64,000 bases of DNA from Nitrospiraceae bacterium. GTDB lineage: Bacteria > Nitrospirota > Nitrospiria > Nitrospirales > Nitrospiraceae. The stretch's first letter is position 1; each line of letters opens with the position of its first letter. This document shows, piece after piece, positions 1-64,000 of this stretch. Position numbers and translations under genes: made by a program. Under the pieces are notes generated by a model. The model saw only the letters and a list, made by a program, of their open reading frames with translations. It was not told the DNA's origin and searched no databases. The stretch is taken from positions 64,001 to 128,000 of the forward strand of contig JBFWWG010000003.1 in NCBI GenBank assembly GCA_050246315.1, read 5' to 3'.

Positions 1-1
1 G

Positions 2-265
2 ACCTTCGCCTATCCCTACGGCCATTACAATCGGGCGACAGTGGATCTTGTCCGCACGCATTTCAGCGTCGCCTGCTCTACGACGTTGGGCAAGGCGGCC
101 GACTCGGATGATCCCACGCTGCTTCCGAGGATCGACATGTATTACCTGTCTTCTCATCGACTCATGGCATCGCTCCCGTCAATTAGGATGGATGCGTACT
201 TGGCGCTGCGTGGGATCTTGCGAACCGTCAAACACACCCTGACCGATTACGCAGGTGCACGATGA
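2..265 (+). CDS. Polysaccharide deacetylase (NodB-like), C-terminal part, truncated by window edge
   Basis: Frame 2 reads TFAYPYGHYNRATVDLVR...LPRIDM. FAYPYG and LPR are typical CE4 motifs. The stop overlaps the next ATG (ATGA). Confidence 0.75.
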   Translation, partial: TFAYPYGHYNRATVDLVRTHFSVACSTTLGKAADSDDPTLLPRIDMYYLSSHRLMASLPSIRMDAYLALRGILRTVKHTLTDYAGAR

Positions 266-1281
266 CTCTCCAACGCAATGCATTCTGCTGCCCTCTTTGC
301 AAGGGGAGCCTTGGCGACGATCAGGCCTCGTATTATTGTGCGGCCTGTGAGAGACGATTTCCGGTGGTCCTGGGCATTCCCGACTTCCGAGTGTTCCCTG
401 ATCCCTACATCGATTATGACGATGACAGAGAAAAGGCCAAGTACCTCGTCGAGCATCACGACAAGCTGGATTTCATGGGGCTCGTGAGGCTGTATTGGCA
501 GATCACGCCGGAGGTGTCAGAGGATCGGGCGGAACGGTTCATCAGACGAACTGCCGCGCTCGTCGATAAGGGAAACGAATGCCTCAGCTTGATCGAGTCG
601 CTGACGGGCAACGAACGGCTGTCGGGGTTCAAGAAGGTCTTGGAGATCGGATGCGGCACGGGCGGTTTTCTCGTTGCTGCAAAGCGTAAATACGAAGACG
701 TGATCGGAGCGGACATCGCCTTTCGTTGGCTGGTTGTGGCTCGGAAACGGCTTCAGGAACTGAATGCCAATGTCCCCCTGGTGTGCTGTTGCGCGGAATT
801 TCTGCCGTTTCCCGACCAGCGGTTTGACATCATCCTGGCCGAAGACGTGCTCGAGCACGTGAGGAGTCAAGAAGAGACGCTTGCCGAATGTCGTCGGCTG
901 TTGACTGGGCGAGGCGTCCTATTTCTCGCCACGCCCAACCGCTTTAGTGTCACGCCGGAGCCGCACGTGCACGTGTGGGGAGTTGGGTTCATCCCTCGGA
1001 AATGGATGAATCGCTATGTGAGATTCGTGAAAGGGATTAATTACGAGCACATTCGAGTCCTCTCCTTTATGGAACTCAAGCGCATCTTGAACAGGTGCGG
1101 GCTCGACAATCATCGCATTTTGCTGCCCTCCATTTCCTCTCACGAGGCTCAATATTTCTCTCCAGTGCAACGAATGCAACTGGCGCTCTACAATGTCGTA
1201 CGGCGGATTCCCGTCGTTCGCTGGGTGCTCTACCTCTTTGGACCGTTTTTCAATGTCGTCGTCTTTGCCGACAAGAAATAG
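262..1281 (+). CDS. Class I SAM-dependent methyltransferase with N-terminal Trm112-like Zn-ribbon
   Basis: CPLC...CAAC at the N-terminus; VLEIGCGTG motif I; LPF.D..FD and VLEHV motifs. Confidence 0.85.
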   Translation: MTLQRNAFCCPLCKGSLGDDQASYYCAACERRFPVVLGIPDFRVFPDPYIDYDDDREKAKYLVEHHDKLDFMGLVRLYWQITPEVSEDRAERFIRRTAALVDKGNECLSLIESLTGNERLSGFKKVLEIGCGTGGFLVAAKRKYEDVIGADIAFRWLVVARKRLQELNANVPLVCCCAEFLPFPDQRFDIILAEDVLEHVRSQEETLAECRRLLTGRGVLFLATPNRFSVTPEPHVHVWGVGFIPRKWMNRYVRFVKGINYEHIRVLSFMELKRILNRCGLDNHRILLPSISSHEAQYFSPVQRMQLALYNVVRRIPVVRWVLYLFGPFFNVVVFADKK

Positions 1282-1303
1282 ATCGACAACCGCGCACCCT
1301 ATC

Positions 1304-2311
1304 GTGAGTCGCAGCCGATTCGTATCCGTCATTGTCCCCGTCTTTAATGGCGGTCGATTCCTCCCGCGCTGCCTGACCGCAATTCGTCAATCCTCGTGTT
1401 CATCCTACGAACTGATCGTCGTGGATAACGGTTCGACCGATGATTCAGTCGCCATCGCTCAGACACACGCGGACGTTGTTCTCCACTGCCCGGGCCCCAG
1501 CGGACCCGGGGCGGCGCGCAATGTCGGAGCGCGACACGCGGCCGGCGACATTCTCTTCTTCGTGGACGCGGACGTCGTCATCCACCCCGACGCGGTCGCT
1601 CGCGTGGCGGGTCGCTTTGCCGAGCAGCAGGGTCTTGCGGCGCTATTCGGTTCGTACGATGATAATCCCGATGCACAGAACTTCCTTTCTCAGTACAAGA
1701 ACTTGCTTCATCATTTTGTTCATCAGCACGCCAACAGCAACGCAACCACCTTTTGGGCGGGGTGCGGAGCCGTTCGCAACACCATTTTCCACGAAGCCGG
1801 AGGCTTCGATCAGGCCAAGTATCCGCATCCGTCGATTGAAGACATCGAATTGGGATTCCGCCTGCACCGCCTCGGGTACCGGATTGTGTTGGACAAGCAT
1901 CTCCAAGGTCAACACTTGAAGGAATGGCGGTTGGGCTCGCTCCTTCGGGCCGATATCCTCTATCGAGCCATTCCCTGGTCACAGCTCATTGTGGAACAGC
2001 AGGGACTCTTAAACGATCTCAATCTGAAGATCACTCAGAGAGTCAGCGCCGGGACGGCAGGGATCAGCGGGACATTGCTCGCGCTGTCGTTCTGGCAGCC
2101 CTCCCTGATGTACGGCGTGTTGCCCTTCTTGGCGTTGTTCCTGTTTCTCAACCGTGACCTCTTTGCCTTTTTCTTCCGGCGACGAAGCGTTTGGTTTGCC
2201 GCACGGGCGATTCCCTTGCACATGCTGTACCTGCTATATAGTAGTGCTACGTTCGTCCTGGTGTGGTGCCTGCACCCGGCAGTCACCAAGCGGGTGCGGG
2301 GTCGTAAGTGA
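1304..2311 (+). CDS. Glycosyltransferase family 2 with C-terminal TM helices
   Basis: VSVIVPVFN, IVVDNGSTD, FVDAD (DxD), EDIELG. Start placed at GTG 1304, after the upstream stop. Confidence 0.9.
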   Translation: MSRSRFVSVIVPVFNGGRFLPRCLTAIRQSSCSSYELIVVDNGSTDDSVAIAQTHADVVLHCPGPSGPGAARNVGARHAAGDILFFVDADVVIHPDAVARVAGRFAEQQGLAALFGSYDDNPDAQNFLSQYKNLLHHFVHQHANSNATTFWAGCGAVRNTIFHEAGGFDQAKYPHPSIEDIELGFRLHRLGYRIVLDKHLQGQHLKEWRLGSLLRADILYRAIPWSQLIVEQQGLLNDLNLKITQRVSAGTAGISGTLLALSFWQPSLMYGVLPFLALFLFLNRDLFAFFFRRRSVWFAARAIPLHMLYLLYSSATFVLVWCLHPAVTKRVRGRK

Positions 2312-2312
2312 G

Positions 2313-2531
2313 ATGGCGATGGCGGAGCAGCGACTAACCGATGAGATTCCCTCCGATCAAGCCGCTCTGGCCAAGCCCTCTCTGAGGCTCAATGGGCAGG
2401 CGGAATGGCTGGTGCTAACTCTCTGCGCAACTTCGTTCGGGGCCTACCTGTATCTCAGCAAAGCCGCCGCTACCTACGCACACCTCTACCTCACGATGTG
2501 GCAAAAACTACAGACCCTCATCGGCGGCTGA
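2313..2531 (+). CDS. Small hypothetical membrane protein
   Basis: ATG lies 1 nt after the GT2 stop; one hydrophobic segment. Confidence 0.45.
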   Translation: MAMAEQRLTDEIPSDQAALAKPSLRLNGQAEWLVLTLCATSFGAYLYLSKAAATYAHLYLTMWQKLQTLIGG

Positions 2532-2586
2532 CTCACTCCTTCTGCTTGAGGACGTCCGGACCAAGACACACCGAGTCTTATCAGGA

Positions 2587-4602
2587 TTGATGCCGTCCCT
2601 CATCAACATGATCTGCGTCCTGGCGACCCTCGGCCTGACCGGTCACCTGAGTCGTCGCGTCGGGGAACGCCTCCTTTCTCAGACGGGCAGAGGACTCGCT
2701 TGCGATCCGTGGATCGTCTATGGCGTCCTCTATGTATCCATTCTGTTATCCGCCGTGCAATTCATTGGAGCTGTGGCTCTGGCGACAGGCACGGCCATCG
2801 TTGACGTCAGAACCTTGACCGGGATCCTCTTCGTCGTCTGGTACATCGATAGGATGTTCGGCAGGACGATTGCGGTCGAGCGCGGATCTTCCTCCTCGTT
2901 TCTGGGTCAGGTACATCGGCATGGTCATGCCCTGCTTCCGACGAGACCATCGGCGAGAGGGACTGCGGCACTTGCCGCTGGGATCTTCGGGTTGTTCATA
3001 CTCGAGGCGGTGACCAGGCCGCCTGCCGGGTGGGATGGCCTGGTCTATCACCTTCCGCTTGCAGCCAAGTGGTTTCAAACAGGATCCCTAGCCTTTTTCT
3101 CCGAGTCATGGAAATTCCAAATGCCGTCGAACGGCAACCTCATTCCCTATGTGTTGATGTACCTCGGAAATGATCGGTTCCTCTCGTTGTCCTTCGTGCC
3201 ATTCCTGTTGCTCGGCATGCTCGCTGTCTACGGCTTCACTCGTCGTCTTGAGGTTTCTCATGATTGGTCCTTGCTCGCTGCGCTGGGATTCGGCACAACC
3301 CCGATCGCTCTCTACAATGCGTTCCATGCCTATGTCGACATGTTTCTCACATCATTCTTCTTATGCGCTCTCTATCTGTTCTTCTGGTGGTTCCAAGACC
3401 ATCAACAGAATCCACGAAGAGGGAGGCCCTTCATCACCCTGGCTGCGCTGTCCTTCGGGATAGCGCTCGGCACCAAATATATTTACGCTCCGCTGGTACT
3501 CTTCATGGTGCTGCTCTGCTGTGCCATTTCCCTTGTGTCCGAATCCAGACCGGGCATCACCCTGCTCGGCATACAACACATGATCCGAAACGGAACCAGG
3601 TTCATCGTCTGGGCGCTAGTCCCGTCATGCTTCTGGTACCTGCGCAACTTCCTTGAAACCGGCAATCCGATGCACCCCCTACGCTTCTCGGTCGGCTTAC
3701 AAGGAATCAGTGTGTCGATCAGTGCCATGCCAGAGCGGATACACTTCTTCGGACCGGAAATCCAGCATGACCAATCATGTGTCGGCTCCGGTGAACGTGA
3801 TGTGAACACCTGGCTCATGGCCCCGTGGAAGGACTGCTGGAGCGCAGCCGATCACTTTTCTGCAAATTGGGGGCTTGGTCCCGTATTCAGCACCTTCGTT
3901 CCTGTCATAACCGTCGTGGTTGTGCTTACCACGGTTGTCGCAACCCTCCAAAGACGATCGTTCCGAGACAGGTCAGTCCGTTCCGTAGCAGTCGTGTGGG
4001 TGACGCTACTCATATTTCTGGCCTATTGGTGGTTTTTTGTCTTCACCCTCTTGCGGACACTCCTGCCTGCGCTGGGGCTGCTCTTCGCGATCACGGCATA
4101 TGGACTGGCCTCGTTGTCCCAACGAGGGCAACGCACCGCATCCGCGTTATTTCTGTGCACCATGCTGGTTCATGGCTGTTTAGTGGCCGCCAAACCGCTT
4201 CAGGATCTGAGTAGTCGAGTGCACCACCGCGGTTGGTCCCGAAGCGACTACTATGAAATACCGCCGATGGTGGACAATCTGCCTCAGGGCAGTGTGATCC
4301 TGAACGCCTCTCATGAACTCAAGAACTACCCGCTGTACGGGCGACACCTTCAGAATCGAGTGGTGACCGATCGCGCTTTGCTGGAGCCGACTCTCGTGTC
4401 GCTCATTACCGACGCGTTCATCCGTAAATGGTCGATTGATTACATCTACTATGACACGAGTCAGCGTTGGACTATCAGCAGCGACGTGAAGTGCGAGGTC
4501 ATTTACGAGCGAGACCTAGACACTCCAGACAAGCAACACAAAGAACGGTTATGTCGAATCGATCGCAACCGACCCGCCCATGTCTCTCAAGAAACAGGGT
4601 AA
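2587..4602 (+). CDS. Polytopic membrane protein, GT-C/ArnT-like glycosyltransferase
   Basis: More than 10 hydrophobic segments; WDGLVYHL, ALGTKY and WYLRN..TGNP motifs; glycan cluster context. Confidence 0.7.
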   Translation: MMPSLINMICVLATLGLTGHLSRRVGERLLSQTGRGLACDPWIVYGVLYVSILLSAVQFIGAVALATGTAIVDVRTLTGILFVVWYIDRMFGRTIAVERGSSSSFLGQVHRHGHALLPTRPSARGTAALAAGIFGLFILEAVTRPPAGWDGLVYHLPLAAKWFQTGSLAFFSESWKFQMPSNGNLIPYVLMYLGNDRFLSLSFVPFLLLGMLAVYGFTRRLEVSHDWSLLAALGFGTTPIALYNAFHAYVDMFLTSFFLCALYLFFWWFQDHQQNPRRGRPFITLAALSFGIALGTKYIYAPLVLFMVLLCCAISLVSESRPGITLLGIQHMIRNGTRFIVWALVPSCFWYLRNFLETGNPMHPLRFSVGLQGISVSISAMPERIHFFGPEIQHDQSCVGSGERDVNTWLMAPWKDCWSAADHFSANWGLGPVFSTFVPVITVVVVLTTVVATLQRRSFRDRSVRSVAVVWVTLLIFLAYWWFFVFTLLRTLLPALGLLFAITAYGLASLSQRGQRTASALFLCTMLVHGCLVAAKPLQDLSSRVHHRGWSRSDYYEIPPMVDNLPQGSVILNASHELKNYPLYGRHLQNRVVTDRALLEPTLVSLITDAFIRKWSIDYIYYDTSQRWTISSDVKCEVIYERDLDTPDKQHKERLCRIDRNRPAHVSQETG

Positions 4603-5664
4603 AACCTCTTGCGCCCACGGGAAGGTCGTCGAGACGACTGGGTCTCACAAGAACCTCGCGCCCATCGAGGTGGTCTTGACGCCGGTAGACTGGAAGAAGC
4701 GGGGCCGGTCGCCGAATGCGATTGAGGACATGGGCAATCTCAGCGTCACGTCCTGGGATGAGCCACACACCAACCACACGCATGGCTCGCCGACCGATCC
4801 CGACCCGGTGCCGGCAAACAAAGAGACTAGATCCGCCGTGGCGGTCTGAGCTGTGCCCTTAGCCCATTGCGGCAGGAGGGCACCGGGCACCCCGATTCGC
4901 CGCTACGACGATACAAGTCGATGGCCACATTCTTCCCCGCCGCGAGATGATCGAACGCTGTGGCTCAAGCCAAGCTTGGTGTGGCAGGCGAGAGCGCCGC
5001 TCCGTCTCTCAACATGGTGCTTCAGGCGCGCATAGTTTCTTCGCCGCGGTGGTTGCCCGTCTCGTCTGGCGACTGCCGAGTACCCGCGGCGCTTTCACTG
5101 TAACGGGTGGAACACGACGAACCGTCATGAATCATGCGAGCTAGGGGATCCAGAGCGAGCCGTTCCGAGGGTAGGCATCGGAGTCGAAGACGGGCCTTCA
5201 TCGATACGTGCTGTACGGAGCACAGGAGCCGGATTCACATGGCCGACCACGCTGTAGAGTATCGTACCAAGCCTTTCCTGACGACCCTCCTGAACCCGCA
5301 TGATTCACGATGACTTCTCCTGTAACCGTCGTGCGACCCGTTGCAGTTGAAGAGCAACGAGTGCCAAGGCTGCGACAAGGTTGGCCGCGACTGAAGGGAG
5401 CCACTTGGGCTCGCTCGCCGCTCATCCTCTTGACATGCTGTTTCACGTATGCATCGAGTTCTCGCAGCTCCGCACTGGGGTATACCCATCGCACGGACTG
5501 GGGACTATGACCGTTCTCAGCAGGCGTGCAGGCAAATCGAGAAGTGATGGGGGAGACGAAATGCTCGCACAGCCTCCGCCGGTTTCGCCGACGAGGGCTG
5601 CTACGGGTCAGAGATGAGGATACCGTGAACGGTGCATCCCGCACATCGTGTGGCATGCACTGTT

Positions 5665-5715
5665 TCGCCGCCTCACTCGCTGCGGCCTCGCTTGACGTCC
5701 TTTTTGACTATCCTG
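5665..5715. repeat. Right-end fragment of a MITE-like repeat (same family as 47047-47269 and 62733-62797)
   Basis: ctcgctgcggcctcgcttgacgtcctttttgactatcctg resembles ctcgctgcggccttgctggacggtcgttttgagcattctg near 47230. Confidence 0.6.
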
Positions 5716-5796
5716 CACGGGGCTTTTGAGATCGTCCGTAATCGCTCGGTGTGCCGACTTTCACAGGTACTCGGAAGGTTTTTTTGATAGCCTACG

Positions 5797-5952
5797 AGAA
5801 GTCATCTCCAAACCGCACGACCGTGCTTCGACGCGCTCAGCACGAACGGAGGAATATCCTGTTTTCATGAAGAGATCCGTTCGCCCTGAGCCGGTCGAAG
5901 TTTGCGATGAGTGCATCGAACCGGGTGAACGGAGAGTTTTGAAATGACTTCT
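5797..5952. repeat. REP-containing MITE-like element with imperfect TIRs
   Basis: Ends agaagtcatctccaaac / gttttgaaatgacttct; internal inverted pair cttcgacgcgctcagcacgaacgg ... ccgttcgccctgagccggtcgaag. Confidence 0.65.
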
Positions 5953-5977
5953 AGAACAATCCGGAAGTGGGGGAAAA

Positions 5978-6053
5978 TGGTGCCGAGGGACAGAATTGAA
6001 CTGTCGACACCAGCCTTTTCAGGGCTGTGCTCTACCAACTGAGCTACCTCGGC
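5978..6053 (-). tRNA. tRNA-Phe(GAA)
   Basis: Reverse complement GCCGAGGTAGCTCAGTTGGTAGAGC...CAGCC-CTGAAAA-GGCTG...GTTCAATTC...CTCGGCACCA; 76 nt with encoded CCA. Confidence 0.97.
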
Positions 6054-6306
6054 ATTCCGGCAGGCTCGAAAGAAGTCTTAGAAACCTTGCTCATGTACCA
6101 GGATCATCGGTCAAATGCAAGTTGCAGTTTTGTCACCGCTTCTCATGCACCTTGCATGGGACTCCGTGGGATGACAGCAGCTCCCGTCCGGTCCGGTTAC
6201 ATGGCTGGCAGTGCGGTATAGCCATAATGAAACAGTGGATCTCTCCGCGGGCCTCCCTGAAGAGCGGCTACGCCTCAAAAATCTGCGGTACAGGCCAAAC
6301 AAAATA

Positions 6307-6399
6307 TGGCGGAGAGGGCGGGATTTGAACCCGCGACAAGGCTTTTGGCCCTGTGACGGTTTAGCAAACCGTTGCCTTCGGCCACTCGGCCACCTCTCC
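6307..6399 (-). tRNA. tRNA-Ser(GCT)
   Basis: GGAGAGGTGGCCGAGTGG...ACGGT-TTGCTAA-ACCGT, long variable arm, GTTCAAATC, CCA end. Confidence 0.97.
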
Positions 6400-6912
6400 A
6401 CGTCGGCCTTTCACGTGTGTGATTCGTGAATCCTTTTCAGAGATCAAGTCGGAAGCCGCCTATATTACCGCAGAGGTTCGAGGCCCTACAAGGGTTGTTC
6501 CAATGAACGCCCTGATAGTCGAGGAGCGAATCGATGCTACCGGTGCCGGGAAAAGCTAGACGGAGCTCTTACCGATCCGGTTCTTTCCGAAACGACACTC
6601 TCGAAGGTGGCGAATGAAATCCATCACCGGAAGGGTGTAGGCCAATGTGAGTAGAGACGAGATCCTGCGCGGAGACGGCACGGAGGTTGACTTGTCTGAA
6701 TGCGCGTCTTTTTCCACTGGTAACCGCATCGCACTGGAACGCGGCGCATATCGGACCTCGACATGGGCCGGCCGGAGCACCCCGCTCACCGCCATCATCT
6801 GCAAGGCCCGTAGCTTCATTTTAGACTGTTCACGATTTCGACTGATTGGCATTGCGGGCCTCATCACACGCATCGGTCGGAATAAGCGATTCCCACCCGC
6901 CTGACGGTCGGC

Positions 6913-7146
6913 TCAGATCCACAGGATACGTTGGAGATCCTCAGTCAGATCTCGTGGTCGTTGGCAATGACTGCACCGTACATAAACAGCGCTCGTTGCG
7001 CTGCTCGACCCGCTACGAATCACCAACTGATACCGATGCCATCCGCAATGCGGGCAGGGCGTGCCGTCCAACTCGCGACGGATCGCCCCGATTCGTCCCG
7101 GATGTTTTTGCGTGCTCTGTGACCGCCGACCTACAGGTTTCTCCAC
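6913..7146 (-). CDS. Small Zn-ribbon hypothetical protein
   Basis: CPHC...CSHC; GTG start preceded by an AAGGAGG RBS. Confidence 0.6.
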   Translation of the reverse strand: MEKPVGRRSQSTQKHPGRIGAIRRELDGTPCPHCGWHRYQLVIRSGSSSATSAVYVRCSHCQRPRDLTEDLQRILWI

Positions 7147-7383
7147 GGCAGCCTCCTTTGTGATCGTCGCCGGGATCGGATCGAAGGCTCGCGCATTGCG
7201 TAAGTCCAATACCCGGTTAGGATAGGGAGACGGACGCGAGTGTGCTATTCCGAAGAGGTAGGTAGTGTTATACCGAGGCAGGATTTCTCCTTCTTACCGA
7301 CGCGGTGAGAAGCGGAAAGGAAAGGCGGAAGGAGGAAGCCCGCGCCACACGGCGGCGGGAGACCATCTGCCGGCAGGTCCTGT

Positions 7384-7731
7384 CTAGTCTGCAACGGAAG
7401 CGGCGTAGTGTCGGCTGGCAAGACCATGAATGAGCTGACTCAGCCTGGTTCGCTCGGCCGGCTGCATGGCGAGGAATTCGACTCCGAAGGTTTGCCCTTT
7501 GACCCAACGAATCTTTACCCGATCGACGTTGATCGGCGCCGGTCGATTCGGCACCACCAGACGGAGAGCGAGCGGACTGCCGGCCTGTACCGTGACGTCG
7601 CCATCAATCCGGCACCCTCCCAGCGACATGTCGAAAATGGTGCCTCGCCCCAGGAAGGCGTCTCCCATGAAATGAACCATATACTTGGTCTGAAAACGGC
7701 TGTAATGCCGCGGAGCAAATATGGTGCTCAT
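7384..7731 (-). CDS. PilZ domain protein (c-di-GMP receptor)
   Basis: RxxxR (RHYSR) and DxSxGG (DMSLGG) motifs; IRW..G..FGVEF. Confidence 0.85.
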   Translation of the reverse strand: MSTIFAPRHYSRFQTKYMVHFMGDAFLGRGTIFDMSLGGCRIDGDVTVQAGSPLALRLVVPNRPAPINVDRVKIRWVKGQTFGVEFLAMQPAERTRLSQLIHGLASRHYAASVAD

Positions 7732-8357
7732 GGGTCCCCTCCTGTCAGCGCAGTCAGGCGCAGGATTCTACCGTGCATTCTCATCTCTTCTGGACAACGC
7801 ATCCTACCGGTTCGGCCTTGCAGAGTGCTATGCATCATTCGGCCACAGGGTTGTACTTCCGAGGGGGAGAGCGTATTCAGGCGCCTCGATGAACCTGGAT
7901 ACTGTGGGTAGTGTGGGACAGGATACCTGGTTACGCTGAGGAGTAGGGGCGGAGACGGAAAGGTGCCCCGACTCTGGTTATCAAGACCTCACCTACCTGA
8001 TTCATGACGTTTCATGAGGAAAACCGCTAAGACGCCGAGCGAGACGGCCACGCGGAGCCACGGGGAAGGAAGACGGACTTGAAACAGTAGGTCGTCCGGC
8101 CGAACATCGAGCGCCCGCTCGGATGCGGGGACCCGGCAGCCAAGATTGGCACACCGGCGCATCGGCGATAGCAGCAGAAGCGGTCATGGATACTGTGGGC
8201 TCAGCCGGCGGCTACGGCTACAGGCCCGCCGGGGCCGGTGTCACAGCAGGCCCCCAGATTCGGCGGACGCTTACCAGTATTCAGCGAGCGGTATCGGGCC
8301 AGCACAAGAGCGGGGAGAAGCTTGATCCTGGTTGTTGTGGCGCCCCACCGATCCAAA

Positions 8358-9389
8358 CTAATTCTGCTCGAAGAAATACTTAAAACTGATGTTTGGATAA
8401 ATGGCTCCGATGTCGTCTTGTCCAGCGACAGTGAACATCACTCCGATGGCGCCGACCAGTTTGGCCCCCGATTCATAACGTGAAAAAGTGTATTCAAGGC
8501 TCGGCTGAACGCCGACGAGCCAGAAGGAGGCCGGGGTCGTGTTGACGGGATGACCGTCTAATCTGCTGGCCAGTTGTTGCAGAGTCGTCACCTCAATGAG
8601 ATAGCCGAATCCGGTACGCTCATTGAGGACGTGTTCAAGCGCCAGGTGCGTGCTGATCAGATCCCCTCCGTAGACGGTCATGCCTGGTTCCGACCCCAAC
8701 CCCGGAAAATTGTACGAGTAGAACACATTGCCGGTGATCCGGAACGGTCTCAGGTTTTTCCGAAAGAGGATGCCTTCCGTCAAGGCAACGGCGTCGAAGC
8801 GGCTAGAGGGCACACGTGACAGCGGCGTGAATCCGCCGGGAATTTCTGGAGTACCGAACCAGTGGTTGGTCGGGAGGGAGAGCTTGCTATAGAAGGCAAC
8901 CGAAGGCCTCCAAGAATCCGGATCTTGCACGATAGGGCGGTACTTGAGAATCAGATTGGTGGTGCCGATCCCCGAACCTGACGTTCGTCCGTCAGGCTCC
9001 GGCGTATCGGAATGCCAGTAGAGGGCAGAGACTCCGGCGCCTACCAGCACATGGCGTGTGAGTCCGTAGTACCAAATGACGGATGGCATGACGGCATCCG
9101 GGCTGAACGGCGCAGCCACAGTCTTTAACGTCGCACTGGTCTGAAACTCGCCGGTCCCAATCATTCCTTGAACATAGGCCCGCACGTACCACTGGCCTTG
9201 CCGGGCAACATCCGCACTCGCGGTAAAGGTCGTGCCGTGAGTCGGCGGATTCCAGCCTTGACGGTACTTGGCCATTTCTTGGTCTGTCGGCACCCAGTCG
9301 AGCGCAGACACTCGCGTCCAATGGGCAAGGATGAGCAGCGCCACCAGTGTTGACCTGACGAACGCAGACCACCGGAGCTCCAGGGACAT
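8358..9389 (-). CDS. Exported, probable outer-membrane beta-barrel protein
   Basis: Signal-peptide-like N-terminus, amphipathic strands, aromatic C-terminal strand ISFKYFF. Start uncertain (ORF extends to 9503). Confidence 0.6.
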   Translation of the reverse strand: MSLELRWSAFVRSTLVALLILAHWTRVSALDWVPTDQEMAKYRQGWNPPTHGTTFTASADVARQGQWYVRAYVQGMIGTGEFQTSATLKTVAAPFSPDAVMPSVIWYYGLTRHVLVGAGVSALYWHSDTPEPDGRTSGSGIGTTNLILKYRPIVQDPDSWRPSVAFYSKLSLPTNHWFGTPEIPGGFTPLSRVPSSRFDAVALTEGILFRKNLRPFRITGNVFYSYNFPGLGSEPGMTVYGGDLISTHLALEHVLNERTGFGYLIEVTTLQQLASRLDGHPVNTTPASFWLVGVQPSLEYTFSRYESGAKLVGAIGVMFTVAGQDDIGAIYPNISFKYFFEQN

Positions 9390-9676
9390 CTTCTCCCAAA
9401 ACGAGTAGGGATCTGCCCCTGGATTAGGAGCTTGTCCGTCAACCAACCCACCGCAACGGAGAATTTCTGGCCTCTGACGTAACTCCTGAAGCTCAGCGGA
9501 CATGGGACACGGTCGGTATCCGACTACGGGGACGTAACCCCCGAGAAGGATCTGAGGCAGGCATCCGAACGGTCAGATCAGTGGACTCACGAGAAGCCGG
9601 TCACCGCACATATTTTACAGCGGAAGCGCCAGCCGGTTTCCATCAGGCACTTACCGCCGCTCATCTCATCGAGAGA

Positions 9677-9766
9677 TGGCGGAGGGGGCGAGATTTGAAC
9701 TCGCGGACAGGTGACCCCGTCTCCGGTTTTCAAGACCGGCCCGTTCGGCCACTCCGGCACCCCTCC
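9677..9766 (-). tRNA. tRNA-Ser(TGA)
   Basis: GGAGGGGTGCCGGAGTGG...CCGGT-CTTGAAA-ACCGG, long variable arm, GTTCAAATC, CCA end. Confidence 0.97.
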
Positions 9767-9836
9767 ATACCAAGCTACGCTTGCTCCGCGCGCTCTTCAG
9801 CGGTTTATCGAATCTGACGCGCGCGGAGAAAATTTC

Positions 9837-9974
9837 CCGCAAGCTGCGGAAACACTCGCTTTTTGTGCTTCGACAGACTCAGCACGATCGGAAGACACCA
9901 ATATTTTCCATGAGTGCTCCGTTCGTCCTGAGGCTCTCGAAGGATGAACGGAACGTTGTTCCACACCCTGCTAG
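9837..9974. repeat. REP-containing MITE-like element; inverted homologue at 42040-42177
   Basis: Core ctcagcacgatcggaa.acacca...ctccgttcgtcctgagg..ctcgaaggatgaacgg is shared with the reverse complement of 42040-42177. Confidence 0.75.
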
Positions 9975-10045
9975 CGCTTCCTCTATTCTTGTACCAACCT
10001 TCGGTTGAATCGTCAGCGCGATGACACCCTATCGAATGGCATCCG

Positions 10046-11383
<1,338 letters not shown>

Positions 11384-11481
11384 TCAAACCAGGCCCCGCG
11401 CCGCCCCGCTGGTTCCTGATCGGACACGTTCCCTCTCACGCAACCTTGACAGACCAACGGATCGAGGAACACCATAGGCCG

Positions 11482-12495
11482 GTGCGGACGATTACGAACC
11501 CGCCCAACCCCTATGAGTCGCAACATCGCGACTGGCTCGAAGCGCCGCCGGCTGTGCACGTGCAGGTCTTCGAGGACGACTCCCGAGAGATCCTGACCCG
11601 CAACGAGAGCCCGGACCTGCCGTTTCGATGGAGCGTGAATCCGTACCGGGGCTGCTTTCACGCCTGCGCGTATTGTTATGCGCGCCCGAGCCACGAATAC
11701 TGGGGCTTCGGCGCCGGTACCGATTTTGACTCGAAACTGATCATCAAGCCGGAGGCCCCGGCCCTCCTTCGCCGGACGTTCATGCGGCCATCCTGGCGGG
11801 GCGAGTTGATCGTCTTCTCCGGCAACACCGACTGCTACCAACCGCTTGAAGCGGCCTACGGTCTCACCCAATCCTGCCTGGAGGTCTGCGCAGAGTTTCA
11901 CAATCCGGTCGGCATCATCACGAAAAGCGCACTGATCCAGCGCGATCTCGACCTGCTTCGTCGCCTACGCGACGAAGCGTGGCTCCGCGTCTACGTCAGC
12001 ATCCCGTTTGCCGACGCCGAAACAGCGCGCAAGGTCGAGCCGCACGTGCCGTCCCCTGCCAAACGCCTGGCGACGGTCGAGGCGCTCGCCAAGGCGGGCA
12101 TTCCTACCGGCGTCTCGCTGGCCCCCATCATCCCGGGTCTGAACGACCAGGATATTCCCGCGCTGCTCATGCAGGCGAAGACCGCCGGTGCCGACGAAGC
12201 CTTTTACACACTGCTGCGGCTCTCGGCGAACGTGGAGCCGGTATTCTTGGAGCGTATGGCAGACGCGTTCCCGGATCGTATCGACAAGATCCGCCATCGA
12301 CTCATGGAAGTCAGAGGCGGCAGACTCTCGGACAGCCGCTTCCACTGCCGGCATGAAGGCACCGGCGCCTACTGGAACATGATCGAAAATCTCTTCACGG
12401 TCAGCGCACGGAAAGCCGGCTTCCCGGAGCCGCGCGATGTACCAATTCCACAGACCTTTCGGCGCTCGGCAGTCGGGCAAATGGCGTTGTTCTAG
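11482..12495 (+). CDS. PA0069/SplB-like radical SAM protein
   Basis: NPYRGCFHACAYCYAR (CxxxCxxC), GNTDCYQPLE, C-terminal QMALF (clamp-binding-like). Start approximate. Confidence 0.9.
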   Translation: MRTITNPPNPYESQHRDWLEAPPAVHVQVFEDDSREILTRNESPDLPFRWSVNPYRGCFHACAYCYARPSHEYWGFGAGTDFDSKLIIKPEAPALLRRTFMRPSWRGELIVFSGNTDCYQPLEAAYGLTQSCLEVCAEFHNPVGIITKSALIQRDLDLLRRLRDEAWLRVYVSIPFADAETARKVEPHVPSPAKRLATVEALAKAGIPTGVSLAPIIPGLNDQDIPALLMQAKTAGADEAFYTLLRLSANVEPVFLERMADAFPDRIDKIRHRLMEVRGGRLSDSRFHCRHEGTGAYWNMIENLFTVSARKAGFPEPRDVPIPQTFRRSAVGQMALF

Positions 12496-12616
12496 TTCAG
12501 TTTCACGCCGATGAGGGCCACCAGTCCGGTGATCCACGCCTCATCGCCTCCGCTCCCTCAAGGGGAGAGGCCAGGGAGAGGGAAATGCAGCAATCTTATC
12601 GCGTAGCGCAGGTGAC

Positions 12617-13003
12617 GTGATGACCCATAACCCCGGATTTCTGAAACTCGTCAATGAGACCCGCGCGCGGATTCGCGAGTGCCTGATCGACGAAGTCAAG
12701 ACCAAGCTGGATCGACACCAGCGATTCCACTTGATCGACGTGCGCGAGGACCATGAGTTCGGCAAGGATCATATCAAGGGTGCCCATCATCTGGGCAAAG
12801 GCATCCTCGAACGCGACATCGAAACCCTCATTCCTGACCGGCAGGCCGAGATCGTGCTGTACTGCGGTGGCGGTTATCGGTCAGCCTTGGCGGCAGATGC
12901 GCTTCAACACATGGGCTACACTCACGTCACCTCGATGGACGGCGGCATCCGAGCCTGGCGGGAAGCCGGATACCCGCTGGAGTCAGGGACCGGGACGAAG
13001 TGA
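12617..13003 (+). CDS. Rhodanese-like sulfurtransferase
   Basis: LIDVRE, LYCGGGYRS, MDGGIRAW. Confidence 0.92.
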   Translation: MMTHNPGFLKLVNETRARIRECLIDEVKTKLDRHQRFHLIDVREDHEFGKDHIKGAHHLGKGILERDIETLIPDRQAEIVLYCGGGYRSALAADALQHMGYTHVTSMDGGIRAWREAGYPLESGTGTK

Positions 13004-14079
13004 TCGACCTGTCCCGCCGAGACCTGCTCGGCCGTCTCGGGTTCGGAGCCGGACTCTATGCCGCCATTGCCAGGACGCCCCGCTCGTTGCTCGGAACCCT
13101 GCTCTTCGAGCCGACGGCCCCGCTGGTCGAGCCCAAGCCGATTCCTCAAAACCCCTTCGTCAGTGGGTCTCGATCGCTCGTGGCCATCGTGCATGGCCGC
13201 GATCCGCTCACCATGCTGACGACGGGAATGGAGCAGTTGGGAGGATGGGGTCGGTTGCCGGTGCAAGGCAAGCGCGTGCTGATCAAACCCAATGTCGTGA
13301 ACGACCGGCCGCCGCCGTCCACAACCAACCCGCTGGTCGTCGAAGCCGTCATTCAATCGGTCCGATCCGCCGGGGCGGCGGAGGTCATCGTGGCGGACAG
13401 TTCCGGACTCATCCGCTTTCCGACCAAGACCAATCTCGAAGCCACCGGCATGAGGGCCGCCGCGGCACGGCAGGGCGCGACGGTCCTCGCCTTGGAGGAT
13501 CTGGACTGGGTCGGAGTGGAACCGCCGGCCGCGACGGTGCTTCGCCGATACTTTGTTTCGAAGCCGCTCTACGAGGCCGATCTGGTTATCAACGTTCCCG
13601 TGATCAAGACCCATCGGTTTGCCCATTACTCGTGCAGCCTGAAAAATTGGGTCGGGATCGTGCATCCACGCAATCGCCCGTCGGTGACCTTTCTCTCCGG
13701 CCACTGGCATGAACGGATCGCCGAGCTCAACCTGGCCGTGCATCCGCATCTCACGGTTGCCGATGGGACTAAGGTGATGATCGAAGGGGGACCGACAAGC
13801 GGCACATCAGCGCAGGCAGATTTGCTGTTGATCAGCGGGGATCGCGTGGCCCTCGACGTGGTGGCGCTGGCTCTGCTCCGGTCCTACGGGCGATGGCCGA
13901 AGATCATGGAGGGGAGTCCGTGGGAGCAACGACAGATCAAACGGGCCATCGAGTTAGGCCTCGGGGCGATCGGACCGGAGCACCTCACGTTGTCCCCAGT
14001 CTCGACCGAGGGGGAGAGCGATGCGTTCGCCCGACTCGTTGAGGGAGTACGGAAGGATATCGGAACGGGACCAGCCTAA
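13000..14079 (+). CDS. DUF362 domain protein with Tat signal
   Basis: SRRDLL twin-Arg motif; VLIKPN, VPVIKTH, SLKN motifs. Confidence 0.85.
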   Translation: MIDLSRRDLLGRLGFGAGLYAAIARTPRSLLGTLLFEPTAPLVEPKPIPQNPFVSGSRSLVAIVHGRDPLTMLTTGMEQLGGWGRLPVQGKRVLIKPNVVNDRPPPSTTNPLVVEAVIQSVRSAGAAEVIVADSSGLIRFPTKTNLEATGMRAAAARQGATVLALEDLDWVGVEPPAATVLRRYFVSKPLYEADLVINVPVIKTHRFAHYSCSLKNWVGIVHPRNRPSVTFLSGHWHERIAELNLAVHPHLTVADGTKVMIEGGPTSGTSAQADLLLISGDRVALDVVALALLRSYGRWPKIMEGSPWEQRQIKRAIELGLGAIGPEHLTLSPVSTEGESDAFARLVEGVRKDIGTGPA

Positions 14080-14092
14080 ACGATAGGTCGGC

Positions 14093-14644
14093 CTACTTGT
14101 TGACTCGATCGAATTCTTTGATCACCTGATCCGTGAGATCGATCGTGTCCTTGTTGTAGATCACGATCTTGATGGTCTGCTCGCTGCCCTTGTCCACCAC
14201 CAGAGCAAAGCCGCTCTTCTCCGCCACCGTCTGGGTCGCCGAGCTGATCTTCTTCATATACTCGTCCACTAACCCCTTCTGCTTGGCGGCCAACTCCTGA
14301 TTGAATTCTTGCAGCCGCTTCTGATACTCACCGATCTTTGTGCGGAACTTTTCCTGCTTTTCCTTTTTCACGGCATCGCTCAAGGTGCTTTCCTGCTCCT
14401 TGAGCTGTTTCTCCATGCTTTTCAAATCCTCCTCATCCTGCGACAGGAGTTTTTGACGAGCCTGGGCGTATTCCTTAAGCGTATCGAGCGCGCGACGCCC
14501 GGCCTTGGTCTTCTCCAGCACGGTTTGGGGATCGACCACACCCATTTTGAAGTCCGCGGCGACAACCGGCTCAGCCGCAAGCCCTGCCACCCCGCACAGA
14601 ATCAGGATCAATGCCAAGCGTGCAATCCGATCCAGCCAGTTCAT
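14093..14644 (-). CDS. skp: OmpH/Skp periplasmic chaperone
   Basis: Signal peptide, KMGVVD, long coiled coil, DLTDQVI C-terminus. Confidence 0.88.
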   Translation of the reverse strand: MNWLDRIARLALILILCGVAGLAAEPVVAADFKMGVVDPQTVLEKTKAGRRALDTLKEYAQARQKLLSQDEEDLKSMEKQLKEQESTLSDAVKKEKQEKFRTKIGEYQKRLQEFNQELAAKQKGLVDEYMKKISSATQTVAEKSGFALVVDKGSEQTIKIVIYNKDTIDLTDQVIKEFDRVNK

Positions 14645-14771
14645 GCGCACATGCTCCTTTGTCAATGAGTTGAAGCGCGAGGCTCTCATACACAACACTG
14701 CCGGCCAGAATAGCGTTCGATTTTGGCCACTGTCAAGCCGGTGACGGAGGGACCCGCAGGGACGGGGTGGA

Positions 14772-16298
14772 TTAGACGAAGTACCTGCTGGTATCGAATT
14801 GATAGGCGGCGTTGTCGACGAGTTGAACGATACTGAACCGGTATTCACCATCGTCCGTCTTCTCAGCCAAATCCAGCTCGGGACCGGCCTCGACGGGATC
14901 GCCGTTGCGGTCCGCAACCATCCGCACGACCGGCCGTTCGGCATTGTCCTTGTCTTGAGCCGGTCGTACGACTACGGCTAGCTCGTTGCTGTCCAACAGG
15001 ACCAAACTGCCGATCGGCACGATCCCGACGCAATTCACGAACAGTTTTAACAGCACCGGATCGAACGACTGGCCGCTCTTGGAAAACATGAACTGGAGCA
15101 CCTTGGCGGGGGTCAACGGTTCGCGCCGATACACGCGGGAGGACGTCATCGCGTCGTAACAGTCGGCGATTGTCACGATCCGACTGGCCACCGACTGTTT
15201 CCACTCGACGGCCAGCTTCGGATAGCCGGAAAAGTCGTAATTCATATGGTGTTCGAAGGAGGCGCCGGCCATGCGATCCGGCACCTGATGAATCCCCCTC
15301 AATTGAATCAAGGTCAGCACACCCTCGGTGGGATGCGTGCGCATGACGGCCCATTCCTCTTTCGTAAACTCGCCCGGCTTGTTCAAAACGTCGAGCGAAA
15401 TGGCGCATTTCCCCACATCGTGAAACAAGGCGGCCAATCCGAGATCCGCCAAATCGACCTTCGAGTAGCCGGCCCGATTGCCCAGCGCCATGGAGAGGAG
15501 CGCGACATTCACGGAGTGGTTGTGCGTGTACTCATCGTGGCATCGAAGCGTGGTGAGTCCCAAGAGGGTCGCCGGGTCCTGCGAGAGGAGATCCACGATA
15601 TTTTGGATCGCACGCTTCGCCTGCTTGAATCCGACCGCGCCGCCGTCACGGGCCTGCTGCATCAGGTTGCCCACGGCCCCGGCGGCCGACATGTAGGAGC
15701 TCTTCGCCGCAGCCTTTTGCTGATTGATTCCGGCCGGATTGAGAAATTTCGGATCCTCCAGCTCGATACCTCTGACGCCTTGCCCCTCCAGTTCCTGGCG
15801 CAGATCCTGGAGGGACTTCAAGGCGGGATCACCGGTGACGAAGACGTGCGCGAACCCTCGAATGTCCTTGGACTCCACCCCGTTCGAGAATGAAATCCCG
15901 CCGACCTTCCAGGCGTTCAGACTGTCGATGACACTCGAAAAGACCGCCATTTGTTGGGCGCTGACTTTCAGATGTTGGTCGCCGATGAACAGAAAGTCAT
16001 TCTGGAGGCGAAGCACCACCGCCGCACTGTGAGCCAGCGTCTTGATCAGCGTGAGCATGCCTTCCACCGGCTTGTCGAGCGCGGCATTCGTCTGACCATG
16101 AATACGGGCGGTCTTGATGAGCGCATTCAACTGGGTGACCAATTGGATTCCCAGCATCAGGATCTGCTGGTCCAGAATATCGCCGGCCTCCGAACCCCTG
16201 GCGATTTTCTGTGTCAGCGACTTTTCATGGGTCAGGAACGGCTGGCCGCCCGCTTCGGAGCTCTCCGTTTGAGGTGGGGATGTCGTGGGCTCAGGCAT
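14772..16298 (-). CDS. HD-GYP domain phosphodiesterase
   Basis: YTHNHS, HDVGK, EHH, SGYP, ADCYDAMTS.R.YR. Confidence 0.9.
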   Translation of the reverse strand: MPEPTTSPPQTESSEAGGQPFLTHEKSLTQKIARGSEAGDILDQQILMLGIQLVTQLNALIKTARIHGQTNAALDKPVEGMLTLIKTLAHSAAVVLRLQNDFLFIGDQHLKVSAQQMAVFSSVIDSLNAWKVGGISFSNGVESKDIRGFAHVFVTGDPALKSLQDLRQELEGQGVRGIELEDPKFLNPAGINQQKAAAKSSYMSAAGAVGNLMQQARDGGAVGFKQAKRAIQNIVDLLSQDPATLLGLTTLRCHDEYTHNHSVNVALLSMALGNRAGYSKVDLADLGLAALFHDVGKCAISLDVLNKPGEFTKEEWAVMRTHPTEGVLTLIQLRGIHQVPDRMAGASFEHHMNYDFSGYPKLAVEWKQSVASRIVTIADCYDAMTSSRVYRREPLTPAKVLQFMFSKSGQSFDPVLLKLFVNCVGIVPIGSLVLLDSNELAVVVRPAQDKDNAERPVVRMVADRNGDPVEAGPELDLAEKTDDGEYRFSIVQLVDNAAYQFDTSRYFV

Positions 16299-16325
16299 TG
16301 GTCATACCGTTCCGACGGCCGCGCA

Positions 16326-18122
16326 TCACGCAGCCGAGGATTTGGACTTCTGTTGTTTCGCGGCCAGCACCAGGGCGTTACTGCAAGCCTGGCGCACGCT
16401 GCCGCCGCCTTTGGCTTGGCCGAACTCGAGCGCCTGCATGGCCGCCGGCGTCGCGAGTTTACCCAGCGCCTCGGCGGCCAACAGCGCAAGATCCTCCTTC
16501 TTCTTCCGGTTGGTCCAGGACCATTCCGTGAGTAGTTCCCGCCAATAGGGAACCGCCTCATCACCGCTGGTCTGGCGGACGGCTTGATAGATCGCCCGCT
16601 TCTCAGCCTGACTGCAGTCGGCAAACTGCTCGCCGGACAGGATCGGAGACCAGGTGGAGAAGGGAACCGTGTAGGGACCGTCGTTCAACAGCTTGAGTGC
16701 GGCCATGCGAACCGTTTCGTCGGGGTCGCCGACCGAACCGACAAATCTGATCCCGGACCCGTTGGGACGGAGGTGACCCAACAGGCGGATAACCTCCTTG
16801 CGGATCTGAGGATCGGGATACCGGACGATCTTTTCGACATGCTCGGCATGCCGGGGATTATTCCATCGATGGAGGATCGAGAGCAGGTGCCGTACGTAGC
16901 TCGGCCGCCGATCGGTCAGGCCGCGTAGGATCGGCTCGGGCGTCTCCCTTGCGAGCGTGACCAGCGCATCAACCACGACGGCTTGATGGCCGGGAAACTG
17001 AAGATTGGACAGTAATCCGCAGAGACCAGGCGTCGCAGCGGGCGGCATCTGGAGCAGAACCGACGGAAAGTCCCCTGTGTTCGCGTCCGCGGAGCGGTTC
17101 AGACAGGTTTCAATCTTCTTCAATTGCTCGGGAGAACCCAAATCCGAAAGGATTTGTGCCTTGCGCAATTGCTGTGCATCCGTCAGGTCGGGGCGGACCC
17201 CTTTCGACTCATGCAGGAAGCCGAGCACCCTCGTGACGATCGTCCAATTCCCTTGTTCCAGCAGCGACGCCATGACGCTTCCGAACACATCCAGACAGCG
17301 CGACAGCACCCGCTCCGATTGTTCCGAGACAAAGATCGCCGAGAGGACCTCGACCAGATAGGCGACACTGTCCCGACGGCTTTCCGCCAGAATCTCCGCC
17401 TGCAAGGCGACCATTTCCGCTTCTGTGTTCTCGAATCCGACCAGACCGGATTGAAATCGCGCCCGTTGCGAGGCGCCGGTGCCGCCGGCACCTGTCTGGG
17501 ATTTGGACAGCCGAGACGTTTCTTGGTCGATGATCTCGCGAAGCCGGCCGGGAGGGGCGCTCATGCTCCCCGCAACCTGCGGACTGAGGATATCGAGCGC
17601 CCCTGCCACCTTGGCGATTTCCTCCGCCGTCACAATGGTGATGGTGGCCAGATTTTTCGCCCAGAGCCTGGTCACGATATCATCGTCGTCTTCGTCTCCC
17701 TCCTGTCCGGTGCCCCCCCACAAGGCGCCCAGGAAAAACGCCAGGTCCTCCCGCGAGATCCCGGCCGTGATCACCAATTCCCGAATGCCGTCCGCATAGA
17801 GTTTGAATGCAAAATTCTCGCTGGTCCCCTCGGCTTCCGGTTGATAGACCGATTGGTCTTTGAAGTAGAGCTCGGACCGCTGGATCACGAATCCCAAAAA
17901 TTGGTGAGTCGCCAAATGGGATTCAACATCCCGGTACAACTGGTCGAAGAACTTCCGCGCGACGGGATTCGTCGGACCGTAGGTGCGATAGGATTTCGAG
18001 GTTTTATCGAGCAGTCGAAGGAGTTGTTTGACGGCCGCCACTTCGGGATCGACCGCTTCCGGCTCTTTCCCTTCGAGGAGTGAAGAGGCTCGGCTGCGGC
18101 CCTCCGATTTGGGCTGATCCAT
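16326..18122 (-). CDS. HEAT-repeat protein
   Basis: Repeats such as DPQIRKEVIRLLG, DPDETVRMAALKLL, AAEALGKL. Confidence 0.75.
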   Translation of the reverse strand: MDQPKSEGRSRASSLLEGKEPEAVDPEVAAVKQLLRLLDKTSKSYRTYGPTNPVARKFFDQLYRDVESHLATHQFLGFVIQRSELYFKDQSVYQPEAEGTSENFAFKLYADGIRELVITAGISREDLAFFLGALWGGTGQEGDEDDDDIVTRLWAKNLATITIVTAEEIAKVAGALDILSPQVAGSMSAPPGRLREIIDQETSRLSKSQTGAGGTGASQRARFQSGLVGFENTEAEMVALQAEILAESRRDSVAYLVEVLSAIFVSEQSERVLSRCLDVFGSVMASLLEQGNWTIVTRVLGFLHESKGVRPDLTDAQQLRKAQILSDLGSPEQLKKIETCLNRSADANTGDFPSVLLQMPPAATPGLCGLLSNLQFPGHQAVVVDALVTLARETPEPILRGLTDRRPSYVRHLLSILHRWNNPRHAEHVEKIVRYPDPQIRKEVIRLLGHLRPNGSGIRFVGSVGDPDETVRMAALKLLNDGPYTVPFSTWSPILSGEQFADCSQAEKRAIYQAVRQTSGDEAVPYWRELLTEWSWTNRKKKEDLALLAAEALGKLATPAAMQALEFGQAKGGGSVRQACSNALVLAAKQQKSKSSAA

Positions 18123-18319
18123 AAGCTAGTGGTACCGTGGACCCTCCGGTTCGTCAAGACATTCCACGCTCTGCGCGGGTGGGGAGTTGCCACACATTGA
18201 CCGCATCGGGGCCAGACGGAGGGATTCCACCGGTTGTCCCTTCCGACCAGGCCACGTACAATGCGCCGAGTTCCGGCGTTTCTGCATTCGAGACCGACCA
18301 CAATCCCGACCCAGCTCCA

Positions 18320-18982
18320 ATGACGCCGCCACCGCCACTCATCATCTGTTTCGGCGACAGCCTGACGGCGGGCTTCCAAACCCCCACGCCCCAACACCCC
18401 ACGGGATGCGAAACGCCCTATGGAGACCTGCTCCAAGCACGGCTGGGAGATCGAGCCAGAGTCCGGGTCAGCGGCATCTGCGGTGAATTGACGGGCGAGA
18501 TGGTCCTACGCTTCCGGCAGGACGTGCTGGCGCACCATCCGGCCCATGTCATCATCCTCGGTGGCACGAACGATCTCGGTTGGAATGCGCATCCGCAGGA
18601 GATCATGCGCAACTTGGTCAAAATGTACGAACAAGCCTTGGCCGGCGGCGCCACACCGGTCCCAGTGACGATTCCGTCCATTCGGGTGGAGGACGTCGGC
18701 GGCTCGCCCGAGGCCGCAGATTGGGTCCAGGGCCACGTGTCCCGGCGACGTCAGATCAACGGCTTGATCATAGACTATGCCTCACGCAAAGGCCTGCCCC
18801 TGATCGACCTCTTCACGGCCACCGCCGATCCCGCGACCCAACAACTGGCGGAGGTCTTCTCCAACGACGGGCTGCATCTGACGACCGCCGGCTACCGGCT
18901 CCTGGCCAACCTGGTCTATGACCAGGTGTCTGCCGACACTCGGTTGCGCGGCGGGGATTCTCCGCCTGAGGTTGAGGCATGA
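18320..18982 (+). CDS. SGNH/GDSL hydrolase
   Basis: FGDSLT, GGTND and DGLH blocks. Confidence 0.9.
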   Translation: MTPPPPLIICFGDSLTAGFQTPTPQHPTGCETPYGDLLQARLGDRARVRVSGICGELTGEMVLRFRQDVLAHHPAHVIILGGTNDLGWNAHPQEIMRNLVKMYEQALAGGATPVPVTIPSIRVEDVGGSPEAADWVQGHVSRRRQINGLIIDYASRKGLPLIDLFTATADPATQQLAEVFSNDGLHLTTAGYRLLANLVYDQVSADTRLRGGDSPPEVEA

Positions 18983-19299
18983 TTGCAGATGTGACCGATT
19001 GGGATTTCGATCGAATCGTCGGCGCCTCGACGATCCCGGTGTTGGTGGAATTCTGGCAGCCCGGCTGCGGGCACTGCCGGGCCTTGCTTGCGGAATTGGA
19101 AAGGCTTCAGCCGGAATTGGAAGGGCACATCACGATCCTCAAGATGAACGTGCGCGACAACCACCAGATTCCGGCCGAACTGGAGATCACCGGCTTGCCG
19201 GTGCTCGCGCTGTACGAGCAGGGGGAATTTCAGCGCTTTATCGGAGGGCTGGGGAGGAAAGAGGACATCAAGAAGCAGTTGTCGCTGGGCGCCGGCTAA
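18979..19299 (+). CDS. Thioredoxin family protein
   Basis: VLVEFWQPGCGHC; about 106 aa. Confidence 0.88.
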   Translation: MIADVTDWDFDRIVGASTIPVLVEFWQPGCGHCRALLAELERLQPELEGHITILKMNVRDNHQIPAELEITGLPVLALYEQGEFQRFIGGLGRKEDIKKQLSLGAG

Positions 19300-20840
19300 A
19301 GGATGCGCCAACTCCGACCTTCCTTCTGAATCATCCGGTCCGCTTCGACCGGTCCCCAGGTCCCGGCCGGATATTCCGGCAGCCACCGGAGCCCCTGTTG
19401 GCTCCAGCCCTCCAGAATGTCCGTGATCCAGCCCCAAGAAGCCTCGACCGCGTCCCGCCGCATGAAGCGCGATGCATCGCCCGCCATGACATCCAGCAAC
19501 AGCCTCTCGTAGGCCTCGGGGGAGGGTTTACCGAACACGTCGGCATACTTGAAGCTCATCTCGACCGGATGGGTTTCGGTCCTCGTGCCGGGCACCCGCG
19601 AGACGATGCGCAGTGACAGTCCCTCCTCCGGCTGAATACGGAGCGCCAGCACGTTCGGCGGCTGAGGGTTCTCGGGACTGGCATTGAACAGGATCTGAGG
19701 GATGTCTTTGAACTGCACGGCCACTTCGCTGGCCCGTTTCGGGAGCGCCTTGCCGGTGCGCAGATAGAAGGGCACCCGGGACCAGCGCCAGTTTTCCACG
19801 AAACACTTCACGGCCACATAGGTCTCGGTCGTCGAACCGGGGTTCACCCCAGCCTCGCGGCGATAGCCGGGCACCTGCTCGTTGTGCCCTCGGCCTTCCG
19901 CATATTGCGCCCGAACGGTGAAGGACTCGACATCCTTCCCGCGGATCGGCCTGAGGCAGCGCAGCACCTCCATCTTGGCGTTGCGCACCACGTCGGGGTC
20001 CAGCGAGTAGGGGGGTTCCATGGCCACCAAACAGAGGAGTTGCAGCAGATGGTTCTGGATCATGTCGCGCAACGCGCCCGCTTCCTCGTAGTAGGTCGCC
20101 CTCGTGCCCACGCCTTCCGTCTCGCTCACCGTGATTTGCACGTGATCGATATACTTGTGGTTCCAGACCGGCTCGAACAGACTGTTTCCGAACCGAACGA
20201 CCATGAGATTCTGAACGGTCTCCTTTCCGAGATAGTGATCGATGCGAAATATCTGCGACTCGTCGAACACTCGTCCCGTCACCGCATTGATCTGTTTGGC
20301 CGACTGGAGATCGCGGCCCACGGGCTTCTCCACGATGATACGCGCATAGGGCGCGGTCGGGCCGGGGCGCACAGCGAGTCCGGACTGTTCCAGCCCTTCA
20401 CAGACGGTGGTGAAAGAACTGGGAGGAATGCTGAGGTAGAAGATGCGGTGGCCGGGGAGCCCGAGCCGCCGTTCGATCTCCTCCGCCCGCCGTTTGATCT
20501 GTTGGAACGTGACGGGATCGTCCGTATCGCCCGATTGATAGAAGAGATGACCGGCAAAGTCCCGCCACTTCTCGTCAATCAGAGCCTGACGGGAGAAACG
20601 CGCAATCCCTTCGCGCGCCACTTCTCGAAATTCCTCATCGGTCATCTGCTTCCGCCCCAACCCCAGAACGGCGTACGTCGCGGGGAGCAATCCATCCAGC
20701 ATGAGATTGTAGATGGCGGGGATTAGTCTCCGCCGGGCGAGGTCGCCCGAGCCGCCGAAGATCACCATCGTACAGGGCTCGACCGGGGACAATTCATTGG
20801 TTACGGCCTCGATATGAACACGTTCGGCATCAGAGGACAT
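19296..20840 (-). CDS. zwf: Glucose-6-phosphate 1-dehydrogenase
   Basis: GGSGDLA, EKPVG, RIDHYLGKE, PFYLRTGK. Confidence 0.98.
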   Translation of the reverse strand: MSSDAERVHIEAVTNELSPVEPCTMVIFGGSGDLARRRLIPAIYNLMLDGLLPATYAVLGLGRKQMTDEEFREVAREGIARFSRQALIDEKWRDFAGHLFYQSGDTDDPVTFQQIKRRAEEIERRLGLPGHRIFYLSIPPSSFTTVCEGLEQSGLAVRPGPTAPYARIIVEKPVGRDLQSAKQINAVTGRVFDESQIFRIDHYLGKETVQNLMVVRFGNSLFEPVWNHKYIDHVQITVSETEGVGTRATYYEEAGALRDMIQNHLLQLLCLVAMEPPYSLDPDVVRNAKMEVLRCLRPIRGKDVESFTVRAQYAEGRGHNEQVPGYRREAGVNPGSTTETYVAVKCFVENWRWSRVPFYLRTGKALPKRASEVAVQFKDIPQILFNASPENPQPPNVLALRIQPEEGLSLRIVSRVPGTRTETHPVEMSFKYADVFGKPSPEAYERLLLDVMAGDASRFMRRDAVEASWGWITDILEGWSQQGLRWLPEYPAGTWGPVEADRMIQKEGRSWRIL

Positions 20841-20867
20841 GGGACTTGGCTCCTGGAGGAAAGGGGA

Positions 20868-21761
20868 TTAACGGCGGACGGCATGTCCCCCGAACGCGTT
20901 GCGCAGCGCCGCGAGCATTTTTTCTGCGAAGGACTGTTCCTGACGGGATCGGAATCGGGTATACAGCGCCATGGTCAAGGTCGGCACCGGCACATCCTTG
21001 TCGATCGCCTCCTGAATCATCCATCGCCCCTCTCCCGAATCCTGGACGAAGCCCTTGAGTTTATCGAGCTTGGGATCGTCCTTCAGCGCGGTCGCAGCCA
21101 GTTCCAATAGCCAAGACCGTACCACGCTTCCCTGCATCCAAAGATCGGCGATGCGGCCTAAGTCCAGTTCGTACCCACTCTTGGCCATCAACTCAAAACC
21201 TTCCGCATAGCCCTGCATCATGCTGTATTCAATGCCGTTATGCACCATCTTCACATAGTGCCCCGCGCCGGGCCCGCCCACATGCGCCCAACCGTTCGGC
21301 GGCGCCAAGGTGGTGAGCACCGGTGCCAGTCGCTCGACCGCGGCCCGGTCCCCGCCGACCATCAGGCAATAGCCGTTGGCAAGACCCCAAACGCCGCCGC
21401 TGGTTCCGGCATCAATATAATGCAAACTCTTAGCTTTCAGTAAAGCATGGCGCCGCACATCGTCGTGAAAGTTGGTGTTCCCGCCGTCCACGATCGTGTC
21501 GCCCGCGGCCAGCAAGCTGGCCGTCTGTTGAATCGTCTCCTCCGTGGGAGGACCGGAGGGCACCATGATCCAGACCGTCCGCGGAGCCGCCAGCTTCGAC
21601 GCGAGATCGGCAAGGGACGTCGCGCCGACACAGCCCTGTTGCTCGGCCTGTTTGATCAAATCCGTTGCGCGGTCGTACACCACCACGCGATGCTGGTCCC
21701 GGCGCAACCGCCGGACCATGTTCATGCCCATTTTCCCGAGCCCGATGAATCCGATCTCCAT
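20868..21761 (-). CDS. gnd: Decarboxylating 6-phosphogluconate dehydrogenase (short type)
   Basis: GLGKMG, DGGN, GTSGG, KMVHNGIEY, RNAFGGH. Confidence 0.96.
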   Translation of the reverse strand: MEIGFIGLGKMGMNMVRRLRRDQHRVVVYDRATDLIKQAEQQGCVGATSLADLASKLAAPRTVWIMVPSGPPTEETIQQTASLLAAGDTIVDGGNTNFHDDVRRHALLKAKSLHYIDAGTSGGVWGLANGYCLMVGGDRAAVERLAPVLTTLAPPNGWAHVGGPGAGHYVKMVHNGIEYSMMQGYAEGFELMAKSGYELDLGRIADLWMQGSVVRSWLLELAATALKDDPKLDKLKGFVQDSGEGRWMIQEAIDKDVPVPTLTMALYTRFRSRQEQSFAEKMLAALRNAFGGHAVRR

Positions 21762-21822
21762 AAATGACTCTCCTCTCGCTTGACTCAGACAAGAAACCAG
21801 AACGTCAATCGACGGACGCGAC

Positions 21823-21918
21823 ACGTCAAGGGGTAATCGTCAACCGTCAACCGATCGATTTCTCGGTGCGATGCTCGATCTGGGCCGTCGTTGGACGATT
21901 GACGCTTGACGGATGACG
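21823..21918. repeat. Degenerate heptamer cluster CGTCAA(C/T) / (A/C)TTGACG in inverted arrangement
   Basis: cgtcaaccgtcaacc ... gattgacgcttgacggatgacg; similar clusters at 23071-23168 and 50515-50545. Confidence 0.55.
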
Positions 21919-21927
21919 ACAACGTGC

Positions 21928-22737
21928 CTAGTCGATGCGGGCCGGCAGCGGCACATCCTTAAACAGTAGATCCGCCAGTTGCCTCCCGAGATTGAGCTTT
22001 CCCGCCACCGTCGGCTCCACTTGGAAGCGCTCGACGAGCCCGCCGATCGCCGGGTCGCGGGAGGACAGGAACCGAATCAGGTCGGCAGGCGCCGTCGGCC
22101 AGAACCCCCGCAAACGGAAAAAAGCCTCCAGGTAGCGGTCGCCGAACAAGGCGAGGAGGTACAGGGCGGTCGCGGGCTTGCGCTGCAAATCCTCGGCTTT
22201 ACCTAAGAGGTGCAGGCACTCGGTCTTCAAACGGATCTGCTCGAAGAGGGCCACGCGCCCCGGGCCCTGCCGGAACCGTTCGGCGGCACGCTCGACCAGT
22301 TGTCCACCGACCCCGTCGTGTTCAAACAGGACTCGGGCCTTGCGCAACAGCGAGGCCAGACGCGGCGAATGATCGATCTCCTCCTCCACCAACTGCTGCC
22401 CCCGATACCGGATATCGACGATACGATCCGCGACCCGGATCAATTCATCCCGATCGGCCTCACCCTTGACGACCGCAATCAAGTCCAGATCGCTGTGGGG
22501 TGTCAACATGCGACGCGCGGCCGATCCGGTCAACAGCACGGCGATCAGGTCGCCGCCACGCTTGCCCTTCACATGCCGCAGGGCATGGGACAGGATTTCG
22601 TCGAACCCCGGCGGTTCGACACCTTCAGGCGGGTCCGGCAAATCCGGCACCGCCAGAAGCTCGGCGTTCAACTCCTGCCGGGTCGGGGCCGCGATTTCCT
22701 CGCTCCCGGATACCGCCTGTTTCACATCCTCATGCAT
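21928..22737 (-). CDS. Nucleotidyltransferase domain protein (Pol-beta fold plus helical domain)
   Basis: LTGSAAR....HSDLDL (GS...DxD). Confidence 0.75.
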   Translation of the reverse strand: MHEDVKQAVSGSEEIAAPTRQELNAELLAVPDLPDPPEGVEPPGFDEILSHALRHVKGKRGGDLIAVLLTGSAARRMLTPHSDLDLIAVVKGEADRDELIRVADRIVDIRYRGQQLVEEEIDHSPRLASLLRKARVLFEHDGVGGQLVERAAERFRQGPGRVALFEQIRLKTECLHLLGKAEDLQRKPATALYLLALFGDRYLEAFFRLRGFWPTAPADLIRFLSSRDPAIGGLVERFQVEPTVAGKLNLGRQLADLLFKDVPLPARID

Positions 22738-22757
22738 AGTTTGAGTGGACTCACCGG

Positions 22758-22985
22758 TCAGGCGCCGGTCGCTCCTTGAATCTGAGAGGGAAGATCGGCC
22801 AACCACTGCTCAAACGGTCGGTCGGCGTCCACGATGATCTCCAATTTTCCAGAGGTCAGTTTTCTCACCAGACCGGGACTCTCGGCGGACAGAGGAATCT
22901 CGATCCACTCGCGATCCAACCCGAGGTGATCCGTCAGTTCAAGAATCCGGCTGATCTGCTGGAACGAAACGGTCTCGAACGGCAT
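22758..22985 (-). CDS. Small hypothetical protein
   Basis: GGAGG RBS, protein-like composition, co-oriented with the nucleotidyltransferase gene. Confidence 0.6.
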   Translation of the reverse strand: MPFETVSFQQISRILELTDHLGLDREWIEIPLSAESPGLVRKLTSGKLEIIVDADRPFEQWLADLPSQIQGATGA

Positions 22986-23171
22986 CCGGCCTCCGTAGTT
23001 TCTCTCGGCATTCTAAAGATGGGATCGAAAGTGTGTCAACGAACGCACCGCGAAACAAACGCTGGGATGATCGTCACGCGTCATTCGTCAAGCCTCAAAC
23101 GAAGAACGAGAGAACGAGTCGTGCGGAGGCTCGCCAGTTCTCCTCGATTGACGATTCACGATTGACGCTTC

Positions 23172-24209
23172 TTATGACGCGAGCACCGTCGCGAACACCT
23201 CCGCGGCTCGGTCGATGTCGTCGGCCGATACATCGAGATGGGTCACGGCGCGATACGTGGTCGGCCCCACGGCATTGATCAGCACGCCGCGCTCTCTCAA
23301 CGCCGCCAGGACCTCGCTGGCTGCCCGAGACTGTTGCGGGATCTCGAACAGGACGATGTTGGTCTCGATGCGCCCCAAATCCACCTTGACGGCCGGCAAC
23401 AACCGGAGCGCGCGGGCGAGCCGCTTGGCGTTGTCGTGATCCTCCTTGAGGCGGACGAGATGGTGGTCCAGCGCATAGAGGCCGGCTGCGGCCAACACAC
23501 CCGCCTGTCGCATGGCGCCGCCGTACATGCGCCGGTAGCGCCTCAGCCGCACATGCAACTCTTCATGATTGGTGACGACCAGCGATCCGGCCGGTGCACC
23601 AAGACCTTTGGAAAGACAAAACGACACGGTGTCGAAGTACTGGGCATAGGCGGCCGCGTAAATCCCGGTCGCCGCCACTGCGTTAAAGAGCCGGGCCCCG
23701 TCGAGGTGCAGGGGAATACCTTGCGCACGGGCTAGGGCATGAATCCGCTCGATGGTCGTCAGCGAATAGATCGAGCCGCCACCCGCGTTATGCGTGTTCT
23801 CCAGGCAGATCAATCCGGTCGGCAACGTATGGGGGTCCTTCGGCCTGATGGCCGCCTGAACCTGCTCCGGCGCCAGCAAGCCGCGCTCGGTCGGAATCGT
23901 GAACAACTGCACGCCGGAGAGGGCGGCAGCGGCGCCTTGTTCGTATCGGACGATGTGGGATCGACTGTCGAGGATCACCTCATCTCCCGGCTTGGTCAGG
24001 ACGCGCACGCTCAACTGGTTCGCCATCGTCCCGGAGGGGACGAAGAGCGCGAAGGATTTTCCCAGCAGCGTCGCCGCCTTTTCTTGCAGCGTATTGACGG
24101 TCGGATCTTCCCCATACACGTCGTCGCCCACCTGGGCCTGCGCCATCGCCTCCCGCATGGCGGCCGTCGGTTTCGTCACCGTATCGCTGCGGAGGTCGAT
24201 GGTCGTCAC
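23172..24209 (-). CDS. ltaE: Low-specificity L-threonine aldolase
   Basis: [35 protein letters not shown]. Confidence 0.95.
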
Positions 24210-25447
24210 GACGGCCTGTCCTGGCCAAGCTGCGACCGGTCCTGAAATCGGTAGGCCTGACGATTCACCACGGGGAAGATCGTGAAGATCGGCGTGTTGT
24301 AGGGAATCACGGCGGACTCCACGCCGGGTAGCAGTCCCAGATGGAGATTCACGAAGTTGTAGCTCAACCCGTCCTGCCAGGGCTCTCGAAACGACTGGGC
24401 GTAGGATTCCACCTTATCGGAGGCATAGGTGCGCGTCATCAGGCCTGCCGCGCCCTGGATTCCGTACTCGGTCAGATCCGGCGCGCCTTGGATCAAGAGC
24501 GACACTACCGAGGCGTCGAACCAAACCTTGAACTTGCAACTCACTTGGATGAACGGTCCCAGCGAGCCGACATGATCGAGCACGCTGATCGGGTAGGCGA
24601 GCTCCGCCGGCACATCGGGCGGGGAGTCGTTCGGCACAAAACGAAACTCCGGTTCTTTGATGCCGGAGACGGAGACGAACCGGAGATTCGGATCATCCAA
24701 GGCCACATCCAACATCTGCCCATCGTGATAACTACAGAGCTTCCCCATTTCGTACCGGAGCGGGTAGGAGTAGCCGAGCTTCGCGTAAAAGATCCGTACA
24801 CCGCCGTCCAACGGCTCGTCCGGCGTCCGGCTGATCTTCAGGTCGAAGGGGAGCAGCAAGTGAAAGGCGTTGGTGCGCGCGCTCATGAACGGCGCGCAGG
24901 CACCGGGGAATTCCTTCTGGATGGCCGGATTGTCGGGATCGAACTTCTTGGGGGATCCGCCGAAGTGCTGCGCGGTCTTGGCCTCCTGCGGCATCCGATA
25001 CTTGGCCTGATAGTAGGCCGCAGCGCGTTTCTGGGCCAGGTCGAGGTAATACTCCGGCGCATCGGTCTCGACGATCAACACCTGCTGCTTCAAATCATGC
25101 GCGCGGGGGACGCGCATCGCTTGCGTATAGATGTCGATCTCGGCGGCCGTCCGTTGGATGTCCTGCGTCAACTGCCGGGCTAGTCCAGGCTCCCAGAACC
25201 GTGTCTTGGGAAGCAGGTCGCCGGCCTTTTGCAGACATTCGAGCTTGTGCGCGTAGCGCTTCGGCTCCGCCGCAAAGGCATCGGCCGTGGCCATATAGAG
25301 ATTGAACAGCTCCTCCGGCAGCAGACCCAGCCGCCCGAGGTCCTGCTCCCGCACAAAGGCGAGCGCCAACGGCCCGAAGGCCTCCTCCCGGCGGATGCAG
25401 AGGGTCATCAGGTAGTTGTAATGGGCGCGCGCGTCTTCCGGCGTCAT
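24206..25447 (-). CDS. Hypothetical protein (helical N-terminus, possible DUF6065/dUTPase-like C-terminus)
   Basis: Long ORF whose stop overlaps the ltaE start; CAPF...LLPFDL and [13 protein letters not shown] motifs. Confidence 0.65.
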
Positions 25448-25664
25448 CGACTGAGGTGCTCCAGTTGAGGCATTCTAAGAGAACCCTGCGGACGTGGACA
25501 AGCCCTTCATTCCCGAAACCGCACCCTTTATTCATGAACGCTTCTGCCGCTTGGGCCCATCGCAGCAGAAGCGCAATGGGCCCAAGCACCTCGTGAACCG
25601 TTACGAACCGTCACGACTACGGTGGGCTCAGACGTAAGACGTGGAGGTAATCAGAGGTGAGCCG

Positions 25665-26477
25665 TCAGGAAGCGGTCGGGGTACCGGACAACATCCGGAC
25701 CTCCCGTTGCGGGAAGGGGATGTCGATCTCGGCGGCGCGAAACCGTTCGATGATCGCCTGGTTGAGTTCGGCTTGCACCGCGCCGACCTGCGGGACGGGG
25801 ACCCAAGGCTTGACTGCGATCGTAACGGACGAGTCGCCGAAGCCGGCAATGCCGATGATCGGGGCCGGATCTTTCAGCACATGCGGATGTCGCACCGTCA
25901 GCTCCCGCACAACATCGAGCGCCTTGGCCATATCCGTCTTGTAGGAGACGCCGACCGAGAGATCCAGTTGGCGGATCGTCCCGAAGTTGTGGAGGATCTC
26001 TCCCACGATCTTGCGGTTGGGGATAACGACACGGGACCGATCTGGATGAACCAGAATGGTCGAAAAGATACTGATCGTCACGACGTCCCCGTGCACACCC
26101 AGCAACGAGATATGTTCGCCGACGCGATAGGGTTTCGTAAAGATGATCGAGAGCCCGGCAACGACATTGCTCAGCACACCCTGGAGTGCAATGCCGATCC
26201 CCAAACCGGCCACGCCGAGACCGGCGAGCAGCGGCGCAATTTGCACTCCGAGTTGGTCCAGGACGGCCAAAATGGCCAGCATGAATACGAGCCCCTGGAC
26301 CACCTGAGACAACAGCCGGCGAACGGGCGGCTCCAGATCCTGACGCTCAAGGGACTTCAGCGTGAAGTTTCCGACCCGTCGCGCCACCATGGCCCCCACG
26401 ACAAGAATCGCCAAGGCTCCCAGCACGCGAAACCCGTACCGCACCAAATAATCTTGAATCAGATCCATGGTCTGCAT
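25665..26477 (-). CDS. mscS: Small-conductance mechanosensitive channel
   Basis: GIALQ..LSN..AG, PYRVGE, IPN, IDIPFPQREV. Confidence 0.92.
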   Translation of the reverse strand: MQTMDLIQDYLVRYGFRVLGALAILVVGAMVARRVGNFTLKSLERQDLEPPVRRLLSQVVQGLVFMLAILAVLDQLGVQIAPLLAGLGVAGLGIGIALQGVLSNVVAGLSIIFTKPYRVGEHISLLGVHGDVVTISIFSTILVHPDRSRVVIPNRKIVGEILHNFGTIRQLDLSVGVSYKTDMAKALDVVRELTVRHPHVLKDPAPIIGIAGFGDSSVTIAVKPWVPVPQVGAVQAELNQAIIERFRAAEIDIPFPQREVRMLSGTPTAS

Positions 26478-26490
26478 GAATGCGCCTCCA

Positions 26491-28386
26491 TTACCGCCCA
26501 AACAGATCCTTGAGCAGCTCCTTGCCCTGTTTCTTCAGATCCTCCGGCTTGGTCGTGCCCTGCATCAATCCTTCGACCGCCTCCTCAACCTTCTTCTCGA
26601 CCTTCTGCTTCACCTGTTCTTGCACTTTGCCGCCCAGCGCCTTCGCATCCAATTGATAGCTCGGGGCCTGGACGGTGCCGGTGATCTTCAGCGGCAGCGC
26701 GAGGCGTCCGTCCTTCAGGGCCAGCTTGACGACCGGGGTGGAGCGGGCAATCTTCTGACTGACCGCCTCCGACAGGTTGAGGTTCAGCGTCAGATTCAGC
26801 GACTGGTCGAAGCCGACCGTGCCTGCGCCGGTCGCCCGAAACTCATGACTGTCCATGAGCATCCGTTGGACGGTGATGAGGCCGCTCTTGACCGCCAGGT
26901 CCGTCTCAATGGTCGAAAACAGGGTCGCGTTGAGGTTCTCCGGCGAAATCCCGGCAACCTTCAGCAGCGTGGACACCTCCTGCATCAGATTGATCCCTTC
27001 GATCCTGCCGTCTCGCAGCGCCACACGAGCGGTACCGGCCAGCGCAGAGGCCAGGTCGGGCGCAGTGAAGCCTTGGCCTCGCAGATCGAGCGCGGCGCCC
27101 GCAGTCCCGCTCACGGTCACCCTATCGTTCCCCAGCGCTTCGAGCGCGGGTCCGAGTTGCAGTCCCTGCACCGTCGCCTTACCCGTGAACGGCGGAGCCG
27201 GAGATTCGATCGTCAAACCGGCCTGGGTCTTGACCTGACCGTTGAACAACTGAAACGAAAGATTGGACAGCCGCGCGTCCTGCCCCTTCATCTCGGCCGA
27301 GATGACCAAGTCTTTGATCTCAACCGGTTTCTTGAGCGGAAGGGCAATCGGTACATCGGCCGTGCTGATTCTGGCCGAGGTGCCGGTCACCGAGGCGCGG
27401 CCTCCCAGGATCGAGCCTCGTACATCGACCACCGACTCTCCCATCACCACAGCCAGGCTCAGGTTCGAGACTTCCGCCAACTCAAGCGGAGGCGAACCTT
27501 CCTTCGGCGGATAGGCGGCCTTCACCGAAGCCTTGAGGTCCTTCACCTGCACCGGCTTGGTCAAGGGTAAGGCCACCGGCAGGTCCGAGGACGAAATCAA
27601 GGGCGAAGCCAACCGAGCCTCGAGCAGCCCGCCGACCGCCCGGCCTTCGATGTTCAACACCACCTTGCCCACCCCCAGGTCGAAGCGGAACTGTTGCAGA
27701 TCCATTGTCTCCACGAGGGGACCGAAGGACCCGTCAAGCGTCACCGGCAACTTGAATGGTTGCAGAGTCGCAGCAAGATGAAGGGAAGGGGACTCGCCGA
27801 GATGGACGGATTCCAACAGGAATTCCAAACGGTCGATCACATATTCCGTCGGCTTGGGCGTGGATTGGTCATGATAGGTCAGCTTGCCATCGACAATCGT
27901 CACGCGGTCCACGGACAGCAAGGCCAACGCCTGCAGCGGCCCGCCGGATGGGGCGGCAGGGACTTCAGGCTTCGGCGCTTCCGGCTTGGCCGGCCCCTTC
28001 GGTCCAATGGTCGACACGTTCAGGAGCCCCTGCTTGTTCTTGAGGATCGTGATCACCGGATCACGCAGCGTGATCTCCTCCACGACGACCTTGCCGGAAA
28101 ACAGGGGCATCAGCTTGATCCCCACTTCCAACGCGGTCAGTGAGGCGAAGGGATCGGAGGAGAAGGCAGGATCGTCCATCACCATGAAGCCGGCCACACG
28201 GGCGCCGAGGCGAGGCCAGATGGTCAGACGGATATCCTTGAGCGAGATTTTGCGTCCGAGCGCCTCTTCGATCAGCGGCCGATACTGGTCCTGGTACTTG
28301 TTGAGATCGATCAGAAACGGCAGGGCGAGCACCAGCACAATCAACAGGACCAGGCCCAGCACGACTCCCAGGAAGAGTTTCATCAT
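26491..28386 (-). CDS. AsmA family protein
   Basis: N-terminal TM followed by DLNKYQ; beta-rich body; LPLKITGT..AP C-terminus. Confidence 0.85.
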   Translation of the reverse strand: MMKLFLGVVLGLVLLIVLVLALPFLIDLNKYQDQYRPLIEEALGRKISLKDIRLTIWPRLGARVAGFMVMDDPAFSSDPFASLTALEVGIKLMPLFSGKVVVEEITLRDPVITILKNKQGLLNVSTIGPKGPAKPEAPKPEVPAAPSGGPLQALALLSVDRVTIVDGKLTYHDQSTPKPTEYVIDRLEFLLESVHLGESPSLHLAATLQPFKLPVTLDGSFGPLVETMDLQQFRFDLGVGKVVLNIEGRAVGGLLEARLASPLISSSDLPVALPLTKPVQVKDLKASVKAAYPPKEGSPPLELAEVSNLSLAVVMGESVVDVRGSILGGRASVTGTSARISTADVPIALPLKKPVEIKDLVISAEMKGQDARLSNLSFQLFNGQVKTQAGLTIESPAPPFTGKATVQGLQLGPALEALGNDRVTVSGTAGAALDLRGQGFTAPDLASALAGTARVALRDGRIEGINLMQEVSTLLKVAGISPENLNATLFSTIETDLAVKSGLITVQRMLMDSHEFRATGAGTVGFDQSLNLTLNLNLSEAVSQKIARSTPVVKLALKDGRLALPLKITGTVQAPSYQLDAKALGGKVQEQVKQKVEKKVEEAVEGLMQGTTKPEDLKKQGKELLKDLFGR

Positions 28387-28586
28387 CGTCACCTCATGTG
28401 CGGAGGAGAGTATCGAAACAGGCGGGATGGGTCAATTACGACAGGATAGATTCGGCAACAGGGTGCGAGAAACCTCCCGCACCCCGGCTGACCGGATCAA
28501 CTCGTCTTGTGCGTCCGACATGCGTAGTTTCGCCGTTCCCATTCTTCATTTCCGATGCTTCCGTTCCCAGGTATCCTCTCCAGCGA

Positions 28587-29762
28587 CTACCGGGCACTGA
28601 TGCGCAGGCCGCCCGACTGAAAATGATTCGGTAACGGCATGATGCAATTCGGGTTGAAGCCCGCGGTTTTCAACGTATCAATGCTGCCCAGGACCTTTTC
28701 ATTTTTCAAGTCGATCACCGTGATGGACCCGTCGCTCATGCCTTCCAGGTTGAGCAGGCTGTTTTGAACGAAGAGGTACCGTTCATCGGGCGACAGCACC
28801 GTGTGGTGGGCGCCTGCCGCAGCAGGGATCGCCTTGAGAAACTTCGGGTGCGTCGGGTCCGAGTTGTCATACACATTGACGAATCCCGGCTTCGCCGTCG
28901 TGACGAACAACCGGTCTCCCTTCGCGTTATACAGCATCTCCAGCGGCATCCCCTGGTCGCGCGGACCAAAGTCGTCAACCTGATGGAAGCTGAACGTCTT
29001 GGTGGTCGGGTCCCAGACACCGGCCCACAACGTCGCCTCCAGCATATTGGTAATGTGCACCACGGGCGGATCGGCATTCGGCGAGAACATGATCTCGACG
29101 GGGGCCGATTTAGCAGGGGCGGGTTTTGACCCCAGCCTGTGGGTGGACAGCACCTTGCCGCTCGCAGCCTCCAACACCGTGACCGAATCGCCTTGCTCCG
29201 ACATGTCCGGCTTGACCGTGCTCGTGATCAGCAGCCGGTCGATGCCGTTGTGGATGGCGATCCCATGCGGATAGAGGATATAGGCGTCGGCCGGCTGAGC
29301 CGCGCTGACCGTCTTGATCGGCCGATCCTTCACCGCGTCGCCCATGATCACCGCACTCGACCCCATGCAGGTGAGGTACCAGGTCCGATTATCCTCCGAC
29401 ACGACGAGATCCTCGCCGACCTTGCAGTCAGGGACGTCGATGGCGCGTAGCCTGTACGGAAACTTCGTAAGGTCCATGACGTGCAGTATGCTCTTCCCCA
29501 AGGACGTAACGTAGGCCTTGGTTTTGTCGCGATTGAAAAAGATGTGATGGGCGACGAGATCGGACGGCAGCGGGATCTCCATCAGGATTTTCCCGAAATC
29601 CGACGAATCGGGATCGATCTCCATGATGGCGATTCCCTCGCGCCTGACCGGCTGATTCGGCTTACTCTCATAGTTCAGGAGGGCCAATAGTTCGGCCCAA
29701 GCCGGAGCCGCAGACGAGAGGAGCAGCACCACGGTCAGGGTGAGGAGCCGGAGCGGAGTCAT
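28587..29762 (-). CDS. Exported YncE-like beta-propeller protein
   Basis: Signal peptide (AWA), repeated blades (FNRDKTKAYV, SPDERYLFV), His clusters. Confidence 0.7.
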   Translation of the reverse strand: MTPLRLLTLTVVLLLSSAAPAWAELLALLNYESKPNQPVRREGIAIMEIDPDSSDFGKILMEIPLPSDLVAHHIFFNRDKTKAYVTSLGKSILHVMDLTKFPYRLRAIDVPDCKVGEDLVVSEDNRTWYLTCMGSSAVIMGDAVKDRPIKTVSAAQPADAYILYPHGIAIHNGIDRLLITSTVKPDMSEQGDSVTVLEAASGKVLSTHRLGSKPAPAKSAPVEIMFSPNADPPVVHITNMLEATLWAGVWDPTTKTFSFHQVDDFGPRDQGMPLEMLYNAKGDRLFVTTAKPGFVNVYDNSDPTHPKFLKAIPAAAGAHHTVLSPDERYLFVQNSLLNLEGMSDGSITVIDLKNEKVLGSIDTLKTAGFNPNCIMPLPNHFQSGGLRISAR

Positions 29763-29988
29763 GGGAGCCTCCTTTCGGTGGGGTCGCAGGGGTTGAACCC
29801 TACTCCTTTCCCGGTGGCGCACGCAACCGCGATTTCTCATGAGGTTGGTCGGCTCCAGGGACCGGTTCCGGTTCTCTATTCCGATCCCAATGCGGCGGTC
29901 GACAGGCAAGACTTCTCGCGTGGAGTATCTTATAATTCGCCCTCGCGTTTTCCACCGCCTCGCACTCATGAACCATCCGAGGAGCCAT

Positions 29989-30714
29989 ATGAAACCACTG
30001 CATGTCGGCTCGGTCATCACCCTGGTCCTCCTTCTGTGCGGGTGCGCGGCGACAAAACAGGCTCGCACCGTCGAAAAACTGGGTTTTCTGAAGGATCTGT
30101 ATCCGATCATGACGAAGGGCGACGAGAGTGCGGGCGAGTCGCTGTTGATCTACAAGAACCCCAAGGTAGCCCTCATTCCGGCCAACACGTATACGAAGAT
30201 CTTGCTGGATCCTGTGCTGATCTTCCGCGGTCCGGAATCGAAGATGCGCGGGATCTCCCAGGCTCAGGCGCAACTCATGGCCGATACGTTTTATGCATTG
30301 ATCTACCAGGAACTGTCCAAAGACTATGAGATGGTGGATAAGCCCGGCCCGAGCACGCTGCGGGCGCAGGTCGCGATGACCCATCTCGAAGAATCCTGGC
30401 CCATGCTGGACGTCGTGTCGGCGGTCCCTGCACCGATGAATGCCTTTGCGGCTGGATCGCTGCTCAAGACCATCGCCACAGGCAAACCCGCTTTCACCGG
30501 CGAGGCAGTGATCGAAGCCAAGATCAGCGACGCTGCAACTGGCGAAATCCTGAGGGCGGGGGTGGATCGCCGGGTAGGGAAGAAGAAGCTCGATGCGGAG
30601 TCGTTCAACTCTTGGTCCGACGTGTACGAGTCGTTACGATACTGGGCGGAAAACGGCAGATATCAAATGTGCAAGGCACGGAAACATACGGACTGTCCCA
30701 AGCCCCACGCGTAG
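29989..30714 (+). CDS. DUF3313 family lipoprotein
   Basis: Lipobox LCGC; GFLKD.Y, PGPSTLRAQVA, EAKISDAATGE. Confidence 0.75.
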   Translation: MKPLHVGSVITLVLLLCGCAATKQARTVEKLGFLKDLYPIMTKGDESAGESLLIYKNPKVALIPANTYTKILLDPVLIFRGPESKMRGISQAQAQLMADTFYALIYQELSKDYEMVDKPGPSTLRAQVAMTHLEESWPMLDVVSAVPAPMNAFAAGSLLKTIATGKPAFTGEAVIEAKISDAATGEILRAGVDRRVGKKKLDAESFNSWSDVYESLRYWAENGRYQMCKARKHTDCPKPHA

Positions 30715-30820
30715 TAGTTTGAAAATCTCTTCGAGTACGCGCGACCGGAACCGGGGCGATCACGAACGATATCAGAATCGCTTGACGAATGCGGCGTGAC
30801 GCCTGCCGCTTCATCTATCG

Positions 30821-30876
30821 GCACTCAGCTCCCAGCACTCAGCACCTCTGTGTCAGACAGTGTGACCCCGGATGTC
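30821..30876 (+). repeat. Heptamer tract GCACTCA plus conserved site gtgaccccggatgtc
   Basis: gcactca-gctccca-gcactca-gcac, then the site at 30862-30876. Confidence 0.65.
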
Positions 30877-30961
30877 CCAACGGCCCGAACAGAAGACGAG
30901 CCCACCCATCGTAAGCCACTGATAAAATAGACGATCCCAGGCTCTCACCTGGTCGCTTCGC

Positions 30962-30980
30962 TGTGACCTCGGATGTCACA
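30962..30980 (+). repeat. Conserved site tgtgacctcggatgtcaca (palindromic arms)
   Basis: TGTGAC-N7-GTCACA; same core as 30862, 33611 and 34539. Confidence 0.6.
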
Positions 30981-31029
30981 GGCCGGCATTACAATGAGGC
31001 TGAATGAGACAATCAGATGGGAGGATGCC

Positions 31030-31464
31030 ATGGTGTCATTCTGTCTCGCAGTCCTATTCATCCTACTCGGCTCCGCTGCGTCGCAGGCCGAGGAGCTCGG
31101 CAATCTAAGCCCAAATCCTTTCGCCTTGGACTCGACCAGCAATCCATTCGGCAAAGGCAGTCCCTTCGCCCCGAACGGTATCAACAATCCCTTCAGCCCC
31201 TACGGCAGCCCCTTCAGTAACCAATCGGCGACCAATCCCTTCGCGACCGATGCCCCGCGCTTGTACGACCAACAGGGCCACTACCGCGGCAAGCTCAGCG
31301 CCAACCCCTATGATCCCGATTCGACGAGCAATCAATGCGGTCGTTACGGTTCGGCCTTCTCGCCGGATTCCCTCAACAACCAGTTCGGCGCGGGGAGCCC
31401 ATACCGCTACGATTCACCGAACAATCCGTTCGGCACCGGTTGGCGCATCGAAACAGGACGTTAA
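31030..31464 (+). CDS. Secreted hypothetical protein with NPF/YGS repeats
   Basis: GGAGG RBS, signal peptide, internal duplication LS.NP...DSTSN..G. Confidence 0.7.
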   Translation: MVSFCLAVLFILLGSAASQAEELGNLSPNPFALDSTSNPFGKGSPFAPNGINNPFSPYGSPFSNQSATNPFATDAPRLYDQQGHYRGKLSANPYDPDSTSNQCGRYGSAFSPDSLNNQFGAGSPYRYDSPNNPFGTGWRIETGR

Positions 31465-31471
31465 CGTGAAG

Positions 31472-31552
31472 TCAGTCCTCGGCACTCAGTCCTCAGTCCT
31501 CAGTCCTCAGTCCTCAGTCCTCAGTCCACAGTCCTCAGTCCACAGAACTCAG
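31472..31552 (+). repeat. Tandem heptamer repeat TCAGTCC
   Basis: Six perfect consecutive units at 31486-31527 plus degenerate flanking units. Confidence 0.95.
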
Positions 31553-31567
31553 AAGGGGAGGCAGACC

Positions 31568-31777
31568 ATGAAACGCTTCATCCTGGGCTGTTTGGTCGGC
31601 GGACTCTTGATGGGAGGCATCAATTCCTTGGCGGAGACGGGCAGCGTGGGCCGTTCGCCCAAGCAACAGCAATTCGACTATTTTCGACAACGGCACCAGC
31701 AGCTCGACATCCAGCGCATGCGCCAACTCATGGACCGGCAGGCGCTGGAGCGCACCCTGTATCAGAAGCCCTGTTGA
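31568..31777 (+). CDS. Small secreted hypothetical protein
   Basis: GGAGG RBS; signal MKRFILGCLVGGLLMGG. Confidence 0.65.
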   Translation: MKRFILGCLVGGLLMGGINSLAETGSVGRSPKQQQFDYFRQRHQQLDIQRMRQLMDRQALERTLYQKPC

Positions 31778-31837
31778 GTCTTCGGCACTCTCCTGACGAC
31801 AGACAGCACATCATTAAGGAGCAGAGCCTATTCTCTC

Positions 31838-31884
31838 GTACTCAGTACTCAGTACTCAGTACTCAGCACCCAGAACTCAGCACT
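31838..31884 (+). repeat. Tandem heptamer repeat GTACTCA/GCACCCA
   Basis: Four perfect GTACTCA units at 31838-31865 plus degenerate units. Confidence 0.92.
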
Positions 31885-31927
31885 ATCCGGCACACCGTAT
31901 GACGATTGACGAAAGGCCGAGGTTGCC

Positions 31928-32191
31928 ATGAGTTGGAATGAAGAAGCCCGGATTCGATGCAGCTTTCGCTTCAAATGTCCGAAGCTCTGGGATCGCCTCC
32001 AGCCGACGGAAGTAGAGGGGGTCCGGCATTGCCCGGAATGCCGGCGTGACGTGCATCTGGCCTTGACCGCGGACACCTTCCGACGGCACAGCGAAGAAGG
32101 CCGCTGCATCGCCGTGCCGGTCTTACGGAATAATCCGGAGGACGATCCGAACGAGCCGGTCTATTGGGTCGGGGAGGTCGTCAACCCATAA
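31928..32191 (+). CDS. Small Cys-rich hypothetical protein
   Basis: GAGG RBS; C.F.FKCPK.W..L......RHCPEC...VH...C motif. Confidence 0.7.
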   Translation: MSWNEEARIRCSFRFKCPKLWDRLQPTEVEGVRHCPECRRDVHLALTADTFRRHSEEGRCIAVPVLRNNPEDDPNEPVYWVGEVVNP

Positions 32192-32317
32192 AAATCCTCA
32201 TGGATTCCCGCTCTAGCGAGTGTGAAGCCAAGGAGGGGAAACGAATGCCAACGCATTGGGAGTAGAGGGGCTAGCCCACATTTTTCATGACGGTTCCCAC
32301 TAAGACGCCAGGCGTCG

Positions 32318-32347
32318 GACCCGTTGCATGGAAAAGAGCAACGGGTC
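32318..32347. repeat. Perfect 10-bp-stem hairpin between convergent genes
   Basis: gacccgttgc-N10-gcaacgggtc. Confidence 0.6.
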
Positions 32348-32409
32348 ACACGGCGGTTGCAGGAGCAGCGCTCATGAATAATGTGGGTGAAGCGTAGGGG
32401 CCGATCCGG

Positions 32410-32673
32410 CTAGCGGTAGACTTCTCGCCGATGCCCGATCTTGACGATTTCAACCACGTGAGCAGAATCATCAACGCCGTAGACAATGCGATAGTCTCCC
32501 TGCCGGATGCGGTATCGCTTGGCTTCGCCTGAAAGCGTTTCACAGCCGGAGGGGTGTGGCTGCTGAGTCAACCCGCGGATGCGGTTGACCACTCGGCGAA
32601 GGTCACCCACCGGAAGTTTCTTGAGCTCCTTTTCAGCCGAGCGTTTGATGACGAGACTATAGAAGTCCGTCAC
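32410..32673 (-). CDS. relE: RelE/StbE family toxin
   Basis: SAEKELKKL, P.P.GC..L.G, YRIRQGDYRIVY, IGHRREVYR; overlaps the antitoxin stop. Confidence 0.92.
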   Translation of the reverse strand: MTDFYSLVIKRSAEKELKKLPVGDLRRVVNRIRGLTQQPHPSGCETLSGEAKRYRIRQGDYRIVYGVDDSAHVVEIVKIGHRREVYR

Positions 32674-32887
32674 GCTTGAGATCCTCGAGCACTTTCTCGA
32701 AAGGTCGCGACGGTTCTTTTGCTCGGCGATCAAAGGCCTCTAGATCGACCGCATCCTCGCGAAGAGATTCGAGCACTGCGGCATTCACCAGGTCCGAGAC
32801 TGAGCGGTCGGTCGTGGCAGCCTTGATCTTGAGGGCACGATACACCTGAGGTTTTAAGTAGATGGTGGTACGGGTGTCGGATGGCAT
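32657..32887 (-). CDS. CopG/RHH antitoxin
   Basis: RTTIYL...ALKIKAA...SVSDLVN; acidic C-terminus; upstream of relE. Confidence 0.88.
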   Translation of the reverse strand: MPSDTRTTIYLKPQVYRALKIKAATTDRSVSDLVNAAVLESLREDAVDLEAFDRRAKEPSRPFEKVLEDLKRDGLL

Positions 32888-32914
32888 GCGGCTCCTCCCA
32901 TGTGACCTTGTTGC

Positions 32915-32943
32915 ATTATAGCAATGTAGCATCATGACATCAA
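32915..32943 (-). promoter_or_regulatory. Sigma70 promoter of the copG-relE operon
   Basis: Minus strand TTGATG-17 nt-TATAAT, then GGAGG and ATG. Confidence 0.7.
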
Positions 32944-32972
32944 AGCGTCACACCAAGAGCGATAAGACAAAG

Positions 32973-33158
32973 GTATTCGGACCTGGCTATCGGGTCTATT
33001 TCGACAAGGATGGTGACAAGCTTGTCATTCTACAAGGTGGAAGCAGAAAGCAACCCCAGCAACAAGCGATCGAGGCGGCGCAAGAGCGATGGACTGACTA
33101 TTGGCGTCGCAAGGCTAGCCAACGGAGACAGATGGGAGGGAGGAGGCAATGGCACTGA
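32973..33158 (+). pseudogene. 5'-truncated addiction-module killer (RelE/HigB-like) toxin remnant
   Basis: FGPGYRVYF..DG..LVIL.GG..K..QQ..IE.A...W.DY matches only the C-terminal half of the family. Confidence 0.75.
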
Positions 33159-33472
33159 CACGCCAATTTAAGGAAACGGTGACGGCACGCGTGCAGCGCG
33201 ATGCTCGTTTCCGAGAGGCACTCTCTACCGAAGCCATCAATGCATATTTAGCCGGCGAGACCGCCGTCGGCAAGGCGATGCTCCGAGACCTCGTCAACGC
33301 AACTGTCGGCTTCGAGGAACTCGCGACCGCGATCAAGAAGCCGAGCAAGAGCCTCCACCGGATGTTGGCACCCCGCGGAAATCCAAGCACCGAAAATGTC
33401 TTCGGCATCATCCGTGCGCTCCAAAAGAAGGCTCACGTCAAGCTCCGCGTCACGGCAAAAGCAGACAGATGA
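33149..33472 (+). CDS. Addiction-module antidote, HTH transcriptional regulator
   Basis: MALTRQFKETV, LRDLVNATVGFEELA, KSLHRML...GNP. Confidence 0.85.
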   Translation: MALTRQFKETVTARVQRDARFREALSTEAINAYLAGETAVGKAMLRDLVNATVGFEELATAIKKPSKSLHRMLAPRGNPSTENVFGIIRALQKKAHVKLRVTAKADR

Positions 33473-33584
33473 GACGACCGGCACCAGCAATCCCTATTTC
33501 TCATGTCCCCTTACTCATGCCTCATTTCCCAACTTAACCCCTCGGCACTTAGTGCTCAGGCCTTCAGGATCACCCCAGAACTCT

Positions 33585-33624
33585 GCACCCAGCACCCAGC
33601 ACTTCCTGGCGTGCCCCCGGATGT
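33585..33624 (+). repeat. 40-bp direct repeat copy 1 (heptamers plus conserved site)
   Basis: 38/40 identical to 34513-34552. Confidence 0.9.
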
Positions 33625-33764
33625 GATAACCATCGGCTATTGTGTGGCCGGGACCGTGAACCTGCTATCCCACCTGTCCCGGAACAGCGACAGGGGTGCT
33701 CTGCCGGCGGCTATCATGAAGTCAGCATGGCGGATACACAGCGCGGGGGAAGGATGCGGAAGGA

Positions 33765-34181
33765 TCAGGATAACACGGTTAGACCGAGAGAACGAAAATC
33801 TTCATCGAAGGAGAAGCAGGGTGAATGATCAAGCAGCGTCGTCACCACAACGAATGAGAGGGCATCACAGAAAGAAAGTTGATGATCGCGAGCATAGGCT
33901 CGAAAAATCTGTTCGGCTGCCTCGCGCACTTGATCTCCATAAGCAACAATATGAAGCCCTGGTTTCACATCGGTGAGAAAGGCAAGGGCAGTTTGGAAGT
34001 TGCGTCGGTAGCGGAGTAGCGTCACCGTTTCACTGATGATGTCCCAGGTCGTATAGAACGTCGTCCCGACAAGGGCCGACTCGGTGGCAAGGGTGCGCGC
34101 TCTTCTATGGTTGGCATCTTTCGGATCAAGGCAGGCGTAGAAGAATGATGTGTCGCAAAACACCAGCTTGGGCACCGGCAT
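33765..34181 (-). CDS. vapC: PIN domain VapC toxin
   Basis: FCDTSFF, D.NH..A, ISET, LSFCDA, SFDEDF. Confidence 0.92.
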   Translation of the reverse strand: MPVPKLVFCDTSFFYACLDPKDANHRRARTLATESALVGTTFYTTWDIISETVTLLRYRRNFQTALAFLTDVKPGLHIVAYGDQVREAAEQIFRAYARDHQLSFCDALSFVVVTTLLDHSPCFSFDEDFRSLGLTVLS

Positions 34182-34447
34182 CAGCGGATCGCGCCACGGG
34201 GTCCATACAGATGGGTTTTCACATGGGAGGAGATCGGAGCCTTCCGACCCCGCGGCCTCGGCAGCTTCTTCATCAGACGAAGCAATCGTCGAGCGGCTGC
34301 CCCCGGTTCTGGCCCGGGTTGCACCGCGCGGAGTTCAGCGACGACTTCATTGTGAACCGTGATCTCAATCCTGGTAGTGGCATCGCGTCGAACCCGACGG
34401 ACTAGTGCGGGTAGCCGCTTACGCGCCTCGCTGATCGAGAGTTTCAT
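34181..34447 (-). CDS. Phd/YefM-like antitoxin
   Basis: MKLSISEARKRLPALV...IEITVHNEVVAEL; stop overlaps the vapC start. Confidence 0.8.
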   Translation of the reverse strand: MKLSISEARKRLPALVRRVRRDATTRIEITVHNEVVAELRAVQPGPEPGAAARRLLRLMKKLPRPRGRKAPISSHVKTHLYGPRGAIR

Positions 34448-34456
34448 GATAACCTC

Positions 34457-34485
34457 AATGTACAATCGTGTACATCGCTTGTCAA
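34457..34485 (-). promoter_or_regulatory. Sigma70 promoter with overlapping palindromic operator for vapBC
   Basis: Minus strand TTGACA-17 nt-TACATT; palindrome atgtaca-atcg-tgtacat at 34458-34475. Confidence 0.75.
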
Positions 34486-34512
34486 TGAACCGGCTACATC
34501 CCCCATTCCTCA

Positions 34513-34552
34513 GCACCCAGCACTCAGCACTTCTTGGCGTGCCCCCGGATGT
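34513..34552 (+). repeat. 40-bp direct repeat copy 2
   Basis: gcacccagcactcagcacttcttggcgtgcccccggatgt. Confidence 0.9.
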
Positions 34553-34559
34553 CACAGCC

Positions 34560-34730
34560 GACTAGAACCTATCTCAAAATCGAAAAAGCTCACTTCTGAC
34601 GATAGTTGGTTGGGCAAATTAAGAGTTCTTAGGCTCGCTTTCACAGGAAAACATCAATTCGTTGATGACTCAGGAACCTTTTGGAATACGCATTCCCGCT
34701 CGACAAGCAATTTTGAGATAGGTTCTAGTC
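34560..34730. mobile_element. Non-autonomous MITE with 21-bp perfect terminal inverted repeats
   Basis: gactagaacctatctcaaaat (34560-34580) / attttgagataggttctagtc (34710-34730); AT-rich, non-coding interior. Confidence 0.8.
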
Positions 34731-34945
34731 TCCTGTGAAGCCATGATCTGGCTGGGCTGAAGACGGCACCATTCCCATGCCTTTTTCCCATTCGCCCAGT
34801 GCCGATCGGCGGCATGAGGAACCCGGCCATTCGTCCATCGGCGCATTCGTGATTTCCGAACCGAAAACAGGTATTATTCGGCGGGCGATTGCCCTTGGGA
34901 ACCTCACCCACCCAGGGATCCACGGGACGCTAATCGCGCAACGCT

Positions 34946-36316
34946 ATGCCCACACCTGAAGACAAGGCCCGCCATACAATCGATCGCATCCTTCATCAAG
35001 CCGGTTGGATTGTTCAGGACCACAGAAGCGCCCATCTTCACGCAGGCCGAGGTGTCGCACTCCGAAACGTTCCCCTCACCAGCGGGCACGGGTTCGCGGA
35101 CTACTTGCTCTATGTCGATGGCAAAGCCGCCGGGGTCATTGAGGCGAAGAAGGAAGGCGTCACGCTGACCGGTGTCGAAGTCCAGGCGGCAAAGTACAGC
35201 GAAGGATTGCCGTTCACCTTGCCGGCCTATACCCGGCCTCTTCCGTTTCTCTACCAAAGCACCGGGATTGAAACCCGGTTCACCAACGGACTTGATCCGG
35301 AACCCCGTAGCCGTCGGACCTTCGCCTTTCACAGACCGGAGACGCTAGCCGAATGGATCGATAAGGCAGGGATCCACTCACCTGGAGCAGCCCGCGAGCA
35401 TACGGCCGCGCTGAAGCGTGAGTCGTACCGCCGCCACTCCACCTTTCGCGGCCTGCTCAGACAATTACCGCCGCTCAAGACCGAAGGTCTCTGGCCCGCA
35501 CAGATCACCGCCATCCAGAACCTCGAAACATCACTTGCGCAGGACCGCCCGCGAGCGCTGATTCAAATGGCCACCGGCAGCGGCAAGACCTTCACCGCCA
35601 TCAATTTCATTTACCGCCTGATCAAGTTCGCCGGGGCCAAGCGCGTGCTGTTCCTCGTCGATCGCGGCAACCTGGGCGATCAGACGTTGAAGGAGTTTCA
35701 GCAGTACGTCTCGCCGTACAACAACTTCAAGTTCACCGAAGAGTTCATCGTCCAGCGGCTCACCAGCAATCAGCTCGACCGCACCGCGCGCGTCTGCATC
35801 GGGACGATCCAGCGCCTCTACTCCATGCTCAAAGGGCGCGAGTTAGCAGAAGAAGATGAAGAGGCTTCCGTGTCCGTTCTCGAACGCCTCTTCAAGAAGC
35901 CAGAACCCATTGACTATAATCCCGCCATTCCCATCGAAACCTTCGACGTCATCGTCACCGATGAATGCCACCGGTCCATCTACAACCTGTGGGCGCAGGT
36001 GTTGGAATACTTCGACGCCTCTCTCATCGGCCTCACCGCCACGCCCAACAAGCAGACTTTCGGGTTCTTCAATCAGAACCTCGTCATGGAATACAACCAC
36101 GAGGAGGCCGTAGCCGACGGTGTGAATGTCAATTACGGCGTGTACCGCATCCGCACCGCCATTACCCAGGCCGGCTCCAAGATCGAAGCCAACCTCACCC
36201 GTGCCGAATGTCTCCGGCAGGCGATTCTGAGTCAGGCTTTTACTGGGAAATTAGTTTGCGTAAATGCCAACAGGGACGGTCGGCAGAGTGCTGACATTAA
36301 GATGGCAAAAGCCTAG
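34946..36316 (+). pseudogene. hsdR: Type I R-M HsdR N-terminal part fused in frame to an HsdS C-terminal tail
   Basis: ADYLL..DG....IEAK nuclease motif, MATGSGKT, DECH, LTATP; later helicase motifs absent; ends NLTRAECLRQAILSQAFTGKLV. Confidence 0.85.
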
Positions 36317-36346
36317 AATAGGCACACTCGGTCAAAAGGATGCTCT

Positions 36347-37135
36347 GTGAGCGAGAATTCAAAAATAGAATGGACTGATGCCACTTGGAACCCGGTTCGA
36401 GGGTGTTCCAAGGTGAGTCCGGGTTGCATGAATTGCTATGCGGAGACGTTCGCGGAGCGTTTTCGCGGTGTGCCCGGCCATCCCTTCGAACAGGGGTTTG
36501 ATCTGCGTCTGGTGCCGGACAAGCTTGCCGAACCCTTGCGTTGGCGAACCCCCAAAATGATCTTCGTCAATTCAATGAGCGATTTGTTCCACGAGCAGGT
36601 TCCCGATGAGTATATCGTCAACGTCGCCCGTGTCATGCGGTTGGCGAACTGGCATACGTATCAGGTCTTGACCAAGCGTTCGGAACGGATGAGAGACCTG
36701 CTCAATCGGAAGCTACAATTTGCCTCCATGCAGCCCAATATCTGGTGGGGGGTGAGCGTCGAAAATAGAAAACATGGCCTCCCGCGCATCGAACAGCTGC
36801 GCGAAGCTCCGGCGCACATCAGATTCTTGTCGATCGAGCCGCTACTTGAAAACCTAGGAACCTTCAGCCTCAAGGAGATTCGTTGGGTGATTGTTGGTGG
36901 AGAAAGTGGCCCTGGTGCGAGACCTATGGCCAAGGAGTGGGTGTTGTCCATCCGTGACTTATGCAGAAAAGCGCAGGTTCCGTTCTTTTTTAAACAATGG
37001 GGTGGTGTCCGGAAGAGTGAAACGGGCAGAACCCTCAATGGAAGAACCTACAACGAATTCCCTGCTCGAAGCACCAGCCCTGTTCCTTCCATCGAAAAGC
37101 TACTTAGTATTCGGGAAGAACTCGAACTCGCATAG
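36347..37135 (+). CDS. DUF5131 / phage Gp37-Gp68 family (radical-SAM-like three-Cys) protein
   Basis: IEWTDATWNP..GC......C..CYA, FVNSMSDLFH, LTKR, SIEPLL, WVIVGGESG, FFFKQWG. Confidence 0.93.
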   Translation: MSENSKIEWTDATWNPVRGCSKVSPGCMNCYAETFAERFRGVPGHPFEQGFDLRLVPDKLAEPLRWRTPKMIFVNSMSDLFHEQVPDEYIVNVARVMRLANWHTYQVLTKRSERMRDLLNRKLQFASMQPNIWWGVSVENRKHGLPRIEQLREAPAHIRFLSIEPLLENLGTFSLKEIRWVIVGGESGPGARPMAKEWVLSIRDLCRKAQVPFFFKQWGGVRKSETGRTLNGRTYNEFPARSTSPVPSIEKLLSIREELELA

Positions 37136-37140
37136 CCTTC

Positions 37141-38217
37141 ATGTCGCCTGAGGACTTCCACGATAAGCCGTTCGATGAGGGTACGCTCACCAAGCTTCAG
37201 ATATTTGAACTTTACGCGCGAGAATGGTTGCCAGTGTTCTTGGCTCCTGAAAAGCCATGGCGCAATGCCATTCATGTATTCGACTTCTTCGCTGGCCCTG
37301 GAACAGATATCCAAAACATTCCCGGCAGTCCACTGAGATTGTTACGACAACTTCAGGAGTATCGGGGAGCCCAGGGGTGGGGGAAAGTCCGCATTCATGT
37401 CCACTTCTATGACGAGGATTCGGGTAAGATTGCCCAGCTTAAACAAAACATTGCTAGTCACGGGCTCCAGCTCCCTAACGTAACTTTCGACATCCAGCCA
37501 TTGCGGTTCGATGATGCCTTTCGGGCTTCCGAATTGACACTGGCGGACTCACAGGCAGCCAAGCTTGTTTTCATCGATCAGACTGGTGTTACGCACGTCA
37601 CGCCCGAGGTGTTTCGCAAGCTGGTGAATGCGCCGACATGTGATTTTCTGTTCTTCCTCTCATCTTCGACACTCCACCGATTTCGTGATCATCCGACCAT
37701 CTGGCAGAAAATTAATCGGCCCGAAGACTACTACCACGTTCATCGTGCAGCTCTTGAGTACTACAGAGGGCTGCTTTCTCCTGGCCAAGAGTATTACCTT
37801 GCTCCGTTTTCAATAAAGAAAGGGGCAAACATTTATGGGCTCATCTTCGGCTCTGCCCACCCGCTTGGCATCGACAAGTTTCTTGAGGTGGTATGGCGTA
37901 AGGATGAATTCAGTGGGGAAGCCGACTTTCCCATCGATCGAGAGAATATTCGCCCCCACCAGCTACTGTTGCCAATGGCCGAGGTTCAGGCGAGCAAAAT
38001 CACGGCTTTCGAAAACGAGCTCGAAAAGCTGCTGAGGGGTGGATGTCTTTCAAGTGAAGTTGATGTTATGAGAGTTTGTTTCGAAAACGGGGTGAAACGG
38101 CAACATGCTAGACCAGTCCTTGCAAAGCTGAAAAAAGAAGGCGTCCTCGATGTAGAGTTCCAGGTTCCAGACGTGCAAAAGATTCGTTCTCCACGACCGA
38201 TTCGTATGAGGAAGTAG
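37141..38217 (+). CDS. tcmP: Three-Cys-motif partner protein (TcmP-like methyltransferase fold)
   Basis: T..KL..F..Y, DFFAGPG, GSPL, FIDQ.G; immediately downstream of DUF5131. Confidence 0.8.
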   Translation: MSPEDFHDKPFDEGTLTKLQIFELYAREWLPVFLAPEKPWRNAIHVFDFFAGPGTDIQNIPGSPLRLLRQLQEYRGAQGWGKVRIHVHFYDEDSGKIAQLKQNIASHGLQLPNVTFDIQPLRFDDAFRASELTLADSQAAKLVFIDQTGVTHVTPEVFRKLVNAPTCDFLFFLSSSTLHRFRDHPTIWQKINRPEDYYHVHRAALEYYRGLLSPGQEYYLAPFSIKKGANIYGLIFGSAHPLGIDKFLEVVWRKDEFSGEADFPIDRENIRPHQLLLPMAEVQASKITAFENELEKLLRGGCLSSEVDVMRVCFENGVKRQHARPVLAKLKKEGVLDVEFQVPDVQKIRSPRPIRMRK

Positions 38218-38221
38218 CGGA

Positions 38222-38308
38222 ATGTCTCCCACGTCCCAGATTGTCCAAAAACACTGGAACTCTGCTTGCCTCGTTTCTCTCGGCGCAGACAACTACTGCA
38301 ACGCCCTC
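38222..38308 (+). pseudogene. Degenerate hsdM 5' fragment 1 with short hairpin insertion
   Basis: MSPTSQIVQKHWN[SACLVSLGADN]YCNAL versus HsdM MNSSAIVQKLWNYCNVL. Confidence 0.75.
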
Positions 38309-38315
38309 CTTACTT

Positions 38316-38372
38316 GCCGTTCGTGAAGGGGACGATTGGCTTGTGATTACGGTGGTGACCCGTTACTATTGA
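38316..38372 (+). pseudogene. 3' remnant of a DUF4258-like toxin
   Basis: AVREGDDWLVITVVTRYY* directly upstream of DUF2283; resembles DUF4258 C-termini. Confidence 0.5.
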
Positions 38373-38398
38373 ACCGTTCGCGCCGTTCAGGAGGCTGT

Positions 38399-38641
38399 AT
38401 GAAACTCACCTACGACCCCCGCTACAACATCGCGTATCTCCGTCTCCATGCCAAGACGGCGGAAGTGGAGACCATTCACGTGAGCGACGAGATTAACATT
38501 GATCTCGCGCCTGACGGCACGGTGTATGGGATCGAACTGCTCAATGCCAACGTGCAACTGGCTCGGGAAGACGCGGGAGAGCTCGTGCTTCAGAACGAGG
38601 CGACCGGCGAACGGACTGCGGTCAAGCTACCGATCGCCTGA
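38399..38641 (+). CDS. DUF2283 domain protein (putative antitoxin)
   Basis: MKLTYDP...AYLRL, D...DGTVYGIELLNA. Confidence 0.88.
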   Translation: MKLTYDPRYNIAYLRLHAKTAEVETIHVSDEINIDLAPDGTVYGIELLNANVQLAREDAGELVLQNEATGERTAVKLPIA

Positions 38642-38671
38642 GCAGCGTCATTCTTGCCGGAAGTTCGAGCC

Positions 38672-38881
38672 ATGAACGCTCAGATTCGGTTGTCAGATGT
38701 GGTGGCGCTGACCGAGGATATTCCTGATCGCGGTTTACTGTGTGGTCAAGTGGGGACCGTGGTGGAATCGCTCAGGCCTGGTGTCTTTGAAGTGGAGTTC
38801 GTGGACAACGAAGGCAGAACCTATGCCATGCTTCCGCTGAAATCCAGTCAACTGCTCGTGTTGCACTATCAGCCTGCGTGA
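38672..38881 (+). CDS. DUF4926 domain protein
   Basis: DVVALTEDIP..GL..GQVGTVVE....FEVEF.D.EG.TYA. Confidence 0.88.
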   Translation: MNAQIRLSDVVALTEDIPDRGLLCGQVGTVVESLRPGVFEVEFVDNEGRTYAMLPLKSSQLLVLHYQPA

Positions 38882-38957
38882 AGGCGTTGCTGCTTCTGTA
38901 TCTCTAGCTGCCCTGATTTTCACGCTCCACGATGTCTCGTTCCCGAGCTGTGATAAC

Positions 38958-39147
38958 ACGAGCCCTTCCGCCATCGTTCAAACACTCTGGAACTACCGCA
39001 ACGTCTTCCGCGACGATGGAATGAGCTATGGCGACTATCATTCGACGCGCTCAGGGCAGGCCCTTCGACGGGTTCGGCAGGCTCACGCCGGCTTGGCTCA
39101 GGACAGGCGTCGAGCAGTTGACGTATCTGCTGTTCCTCAAGGTGGCC
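38958..39147 (+). pseudogene. Degenerate hsdM 5' fragment 2 interrupted by a 70-bp REP insertion
   Basis: (ACG)SPSAIVQTLWNYRNVFRDDGMSYGDY[39039-39108]VEQLTYLLFLKVA matches about the first 40 residues of HsdM. Confidence 0.9.
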
Positions 39148-39178
39148 ATGAGCGTGATTCAATGGTTGAGCTGGTCTC

Positions 39179-39526
39179 ATGAAATTGCCCCATGCTGATC
39201 GCCTAGAGATTCCCAAGGCCAAGGTGGTCCAGTATCTCCTCTCTTCGACTCATCGAGCAGGCAGGGGAAAGGCGGGGTTCTTTTCTGCGTGCGGTTTTCA
39301 GGTGTCCAAATGGGATGTGTTGGCACAGGCGCTTCGGCAACACGCAAGGGACAACGTTGTGAGCTTTACTGAAGACATACCGTTTGGCCTCCGCTATGTG
39401 ATCGAAGGACCGCTTGTCGCGCCGAATGGCCGGCAATTGCAAGTTCGGACGGTCCGGTTTATAGATGAGGGTGGTCAGGTACCACGATTTGTGACCGCCT
39501 ATCCCCTCAAACGGAGGATGCCATGA
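39179..39526 (+). CDS. DUF6883 domain protein (putative toxin)
   Basis: K...YLL...H..G..KA.FF...GF, FG.RY...G....PNG, PRFVTAYP. Confidence 0.8.
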   Translation: MKLPHADRLEIPKAKVVQYLLSSTHRAGRGKAGFFSACGFQVSKWDVLAQALRQHARDNVVSFTEDIPFGLRYVIEGPLVAPNGRQLQVRTVRFIDEGGQVPRFVTAYPLKRRMP

Positions 39527-39759
39527 TTCAGGAGTTAGAAGACGTGATTTTGGAGTGTGACCTTCCCAAGCACGACCTGAGGCGTGGCGATATCGGTACC
39601 GTCGTGCTCATTCATCGGGGCGGTGAAGGCTACGAGGTTGAATTTACGACGTTGAATGGCGAGACCGTGGCGGTCGTGACGCTCTTGGCCGCTCAGGTTC
39701 GTCCGGCTCATCAACGTGAAATTGCCCATGCGCGCGAACTGGCCGGGTCCGCATCGTAA
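39523..39759 (+). CDS. DUF4926 domain protein
   Basis: DLP...L..GDIGTVV.....GYEVEF.TLNG.TVAV; ATGA overlap with DUF6883. Confidence 0.88.
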   Translation: MIQELEDVILECDLPKHDLRRGDIGTVVLIHRGGEGYEVEFTTLNGETVAVVTLLAAQVRPAHQREIAHARELAGSAS

Positions 39760-39800
39760 CAGCGCACCCCTTGAACGCTCCTCGTATGAGGAGAAACCAT

Positions 39801-40013
39801 ATGGCCGAAAAAGTGAAAGTCTGGTTCGATCCGGAAGCGGACTATCTCGAAGTGCAGTTCCGTGAGGCGCCTGGCTTCATGCGGGCGACGGCGCACGACG
39901 CGCTCATGGAGCGGGTCGACGAGCAGGGGCATGTGCTGGGCTTCAGCGTCCTTGGCGTGAGCCGTTTCAAAAAGGATCCTCCTCTGGAAGCTGAACTGAT
40001 GACCGGCTTTTAA
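39801..40013 (+). CDS. DUF2283-like protein
   Basis: VKVWFDPEADYLEV...VDEQG.VLGFS; GAGGAG RBS. Confidence 0.75.
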   Translation: MAEKVKVWFDPEADYLEVQFREAPGFMRATAHDALMERVDEQGHVLGFSVLGVSRFKKDPPLEAELMTGF

Positions 40014-40105
40014 GGCGGGGCAGACGAATCTGACCTGTCCGTGAAACTTCCGACTTCATCCCCGCCCTGGCCTGACGACGCTGTTTCAGCGTTATCCGAT
40101 TTCGG

Positions 40106-41599
40106 ATGAACTCCTCCGCCATTGTCCAAAAACTCTGGAACTACTGCAACGTCCTGCGTGACGACGGGATGAGCTACGGCGACTACGTCGAACAGTTGAC
40201 GTATCTGCTGTTCCTCAAGATGGCGGACGAGAGGACGAAGCCGCCCTACAACCAACCGAGCCCGATCCCCGACAAGTACAGTTGGCAGAGCTTGCTCAAG
40301 AAAGACGGCGACGAACTCTTTGACCACTATCGCCACAGTCTGGAAAAGCTCGGCAACGAGAAGGGTTTGCTCGGCCTGATCTTCAACAAGTCGCAAAATA
40401 AGTTCCAAGATCCCGCCAAACTGCGCCGGCTCATAGTGGACTTAATCGACAGGGAAGACTGGTCGGCGATGAGCGCCGACGTGAAGGGCGATGCGTACGA
40501 AGGCCTGCTCCAAAAGAACGCCGAGGACGTGAAGGGTGGGGCCGGCCAATACTTCACGCCGCGTCCGCTCATTGCCGCAATGGTGGACTGTGTGGCTCCA
40601 AAACCGGGCGAGACGATCTGTGATCCGGCCTGTGGGACCGGCGGCTTCTTGCTGGCCGCGCACGATTATGTGGTGAAGCACAATCCGAATCTGACCAAGC
40701 TTCAGAAGAAGAAGCTGAAGGAAGAAACGCTCAAAGGCTACGAGTTGGTCCAGAGTGTCGTCCGTCTCTGCGCCATGAATCTGCTCTTGCATGGGATTGG
40801 CTCGCAGGAGGACGAGCCTATTGAGGCAGCGGATTCACTCGCCTCCGATCCCGGCGAACGGTTCAACCTCGTACTGACCAATCCACCGTTCGGCAAGAAG
40901 AGCAGCTACACGGTCGTCGGGCAGGAAGGCGAAGTCTCGAAGGAGCGGGAGACCTACGAGCGCGACGACTTTTGGGCGACCACTTCCAATAAACAACTGA
41001 ATTTCGTCCAGCATGTGAAGACCATCCTTGCAGTCAATGGCCGCGCGGCGGTCGTTGTGCCGGACAACGTGCTCTTTGAAGGTGGGGCAGGCGAGACGGT
41101 GCGGCGCAAGTTGCTGCATGATTGCGACGCACACACGTTGCTGCGTCTCCCAACCGGGCTTTTTTACGCCCAAGGCGTCAAGGCGAACGTGCTCTTCTTC
41201 GACAAGAAACCGGCGAGCGAAACACCCTGGACCAAGAACCTCTGGATCTACGATCTTCGCACCAACCAACACTTCACACTCAAGACCAACCCGCTCAAGC
41301 GAGAAGATTTGGACGAGTTTGTGAAATGCTACAACCCGGCGAATCGACACGAACGAAAAGCCACCTGGTCAGAAAAGAAGTCAGACGGCCGCTGGCGCGC
41401 TTACGCCTACGACGAGCTGATCGCCCGCGATAAAGCCAGCCTCGACATCTTTTGGCTCAAAGACGAATCCCTCGAAGCCTCCGACAACCTCCCAGATCCC
41501 GACGTGATCGCCCAGGAGATCGTGGACGATCTGGAGTCAGCCTTGGACCAGTTCAGGCTGATAACCAATGATCTTGGCACAGAACCGCACAGTTCATAG
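40106..41599 (+). CDS. hsdM: Type I R-M N6-adenine methyltransferase subunit
   Basis: GQYFTPR, DPACGTGGFL, TNPPFG, VPDNVLF. Confidence 0.96.
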   Translation: MNSSAIVQKLWNYCNVLRDDGMSYGDYVEQLTYLLFLKMADERTKPPYNQPSPIPDKYSWQSLLKKDGDELFDHYRHSLEKLGNEKGLLGLIFNKSQNKFQDPAKLRRLIVDLIDREDWSAMSADVKGDAYEGLLQKNAEDVKGGAGQYFTPRPLIAAMVDCVAPKPGETICDPACGTGGFLLAAHDYVVKHNPNLTKLQKKKLKEETLKGYELVQSVVRLCAMNLLLHGIGSQEDEPIEAADSLASDPGERFNLVLTNPPFGKKSSYTVVGQEGEVSKERETYERDDFWATTSNKQLNFVQHVKTILAVNGRAAVVVPDNVLFEGGAGETVRRKLLHDCDAHTLLRLPTGLFYAQGVKANVLFFDKKPASETPWTKNLWIYDLRTNQHFTLKTNPLKREDLDEFVKCYNPANRHERKATWSEKKSDGRWRAYAYDELIARDKASLDIFWLKDESLEASDNLPDPDVIAQEIVDDLESALDQFRLITNDLGTEPHSS

Positions 41600-41790
41600 G
41601 GAACCCGGAAGCGGTACCGGAACGCTTTGCATACCGTAGAAAAGGTACCGGGAGTCTTTGTCATCACACAGGGCCTGCAAGCGAACAGTGCAAACCTCGT
41701 CCGCCTTCGGAGCCTGTGGATCCGACGCCCGTGATCCTGGCAGTGACCGGTCCTCACTGCAATTGCTTGTAGATCCGAAAATCGTTTCTC

Positions 41791-41997
41791 TTAGGCCTCC
41801 ACCGTAACCGTCTTGATCGCGGCTTTGATCTTCGACACCACCTCCGGCGGAGGGGCGGACATCTTGTGCGCCACCTTGGCATGGTCGCCCGTCAACCGCA
41901 TCACCTCATCTTCCGTCTCAGCCCGCACCATGAACGCACACCCTCCATTGGGGTCTACATCGAGACAACCAAGTTGTTTGTAGGTTTTCTTGGCCAT
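41791..41997 (-). CDS. DUF1059 small metal-binding protein
   Basis: C.D.....C.F...AETEDEV.....H....H; AGGAGG RBS. Confidence 0.85.
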   Translation of the reverse strand: MAKKTYKQLGCLDVDPNGGCAFMVRAETEDEVMRLTGDHAKVAHKMSAPPPEVVSKIKAAIKTVTVEA

Positions 41998-42039
41998 GAC
42001 GACCTCCTGTCGGTAAAAGGTGGGGACACCGGAATTGCT

Positions 42040-42177
42040 CTAGCAGACTGCGGAAAACCCTCCGTTCATCCTTCGAGGACCTCAGGACGAACGGAGCGGT
42101 GATTGAATAGACTGGTGTTTTCCGATCGTGCTGAGCCTGTCGCAGCACACAAATCGAGTTGTTCCGTCGCCTGCCAG
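42040..42177. repeat. REP-containing MITE-like element (inverted copy of 9837-9974)
   Basis: Ends ctagcagactgcggaaaac / gttgttccgtcgcctgccag; internal REP pair. Confidence 0.75.
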
Positions 42178-42464
42178 ACTCGGATTCGATCTGGTTGATG
42201 AGGACCGGTCGCGCACGATCCGAAAGATGCTAGACCGTCCGTGTGGAGCAGTCAAGACTACGTAGCCTGATTGTCAGGTCCAAGTCGCAATGTCCGGTTC
42301 AATGTTCCGGCTGCCGCTGGCTGTGGTCCTCGTTCCGACGTCCATCGCTGACGCCATGGATGTTCCGCCGCTAGCGTGATTTGGCGCCGTGATCGCCGGC
42401 CGGAGCCTCTGCCGCGTAGGCGGGCTGCGCCGCCGCAGGATACTTGGATGACTTCTGTCCGAAC

Positions 42465-42902
42465 TCAGTCGCTTGTTCGAAGGGGAGGGGAATCGTGAAG
42501 GGAGGCAGTTGAAATGGGACTCGCGTTCGTTCGATCCTTCGCCCGGCCGGTCGCCGCATCGACCTTTCGTCCGATCCCATATGCCGTCATGGCCCAGCAG
42601 CCGGCTACGAAGATGACGTGGAACAGAACATCGCTCCAAGGTCCGAGGAGATAGCCTTCGTCCGCACCCTGGGTGTATCCAAGGAGAAGGGTCAAAACGC
42701 CCACCGTCAGCCAACGAGTTCCGGCGAGTGTGGCCGCCCGATCGAGCTTGTCACGGTCCTCCGGACTCACTTCCGAATCAGGAGACGGCCGGGCGTTGAG
42801 CCACTTCCAATCGATAGGCGCCCGCTTTCGCCGGTGCAGAAACGCCAGCCCCCCAACGGATACGAGAGTTCCCAGCAGGATCAGATCAAAGGTGCTGAGC
42901 AC
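42465..42902 (-). CDS. Hypothetical membrane protein
   Basis: Three hydrophobic segments; GAGGAG RBS. Confidence 0.55.
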   Translation of the reverse strand: MLSTFDLILLGTLVSVGGLAFLHRRKRAPIDWKWLNARPSPDSEVSPEDRDKLDRAATLAGTRWLTVGVLTLLLGYTQGADEGYLLGPWSDVLFHVIFVAGCWAMTAYGIGRKVDAATGRAKDRTNASPISTASLHDSPPLRTSD

Positions 42903-43239
42903 AAGACGCTCCTCACAGGAGATCGGCCACCAGACGAATCCGACTCAGAACTGAGGAATCAGAAACTGAGGAATCGAACGGCGGGAATGGACGGCAGGCG
43001 TGACAACATGAGACTCACGATACCCTGACCATCGGCCTCGCTTGGACCGACGCACGGTACAACAAACGGCACGTCTGAAACAAGCGGTCCGGCTGATCCA
43101 ATAGGGTCCGGGGCACCGCCGACCCCGTCCACCGTCGGCCGGCTTGACGTTCGACCACATTGCGCGTAGCGTAGGGACGGCTGTCGGTCGGTTGACCCAT
43201 CCTTTTTCCCTGGCTTCTTGGATGAAAGGGGGTACGACG

Positions 43240-43476
43240 ATGCTGCCCTCCCACCTCTCCATCATTGAATCGCTCCACGGCGAAACGCGGCAAACCTTCT
43301 ACGATCAACACACGTCGCTCGCCCACGTGATGCACGCGGGCTTGCTCCTGCTTCCTCTCGCCGGGCTGTTGCTCAGGGGCACGGTCGGCGCGGTCTTGGG
43401 CTTGACGCTGTTCATTCTGTGTTATTACCTCCTGCCCTTCGTGTGGTTCGCGACGCACGACAGTCGCCGCCACTGA
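43240..43476 (+). CDS. Small membrane protein
   Basis: Two TM segments; purine-rich RBS. Confidence 0.55.
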   Translation: MLPSHLSIIESLHGETRQTFYDQHTSLAHVMHAGLLLLPLAGLLLRGTVGAVLGLTLFILCYYLLPFVWFATHDSRRH

Positions 43477-43643
43477 ACGTGCGGACTGCATGGAAAAGGG
43501 ACACGGCCACTTCGAACTCGTCACGTTGGCTGATTGAGGGAAGAAGGCTGTTGCGGCTATCGGTGTGGGGACGACTCCTGCGTGGCGAGTGAATCGATGC
43601 GCTGGAGCGGGTCTTGTTCTTTTTCTACGAGGTCCGTGGCTAT

Positions 43644-44621
43644 CTAGGAAACGGCATCGCGGTGTGGCGGCAGAATCTGATCTATCGCGTCCCATTGCGC
43701 CTTCAGCACAGCCTGGGCCTCGGGAAGGGTGGTCGGTTTGAACCCTACCGATTCACCGGGCAGCAGTTGTCCTGCAAGGTGCAGATCCGCCGAGATCACA
43801 ACCGCAACGATCGGATAGCCGCCGGTCGTCGGACAATCGGCCATCAGGAGAATCGGCTGTCCATCCGGAGGGACTTGGAGCGCTCCCACCGCGGTTCCGT
43901 CGGAGATGCGTGCCTCCGTTCGCGTCCGCGCGAGCTTGGGCCCTTCCAAACGGTATCCCATGCGATTCGATTGACTGGAGAGCCGGTAGGCTGTGGCGCT
44001 GAGCGCCTCGAACGCCTGCGGGACATCGAACGAAGCGTGCGGCCCGGGCAGTATCCTGAGCGTTACTCTGCTTGAGTAACATGAACGCAACTCCCGTGAC
44101 AGCGTCTGTCCGATCGCCGCTTGCTGGTGAAATCCTGGGGTTCCGCCTATGAGACTGTCGCCCGCGGCCAATGTCCGGCCTTTCATTCCGCCAGTACCGC
44201 TGGAGACATGGGTGGACCGGCTCCCCAGCACGACCGGAACATCGATTCCGCCGGCGATCGCGAGGTAGCAGCGAGCGCCGGAGCGCCGGCTTCCGAACAT
44301 GAGCCTGCTCCCGGCCTTCACCGGCACGCTGGTCCAAAGCGGCAACGGGTCGCCATCGATCACGGGGCTGAGATCGGCGCCGGTGACCGCCACCACCGCT
44401 GCCCGTTCGAAGAACAGTTCCGGCCCTTTGAGCGTGATTTCCAGCGCCGCCTCGTGATCGCGATTCCCGACGAGCCGGTTCGCGATGACATGGGATCGAC
44501 GATCCATCGGACCGCCGACCGGCATGCCGTATTGTCGATACCCATGCCGGCCGCCATCTTGAACCGTCGTCAACCATCCAGGCTTGACCACCGTGATCCG
44601 GGCCGGCTCCCCCGCCATCAT
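43644..44621 (-). CDS. pxpC: 5-oxoprolinase subunit C (AHS2/KipA family)
   Basis: TTVQD.GR.G, GPMD, GARCYLA, SNRMGYRL, QVPPDGQP, TGGYP. Confidence 0.92.
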   Translation of the reverse strand: MMAGEPARITVVKPGWLTTVQDGGRHGYRQYGMPVGGPMDRRSHVIANRLVGNRDHEAALEITLKGPELFFERAAVVAVTGADLSPVIDGDPLPLWTSVPVKAGSRLMFGSRRSGARCYLAIAGGIDVPVVLGSRSTHVSSGTGGMKGRTLAAGDSLIGGTPGFHQQAAIGQTLSRELRSCYSSRVTLRILPGPHASFDVPQAFEALSATAYRLSSQSNRMGYRLEGPKLARTRTEARISDGTAVGALQVPPDGQPILLMADCPTTGGYPIVAVVISADLHLAGQLLPGESVGFKPTTLPEAQAVLKAQWDAIDQILPPHRDAVS

Positions 44622-45382
44622 CTCGCTCGCACCGCCGCAACCAGAATCCTTGCCGCTTCAAGCTCCTGCCGGATCATTTGCGCGAACGCGACGGCCTTCG
44701 GCGTATCGCTGTGCAGACACAGACTGTCGGCTTGTAGCGCCACTGTCGCTCCATCGATGGCGGTCACGGAACCTTTCAACAATTGATGGAGTTGCCGTCG
44801 CACGGCTTCTTCGGTCTCCAACACGGCCCCGTTTTCCGAGCGCGGGACCAAACTGCCGTCGGCGCGATAGGCGCGATCGACAAAGGCCTCGTTGACGACG
44901 GCCAGGCCCGCGGCCCGCGCCGCCTTAACCAGTTCCGATCCGGCCAGGGCGTAGAGCAGCAACCTGTGATCGACGGCTTGCACCGCTCGGACCACGGCAA
45001 GGGCGATTTCCGAAGCCCTGGCGGCTCGGTTATACAGCGCGCCGTGCGGTTTGACATGGGTGAAGGTCAGACCGTCACGATCGAGTACCTCGGCGAGAGT
45101 ATCGAGCTGTCGGACCACCAAGCGTTCGATTTCATCTGGGACCATGATCCGTTCGACTCGCCCGAACTGGTCCGGGTCCGGCAATCCCGGATGCGCACCG
45201 ATCGCAATGCCATGCTGAGCCGCGAGCTGGGCGGTGTGTCGCATGAGGGCCGGTGTGCCCGCATGGCCTCCGCAGGCGATGTTCACCGATGTGATGAGCG
45301 GGATGAGGGCCGCATCGATGGCTCGCCCCTCGGCGGTCTCCCGCTCCCCCATGTCGCTGTTCAGATCAATGCGCGTGATCAT
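44618..45382 (-). CDS. pxpA: 5-oxoprolinase subunit A (LamB/YcsF)
   Basis: DLNSDMGE, NIACGGHAG, HVKPHGALYN, DRAY..DG.LVPR. Confidence 0.95.
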   Translation of the reverse strand: MITRIDLNSDMGERETAEGRAIDAALIPLITSVNIACGGHAGTPALMRHTAQLAAQHGIAIGAHPGLPDPDQFGRVERIMVPDEIERLVVRQLDTLAEVLDRDGLTFTHVKPHGALYNRAARASEIALAVVRAVQAVDHRLLLYALAGSELVKAARAAGLAVVNEAFVDRAYRADGSLVPRSENGAVLETEEAVRRQLHQLLKGSVTAIDGATVALQADSLCLHSDTPKAVAFAQMIRQELEAARILVAAVRAR

Positions 45383-46127
45383 TCTGTTCACGACGGAGGC
45401 GATCGAACTCCTCCCGCCCGATCGGCTCGAACCGCACGAGGTCGCCTGGGCCCAACAGAAACGGGTTGGCATCGGCCGGACGATAGAGCGTGCAGGGCGT
45501 GCAGCCGATCAGTCGCCATCCGCCCGGCGTCGCGGCCGGATAGATGCCGGTTTGGTTGCCGGCAATTCCGACGGAGCCGGACGGGACCAGCGCGCGTGGT
45601 GTGGCGAGGCGAGGCATCGCTAACGAATTCGGCACAATTCCGAGATAAGGAAAGCCGGGGATGAAGCCCAGCATGTAGACGCGGTATTCGACGGAAGCGT
45701 GGAGACGAATCGCGTCGGCTACGGAGAGTTTGGCAAAAGTCGCCAGCTCCTCCAAGTCGGGTCCCCACTCGCCACCGTAGAGCACCGGAATCCTGTGTCT
45801 TGTGCCGGAAGCGGCACGACTGCTTGGGACCATGCGAGAGAGCTGGAGCAACCGATCGGACAACGTGGTCACATCCAGACAGCGTGGATCGACATGGATC
45901 GTGACGGAACGGTAGGTGGGGACAATGTCTCGGACTGCGGGCCAACCCTGTTTGCGCACGAGGTCGGCGAAGGCGAGCACTTGTTCGTTCACGGCCGGAT
46001 CGATCTTGTTGCCGAACTCGACCGTGAGGGCCGCATCGCCGAGCGGAAGGAGTCGGATGAGGGAGGTGGCCGCTTTTTCGCTGTCGTCTGCTCGATGCGA
46101 ATCGGCTTGTCGATCGGACCTCGGCAT
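45366..46127 (-). CDS. pxpB: 5-oxoprolinase subunit B (AHS1/KipI)
   Basis: LGDAAL, YGGEWGPDL, GF.PGFPYL, PGGWRLIG. Confidence 0.93.
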   Translation of the reverse strand: MPRSDRQADSHRADDSEKAATSLIRLLPLGDAALTVEFGNKIDPAVNEQVLAFADLVRKQGWPAVRDIVPTYRSVTIHVDPRCLDVTTLSDRLLQLSRMVPSSRAASGTRHRIPVLYGGEWGPDLEELATFAKLSVADAIRLHASVEYRVYMLGFIPGFPYLGIVPNSLAMPRLATPRALVPSGSVGIAGNQTGIYPAATPGGWRLIGCTPCTLYRPADANPFLLGPGDLVRFEPIGREEFDRLRREQNDHAH

Positions 46128-46302
46128 GCGCTCTCAGAAGCCGGATGGGTTCGGATACCCTACTTGGTTTAGGGCCTGTCGTAAAGCAGGCGATCGATCG
46201 CCTCTTGACTCCTTGACACCCTTTTGAAGACAGCCTAGCCTTTGGCCCCAAGTGGCAATGAATCGGTTGAGTGAACGCGTATCAACCGTGGAAAGGACGA
46301 GG

Positions 46303-47034
46303 ATGCGAGTGATTGCGCTTTTGATCGTGTTTCTGACCATACCCATCACGGCGTGGGGTGACGATACCACAAAGCCGGAGCTGCCCACATTGACGGTGGC
46401 GGCCACCGGCACTGTGACCGTCGCTCCGGACACGGCCTTTGTCACGCTGGGAATGGAGACAGCCGGCAAATCGCTGGCGGAGACCCAGAATCAGAATTCT
46501 GCCGTCATGCAGAAGGTGCTGGAACGGTTGCGCGGCTTGAGGATCGACAAGGAGCGCATCCAGACCTCGTCGTTCACGGTCTCGCCCCACTATAAGCCGC
46601 CCTCCAAACGGCCTTCTGATGCGCCGCCGGTCTTGCCGGAGATCATTGGGTACACGGTCAGCAATACCCTCACGGTGGAGGTTCGTGATCTGGACAAGGT
46701 GGCCTCGGTGATCGAGGAGGCTTTGTCGGCCGGCGCCAACCATTTTCATGGACTACATTGGGGATTGCGGGACGAGCAACCGGCGCGACTGCAGGCCCTC
46801 AAACTCGCCGCGACCAAGGCGCGGGAAAAGGCGGCGACTTTGAGCGAGGCGCTCAACGTCAGGCTCGCACGGTTGATGAATGCGGCCGAAGGCGGCCATG
46901 TCGTCCGTCCGGCGCCCCATATGACCCGTGCGACCATGGCGATGGAAGCAGCAGGAGGCGACGTGCCCATCGCGTCAGGTGAAATCAAGGTCGAAGCCAC
47001 CGTGACCCTGGTCTATGAGATCGCGCCCAACTGA
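46303..47034 (+). CDS. SIMPL (DUF541) domain protein
   Basis: Signal peptide, TVAPD.A, IQTS, GAN, A.EKA. Confidence 0.88.
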   Translation: MRVIALLIVFLTIPITAWGDDTTKPELPTLTVAATGTVTVAPDTAFVTLGMETAGKSLAETQNQNSAVMQKVLERLRGLRIDKERIQTSSFTVSPHYKPPSKRPSDAPPVLPEIIGYTVSNTLTVEVRDLDKVASVIEEALSAGANHFHGLHWGLRDEQPARLQALKLAATKAREKAATLSEALNVRLARLMNAAEGGHVVRPAPHMTRATMAMEAAGGDVPIASGEIKVEATVTLVYEIAPN

Positions 47035-47046
47035 CGCGGCTCCTCA

Positions 47047-47269
47047 CAGGGTGCTGAAAAAGTCCGCCGGCGGCGTTGGGGCACCCATTGCCGTTCTTTC
47101 CTGGTGCAATGCGTCTCACGCGAAGAGGTTCATCTTGAAGGAGTTTCTCCAGCGGCGTCAATACCGGATGGGCTTCGCCCGATGAGCCCCTGGTTCACAC
47201 AAGTGCGGTATGTACGATTCGCCTCTTCGCTCGCTGCGGCCTTGCTGGACGGTCGTTTTGAGCATTCTG
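47047..47269. mobile_element. MITE-like element with CAGG(G/A)TG(C/T)TGAAA-type TIRs
   Basis: cagggtgctgaaaaagtccgcc ... ggacggtcgttttgagcattctg; shorter relatives at 62733 and 5665. Confidence 0.65.
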
Positions 47270-47346
47270 GCCCGTTCTTCTTTACCGTCTGGGGCCTCAA
47301 TGCCGGTGCCGGCTATCAGGATCGCGAGCAGTTTGTTCGCGGTCGG

Positions 47347-47916
47347 CTAGATCGGTGCATTGCCCGGCTTCCATTTGATGCTGCAGCCGATGCTGGGTTG
47401 CTGGCTGGCCTCGACGGGTCGGCCCGCGAGCACCGAACCGATTGCCGCGCGCAGATCACGGCCGGTGACGGGCTTGTTGTTGCCAGGCCGGCTGTCGTCA
47501 AGCTGTCCTCGGTAGACCAACCGCCGCTGCCCATCAAAGAGGTAAAAGTCCGGTGTGCAGGCGGCCCTGTAGGCCTTGGCGACCTCCTGACTCTCGTCGA
47601 AACATAACGGAAACCGCCAAGCGAGGCGTTCCGCCAATTCCTTAAGCTGAGCCGGCGCGTCGTCGGGATAGGCCGCGGGATCGTTGCTGCTGATGCCGAC
47701 CATGCCCAGGCCGGTCTCCGCATAGTCCCGTCCAAGCCTGCCGAGTTCCTCCTGAACATGCTGCACGTAGGGGCAATGCCGGCAGAGGAACATCACCAAC
47801 AACGCCTCTTTTTTGCCGAACGAGTCGAGCGAATACGTTCGACCGCTCACGACATCCCGCAATGCGAACGGGGGAGCGATGGTTCCGAGGGGGAGCATCA
47901 CCGACGCGACTGCCAT
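47347..47916 (-). CDS. Thioredoxin-like (AhpC/TSA-related) protein
   Basis: FLCRHCPYV, ACTPDF, YRGQLDDSRP, SIGCSIKW. Confidence 0.9.
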   Translation of the reverse strand: MAVASVMLPLGTIAPPFALRDVVSGRTYSLDSFGKKEALLVMFLCRHCPYVQHVQEELGRLGRDYAETGLGMVGISSNDPAAYPDDAPAQLKELAERLAWRFPLCFDESQEVAKAYRAACTPDFYLFDGQRRLVYRGQLDDSRPGNNKPVTGRDLRAAIGSVLAGRPVEASQQPSIGCSIKWKPGNAPI

Positions 47917-48209
47917 AGACACCTCTTCCGGTTTGACTACCTATATCCGTGATGAATGATCGTCCGACTCTAGCAGCGGGCTTCGGTACGACTCAAGCCC
48001 CGACCCTTTTGACCATTTTGTGCGGAACCGGTACAATGCCCTCGATTCCTCATTATTCCTAGCCCTGTCCTAATCCATGCCGCACCGCGGGAGTCGCTCT
48101 GATTAGGGAACAAGCCCCTGCCATCGGCCGCGAAGCGTATGGCTTCGACGGTCAGACGGTCCCGGTCTCGCGGAAGGTCTGGCATGTCAACCCGACTGCA
48201 AACCCATTC

Positions 48210-48851
48210 ATGAATCGCCAACAGGCGGGCTTTCACTTGACGATCCTGATCCTGCTCGGCGGGATCTTCTTTCTTGATATGCGGATGGGCCTGGGGTTTA
48301 CGCCTTGGCTCCTCTATATGATTCCTATCGGGGTCACCTATTGGACGGCCTACTTGTATGCCCCGTTGGTCGTGGCTGGCCTGTCCACCCTGTTGGTCCT
48401 GCTCGGCTACATCCTGTCCCCTCCGTTGTCGTCCGAGTCCGTCGCTCTGACGAATCGGATGTTCGGCACGATCACGTTCTGGGCAATGAGCCTCCTCATC
48501 GTCGCTTACAAGGTCCTGGCCGCGCGCCTGTCCTCGCTCACCGACCGATTAGCCATTGAACTCAAGGAGCGGACGGAGGATCTGGGCCGGGTTGTGCGCG
48601 CCTTCAAGGCCGAGCAGCAGCATCAAGATCAGCCGGAAGGGGGCCGGCCGACAGTCGGCGACGAATTCAAGCGCGAGGTCACTCAGGTGTTGGCGGCCGA
48701 GAGCCGGCGTCTCCAGGAGAAGGTCGAAGATCTCCAGCAGGGTGAGCCGCCCGTAGAAAACGGAGAAGAGAGCCTCGAAAGAACCCGCAGCGAATTGGAA
48801 CGGCTCGGCAAGCAGTTGGAGCAGTTGCAGCGCGATTTATTGCGCCCATGA
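48210..48851 (+). CDS. Membrane protein with C-terminal coiled coil
   Basis: Four TM segments resembling kinase membrane input modules, followed by an E/Q/L-rich helix; no kinase domain. Confidence 0.65.
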   Translation: MNRQQAGFHLTILILLGGIFFLDMRMGLGFTPWLLYMIPIGVTYWTAYLYAPLVVAGLSTLLVLLGYILSPPLSSESVALTNRMFGTITFWAMSLLIVAYKVLAARLSSLTDRLAIELKERTEDLGRVVRAFKAEQQHQDQPEGGRPTVGDEFKREVTQVLAAESRRLQEKVEDLQQGEPPVENGEESLERTRSELERLGKQLEQLQRDLLRP

Positions 48852-49053
48852 GCGTGGTTGCTCACTCGAAGCGATCGGCGCCGGCACTGCCTCAGCGTGA
48901 TCTCCGACCTCTGGATAAGCCATCCTTCCGGTGTTTTGACCCGATAAAAAACCACGTGCTATAGTCCGGCCGATTCATGACTCTGGCTGGTGATTCAGCC
49001 TTCGGTCCAATCATCCACACGATCCGACAGCTCGACAGCAGAGGTCACGACCC

Positions 49054-50421
49054 ATGGTTGAAGTACCCGTCAAGATGTATCTCTCCAGCCTCCTCAAGAA
49101 AGCGCGTGAATCCGTCACGCCCATGGCTCTGCTCTCGGGACCGGTGAAGGAGGCCACCCTTCGGACTGTGGCCGGACTGATCGCCGAACGAACCGAAGAC
49201 CTCTTGGCCGCCAACCAGGCAGATGTCCTGGCTGTCGGCAAGAGCCTCGAAGGCGAGAAGGATAAGGACCGGGTCAAGGCGGCGGTGAATCGCGTCAGGC
49301 TAACGGAGGATGACCTGAAGCTGATGGCCGACCGGATGCAGCGGGTGGCGGACCTCGACGATCCGGTGGGTCAGGTGCTCGAACAGGCGGAGCGGCCAAA
49401 CGGCATGCAGGTCCGGCGGGTCCGAGTTCCCATCGGGATGCTCGGGATCATCTCGGAGTTGAACCCCAATACCACCATGGAGATCCTGGCGCTCTGCTTC
49501 AAGGCCGGCAACGTGTCGGTGTTTCGCGGCGCGCCCGAATGGGCCGCCACCCACAAGGCGTTGGCGGCCCTGTTGCGGGAAGCAGGGGAGGAGCACCGGA
49601 TTCCGGCGGCGGCCCTCACCCTGATCGATCGACCCGAAAAGGACGTGGCACTGGAACTGATGCGCGCCACCCGGCAACAGATCGATGCGCTGATCGTGCG
49701 CGGGGGAGCGGGGCTCCGTAAGGCCGTGGCCGAGACGTCCCGACTCCCGATTCTCTGCCATGACGGGGCGGTCAATCATCTGTACATCGACGGCGATGTG
49801 GACATTCCAATGGCGCAGAACCTCATCGTCAACGCGAAGGCCCAGCAGCCTTCGGAGCCCAGTTCCGTCGATACGGTCCTGGTCCAGCAAAACATCGCGC
49901 GTCAGTTCCTCCCGGCTCTGATCCGTCGGCTGTTGGATGAATTCCACGTGGACGTCCTCGGCTGTCCCAAGACGGTCGCCATGATCGGGGCTCAACAACT
50001 GCCGCAATACCGGAACCTGGTCCCTGCTGCGGAGGAGGATTGGGGTAGGCAATTTGTTTCGCCGACCCTCGCGGTCAGGATGGTGAAGGATCTGGACGAG
50101 GCCCTGGCACATATTGCGCAGTACGGGACCGGCCATACCGTTGCGATCGCGACGCGCGACTATGCCCATGCCATGCGGTTCATCCGCGAGGTGGACGCGG
50201 CAGCGGTACTGGTCAACGCCTCGTCGCGGTTGCACAGCGGCGAAGAGTTCGGATTGGGCGGCGATGTCGGGCTCAGCTCGTCACGGTTGCATGCCAGGGG
50301 CCCCATCGGTCTTGAGGGTTTGACCACTCTCAAATACGTCGTGCTCGGCAGCGGCCAGTTACGCCATCCGCATCCGGTCCCGACGGCCTACGAAGATGCG
50401 ATCATGTTGAAGCGGTTTTGA
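49054..50421 (+). CDS. proA: Gamma-glutamyl phosphate reductase homologue, divergent active site
   Basis: RPNG....RVP.G, NAK.Q.P, VNAS.R..G.EFGLG, LHARGP.GL; the canonical CN dipeptide is replaced by PS. Confidence 0.8.
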   Translation: MVEVPVKMYLSSLLKKARESVTPMALLSGPVKEATLRTVAGLIAERTEDLLAANQADVLAVGKSLEGEKDKDRVKAAVNRVRLTEDDLKLMADRMQRVADLDDPVGQVLEQAERPNGMQVRRVRVPIGMLGIISELNPNTTMEILALCFKAGNVSVFRGAPEWAATHKALAALLREAGEEHRIPAAALTLIDRPEKDVALELMRATRQQIDALIVRGGAGLRKAVAETSRLPILCHDGAVNHLYIDGDVDIPMAQNLIVNAKAQQPSEPSSVDTVLVQQNIARQFLPALIRRLLDEFHVDVLGCPKTVAMIGAQQLPQYRNLVPAAEEDWGRQFVSPTLAVRMVKDLDEALAHIAQYGTGHTVAIATRDYAHAMRFIREVDAAAVLVNASSRLHSGEEFGLGGDVGLSSSRLHARGPIGLEGLTTLKYVVLGSGQLRHPHPVPTAYEDAIMLKRF

Positions 50422-50552
50422 TTTCGTTTCCGTGCGGTGTGAGACGAAAGATCGGCCCGCCCATGCAGATCTTGAGCTCTCACATCCGACAGTTAACGAG
50501 TGGCGTGTCCGATTTCACACTTGACGAATGACGATTGACGATTCATGCCACC

Positions 50553-52061
50553 GTGACCGGCAAAGAGCTGCAGGAAGTCATTGCGGACCATCTGTTCTGG
50601 TGGGACCTCCGTCCGTTCGTATCCGACCGCGACTATGAACGCTGGCAGCGTGAACGTCTCCAACCCGCGGATCTGCATCAACTGAACCTGCTCGCCGAAA
50701 TCCGCCACCGGAATCCCTGCAAGGCGGAGCCGGACCTGGCCTTCTATGAGTTTGCGGCGCAGCCCCGCATCTACCCAGTCCTCTATAGTCAGCGCTTCGA
50801 CTATTATCTGACCGTCGGCGCCGCCATGTTGCCGTATTTCGAACGGTCGCGGCACGTGTTGGACTTCGGCTGCGGTCTGGGCATCCTGACGACGCTCTAC
50901 GCCAGGCGGCATCCTTCGGTGCTGTTCGTTGGATTGGACCGATCGCCCGGTTCCATTGCCGTGGCCCGCGAACGAACCGCCGCCCTGGGCCTGAAAAACC
51001 TGACGTTCCGCTTACTCGACCCGGACCGAGAGCCGCCCACCGGCTTGTACGACACGATCGTGTCCAGCCACTCGCTGTTTCAGTCTGAACAGGACCCAGG
51101 CCTGCCAAGCCGGTCGTGGGATACATTCGCACGGAAGGTTGACCCGACGATGCAACAGGCGTTCGAAACCAGAACCGGGTTGGGTCCCCGGTTGAACTGG
51201 CTTGCCTCCATCCTGGATCAGTCTGGCCGGTTGTTGCTGTTTGAAAAGGCCCGCCACCTTGGCCGGCGTATCGTCTTGCAACGCGCCCTGGCCGCCCGCG
51301 GATTCGCCTTGGAGCAACCGCCGCTCCCGCTCCAATACCTATCGGTCGAAGAACCGACAGAAGATGGACCGCTGTTTGTCTTGAGTCGGCATGCCGATGA
51401 TGCGACGTGCCACCCCTGGGACGAAGAACCCGAGCGAACCGACGGCGATCATCAGTTCATCTGCCGGAGCGCGGCAGCCGAATCCGTCTGGTCGCGCCTT
51501 CCTCATCGTCGCGCCACACGAACCCGCTCGTTCAATCTGCCCGGAATGTCGTCCGGCCTTCTCGAATGGGGGCGATCCGACCTGCTTCGCTACCTTTACT
51601 TCACCCGTGCGAGCGGCACCAGCGGGCTATGGGTGGGCTTGCCGGGACCGGACGACGATCTGCACGGCTCCTTACTTTACACCCTGACTTCGGCCGACTC
51701 GATCACGCCCGACCACCTGGAACGGCTTGAAGCATCCTTGGCCAGTCGCGGATTGGAGGATGACCCCGCCCTGGTGCCCCTCTACGAGAACCACACGGCC
51801 GCCGCCCAGTTGCTGTGGAACGAACTGGCTGAAAAGCTCCGGATCAAGGAGTATGATTCGCCGCTCCCGGACGGACGCCATCTCCACATCGAGCTGGGAC
51901 GGAGCGGGGCTCTGTCATATCTATACTGCGCCAATACATTCGACCAGCGGCAGCTCGTTCTGGTGGAATCCGATCGGCAGGCTCTTCTAGAGCAGTATTT
52001 CGAGGAACTTATCTCGAGACCGGCCCCGCCGGCTCCTGCTTCAGGCAAGCCTATCCGGTGA
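50553..52061 (+). CDS. Class I SAM-dependent methyltransferase with long C-terminal extension
   Basis: VLDFGCGLG, GLDRS. Start approximate. Confidence 0.75.
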   Translation: MTGKELQEVIADHLFWWDLRPFVSDRDYERWQRERLQPADLHQLNLLAEIRHRNPCKAEPDLAFYEFAAQPRIYPVLYSQRFDYYLTVGAAMLPYFERSRHVLDFGCGLGILTTLYARRHPSVLFVGLDRSPGSIAVARERTAALGLKNLTFRLLDPDREPPTGLYDTIVSSHSLFQSEQDPGLPSRSWDTFARKVDPTMQQAFETRTGLGPRLNWLASILDQSGRLLLFEKARHLGRRIVLQRALAARGFALEQPPLPLQYLSVEEPTEDGPLFVLSRHADDATCHPWDEEPERTDGDHQFICRSAAAESVWSRLPHRRATRTRSFNLPGMSSGLLEWGRSDLLRYLYFTRASGTSGLWVGLPGPDDDLHGSLLYTLTSADSITPDHLERLEASLASRGLEDDPALVPLYENHTAAAQLLWNELAEKLRIKEYDSPLPDGRHLHIELGRSGALSYLYCANTFDQRQLVLVESDRQALLEQYFEELISRPAPPAPASGKPIR

Positions 52062-52227
52062 TCTCGGTCGCTCGACCCGACTCTTCGACGGAAACCCCTT
52101 CACATGGATCGCCCCGAAGTTCCGGCCTTGACCCCTGAAAACACGCCAGCTTACAATGCGACAGACCTCATGATCTTATCCTTCATTTTGGATACGCCTG
52201 CCGCCGCCGCAAGGCAGGGGGCATGAT

Positions 52228-54129
52228 ATGCGTGTTGAGTATTCCAAGGGCGATCGTGCCTCCAAGGAGCTGATCCAGCTCCATCGCCGGACCTCCTTCC
52301 AGGCCACCGGTCGGAAGATGAAGGTCATGTTGATCTTCCCTCCCGACTGGTTTCCCTCCGAACCGTACCTGAGCCTTCCCTCCCTCACCTCCGTCCTCCG
52401 CCAAGCCGGCCACACCGTCGTCCAAAAAGACGTCAACCTCGAGATGTGGGACTGGTATTTCAGCGAAAGCTTTCTGAAGAAGGTCCTCCGCCGGGTGCCC
52501 CAACAGTTGGACCGGTTTCGCAAGCTCTCCAGAAAACGCGAGTTGGCCGAGTGGGAGATGGATGTCCAGGTGGCGCTGTGTGATGTGACTCGGCAGCGGA
52601 TCGACGAGCTGATCAAGAAGGCCGAGCAGGCCAAGCGCATCGTGAGAGAGGAAGATAACTTCTACGATATCGATAAGTTGGAATGGGCCATTCAAGTTTT
52701 CCGTGAAGTCACGCAGGTCATCTCGCTGGTCTATTCGCCGGCCCGAATTTGCATGCCGCCGATGGAGACGGATCTCTCCTACAAGCCCTATGTCTCGACC
52801 GAAATCATGGACGCGGTGGAGGACGAACAGGTCAACATCTACCGCGACGTGTTCGAGCACCTGGTCAAGCCGGCAATCGAGGAGCATCGGCCGGACGTGG
52901 TCGGTATCTCCATCGTGCTCCAGCAGCAAATCTTCTCCTCGATGACCTTCTGCGCCTTGATCAAGAAACAGTTCCCTCAGATTCATGTGACGATCGGCGG
53001 CAACACGGTCACGCGCCTCCGGGACGTGCTGCCCGAGTCGCCGCTGTTTCAATATTTCGACAGCGTGGTGGTGTATGAAGGGGAGACGGCGTTCGTACAA
53101 CTGGTCGAAGCGGTGGGTGCCAAGAGAGATCTTTCCGACGTCCCCAATACCATCTACAAGGACGACCAGGGTGTGCATGTCTCGACCACCAGCTATGCCG
53201 AAGACATGGCCGCGCTGCCGCCTCCCGATTTCGACGGGTTGCCGCTAGAGACATATTTCACGCCGACCAAGATATTGCCGTACCTCGCGACGCGCGGCTG
53301 TTACTGGGGCCGCTGTGAGTTCTGCGACCACGGCGAAGGGTACACGGCCGGCTACCGGTCGAAGAAAATCCAGGACGTGCTGGCGGACATCCAGCACCTC
53401 AAAGACAAATACGGCGCCCGACATTTCCACTTTACCGACGAATCCTATCCGCCGGCCCTTTTCCGCAAGCTCGCGCGCGGTCTCATCGAGAACAAGATGG
53501 ACATCTTCTGGACGACCCATATGCGGTTCGAGAAGAGTCTCTTGGAGGAGGGCGTCTGGGAAGACGCGAAGAACTCCGGCTGCCGCTATCTCCACTTCGG
53601 GTACGAGTCGGGCAACGAGCGGGTGCTCAAGCTGATGGACAAGGCCACGACGACGGAAGTGATGGCCAGGCATCTCAAATACACGGCGGAGGCGGGCATC
53701 TGGAACCACTGTATGGGTTTCTTCGGCTTTCCGGGAGAAACGAGAGAGGAAGCCTGGCAGTCAGTGCAGTTCCTGGAGCAGAACAAGGACCATGTCCATT
53801 CGCTGGGCTTCGGCACGTTCGATCTCGGCCGGCACAACCCCGTGGCCAAGCATCCGGGACGATGGGGGGTGACGCCCTATAGGAATCCGGATTGGGATCT
53901 GGCGCTCGACTATTACTTCACCGTGAAGGAAGGGTTGAGCATCGAAGAGGCGGAACGGGTGTTCCAGGAATTCGAACGAAATCATTACGCAGGATGGGAC
54001 CTGCGCCTCTATGTCCGGGAGTATATTTTCCTTTATATTTGCCGGTTCGGGCTGAAGAAGTTGCCGCATCTGCAATACCAGGCGGCGAAGACTCTGGGCC
54101 ATACGCCGACGCTGGCGGGGAAGATGTGA
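52228..54129 (+). CDS. B12-binding domain radical SAM protein
   Basis: PDVVGIS, IGGN, VYEGE, RGCYWGRCEFC, GYESGNERVL. Confidence 0.92.
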   Translation: MRVEYSKGDRASKELIQLHRRTSFQATGRKMKVMLIFPPDWFPSEPYLSLPSLTSVLRQAGHTVVQKDVNLEMWDWYFSESFLKKVLRRVPQQLDRFRKLSRKRELAEWEMDVQVALCDVTRQRIDELIKKAEQAKRIVREEDNFYDIDKLEWAIQVFREVTQVISLVYSPARICMPPMETDLSYKPYVSTEIMDAVEDEQVNIYRDVFEHLVKPAIEEHRPDVVGISIVLQQQIFSSMTFCALIKKQFPQIHVTIGGNTVTRLRDVLPESPLFQYFDSVVVYEGETAFVQLVEAVGAKRDLSDVPNTIYKDDQGVHVSTTSYAEDMAALPPPDFDGLPLETYFTPTKILPYLATRGCYWGRCEFCDHGEGYTAGYRSKKIQDVLADIQHLKDKYGARHFHFTDESYPPALFRKLARGLIENKMDIFWTTHMRFEKSLLEEGVWEDAKNSGCRYLHFGYESGNERVLKLMDKATTTEVMARHLKYTAEAGIWNHCMGFFGFPGETREEAWQSVQFLEQNKDHVHSLGFGTFDLGRHNPVAKHPGRWGVTPYRNPDWDLALDYYFTVKEGLSIEEAERVFQEFERNHYAGWDLRLYVREYIFLYICRFGLKKLPHLQYQAAKTLGHTPTLAGKM

Positions 54130-54201
54130 TCTCGCAACGCGCTGGGTATTGAGTTCAGGGATTGTTTCACGGGTGATGATTGACGTTGGACGGATGACGA
54201 G

Positions 54202-56163
54202 ATGAGCACAGGCGGCTTCATTCAAATCGACGGCCTCGCCCCATTGGCCAAGGAGGCACGGAAGCAGTCGAAGGTCATGCTGCTGTTTCCTCCCGAGTGG
54301 GTGCCGACCGCGCCCTACCTCGCGCTGCCAAGCCTGACCGCCGTGCTTCGACAAGCCGGCCACACCGTCGTCCAGCGGGACATCAATATCGAGATGTACG
54401 ATCACTTCTTTACGACCGAGTTCATGGTCTGGGTCAGAGCCCGACAGACCATGCAGTTCAAGGCTCTGCAGATGAAAGCGAAGCGGGGAGAACTGACGGA
54501 CCAGGAGGCCGGCCAGTTGTCCGTGCTGGAACAACTCATGGCGATCGACGTCTTCGATCTTGCGGCGCGCGCCGAGGAGGCGAAACACGTTGTCCGCAGC
54601 GAGCTCTTTTACGAGGCCGACGGGCTCGAACGGGCGCTCAACACGTTCCGCGAGGTGATGCAGTACATCTCCGCCGCCTATTTCCCCGCCTCGCTGGTGT
54701 TCTATCCAATGGAAAGCAATCTGGGCTACCGGCCGGGTGTCTCGAAAGAAGTCTTCGCGTGTTTGGACGACGAGCAGGTGAATGTCTACCGCGATATCTG
54801 TCATCAGCTCGTGCTGCCGTCGGTGAGCAAGGAGAAGCCGGACGTGGTCGGCGTGTCGATCGGGACGCAGATGCAATTGATCGCGGGACTGACGTTCTGC
54901 AAGATGATCAAGGAGACATTCCCGCACGTGCACGTGGTGGTCGGCGGCAACGTCATCACCAGGCTCCAGGAAGAGTTGCCGAGACATACGAGGCTGTTCA
55001 CGGACGTCTTTGATTCGGCCATTCTTTATGAAGGGGAACATGCCCTGCTTTGGCTCATCGAAGCGTTGAACGGCCAGCGTGACCTTGCGACGGTACCCAA
55101 TCTGATGTACCGGACCGTCGCGGGCATTCACCAGAATCGGGAGATCTACACCGAGAAGACGACGGCGTTGCCGATTCCGGACTTCGACGGCCTCCCGCTC
55201 GACCTCTATTTCGTACCGGAGCGGATCATTCCCTATCTCGCGACACGCGGCTGCTATTGGGGTCGCTGTACGTTCTGCGACCACGGCCAGGGCTATTTCG
55301 ATCAGTACCGAGGGATGACGGCTTCACTCGTCGTGGAGCAGGTGAAGGCCCTGCGCGACAAGTATCGGTGCCGACACTTCCTGTTCGCCGATGAGTCTTA
55401 TCCGCCCGCGTTGTTCAAGAAGGTATCGCAATTGCTCGTGGATCAGGATGTGGGAATCAGATGGACGACCTTGATCCGCTTTGAGGAGACGCTCCAGGAC
55501 CAGGCGATCTGGGACCTTGCCGCGAAGGCCGGATGCTGCACGCTCTATTACGGCATGGAGTCGGCGAATGAACGTGTTCTGAACCTCATGGACAAGCATG
55601 CCAAGAAGAGCGTCATCGAGAGGAATCTGCATCTGGCGGCGAAGGCGGGCATCTGGAACCATGTCATGGCCTTCTACGGCTTCCCCGGTGAGACGCGCGA
55701 AGAGGCGCTGGAGACCAGGCAGTTCGTGCTCGACAACCAGCCGGTGATCCATTCAGTCGAGCTGTTCTACTTTGTGGCCTACCGGCACACGGCGATGGTG
55801 CGCAACCCCGAGAAGTTCGGTATCACGATTCACAAGCAGGAGGAATACGACCTTCCGCTGGACTATTACTACACGCTGAACGAACCGGTGGGAATTTCGT
55901 GCCTCGATGCGATGCAGCTCTGCGAGGAATTCTATCGAAACGATTTCCAGCCCTGGGCCGTGCGCGTGAACGCGCGCGAGCATGTGTTCCTCTACATCTC
56001 CAAGTTCGGCACAAACAAGCTGCCGCAGATTTATGCGCAGCAGCAAACGGTGGGCTCATCCGATCGCGTGTCGGGATTGGTGACATGGCCGGTTTCGGTC
56101 GGTGAGAACGAGGAGGGAAAGGAAACGCTGAGCCGAGTAATGAGCCACGGCGCGGGAGAGTAA
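54202..56163 (+). CDS. B12-binding domain radical SAM protein (tandem paralogue)
   Basis: RGCYWGRCTFCDHG, DESYPPALF; colinear with the upstream paralogue. Confidence 0.92.
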   Translation: MSTGGFIQIDGLAPLAKEARKQSKVMLLFPPEWVPTAPYLALPSLTAVLRQAGHTVVQRDINIEMYDHFFTTEFMVWVRARQTMQFKALQMKAKRGELTDQEAGQLSVLEQLMAIDVFDLAARAEEAKHVVRSELFYEADGLERALNTFREVMQYISAAYFPASLVFYPMESNLGYRPGVSKEVFACLDDEQVNVYRDICHQLVLPSVSKEKPDVVGVSIGTQMQLIAGLTFCKMIKETFPHVHVVVGGNVITRLQEELPRHTRLFTDVFDSAILYEGEHALLWLIEALNGQRDLATVPNLMYRTVAGIHQNREIYTEKTTALPIPDFDGLPLDLYFVPERIIPYLATRGCYWGRCTFCDHGQGYFDQYRGMTASLVVEQVKALRDKYRCRHFLFADESYPPALFKKVSQLLVDQDVGIRWTTLIRFEETLQDQAIWDLAAKAGCCTLYYGMESANERVLNLMDKHAKKSVIERNLHLAAKAGIWNHVMAFYGFPGETREEALETRQFVLDNQPVIHSVELFYFVAYRHTAMVRNPEKFGITIHKQEEYDLPLDYYYTLNEPVGISCLDAMQLCEEFYRNDFQPWAVRVNAREHVFLYISKFGTNKLPQIYAQQQTVGSSDRVSGLVTWPVSVGENEEGKETLSRVMSHGAGE

Positions 56164-56178
56164 GCGGCGGCAGGTCCG

Positions 56179-56427
56179 TTACTGCGGATCGAATCGGCTT
56201 GATAAGAGCTGATAGGCCGCTTCAATCTGTTTGGTCATCGCCTCCGCCTGCTTGTACATCTGCATATACTTCCTTGGGCTGTTGGTGAGATTGGCGTAAC
56301 GCGCCGGATACCACATATGGAGTAGTTCCCGGCGTTTGTAGGTGAGCTGCTTGGCCGTCACCGGCGGCGCGAGCCCGAAAAGTTCGAGAGCCCGTGCGAG
56401 ATCATCGTCGGGATCACCGACCATCAT
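56179..56427 (-). CDS. Small J-domain-like protein
   Basis: ALELFGL..P......RREL...WYP.R...AE....IEAAYQLL; the HPD motif is replaced by YPA. Confidence 0.55.
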   Translation of the reverse strand: MMVGDPDDDLARALELFGLAPPVTAKQLTYKRRELLHMWYPARYANLTNSPRKYMQMYKQAEAMTKQIEAAYQLLSSRFDPQ

Positions 56428-56478
56428 GAGTCAGTCTGTCAAAGGGATGTTCACCCTGTCAATCCGCTGAACTTTGCC

Positions 56479-57717
56479 ATGCCAACCGAACTGCCGATTC
56501 TGCAGGCCCCTCCCATCTTCAGGAACAAGGACTACCGCGAGGTCCTGATCCGGGAATTGGAGGGAGGAAAGATTCCCATCAGCCTCGGCAAGGCCTGTCC
56601 GGTCAAGTGCGAGTTCTGCTACGAGATCGACCACTCCTATCGCGAAACACTTGATCCGCCGAAGACGACGGACGCGGACTGGAAGTTCATCATCGATTAT
56701 CTCAACAAGCAGCCGACCGATCCGATGCAGTTTTGGTGTCTCGGCGGCAACGAATACATGGAATGGACCGATCTGTTTCTCCATCCCAAGGCGATGGAAT
56801 GGGTCGAGGACTTTCTCACCTCCACGGACAAGAATATCTCGTTCTTTACGGTGGGTTATGTGCAGGTACCGAAACTCCATCAGTTGGCGGCGCGGTATCC
56901 GGGACGGATCAACTTCGAGCTGTCGGTCATCACGTTGAGCGAGTATCGGCAACGCCTGATGCCCCACGCTCCTTCGATCAAGCATCTGATGAAGGTGCTG
57001 GACGGGCCCGCCGTCTCGTCGGCCAATTTCTACTCCTTTGATCACCGTACGATGTCCGAGGATGCCCGTCACATCTCGGCGGTGAATCGCTCTTGCGTGC
57101 TCTGGATGGGGTGCCTCACCCCCGTCAAGGGCGTCAAGCCGGACACCTGCACGCTCATGCGGCAGGGGCGGGACAGGCTGCCCGACGAGGCCCGACGCAT
57201 TTATGACATGGGCCTCCCGAATTCGACCACGATTCACACCGAGGCCTATATCACGGCGTTTCTCAACCGCCGACGCATCGTAAGCATGTTCGATGCTCTG
57301 GAACTGGAGAAGAAGGACACCGTCGTCGTCGCCAAGAGCGTGCATCGGATTCTCTCGATGTACCGCAAGAATCGCGCGCGTTTCCTCTTTGTGCCGAATG
57401 CCACCCTCGGAGGCGACTCCGACTGTACGGTGCTGCTGACCTTCGACGACATCGCCCGCCGAGTCACGACGGAAAAGGTGCTCCACATTCCGAAGTGCGT
57501 GATGCAATCCGGACGAGGCGACGACACGGATATCACCGGGGTGACGCTCGGACAATTCACGCAGAAAACCGGCGTGCGGGTGAAGGTCTTGCATAAGATC
57601 AACACCCAGTTCGCGAATCGGCTCCTCTTTCGGAACGGATTGCTCAAGACCTATGTGGAAGATTATCTGAACAATCCCATGACGCAACAATACGAGACTC
57701 TTCCGATTCCAGCCTGA
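56479..57717 (+). CDS. Radical SAM superfamily protein
   Basis: CPVKCEFC (CxxxCxxC), GGNE; C-terminal LGG...C..LL...D. Confidence 0.8.
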   Translation: MPTELPILQAPPIFRNKDYREVLIRELEGGKIPISLGKACPVKCEFCYEIDHSYRETLDPPKTTDADWKFIIDYLNKQPTDPMQFWCLGGNEYMEWTDLFLHPKAMEWVEDFLTSTDKNISFFTVGYVQVPKLHQLAARYPGRINFELSVITLSEYRQRLMPHAPSIKHLMKVLDGPAVSSANFYSFDHRTMSEDARHISAVNRSCVLWMGCLTPVKGVKPDTCTLMRQGRDRLPDEARRIYDMGLPNSTTIHTEAYITAFLNRRRIVSMFDALELEKKDTVVVAKSVHRILSMYRKNRARFLFVPNATLGGDSDCTVLLTFDDIARRVTTEKVLHIPKCVMQSGRGDDTDITGVTLGQFTQKTGVRVKVLHKINTQFANRLLFRNGLLKTYVEDYLNNPMTQQYETLPIPA

Positions 57718-57780
57718 TCCGGCCGCGTTCGCCTTTCCGCGTTGACAAGACCGCGTCCGGAACCTACAGTACAGACACGC

Positions 57781-58713
57781 ATGCCCGGCGAGCCAAGATC
57801 TCTCAAGTTCTATCAAGCCGACGTCTTTTCCGACCGTCCGTTCGGCGGCAATCCGGTAGCGGTCGTGCCCGATGCCGTCGGCCTGGATGATCGCGTCTTG
57901 CAGCGGATCGCACGCGAGATGAATCTGTCGGAGACCGTGTTTGTCTTTCCGCCCACCGATCCGGCGGCGGTCGCCAAACTGCGTATCTTCACGCCGACTC
58001 AGGAGATCCCCTTCGCCGGACATCCCGTCGTCGGGACCTTCCATATCCTGGCATTGCTCAAGCGGATTCCTCTGAAGGAACCCTGCACGCGCGTGTTGCA
58101 GGAATGTAATTTGGGTCTCTTTCAGGTCGAGATCTATTCCGCGGACGATGAGATTCTCCGCGTCATCATGTCACAACCGCAGCCTCAATTTTTGGGACGT
58201 GTCGAAGAGGTGCGGGATCAGTTCGAGATCGCGCAGGCCTTGGGCGTCGCCAAATCGGCGATCGCCGCAACCAAGTTTCCTATCGAGATCGTGTCCACCG
58301 GGCTGCCGACCCTGATCGTGCCGATGCGGACGCTCACGGCCGTCGATTCGATCACCCCTCATCCGCAGGCCATCGCGGAGTTGTGCGATCGGTTCGGCGC
58401 CAACGCCATGCTGGTCTTCACGACGGTGACGGTCGAGCCGCGTTCCACCGTGCACACACGCGTCTTTGCTCCGGCCATCGGCATCGTAGAGGATCCCGCC
58501 ACAGGGAGCGCCAGCGGAGCGCTCGGCGCCTACCTGGTTCAAAACGGGGTTGTGCAGGTCAATCCGACGACCGACATCATTGCGGAGCAGGGCTACGAAT
58601 TGGAGCGACCGTCGCGCATTCTGATCCGAGTGGAATCGGACGACGATATGATCAAGGACATCAAAGTCGGCGGAAGCGCCGTGATGGTCGTGGAAGGCAC
58701 GCTGAATTTCTAG
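57781..58713 (+). CDS. PhzF family isomerase/epimerase
   Basis: DVF...[29 protein letters not shown]. Confidence 0.93.
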
Positions 58714-58900
58714 CCCGTTTTTTTACGATGACTTCTACTGCCACCGCCGTGGACCCGTTGGCGCCCAAGAGCACCGGGTACCCCGGCTACGACAAGGTTG
58801 GTTGAGCCTGAAGAGCAGCCGAGACTCGAAATCGAGTCCGTTTAGCTGACATCCCAGGAACACAGACGGACGTATTTGCGTCACAAAGAAGGAGGAAGCA

Positions 58901-59302
58901 ATGTCCACAGTCGGTCAGCTCATGAATTCCAAACCAGTCGCCGTCGGGTCCTCTACGTCCGTGAAGGGTGCGGCGAAACGCATGAAGGACGATCACATCA
59001 GCTCGCTCTTGGTGAAAAAGGGCGGCAGGATCGTCGGCATTATCACCGACAGCGACATCGTGAGGCGCGGCATCGCCGGAACCAAGGATCTCAACAAGCT
59101 GACCGTCCAGGACATTATGACGGCACCGGTGGCAACGATTGAGACCGTCCGCACCGCTCAGGACGCGCACGACATGATGGGTGATCTCGGCGTGCGGCAT
59201 CTCGGCGTGACGCGTGGCGGCGACATCATCGGCATCATTTCGGTTAGGGATTTGCTGGTTTTTTATAGGCGCGTGTCGGAACCGAAGATCACCCAGGATT
59301 AG
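58901..59302 (+). CDS. CBS domain pair protein
   Basis: Two CBS motifs (IVGIITDSD, IIGIISVRD); AGGAGG RBS. Confidence 0.9.
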   Translation: MSTVGQLMNSKPVAVGSSTSVKGAAKRMKDDHISSLLVKKGGRIVGIITDSDIVRRGIAGTKDLNKLTVQDIMTAPVATIETVRTAQDAHDMMGDLGVRHLGVTRGGDIIGIISVRDLLVFYRRVSEPKITQD

Positions 59303-59446
59303 CCAGGGCCGAAACACGTCAGATATCATACGTCAACCGTCAGTCGCGAGAAGCACGAGGCGTCCTACAAGGAAAAGGCGGGCCCAGTCTTCACGATTGA
59401 CGGGTGACGACGCGATCACCCAAGCGCGTGATCGCCGGCCAGAGAA

Positions 59447-59959
59447 TTACTTGGTCAGTTCGCGAATGAGGTGGCCGAGTTCGGGAAGGATGAGTTTCTC
59501 CATGGCCAGGCGCACGGCATTCTCTGAGCCCGGCGTCGAGAAGAGCACGCGCCCCTTCACGATGCCGGCGGTCGCCCGGCTGATGATGGCCGGTGAGCCG
59601 ATTTCCTGGTAGGTGAGAAACCGAAAGATTTCTCCAAAGCCGTCCAGCCGTTTCTCCAACATTCCGTCCACCGCTTCGAACGTGGAGTCCCGCCGAGCAA
59701 TGCCGGTCCCACCGTTGATCATGATGGCCTGCACCTGCTGATTCGCACAGGCCTCCTCGACCTTGGATCGAATCTGTGCCGGTTCATCCTTGATCAGATG
59801 ATAGGCCAGCACTTCGTGTCCCTGATCTTTGAGCAGACGCATGATCAGTTGGCCGCTGGTATCGGTCTCGGGCGTACGGCTGTCGCTGCACGTGACGACC
59901 ATGCAGCCGATGCGTGTCGGCGCATGCTGCTTGTGCTCGTGATGAGTCGGGATAGTCAT
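59447..59959 (-). CDS. moaB: Molybdenum cofactor biosynthesis protein MoaB/MogA
   Basis: SDSRT..TD.SG, GGTG...RD.T, GFGE.FR, SRA.AG, PGS. Confidence 0.92.
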   Translation of the reverse strand: MTIPTHHEHKQHAPTRIGCMVVTCSDSRTPETDTSGQLIMRLLKDQGHEVLAYHLIKDEPAQIRSKVEEACANQQVQAIMINGGTGIARRDSTFEAVDGMLEKRLDGFGEIFRFLTYQEIGSPAIISRATAGIVKGRVLFSTPGSENAVRLAMEKLILPELGHLIRELTK

Positions 59960-60038
59960 CAGAAGAAAGGCCAGCCCGCCGGCCGGCTGATGGAGGACGG
60001 GGCGGGGTTGATTCAGATCAACCAGTCGCGTGCGTCGC

Positions 60039-60365
60039 CTAGCTCCACACCGAATCTGGCCGAAGTTTTTCTACCGGCTGACCCTTGACGATATGCTCAT
60101 CGAGAATGGTCGTCACGTCCGCCTCCGTCACCTTGGCATACCAGGTGCCAGTTGGGTAGACGACGACCGTCGGACCCTGTTCGCAGGGTCCGAGACATCC
60201 GGTTCCCGTCACCAACACCTCGCCTGGTTGAATGCCTCGTTGCATGAGCCCCATATTGAAGGCCATGAGCAATTGTTGTGATCCGGCCGAGCCACAGGAA
60301 GGCTTTGGATGCCCAGGCGGCCTGGTGTTGGCGCAGACGAGAATGTGATATCGAGGCTTCGGCAT
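60039..60365 (-). CDS. Thioredoxin-like [2Fe-2S] ferredoxin
   Basis: HILVC, SC, GCLGPC..GP...VYP...WY. Confidence 0.92.
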   Translation of the reverse strand: MPKPRYHILVCANTRPPGHPKPSCGSAGSQQLLMAFNMGLMQRGIQPGEVLVTGTGCLGPCEQGPTVVVYPTGTWYAKVTEADVTTILDEHIVKGQPVEKLRPDSVWS

Positions 60366-60427
60366 ATCTTATCCTTTCTCTGCGGGATGCTTGAAAATAT
60401 TCCGTTGGGCGGGCACCGGGTTAAGGA

Positions 60428-60898
60428 TTATCTGCGGTAGTAAGCCTTCCAGATGTCTTCGGTCTCCTCGCCCAATTTCCAATGTTTGATGCCCTTCATC
60501 ACCCAATCCAGATAGTGTTCTTTCGGCTTGAACTTGCCGATCGGAGGCGCCGAATGGGTGGTGACCAATTGCTTCTCCTCCTGCTCATCGATCACGGTGA
60601 CGGATAGATGCCGGTAGGCCCCCTCTGGCACATCCCCCTCAAACTGATCCATATTTTTTAAGTCTTCTTCCGTCATGTCCACGATCATGCCCCAGACCCG
60701 CTCACCCGGCGACGGCACGACGCTCGCCAAGCCACAGCGCCATTGGGAGGACCACCGACAAAATTGAATCGTATGGTCGGGGAGATAGGCCTTGCCGACC
60801 GGTTGGTATTCCGGAGCCCGGCGCTTCAGTTGCGATGGGTTGAGGTTGTCCGCATACACAAAGACTTTCATGACATCTTCATCCTCATGACCAGCCAC
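60428..60898 (-). CDS. Gamma-glutamylcyclotransferase family protein
   Basis: FVY..NL, V.G......L..MD.FEG, Y; P...YL. Confidence 0.75.
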   Translation of the reverse strand: MAGHEDEDVMKVFVYADNLNPSQLKRRAPEYQPVGKAYLPDHTIQFCRWSSQWRCGLASVVPSPGERVWGMIVDMTEEDLKNMDQFEGDVPEGAYRHLSVTVIDEQEEKQLVTTHSAPPIGKFKPKEHYLDWVMKGIKHWKLGEETEDIWKAYYRR

Positions 60899-61136
60899 CG
60901 CGCATATCTCGGCCGGCTGCTGTCACTCGAAACATGGGACTGCTGCCCTGGAGATAGGACACGGCGAACATGGAACGGCCCTTCAAAACCACAAGTTTGT
61001 AACACAGTCCCCTGTGAGATTGCCAGCGGGCCGCGCCCGCGGAATCCTTGCGGCATCCGCGGCTCGATTTGACTTGCGTCGCGACGATCCCTATTCTCCA
61101 CAGAAACCGATCTGTATGACCACGCTGCGAACACGC

Positions 61137-61670
61137 ATGGACAGTTCTGCCTCACCGAGCCAGCCGAGCACCTCGGGTCCATCATCCGGCGCATCGGCCG
61201 CTGCTCCGCACACACCATCGCCAGGACTCTCACGCAGTGCCCTGTGGCATGGGGTTGCGCTGGCGGTACTGCTGTTCGGCGGCGCAATTTACTGGTTTGT
61301 GAAACCACCCAACCTGAACCTGCTCGCCGATCCGACCTCCGCCGAGGCGTTGGCGTTGGTGCAGACCCACCGGGCGAAGCAGGCGCCGACCATCTTGCAG
61401 GGGGTCAACGAGCTCGCACGGCTGCGCGAGGAACGCGGTGTGAAAACCAGACTCGGCCGGTGGATGGTCGAGAGGGAAGGTGAGAATCTCTACATCGTCA
61501 AGGTGATGTTTCGGGAGCAGGGGAGCCGGAACTGGGTTGAACGGGAATATACCTGGCACGTGGATCTCAAGGGGAGGAAGGTCAACGCGCTGTCGATGCC
61601 GGCGATTGACCTGATGCCGGAGGAAGATTTGGCCCCGTTGAACCCGGCGATGCCGCTCCCGGTCAGATAG
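61137..61670 (+). CDS. Hypothetical protein, single TM
   Basis: One TM helix followed by a soluble domain. Start approximate. Confidence 0.6.
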   Translation: MDSSASPSQPSTSGPSSGASAAAPHTPSPGLSRSALWHGVALAVLLFGGAIYWFVKPPNLNLLADPTSAEALALVQTHRAKQAPTILQGVNELARLREERGVKTRLGRWMVEREGENLYIVKVMFREQGSRNWVEREYTWHVDLKGRKVNALSMPAIDLMPEEDLAPLNPAMPLPVR

Positions 61671-61723
61671 CCCACGGAACGAGGGTCCTGCCGTTTCATT
61701 GAGCAAGGACCGCACGGCAACGA

Positions 61724-62050
61724 CTACCCGGGGCGGTCGAGCGGAATCTCCACCATAATCAGACCGTTCTCCACCGTCACGTCAAAGCAGGCCACACGGA
61801 AATCCGGATTGTCCACACGCTGTCCGGTCTTCACGTTGAACCGCCATCCGTGCCACGGGCACACGACGCAATCCCCCTTCATCTCGCCCTCGCCCAGCGG
61901 TCCGCCTGCGTGAGGGCAGACGTCATCGGTGGCATAGATCCGCCCCTGCACATTGTAGAGCGCCACCCATCCGGATTCCGTCTCGACCGACCGGCAGGTT
62001 CCCGGAGGCAGTTCTTCCAGGCGAACAAGGGGGAAACGCTTAGCGTTCAT
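61724..62050 (-). CDS. Rieske [2Fe-2S] ferredoxin (NirD-like)
   Basis: CPHAGGPL ... CPWHGWRF. Confidence 0.92.
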   Translation of the reverse strand: MNAKRFPLVRLEELPPGTCRSVETESGWVALYNVQGRIYATDDVCPHAGGPLGEGEMKGDCVVCPWHGWRFNVKTGQRVDNPDFRVACFDVTVENGLIMVEIPLDRPG

Positions 62051-62185
62051 CTGGTAATCGTCAAGATACGGTTACGGGGAAGGCGAGCGCGGCGGACGAC
62101 CAGCCCCTTGCTTGATTTCAGCCGGTGAGTATGGCATAGACCTGGATGCTATACTCTCACTTATGAGAGGGAAAAGGGACTCTGT

Positions 62186-62731
62186 ATGGAACTGACCCTG
62201 TTGCTCAACGCGACGTATGAACCGTTGCGAGTGGTGCATTGGCAGAAGGCGATTTCGCTCCTCTGGCAAGGGAAGGTCGAAGTGCTCGAGTTCTATGATC
62301 GGGACGTGCGCGGCGTCTCGATCACCTTCAAGTTGCCGGCGGTCATGCGGCTGCTCAAGCTGGTCAAGCTCAAGGACAGCCACCGCGCCGTCAAATTTTC
62401 GCGCATCAACATCTTCACCCGCGACGGTTACACCTGCCAGTACTGCAGCGTGAAATTTCGGACGGAGGAGTTGACCTTCGATCATGTCGTGCCCATCGCC
62501 AAAGGCGGCAAGAAGACCTGGGAAAACATCGTGACGGCCTGCTGGCGCTGCAACAACCGCAAGAGCGGCCGGACGCCCGAGGAAGCCGGCATGAAACTCG
62601 TCAAGAGACCCGTCAAGCCCCGGTGGAGCCCCGTGGTCACGATCACCATCGGGATCCGCAATGCACCGCAAAGCTGGCGCGATTACCTCTATTGGAATAT
62701 GGCGTTGGACGAGGACGCCGCCGACACCTAG
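62186..62731 (+). CDS. HNH endonuclease (McrA-like)
   Basis: LLNATYEPL, RD.YTCQYC, DHVVP..GG..WEN...C..CN..K. Confidence 0.92.
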   Translation: MELTLLLNATYEPLRVVHWQKAISLLWQGKVEVLEFYDRDVRGVSITFKLPAVMRLLKLVKLKDSHRAVKFSRINIFTRDGYTCQYCSVKFRTEELTFDHVVPIAKGGKKTWENIVTACWRCNNRKSGRTPEEAGMKLVKRPVKPRWSPVVTITIGIRNAPQSWRDYLYWNMALDEDAADT

Positions 62732-62732
62732 T

Positions 62733-62797
62733 CAGGATGTTGAAATAGTCCGCCAGCTTTGTTCTCACCTCGCTGGACGGACTTTTTGACCCTCCTG
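62733..62797. repeat. Internally deleted MITE (family of 47047-47269) between convergent genes
   Basis: caggatgttgaaatagtccgccagc ... gctggacggactttttgaccctcctg. Confidence 0.65.
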
Positions 62798-62811
62798 TGG
62801 GCTTTCTTCTT

Positions 62812-63258
62812 TCAGCGTACATTGCTCAAGGTAATATCCACCTGGTCGCCGCCGACCATGGTCGGATTCTTTTCGAACTCACCTTCGATATCGCCCGGCT
62901 GAGCCGGTCCGGCTTGACCGTCACGGTCCAGCCGCGCCACCACATCGACCACGCCTCGCAGCTCGGTGCCCTGCATCATGACATCGGCATTTGTGACCTC
63001 GTAGGCCACCGGAAATTGAGGGTTGTCGAACCGCTTGGCCGCCAACGGACGCTTGGCCTGCGGCCTTCTCACGATCACAAACAAGACATCCGTCGCCTTC
63101 ACCTGACCGGCTAACTCGGGAAGGATCGTCACTCGGCCCGCAATGCGGCTCACGCCGGGCTTCTCGCACCCGTGCGCCAGACCGAAATATGCAGCGATTG
63201 CAGCCAGAGCGATGATGCCACCTGCCATCCCAAACGTGCCCATGGTATGCTTCGCCAC
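62812..63258 (-). CDS. Exported protein resembling the CycH/CcmI C-terminal Ig-like domain
   Basis: LFVIVR...PLAAKR....FP, MM.G, VVARLD.DG.A...PGD.EG; AAGGAG RBS. Confidence 0.65.
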   Translation of the reverse strand: MAKHTMGTFGMAGGIIALAAIAAYFGLAHGCEKPGVSRIAGRVTILPELAGQVKATDVLFVIVRRPQAKRPLAAKRFDNPQFPVAYEVTNADVMMQGTELRGVVDVVARLDRDGQAGPAQPGDIEGEFEKNPTMVGGDQVDITLSNVR

Positions 63259-63447
63259 AACTTCTCCTTGTCGCCAACCCGCATGTGGTTCCCTGCGACG
63301 CTTCCGGCGCACTTGTAAGAATGGATATTATAACGATCGGCCTCGCAAAAGGGGAGGTCTCTTTTGTGCGCTGCGAGTCCTGTTGTATGATACGCGACCG
63401 TCCGTCGTCGGAAGACTCGGAGACGGCAGCCAGAAGGGAGAAGACTT

Positions 63448-64000
63448 GTGAACCCAGGATTTCCACTATCACTCGACGTCAAGGGGTGGCCCTGTCTCGT
63501 TCTTGGAGGAGACGAGGAAGCCGCCGACAAGGCGATCCGGTTGCTGGAGGCCGGCGCCAAAGTCACCGTCATCAATCCCACGCTCAACGATACGCTCAAG
63601 AAACTTACAGCCAGCGCCAAGGTCATTCATCGTGGGCGGCTGTTCCGCGCCACGGACACGCCGGGCGTCGTTCTGATCCTCAATTGTCTCAGGGACAACC
63701 GCGAATTTTCGGAATCGCTGTTGGACCTGGCCCGCAAAGACAGATTTCAGGTCTGGTCCGTGGACCAGCCGGAACACTCTACGGTCATGATGCCGGCCGT
63801 CGTCAGTCGCGGACACTTGCGAATCGCGGTGAGCACGAGCGGGGCCGCTCCGGCGCTCGCGTCCAGGATTCGTCAAGATCTGGAAGCGATCTTCGGCTCG
63901 GAGGCGGCGGAATTTCTTTCATGGCTGGGTGAACTCCGCGACGAGACCAAGGCTGCGCAAGCCGACTACGCACAGCGCAAGGACACGCTTCGCCGCGCCG
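63448..64000 (+). CDS. Precorrin-2 dehydrogenase/sirohydrochlorin ferrochelatase (SirC/CysG-N), runs off the window
   Basis: Own translation: VNPGFPLSLDVKGWPCLVLGGDEEAADKA..LLEAGA.V...VDQPE....MPAVV.RG.LRIAVSTSG.APALA..IR..LE. Confidence 0.88.
   Translation, partial: MNPGFPLSLDVKGWPCLVLGGDEEAADKAIRLLEAGAKVTVINPTLNDTLKKLTASAKVIHRGRLFRATDTPGVVLILNCLRDNREFSESLLDLARKDRFQVWSVDQPEHSTVMMPAVVSRGHLRIAVSTSGAAPALASRIRQDLEAIFGSEAAEFLSWLGELRDETKAAQADYAQRKDTLRRA

Follow-up and report, generated by a model that had tools for sequence, protein, structure and literature searches.

A stack of hsdM start fragments and small cargo cassettes in a restriction-modification locus (type I) of a Nitrospiraceae bacterium

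Through in silico analysis of a 64,000-nucleotide stretch of a Nitrospiraceae genome, referred to as the window, the start of the type I methyltransferase gene hsdM has been identified three times: two decayed copies, at 38222 and 38958, both lie upstream of the intact gene at 40106. The locus consists of stacked cargo cassettes with an hsdM start at the end of each one, and has probably grown by homology-anchored displacement. The decayed copies (scars) are old starts of other alleles, not local duplicates. The locus bears on the route by which defence genes enter type I restriction-modification (R-M) operons without a mobile element; the available text of a 2026 paper describes the mobility of chromosomal defence genes as poorly understood (PMC12829572).

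Layout of the locus

The features of the locus are as follows:

34946..36181, + strand: 5' part only of hsdR, about 412 codons (Pfam HSDR_N and ResIII/DEAD; profile match over positions 34-1266 of 2847 nt)
36182..36316, + strand: 3' tail of hsdS, fused in frame to the truncated hsdR (join at V-E-A, common to both genes)
36347..37135, + strand: cargo 0a, DUF5131 protein (Pfam; PADLOC PDC-M30B/M41B)
37141..38217, + strand: cargo 0b, partner of the DUF5131 protein, presumably TcmP (PADLOC PDC-M30A)
38222..38317, + strand: hsdM scar 1, a former start that carries a 30-nt insert and has lost an internal segment (sequence matches; alignment to genome G201)
38314..38372, + strand: 3' remnant of a toxin gene resembling DUF4258 (its final 19 codons; genome G332 has the complete gene, 82 aa)
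38399..38641, + strand: cassette 1, DUF2283 protein (Pfam)
38672..38881, + strand: cassette 1, DUF4926 protein (Pfam)
38958..39155, + strand: hsdM scar 2, covering nt 1-129 of the gene, without its start codon (matches to the intact start)
39038..39107, + strand: REP-like hairpin insert inside scar 2 (same site in G332 and G247)
39179..39526, + strand: cassette 2, DUF6883, predicted BECR RNase toxin (Pfam)
39523..39759, + strand: cassette 2, DUF4926, predicted immunity partner of DUF6883 (Pfam)
39801..40013, + strand: cassette 2, DUF2283 protein (Pfam)
40106..41599, + strand: intact hsdM, 497 aa, EcoKI-related (Pfam HsdM_N and N6_Mtase)

The two partial starts and the succession DUF2283, DUF4926, DUF6883, DUF4926, DUF2283 and HsdM_N with N6_Mtase had been proposed from the sequence beforehand; sequence matches confirm the former and Pfam the latter. 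The functions given for DUF6883 and its DUF4926 partner follow the available text of a preprint. The toxin remnant matches DUF4258 weakly (E 0.0012, below the cut-off) and is joined to scar 1 at a 4-nt overlap. In L035, L051, L126 and L127 the DUF2283 gene of cassette 2 follows a toxin gene, which is missing from the window.

As to membership of the EcoKI type, an HsdM with HsdM_N and N6_Mtase is present and matches EcoKI M with E 9e-95; whole hsdR and hsdS are absent at the locus. No PF01420 match has been found on contig C3, which has no hsdS. Since hsdR breaks off near codon 412 and runs on into an hsdS tail, the R-M system of the window is dead. Many relatives keep whole hsdR and hsdS genes in the order R-S-M. 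The truncation and fusion did not figure in the original prediction.

Scar 2 aligns with the intact start in two segments, one of 71 nt (85.9% identity, E 3.6e-17) and one of 39 nt (94.9%), which are separated by the REP-like 70-nt insert (39038-39107). The position of its start codon reads ACG, and 8 of its 10 differences from the intact gene are synonymous, in line with the earlier claim of divergence at synonymous positions. The match of scar 1 (38222 to about 38317) is less strong, at 92.6% over 27 nt with E 0.005 in a search of the complete 4.39-Mb genome, and a nucleotide profile of hsdM missed this scar. It is independently confirmed by alignment of window positions 36344-38259 to G201 (85% over 1,916 nt), which places an intact hsdM start at the corresponding position. 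Elsewhere in the 4.39-Mb genome no match to the hsdM start is better than E 0.2.

The layout has been reproduced in contigs from public runs, by which misassembly is ruled out as a source of the repeats. A single 5,928-nt contig of run X1 spans 36150-42077 without any difference; four further studies contribute runs X5, X9, X11 and X10, which span the scars with zero differences; each covering DNA run is flagged as a possible source of this same DNA. No scar-to-scar excision joint, circle or deletion between the copies was present among the joints listed (15 of 44, plus further runs; 8 runs in all, as Logan contigs, which drop rare forms). RNA runs X15, X17 and X19 gave short contigs over parts of the stretch, on which no claim of transcription is based.

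Recurrence in other genomes

Among genomes with hsdM, stacking of its starts has been identified in 22 of 96 from the window's phylum and in 5/49 and 3/45 from two other groups. At least two starts are present in 23 of the 57 loci found via the intact gene with at least 3 kb upstream. When hsdM is divided into successive bins, loci with more than one match number 33/85 for nt 1-120 and then 16, 10, 7, 2, 1, 1, 0, 0 and 0, a drop which indicates that only the 5' end is repeated. The 34 "extra" matches in bin 1201-1320 were taken as single genes split around a variable insert; such splits, near nt 1265-1278, are seen in mapped loci, and the locus-by-locus status of the 34 is assumed. Of the additional 5' copies, 62 (in 45 loci) are located upstream and 7 (in 5 loci) downstream. 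The scars end anywhere from nt 41 to nt 504 of hsdM, and no upstream remnant exceeds 504 nt. Rows L031 and L074 (same DNA as L022 and L024) and L128 and L133 (same as L039 and L043) were dropped.

The cargo between the fragments varies among relatives, as had been expected, and a fixed gene order is thereby refuted. PDC-M30, PDC-M21, CBASS, Hachiman, SIR2-HerA, DarTG, AbiE and MNT-HEPN are represented in the arrays; cargo ORFs came from a simple in-house caller, and 83 of 115 listed representatives were run through Pfam. The two other type I systems of genome G000 show no comparable repeat. As background, among the 1,823 long ORFs of G000 there are 19 whose first 200 nt recur on the same strand, over at least 40 nt, no more than 10 kb upstream; several of the 19 are paralogue pairs. 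A plasmid vehicle was considered and rejected: 82 of 72,556 plasmid records match, each at one place only and none above 80% identity.

A mirror array is formed by the other end of the operon, where 10 hsdR tails, variable in length (about 90-500 nt), occur in 9/41 loci. With the exception of L080, their best match is never the locus's own gene, and they mostly end overlapping the hsdS start or a few bases from it.

Scars as foreign alleles

Only 9 of 42 scars are closest to the hsdM gene of their own genome, whereas 202 of 210 simulated duplicates are, in line with the earlier statement that the copies are not an exact recent duplication. Fragments are too short for a tree; best-match counts and the simulated control were therefore used in its place. 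Differences between scars and genes fall at third codon positions in 436 of 688 cases, 428 being synonymous and 260 non-synonymous (window scar 1, other scars with fewer than 30 aligned nt, and, by the frame check, L025 and L076 were left out of the count). The leader preceding each start goes with the cargo and not with the other copies.

The original prediction held that each event brings a new start with cargo and leaves the old one as a scar; twin loci agree with this for all three starts of the window. Upstream neighbours of the window's scars sit before an intact hsdM in other genomes, as does the cargo 0a/0b pair in G201. Window positions 39443-40184 match G332 at 96.2% over 742 nt, and the live hsdM start of the window with its leader is a scar there, ending at nt 79 and followed by two more cassettes and a different intact hsdM. 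This G332 scar is identical to the window's start at 73/79 positions and to G332's own at 57/79. The region of the cassette 1 DUF2283 gene is shared with G332 as well (91% over 568 nt). Ends attached to the live gene in one genome and displaced in another are thus documented for the window against G332, G201 and G247. In the wider set, 30 of 74 scars share upstream neighbour and start with another locus, where hsdM is intact in 25 cases.

Scar-cargo junctions are shared in 24 of 77 cases (9 groups) and unique in the sample in 53; the comparison was made between species only, none between strains of one species. The upstream neighbour differs in 8 of the 9 groups, the remaining one could not be judged, and such differing neighbours at shared junctions indicate crossover inside the scar. 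One example is the junction of scar 2, hairpin insert and DUF6883, common to the window and G332, in which the DNA preceding the start differs.

Proposed mechanism and alternatives

Growth of the stack likely proceeded through RecA-type recombination within the conserved beginning of hsdM (its first 50-500 nt), where incoming DNA would bring cargo and a new start while the resident start remains upstream as a scar. For spread, the scar on the left and the hsdM start on the right would give a cassette two homology arms, with which it could enter any hsdM start of the lineage through two crossovers; a circular cassette could enter through one, and an integrase would not be needed. The birth of a new junction would be a rare event, possibly homology-facilitated illegitimate recombination with an hsdM anchor on one side and a non-homologous join on the other. 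The same process likely operates at the hsdR 3' end, leaving tails that overlap the hsdS start. Old starts likely serve again as landing pads. Since repeats that are long and similar delete the cassette they enclose, the scars that persist would be the short, diverged ones. ComEC is encoded in the genome.

Several observations bear against parts of this displacement scheme. One-step joining from an hsdS-cargo-hsdM donor should leave occasional hsdS tails behind scars, and 0 of 76 lie above shuffled background (best 6.1 vs 6.4 bits) with a rebuilt profile whose positive controls score 60-92 bits; by the same profile an apparent hsdS tail after the G332 scar was rejected. In the cases listed, homology to hsdS-adjacent cargo copies mostly starts near the cargo start codon, about 20-35 nt past the scar. 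Furthermore, five loci carry 5' copies downstream of a long hsdM, some of which (L115, L116) have both ends with internal deletions, which indicates that whole-gene duplicates also arise. On the same side stand the lack of an excision joint among those listed, a decay that in some loci does not increase away from the live gene, and a junction comparison made between species, in which 53 of 77 junctions are unique.

A wider reading, in which the near-invariant hsdM start and hsdR end of one type I lineage are a universal docking sequence of a recombinase-free, integron-like network, with scars kept for the mobility they give their cargo, and scar-flanked defence and toxin-antitoxin cassettes excised and moved by RecA between genera and phyla, is rather doubtful.

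The missing hsdS tails and the tight scar-cargo junctions would also suit a birth in two steps, whereby a single crossover or unequal exchange leaves the incoming DNA (which may include another hsdS) between two complete copies of hsdM, and a later microhomology deletion trims the upstream copy to the cargo edge. The locus has examples of microhomology deletion (V-E-A at the hsdR-hsdS fusion, and the 4-nt overlap of scar 1 and toxin remnant), and decayed near-whole copies with internal deletions are present in L103, L115 and L116. However, none of the 104 mapped loci has two intact hsdM copies, and the upstream remnants are almost all 5' pieces, none above 504 nt; this birth is considered unlikely. 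It would keep the spread step of displacement unchanged.

Some integrative elements insert in the 5' end of a gene and restore it, as SXT does at prfC. A site-specific integrase acting in trans at the hsdM 5' end would produce the same geometry of old start, cargo and new start; scar ends cluster loosely near nt 52-84 and 126-144, and erosion could hide a fixed core. This is nevertheless very unlikely, as scar ends spread over nt 41-504 without one fixed crossover core, and the hsdR 3' end, whose sequence is unrelated, shows the same pattern in tails some 90-500 nt long. In a search for tyrosine recombinases and resolvases, run with a control, no tyrosine recombinase was found on contig C3 or in the first 86 loci (20 further loci lie outside the screen), and no resolvase in genome G000. 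The earlier proposal that hsdM is an attachment site holds in the sense of a homology arm of variable length (nt 41-504), and fails in that of a recombinase att site.

Insertion with long target duplication, in which the repeats are copies of one resident target, is described for R-M genes in the available text of PMC2853133, and the scars of L055, L065 and L079 have their own gene as closest match, at 94-97% identity. It is hardly probable, and already largely refuted, by the 9/42 against 202/210 best-match counts, the 428 synonymous against 260 non-synonymous differences and leaders that go with the cargo rather than with the other copies; most loci would moreover need later allele replacement of the live start.

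The least probable reading is that scars are kept mainly as short translated couplers or functional small HsdM N-terminal peptides: an in-frame start codon lies inside the search window for 67 of 74 scars (58 open to the scar end), 19 of the 67 stop no more than 15 nt from the next ORF, and most hsdR tails overlap or nearly reach the hsdS start, but the scar counts are raw ones, window scar 2 has no start, many scars contain frameshifts, stops or hairpin inserts, and at most retention, not origin, would be explained.

Comparison with known systems

The mechanism class is not new, as Rhs and T6SS arrays precede it. In the available text on Rhs C-terminal displacement arrays, homologous recombination via circles was proposed (Jackson et al. 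2009, PMC2935791), and those arrays likewise combine an intact gene with a string of variable-length fragments of its conserved part, whose once attached ends are displaced in relatives. In contrast, the repeated piece here is the hsdM 5' end, mirrored by the hsdR 3' end; the anchor protein keeps its function and the cargo consists of separate genes, not toxin tips; and the array lies inside a type I R-M operon with a cargo pool spanning phyla.

For the T6SS immunity arrays of V. cholerae, the available text proposes successive displacement by homology-facilitated illegitimate recombination, followed by a spread of ready-made arrays through ordinary recombination without an integrase, the scheme also proposed here (Kirchberger et al. 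2017, PMC5361080). There, as far as that text goes, the old effector is deleted and immunity genes accumulate, whereas here each step can leave an anchor copy, which then appears to serve as a new arm. Because the cargo is free-standing and HsdM stays a methyltransferase, the locus works like Rhs and T6SS arrays but is no Rhs or T6SS locus.

Defence genes embedded in type I R-M systems, the same sort of cargo as in the hsdM arrays, were catalogued by Payne et al. (2024, 10.1101/2024.01.29.577857); the available part of that text gives no insertion mechanism or scars, and the words "recombination" and "truncated" are absent from it. According to the accessible text of Furuta et al. (2010, PMC2853133), R-M-linked DNA can be surrounded, without an integrase, by direct repeats that measure tens to hundreds of bases. 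Those repeats derive from one target, are nearly identical and enclose R-M genes, whereas the hsdM repeats are partial copies of differing alleles and enclose non-R-M cargo.

Integrons also carry serial small cassettes, all on one strand and rich in toxin-antitoxin and defence genes. The likeness extends to serial, one-strand cassettes of such genes in the present arrays; the difference is that no tyrosine recombinase lies nearby and that homologous coding sequence of varying length forms the borders.

Arrays of hsdM or hsdR end fragments are not described in the literature searched, which mostly excluded subscription journals, nor in the available text of PMC12707154. Within that scope the earlier suggestion of an undescribed arrangement stands for hsdM, and not for the kind of array, known from the partly available Rhs (PMC2935791) and T6SS (PMC5361080) papers.

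The arrays indicate that the displaced gene start is itself likely reused as a homology arm. Scars are a marker for mining candidate defence genes, and a caution follows for annotation, since a short ORF that matches the HsdM N-terminus is often a relic. The history of these loci can be read from the lineage, in which scars mark cassette borders and, in some loci, the order of events. Decay does not rise with distance from the live gene in L051 and L024; it does so in the window, L022, L035 and L042.

Three hsdM starts and their cargo

Three copies of the hsdM start have been identified on the + strand of the window, as originally predicted, and the cargo gene order proposed between them has been confirmed by Pfam:

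38222, + strand, scar 1 (decayed hsdM 5' copy)
38958, + strand, scar 2 (decayed hsdM 5' copy), heading cassette 2 (DUF6883-DUF4926-DUF2283)
40106, + strand, intact (live) hsdM

A 70-nt hairpin-like insert splits the match of scar 2 to the live start into segments of 71 nt (85.9%) and 39 nt (94.9%). A genome-wide search of the window's own genome (G000) gave 92.6% over 27 nt for scar 1 (E 0.005) and no further hsdM-start copy better than E 0.2. DUF6883 and DUF4926 have been described as a predicted BECR RNase toxin and its immunity protein (10.64898/2026.08.28.747851). Misassembly, which would have undone the original prediction, is rejected: contigs from five studies, whose contig-yielding runs are all flagged as possible sources of the window DNA, reproduce the layout without differences, and one public-run contig spans 36150-42077 without differences. 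The window covers G000:C3:64001-128000; the closest relatives of its hsdM are Nitrospiraceae-labelled, which marks the source as a Nitrospira-like bacterium.

The hsdR gene of the window ends at about codon 412 and continues in frame into an hsdS tail, the join falling at a V-E-A stretch common to both genes (34946-36316); no hsdS was found on the contig. The array is therefore part of a dead restriction system whose methyltransferase gene is intact. Locus L046 shows a similar hsdR-head and hsdS-tail deletion, and L023 holds an orphan hsdS tail.

Distribution and polarity

In the window's phylum, the first 50 residues of hsdM match 96 of 401 genomes; of the 96, a count by eye that takes in G000 gives 22 that carry at least two same-strand copies of the start within 10 kb of one contig. 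Stacked starts occur in 5/49 hsdM-bearing genomes of the order of G061 and 3/45 of the phylum of G062, the seed genome being excluded in both. The genus g35 has a single copy in 9 of 27 genomes and two copies in none, so the stacking rate depends on lineage. Among 57 loci retrieved with an intact gene and at least 3 kb upstream, 23 hold at least two starts.

Repetition is confined to the hsdM 5' end: successive 120-nt bins of the gene gave extra matches in 33, 16, 10, 7, 2, 1, 1, 0, 0 and 0 of about 80 loci, a set containing nine regions picked because they matched. The extra 5' copies lie upstream of hsdM in 62 cases vs 7 downstream. The usual order is hsdR-hsdS-cargo-hsdM, with scars interspersed in cargo. 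The common cargo pool comprises, among others, Fic, DarT-DarG, AbiEi-AbiEii, MNT-HEPN, zeta toxin, Schlafen, CBASS, Hachiman, SIR2-HerA, PDC-M21 and PDC-M30, the last several of which mostly stand directly after hsdS, before the first scar.

Locus L029 (8663-9573; G001, same genus as the window) carries two scars and lacks an intact hsdM within 20 kb; the scars lie beside downstream genes that the window also has. In L044 (4246-4377) and L129 (at 14735, reoriented) a second hsdM 3' tail follows the intact gene, separated from it by cargo; these rare repeats are assigned to the same scar type at the opposite hsdM end.

A mirror array at the hsdR 3' end

Ten extra hsdR tails (~90-500 nt, after the gene) have been found in 9 of 41 loci holding the hsdR 3' end, and the same array in three loci of a later set (L118, L126, L127). 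Each of the ten tails runs to the stop codon, the last one standing just before hsdS, and the cargo between them is addiction module-ParE, MNT-HEPN, RhuM-Fic or Phd-YafQ. Thus, both conserved gene ends facing the variable hsdS collect cassettes.

Scars as displaced and apparently reused starts

Among 79 alleles, the hsdM of the same genome is the best match for 9/42 scars, against 202/210 simulated decayed duplicates. In the scars compared, 428 of 688 differences are synonymous and 436 fall at third codon positions. The scars come from other alleles, whose displaced starts they are. A twin of the upstream neighbour plus start stands in another locus for 30 of 74 scars, and in 25 cases it is an intact hsdM. 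Each of the window's three starts has such a twin: (i) G201 has scar 1 as a live start, together with DUF5131 and the DUF5131 partner (85% over 1,916 nt); (ii) in G247, DUF4926 precedes a live start, the twin of a window start; (iii) in G332, which belongs to another genus, the counterpart of the window's live start, along with the leader and most of cassette 2, is a scar that ends at nt 79 (96.2% over 742 nt), after which come two more cassettes and then a different hsdM.

Scar-cargo junctions are common to more than one locus in 24 of 77 cases, forming nine groups; the DNA before the scar start differs between members in eight, and one group is not judgeable. The window's scar 2-DUF6883 junction recurs in G012, G332 and G201, with four different neighbours before it. 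The window, G332 and G247 have the hairpin insert of scar 2 (nt 81) in common. Scars appear to be reused. On the plain reading of this pattern, a cassette headed by a scar would arrive and cross over, inside that scar, with the start already in place, giving the same junction behind different neighbours; independent deletions upstream of the scar could mimic this signal in single cases.

Small palindromic REP-like inserts are found repeatedly near nt 60 and nt 81 of scars (L022, L029, L035, L051, L077, L118, L123, L125, L126, L129, L131). In the public run X9, joints from 39743 to 38399 and 38646 to 39789 represent an abundant other organism whose copy of this cargo is arranged differently (DUF4926, DUF2283a, DUF2283b), an arrangement that L086 shares.

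Mechanism and routes

Spread, the best-supported step, would proceed by recombination of a cassette with two homology arms into hsdM starts. The birth of a scar-cargo junction requires a non-homologous join. One-step homology-facilitated illegitimate recombination, proposed for T6SS arrays (PMC5361080), fits the polarity and the variable scar ends (nt 41 to 504 of hsdM). Three observations count against it: an hsdS tail lies behind none of 76 scars, junctions among the matches listed fall near the start codons of cargo genes, and decayed, almost complete hsdM copies are present in a few loci. The main rival is therefore a whole-gene duplicate later trimmed by deletion, which would account for all three and is considered unlikely. 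The array failed the tests run for an integron, an integrase island and target duplication.

No dedicated recombinase has been found: G000 encodes six tyrosine recombinases, none on the window contig, which match one another in the genome (positive control) and gave no match in the first 86 loci, and no resolvase match was obtained in G000. IS110, IS3-type and IS200-like transposases are limited to a few loci. None of 82 matching plasmid records (82 places) holds two hsdM-start copies. ComEC is encoded in G000, which makes the uptake of naked DNA a possible route, alongside transduction (PMC12829572). Excised circles, proposed as intermediates for Rhs arrays (PMC2935791), were not seen among the joints listed from public-run contigs, which drop rare forms.

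Comparison with known systems

The array works like the Rhs and T6SS displacement arrays (PMC2935791, PMC5361080) and falls outside them because its cargo consists of free-standing genes. The embedding of defence genes in type I systems has been published (10.1101/2024.01.29.577857); the passages searched do not give this mechanism, and the literature searched showed no account of arrays built from hsdM or hsdR end fragments. The locus adds the frequency, the two facing arrays (hsdM start, hsdR end), a direct before-and-after pair and the evidence for scar reuse.

Other repeats

A second toxin-antitoxin cluster (ParE-RHH, an HTH pair and PIN-Phd by Pfam) lies just upstream of hsdR at 32410-34555; its PIN-Phd pair is enclosed by two direct repeats of 59 nt (33573 and 34501; 85%), and 7-nt unit runs occupy the cluster's intergenic spaces at 30818-34534 (e.g. 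31468-31552, 31838-31887). About 200 nt before hsdR, an inverted repeat (34552-34738; 29-nt arms, 93% complementary, 129 nt apart) is a multi-copy element by read depth. A 114-nt dispersed repeat at 42053-42166 gives 68 BLAST hits genome-wide, and its contig depth is very high. On another contig (G000:C8:80208-81251), a gene tail is repeated ~0.9 kb downstream (98.9% over 190 nt), 4 kb from a tyrosine recombinase, and is probably an integrated element.
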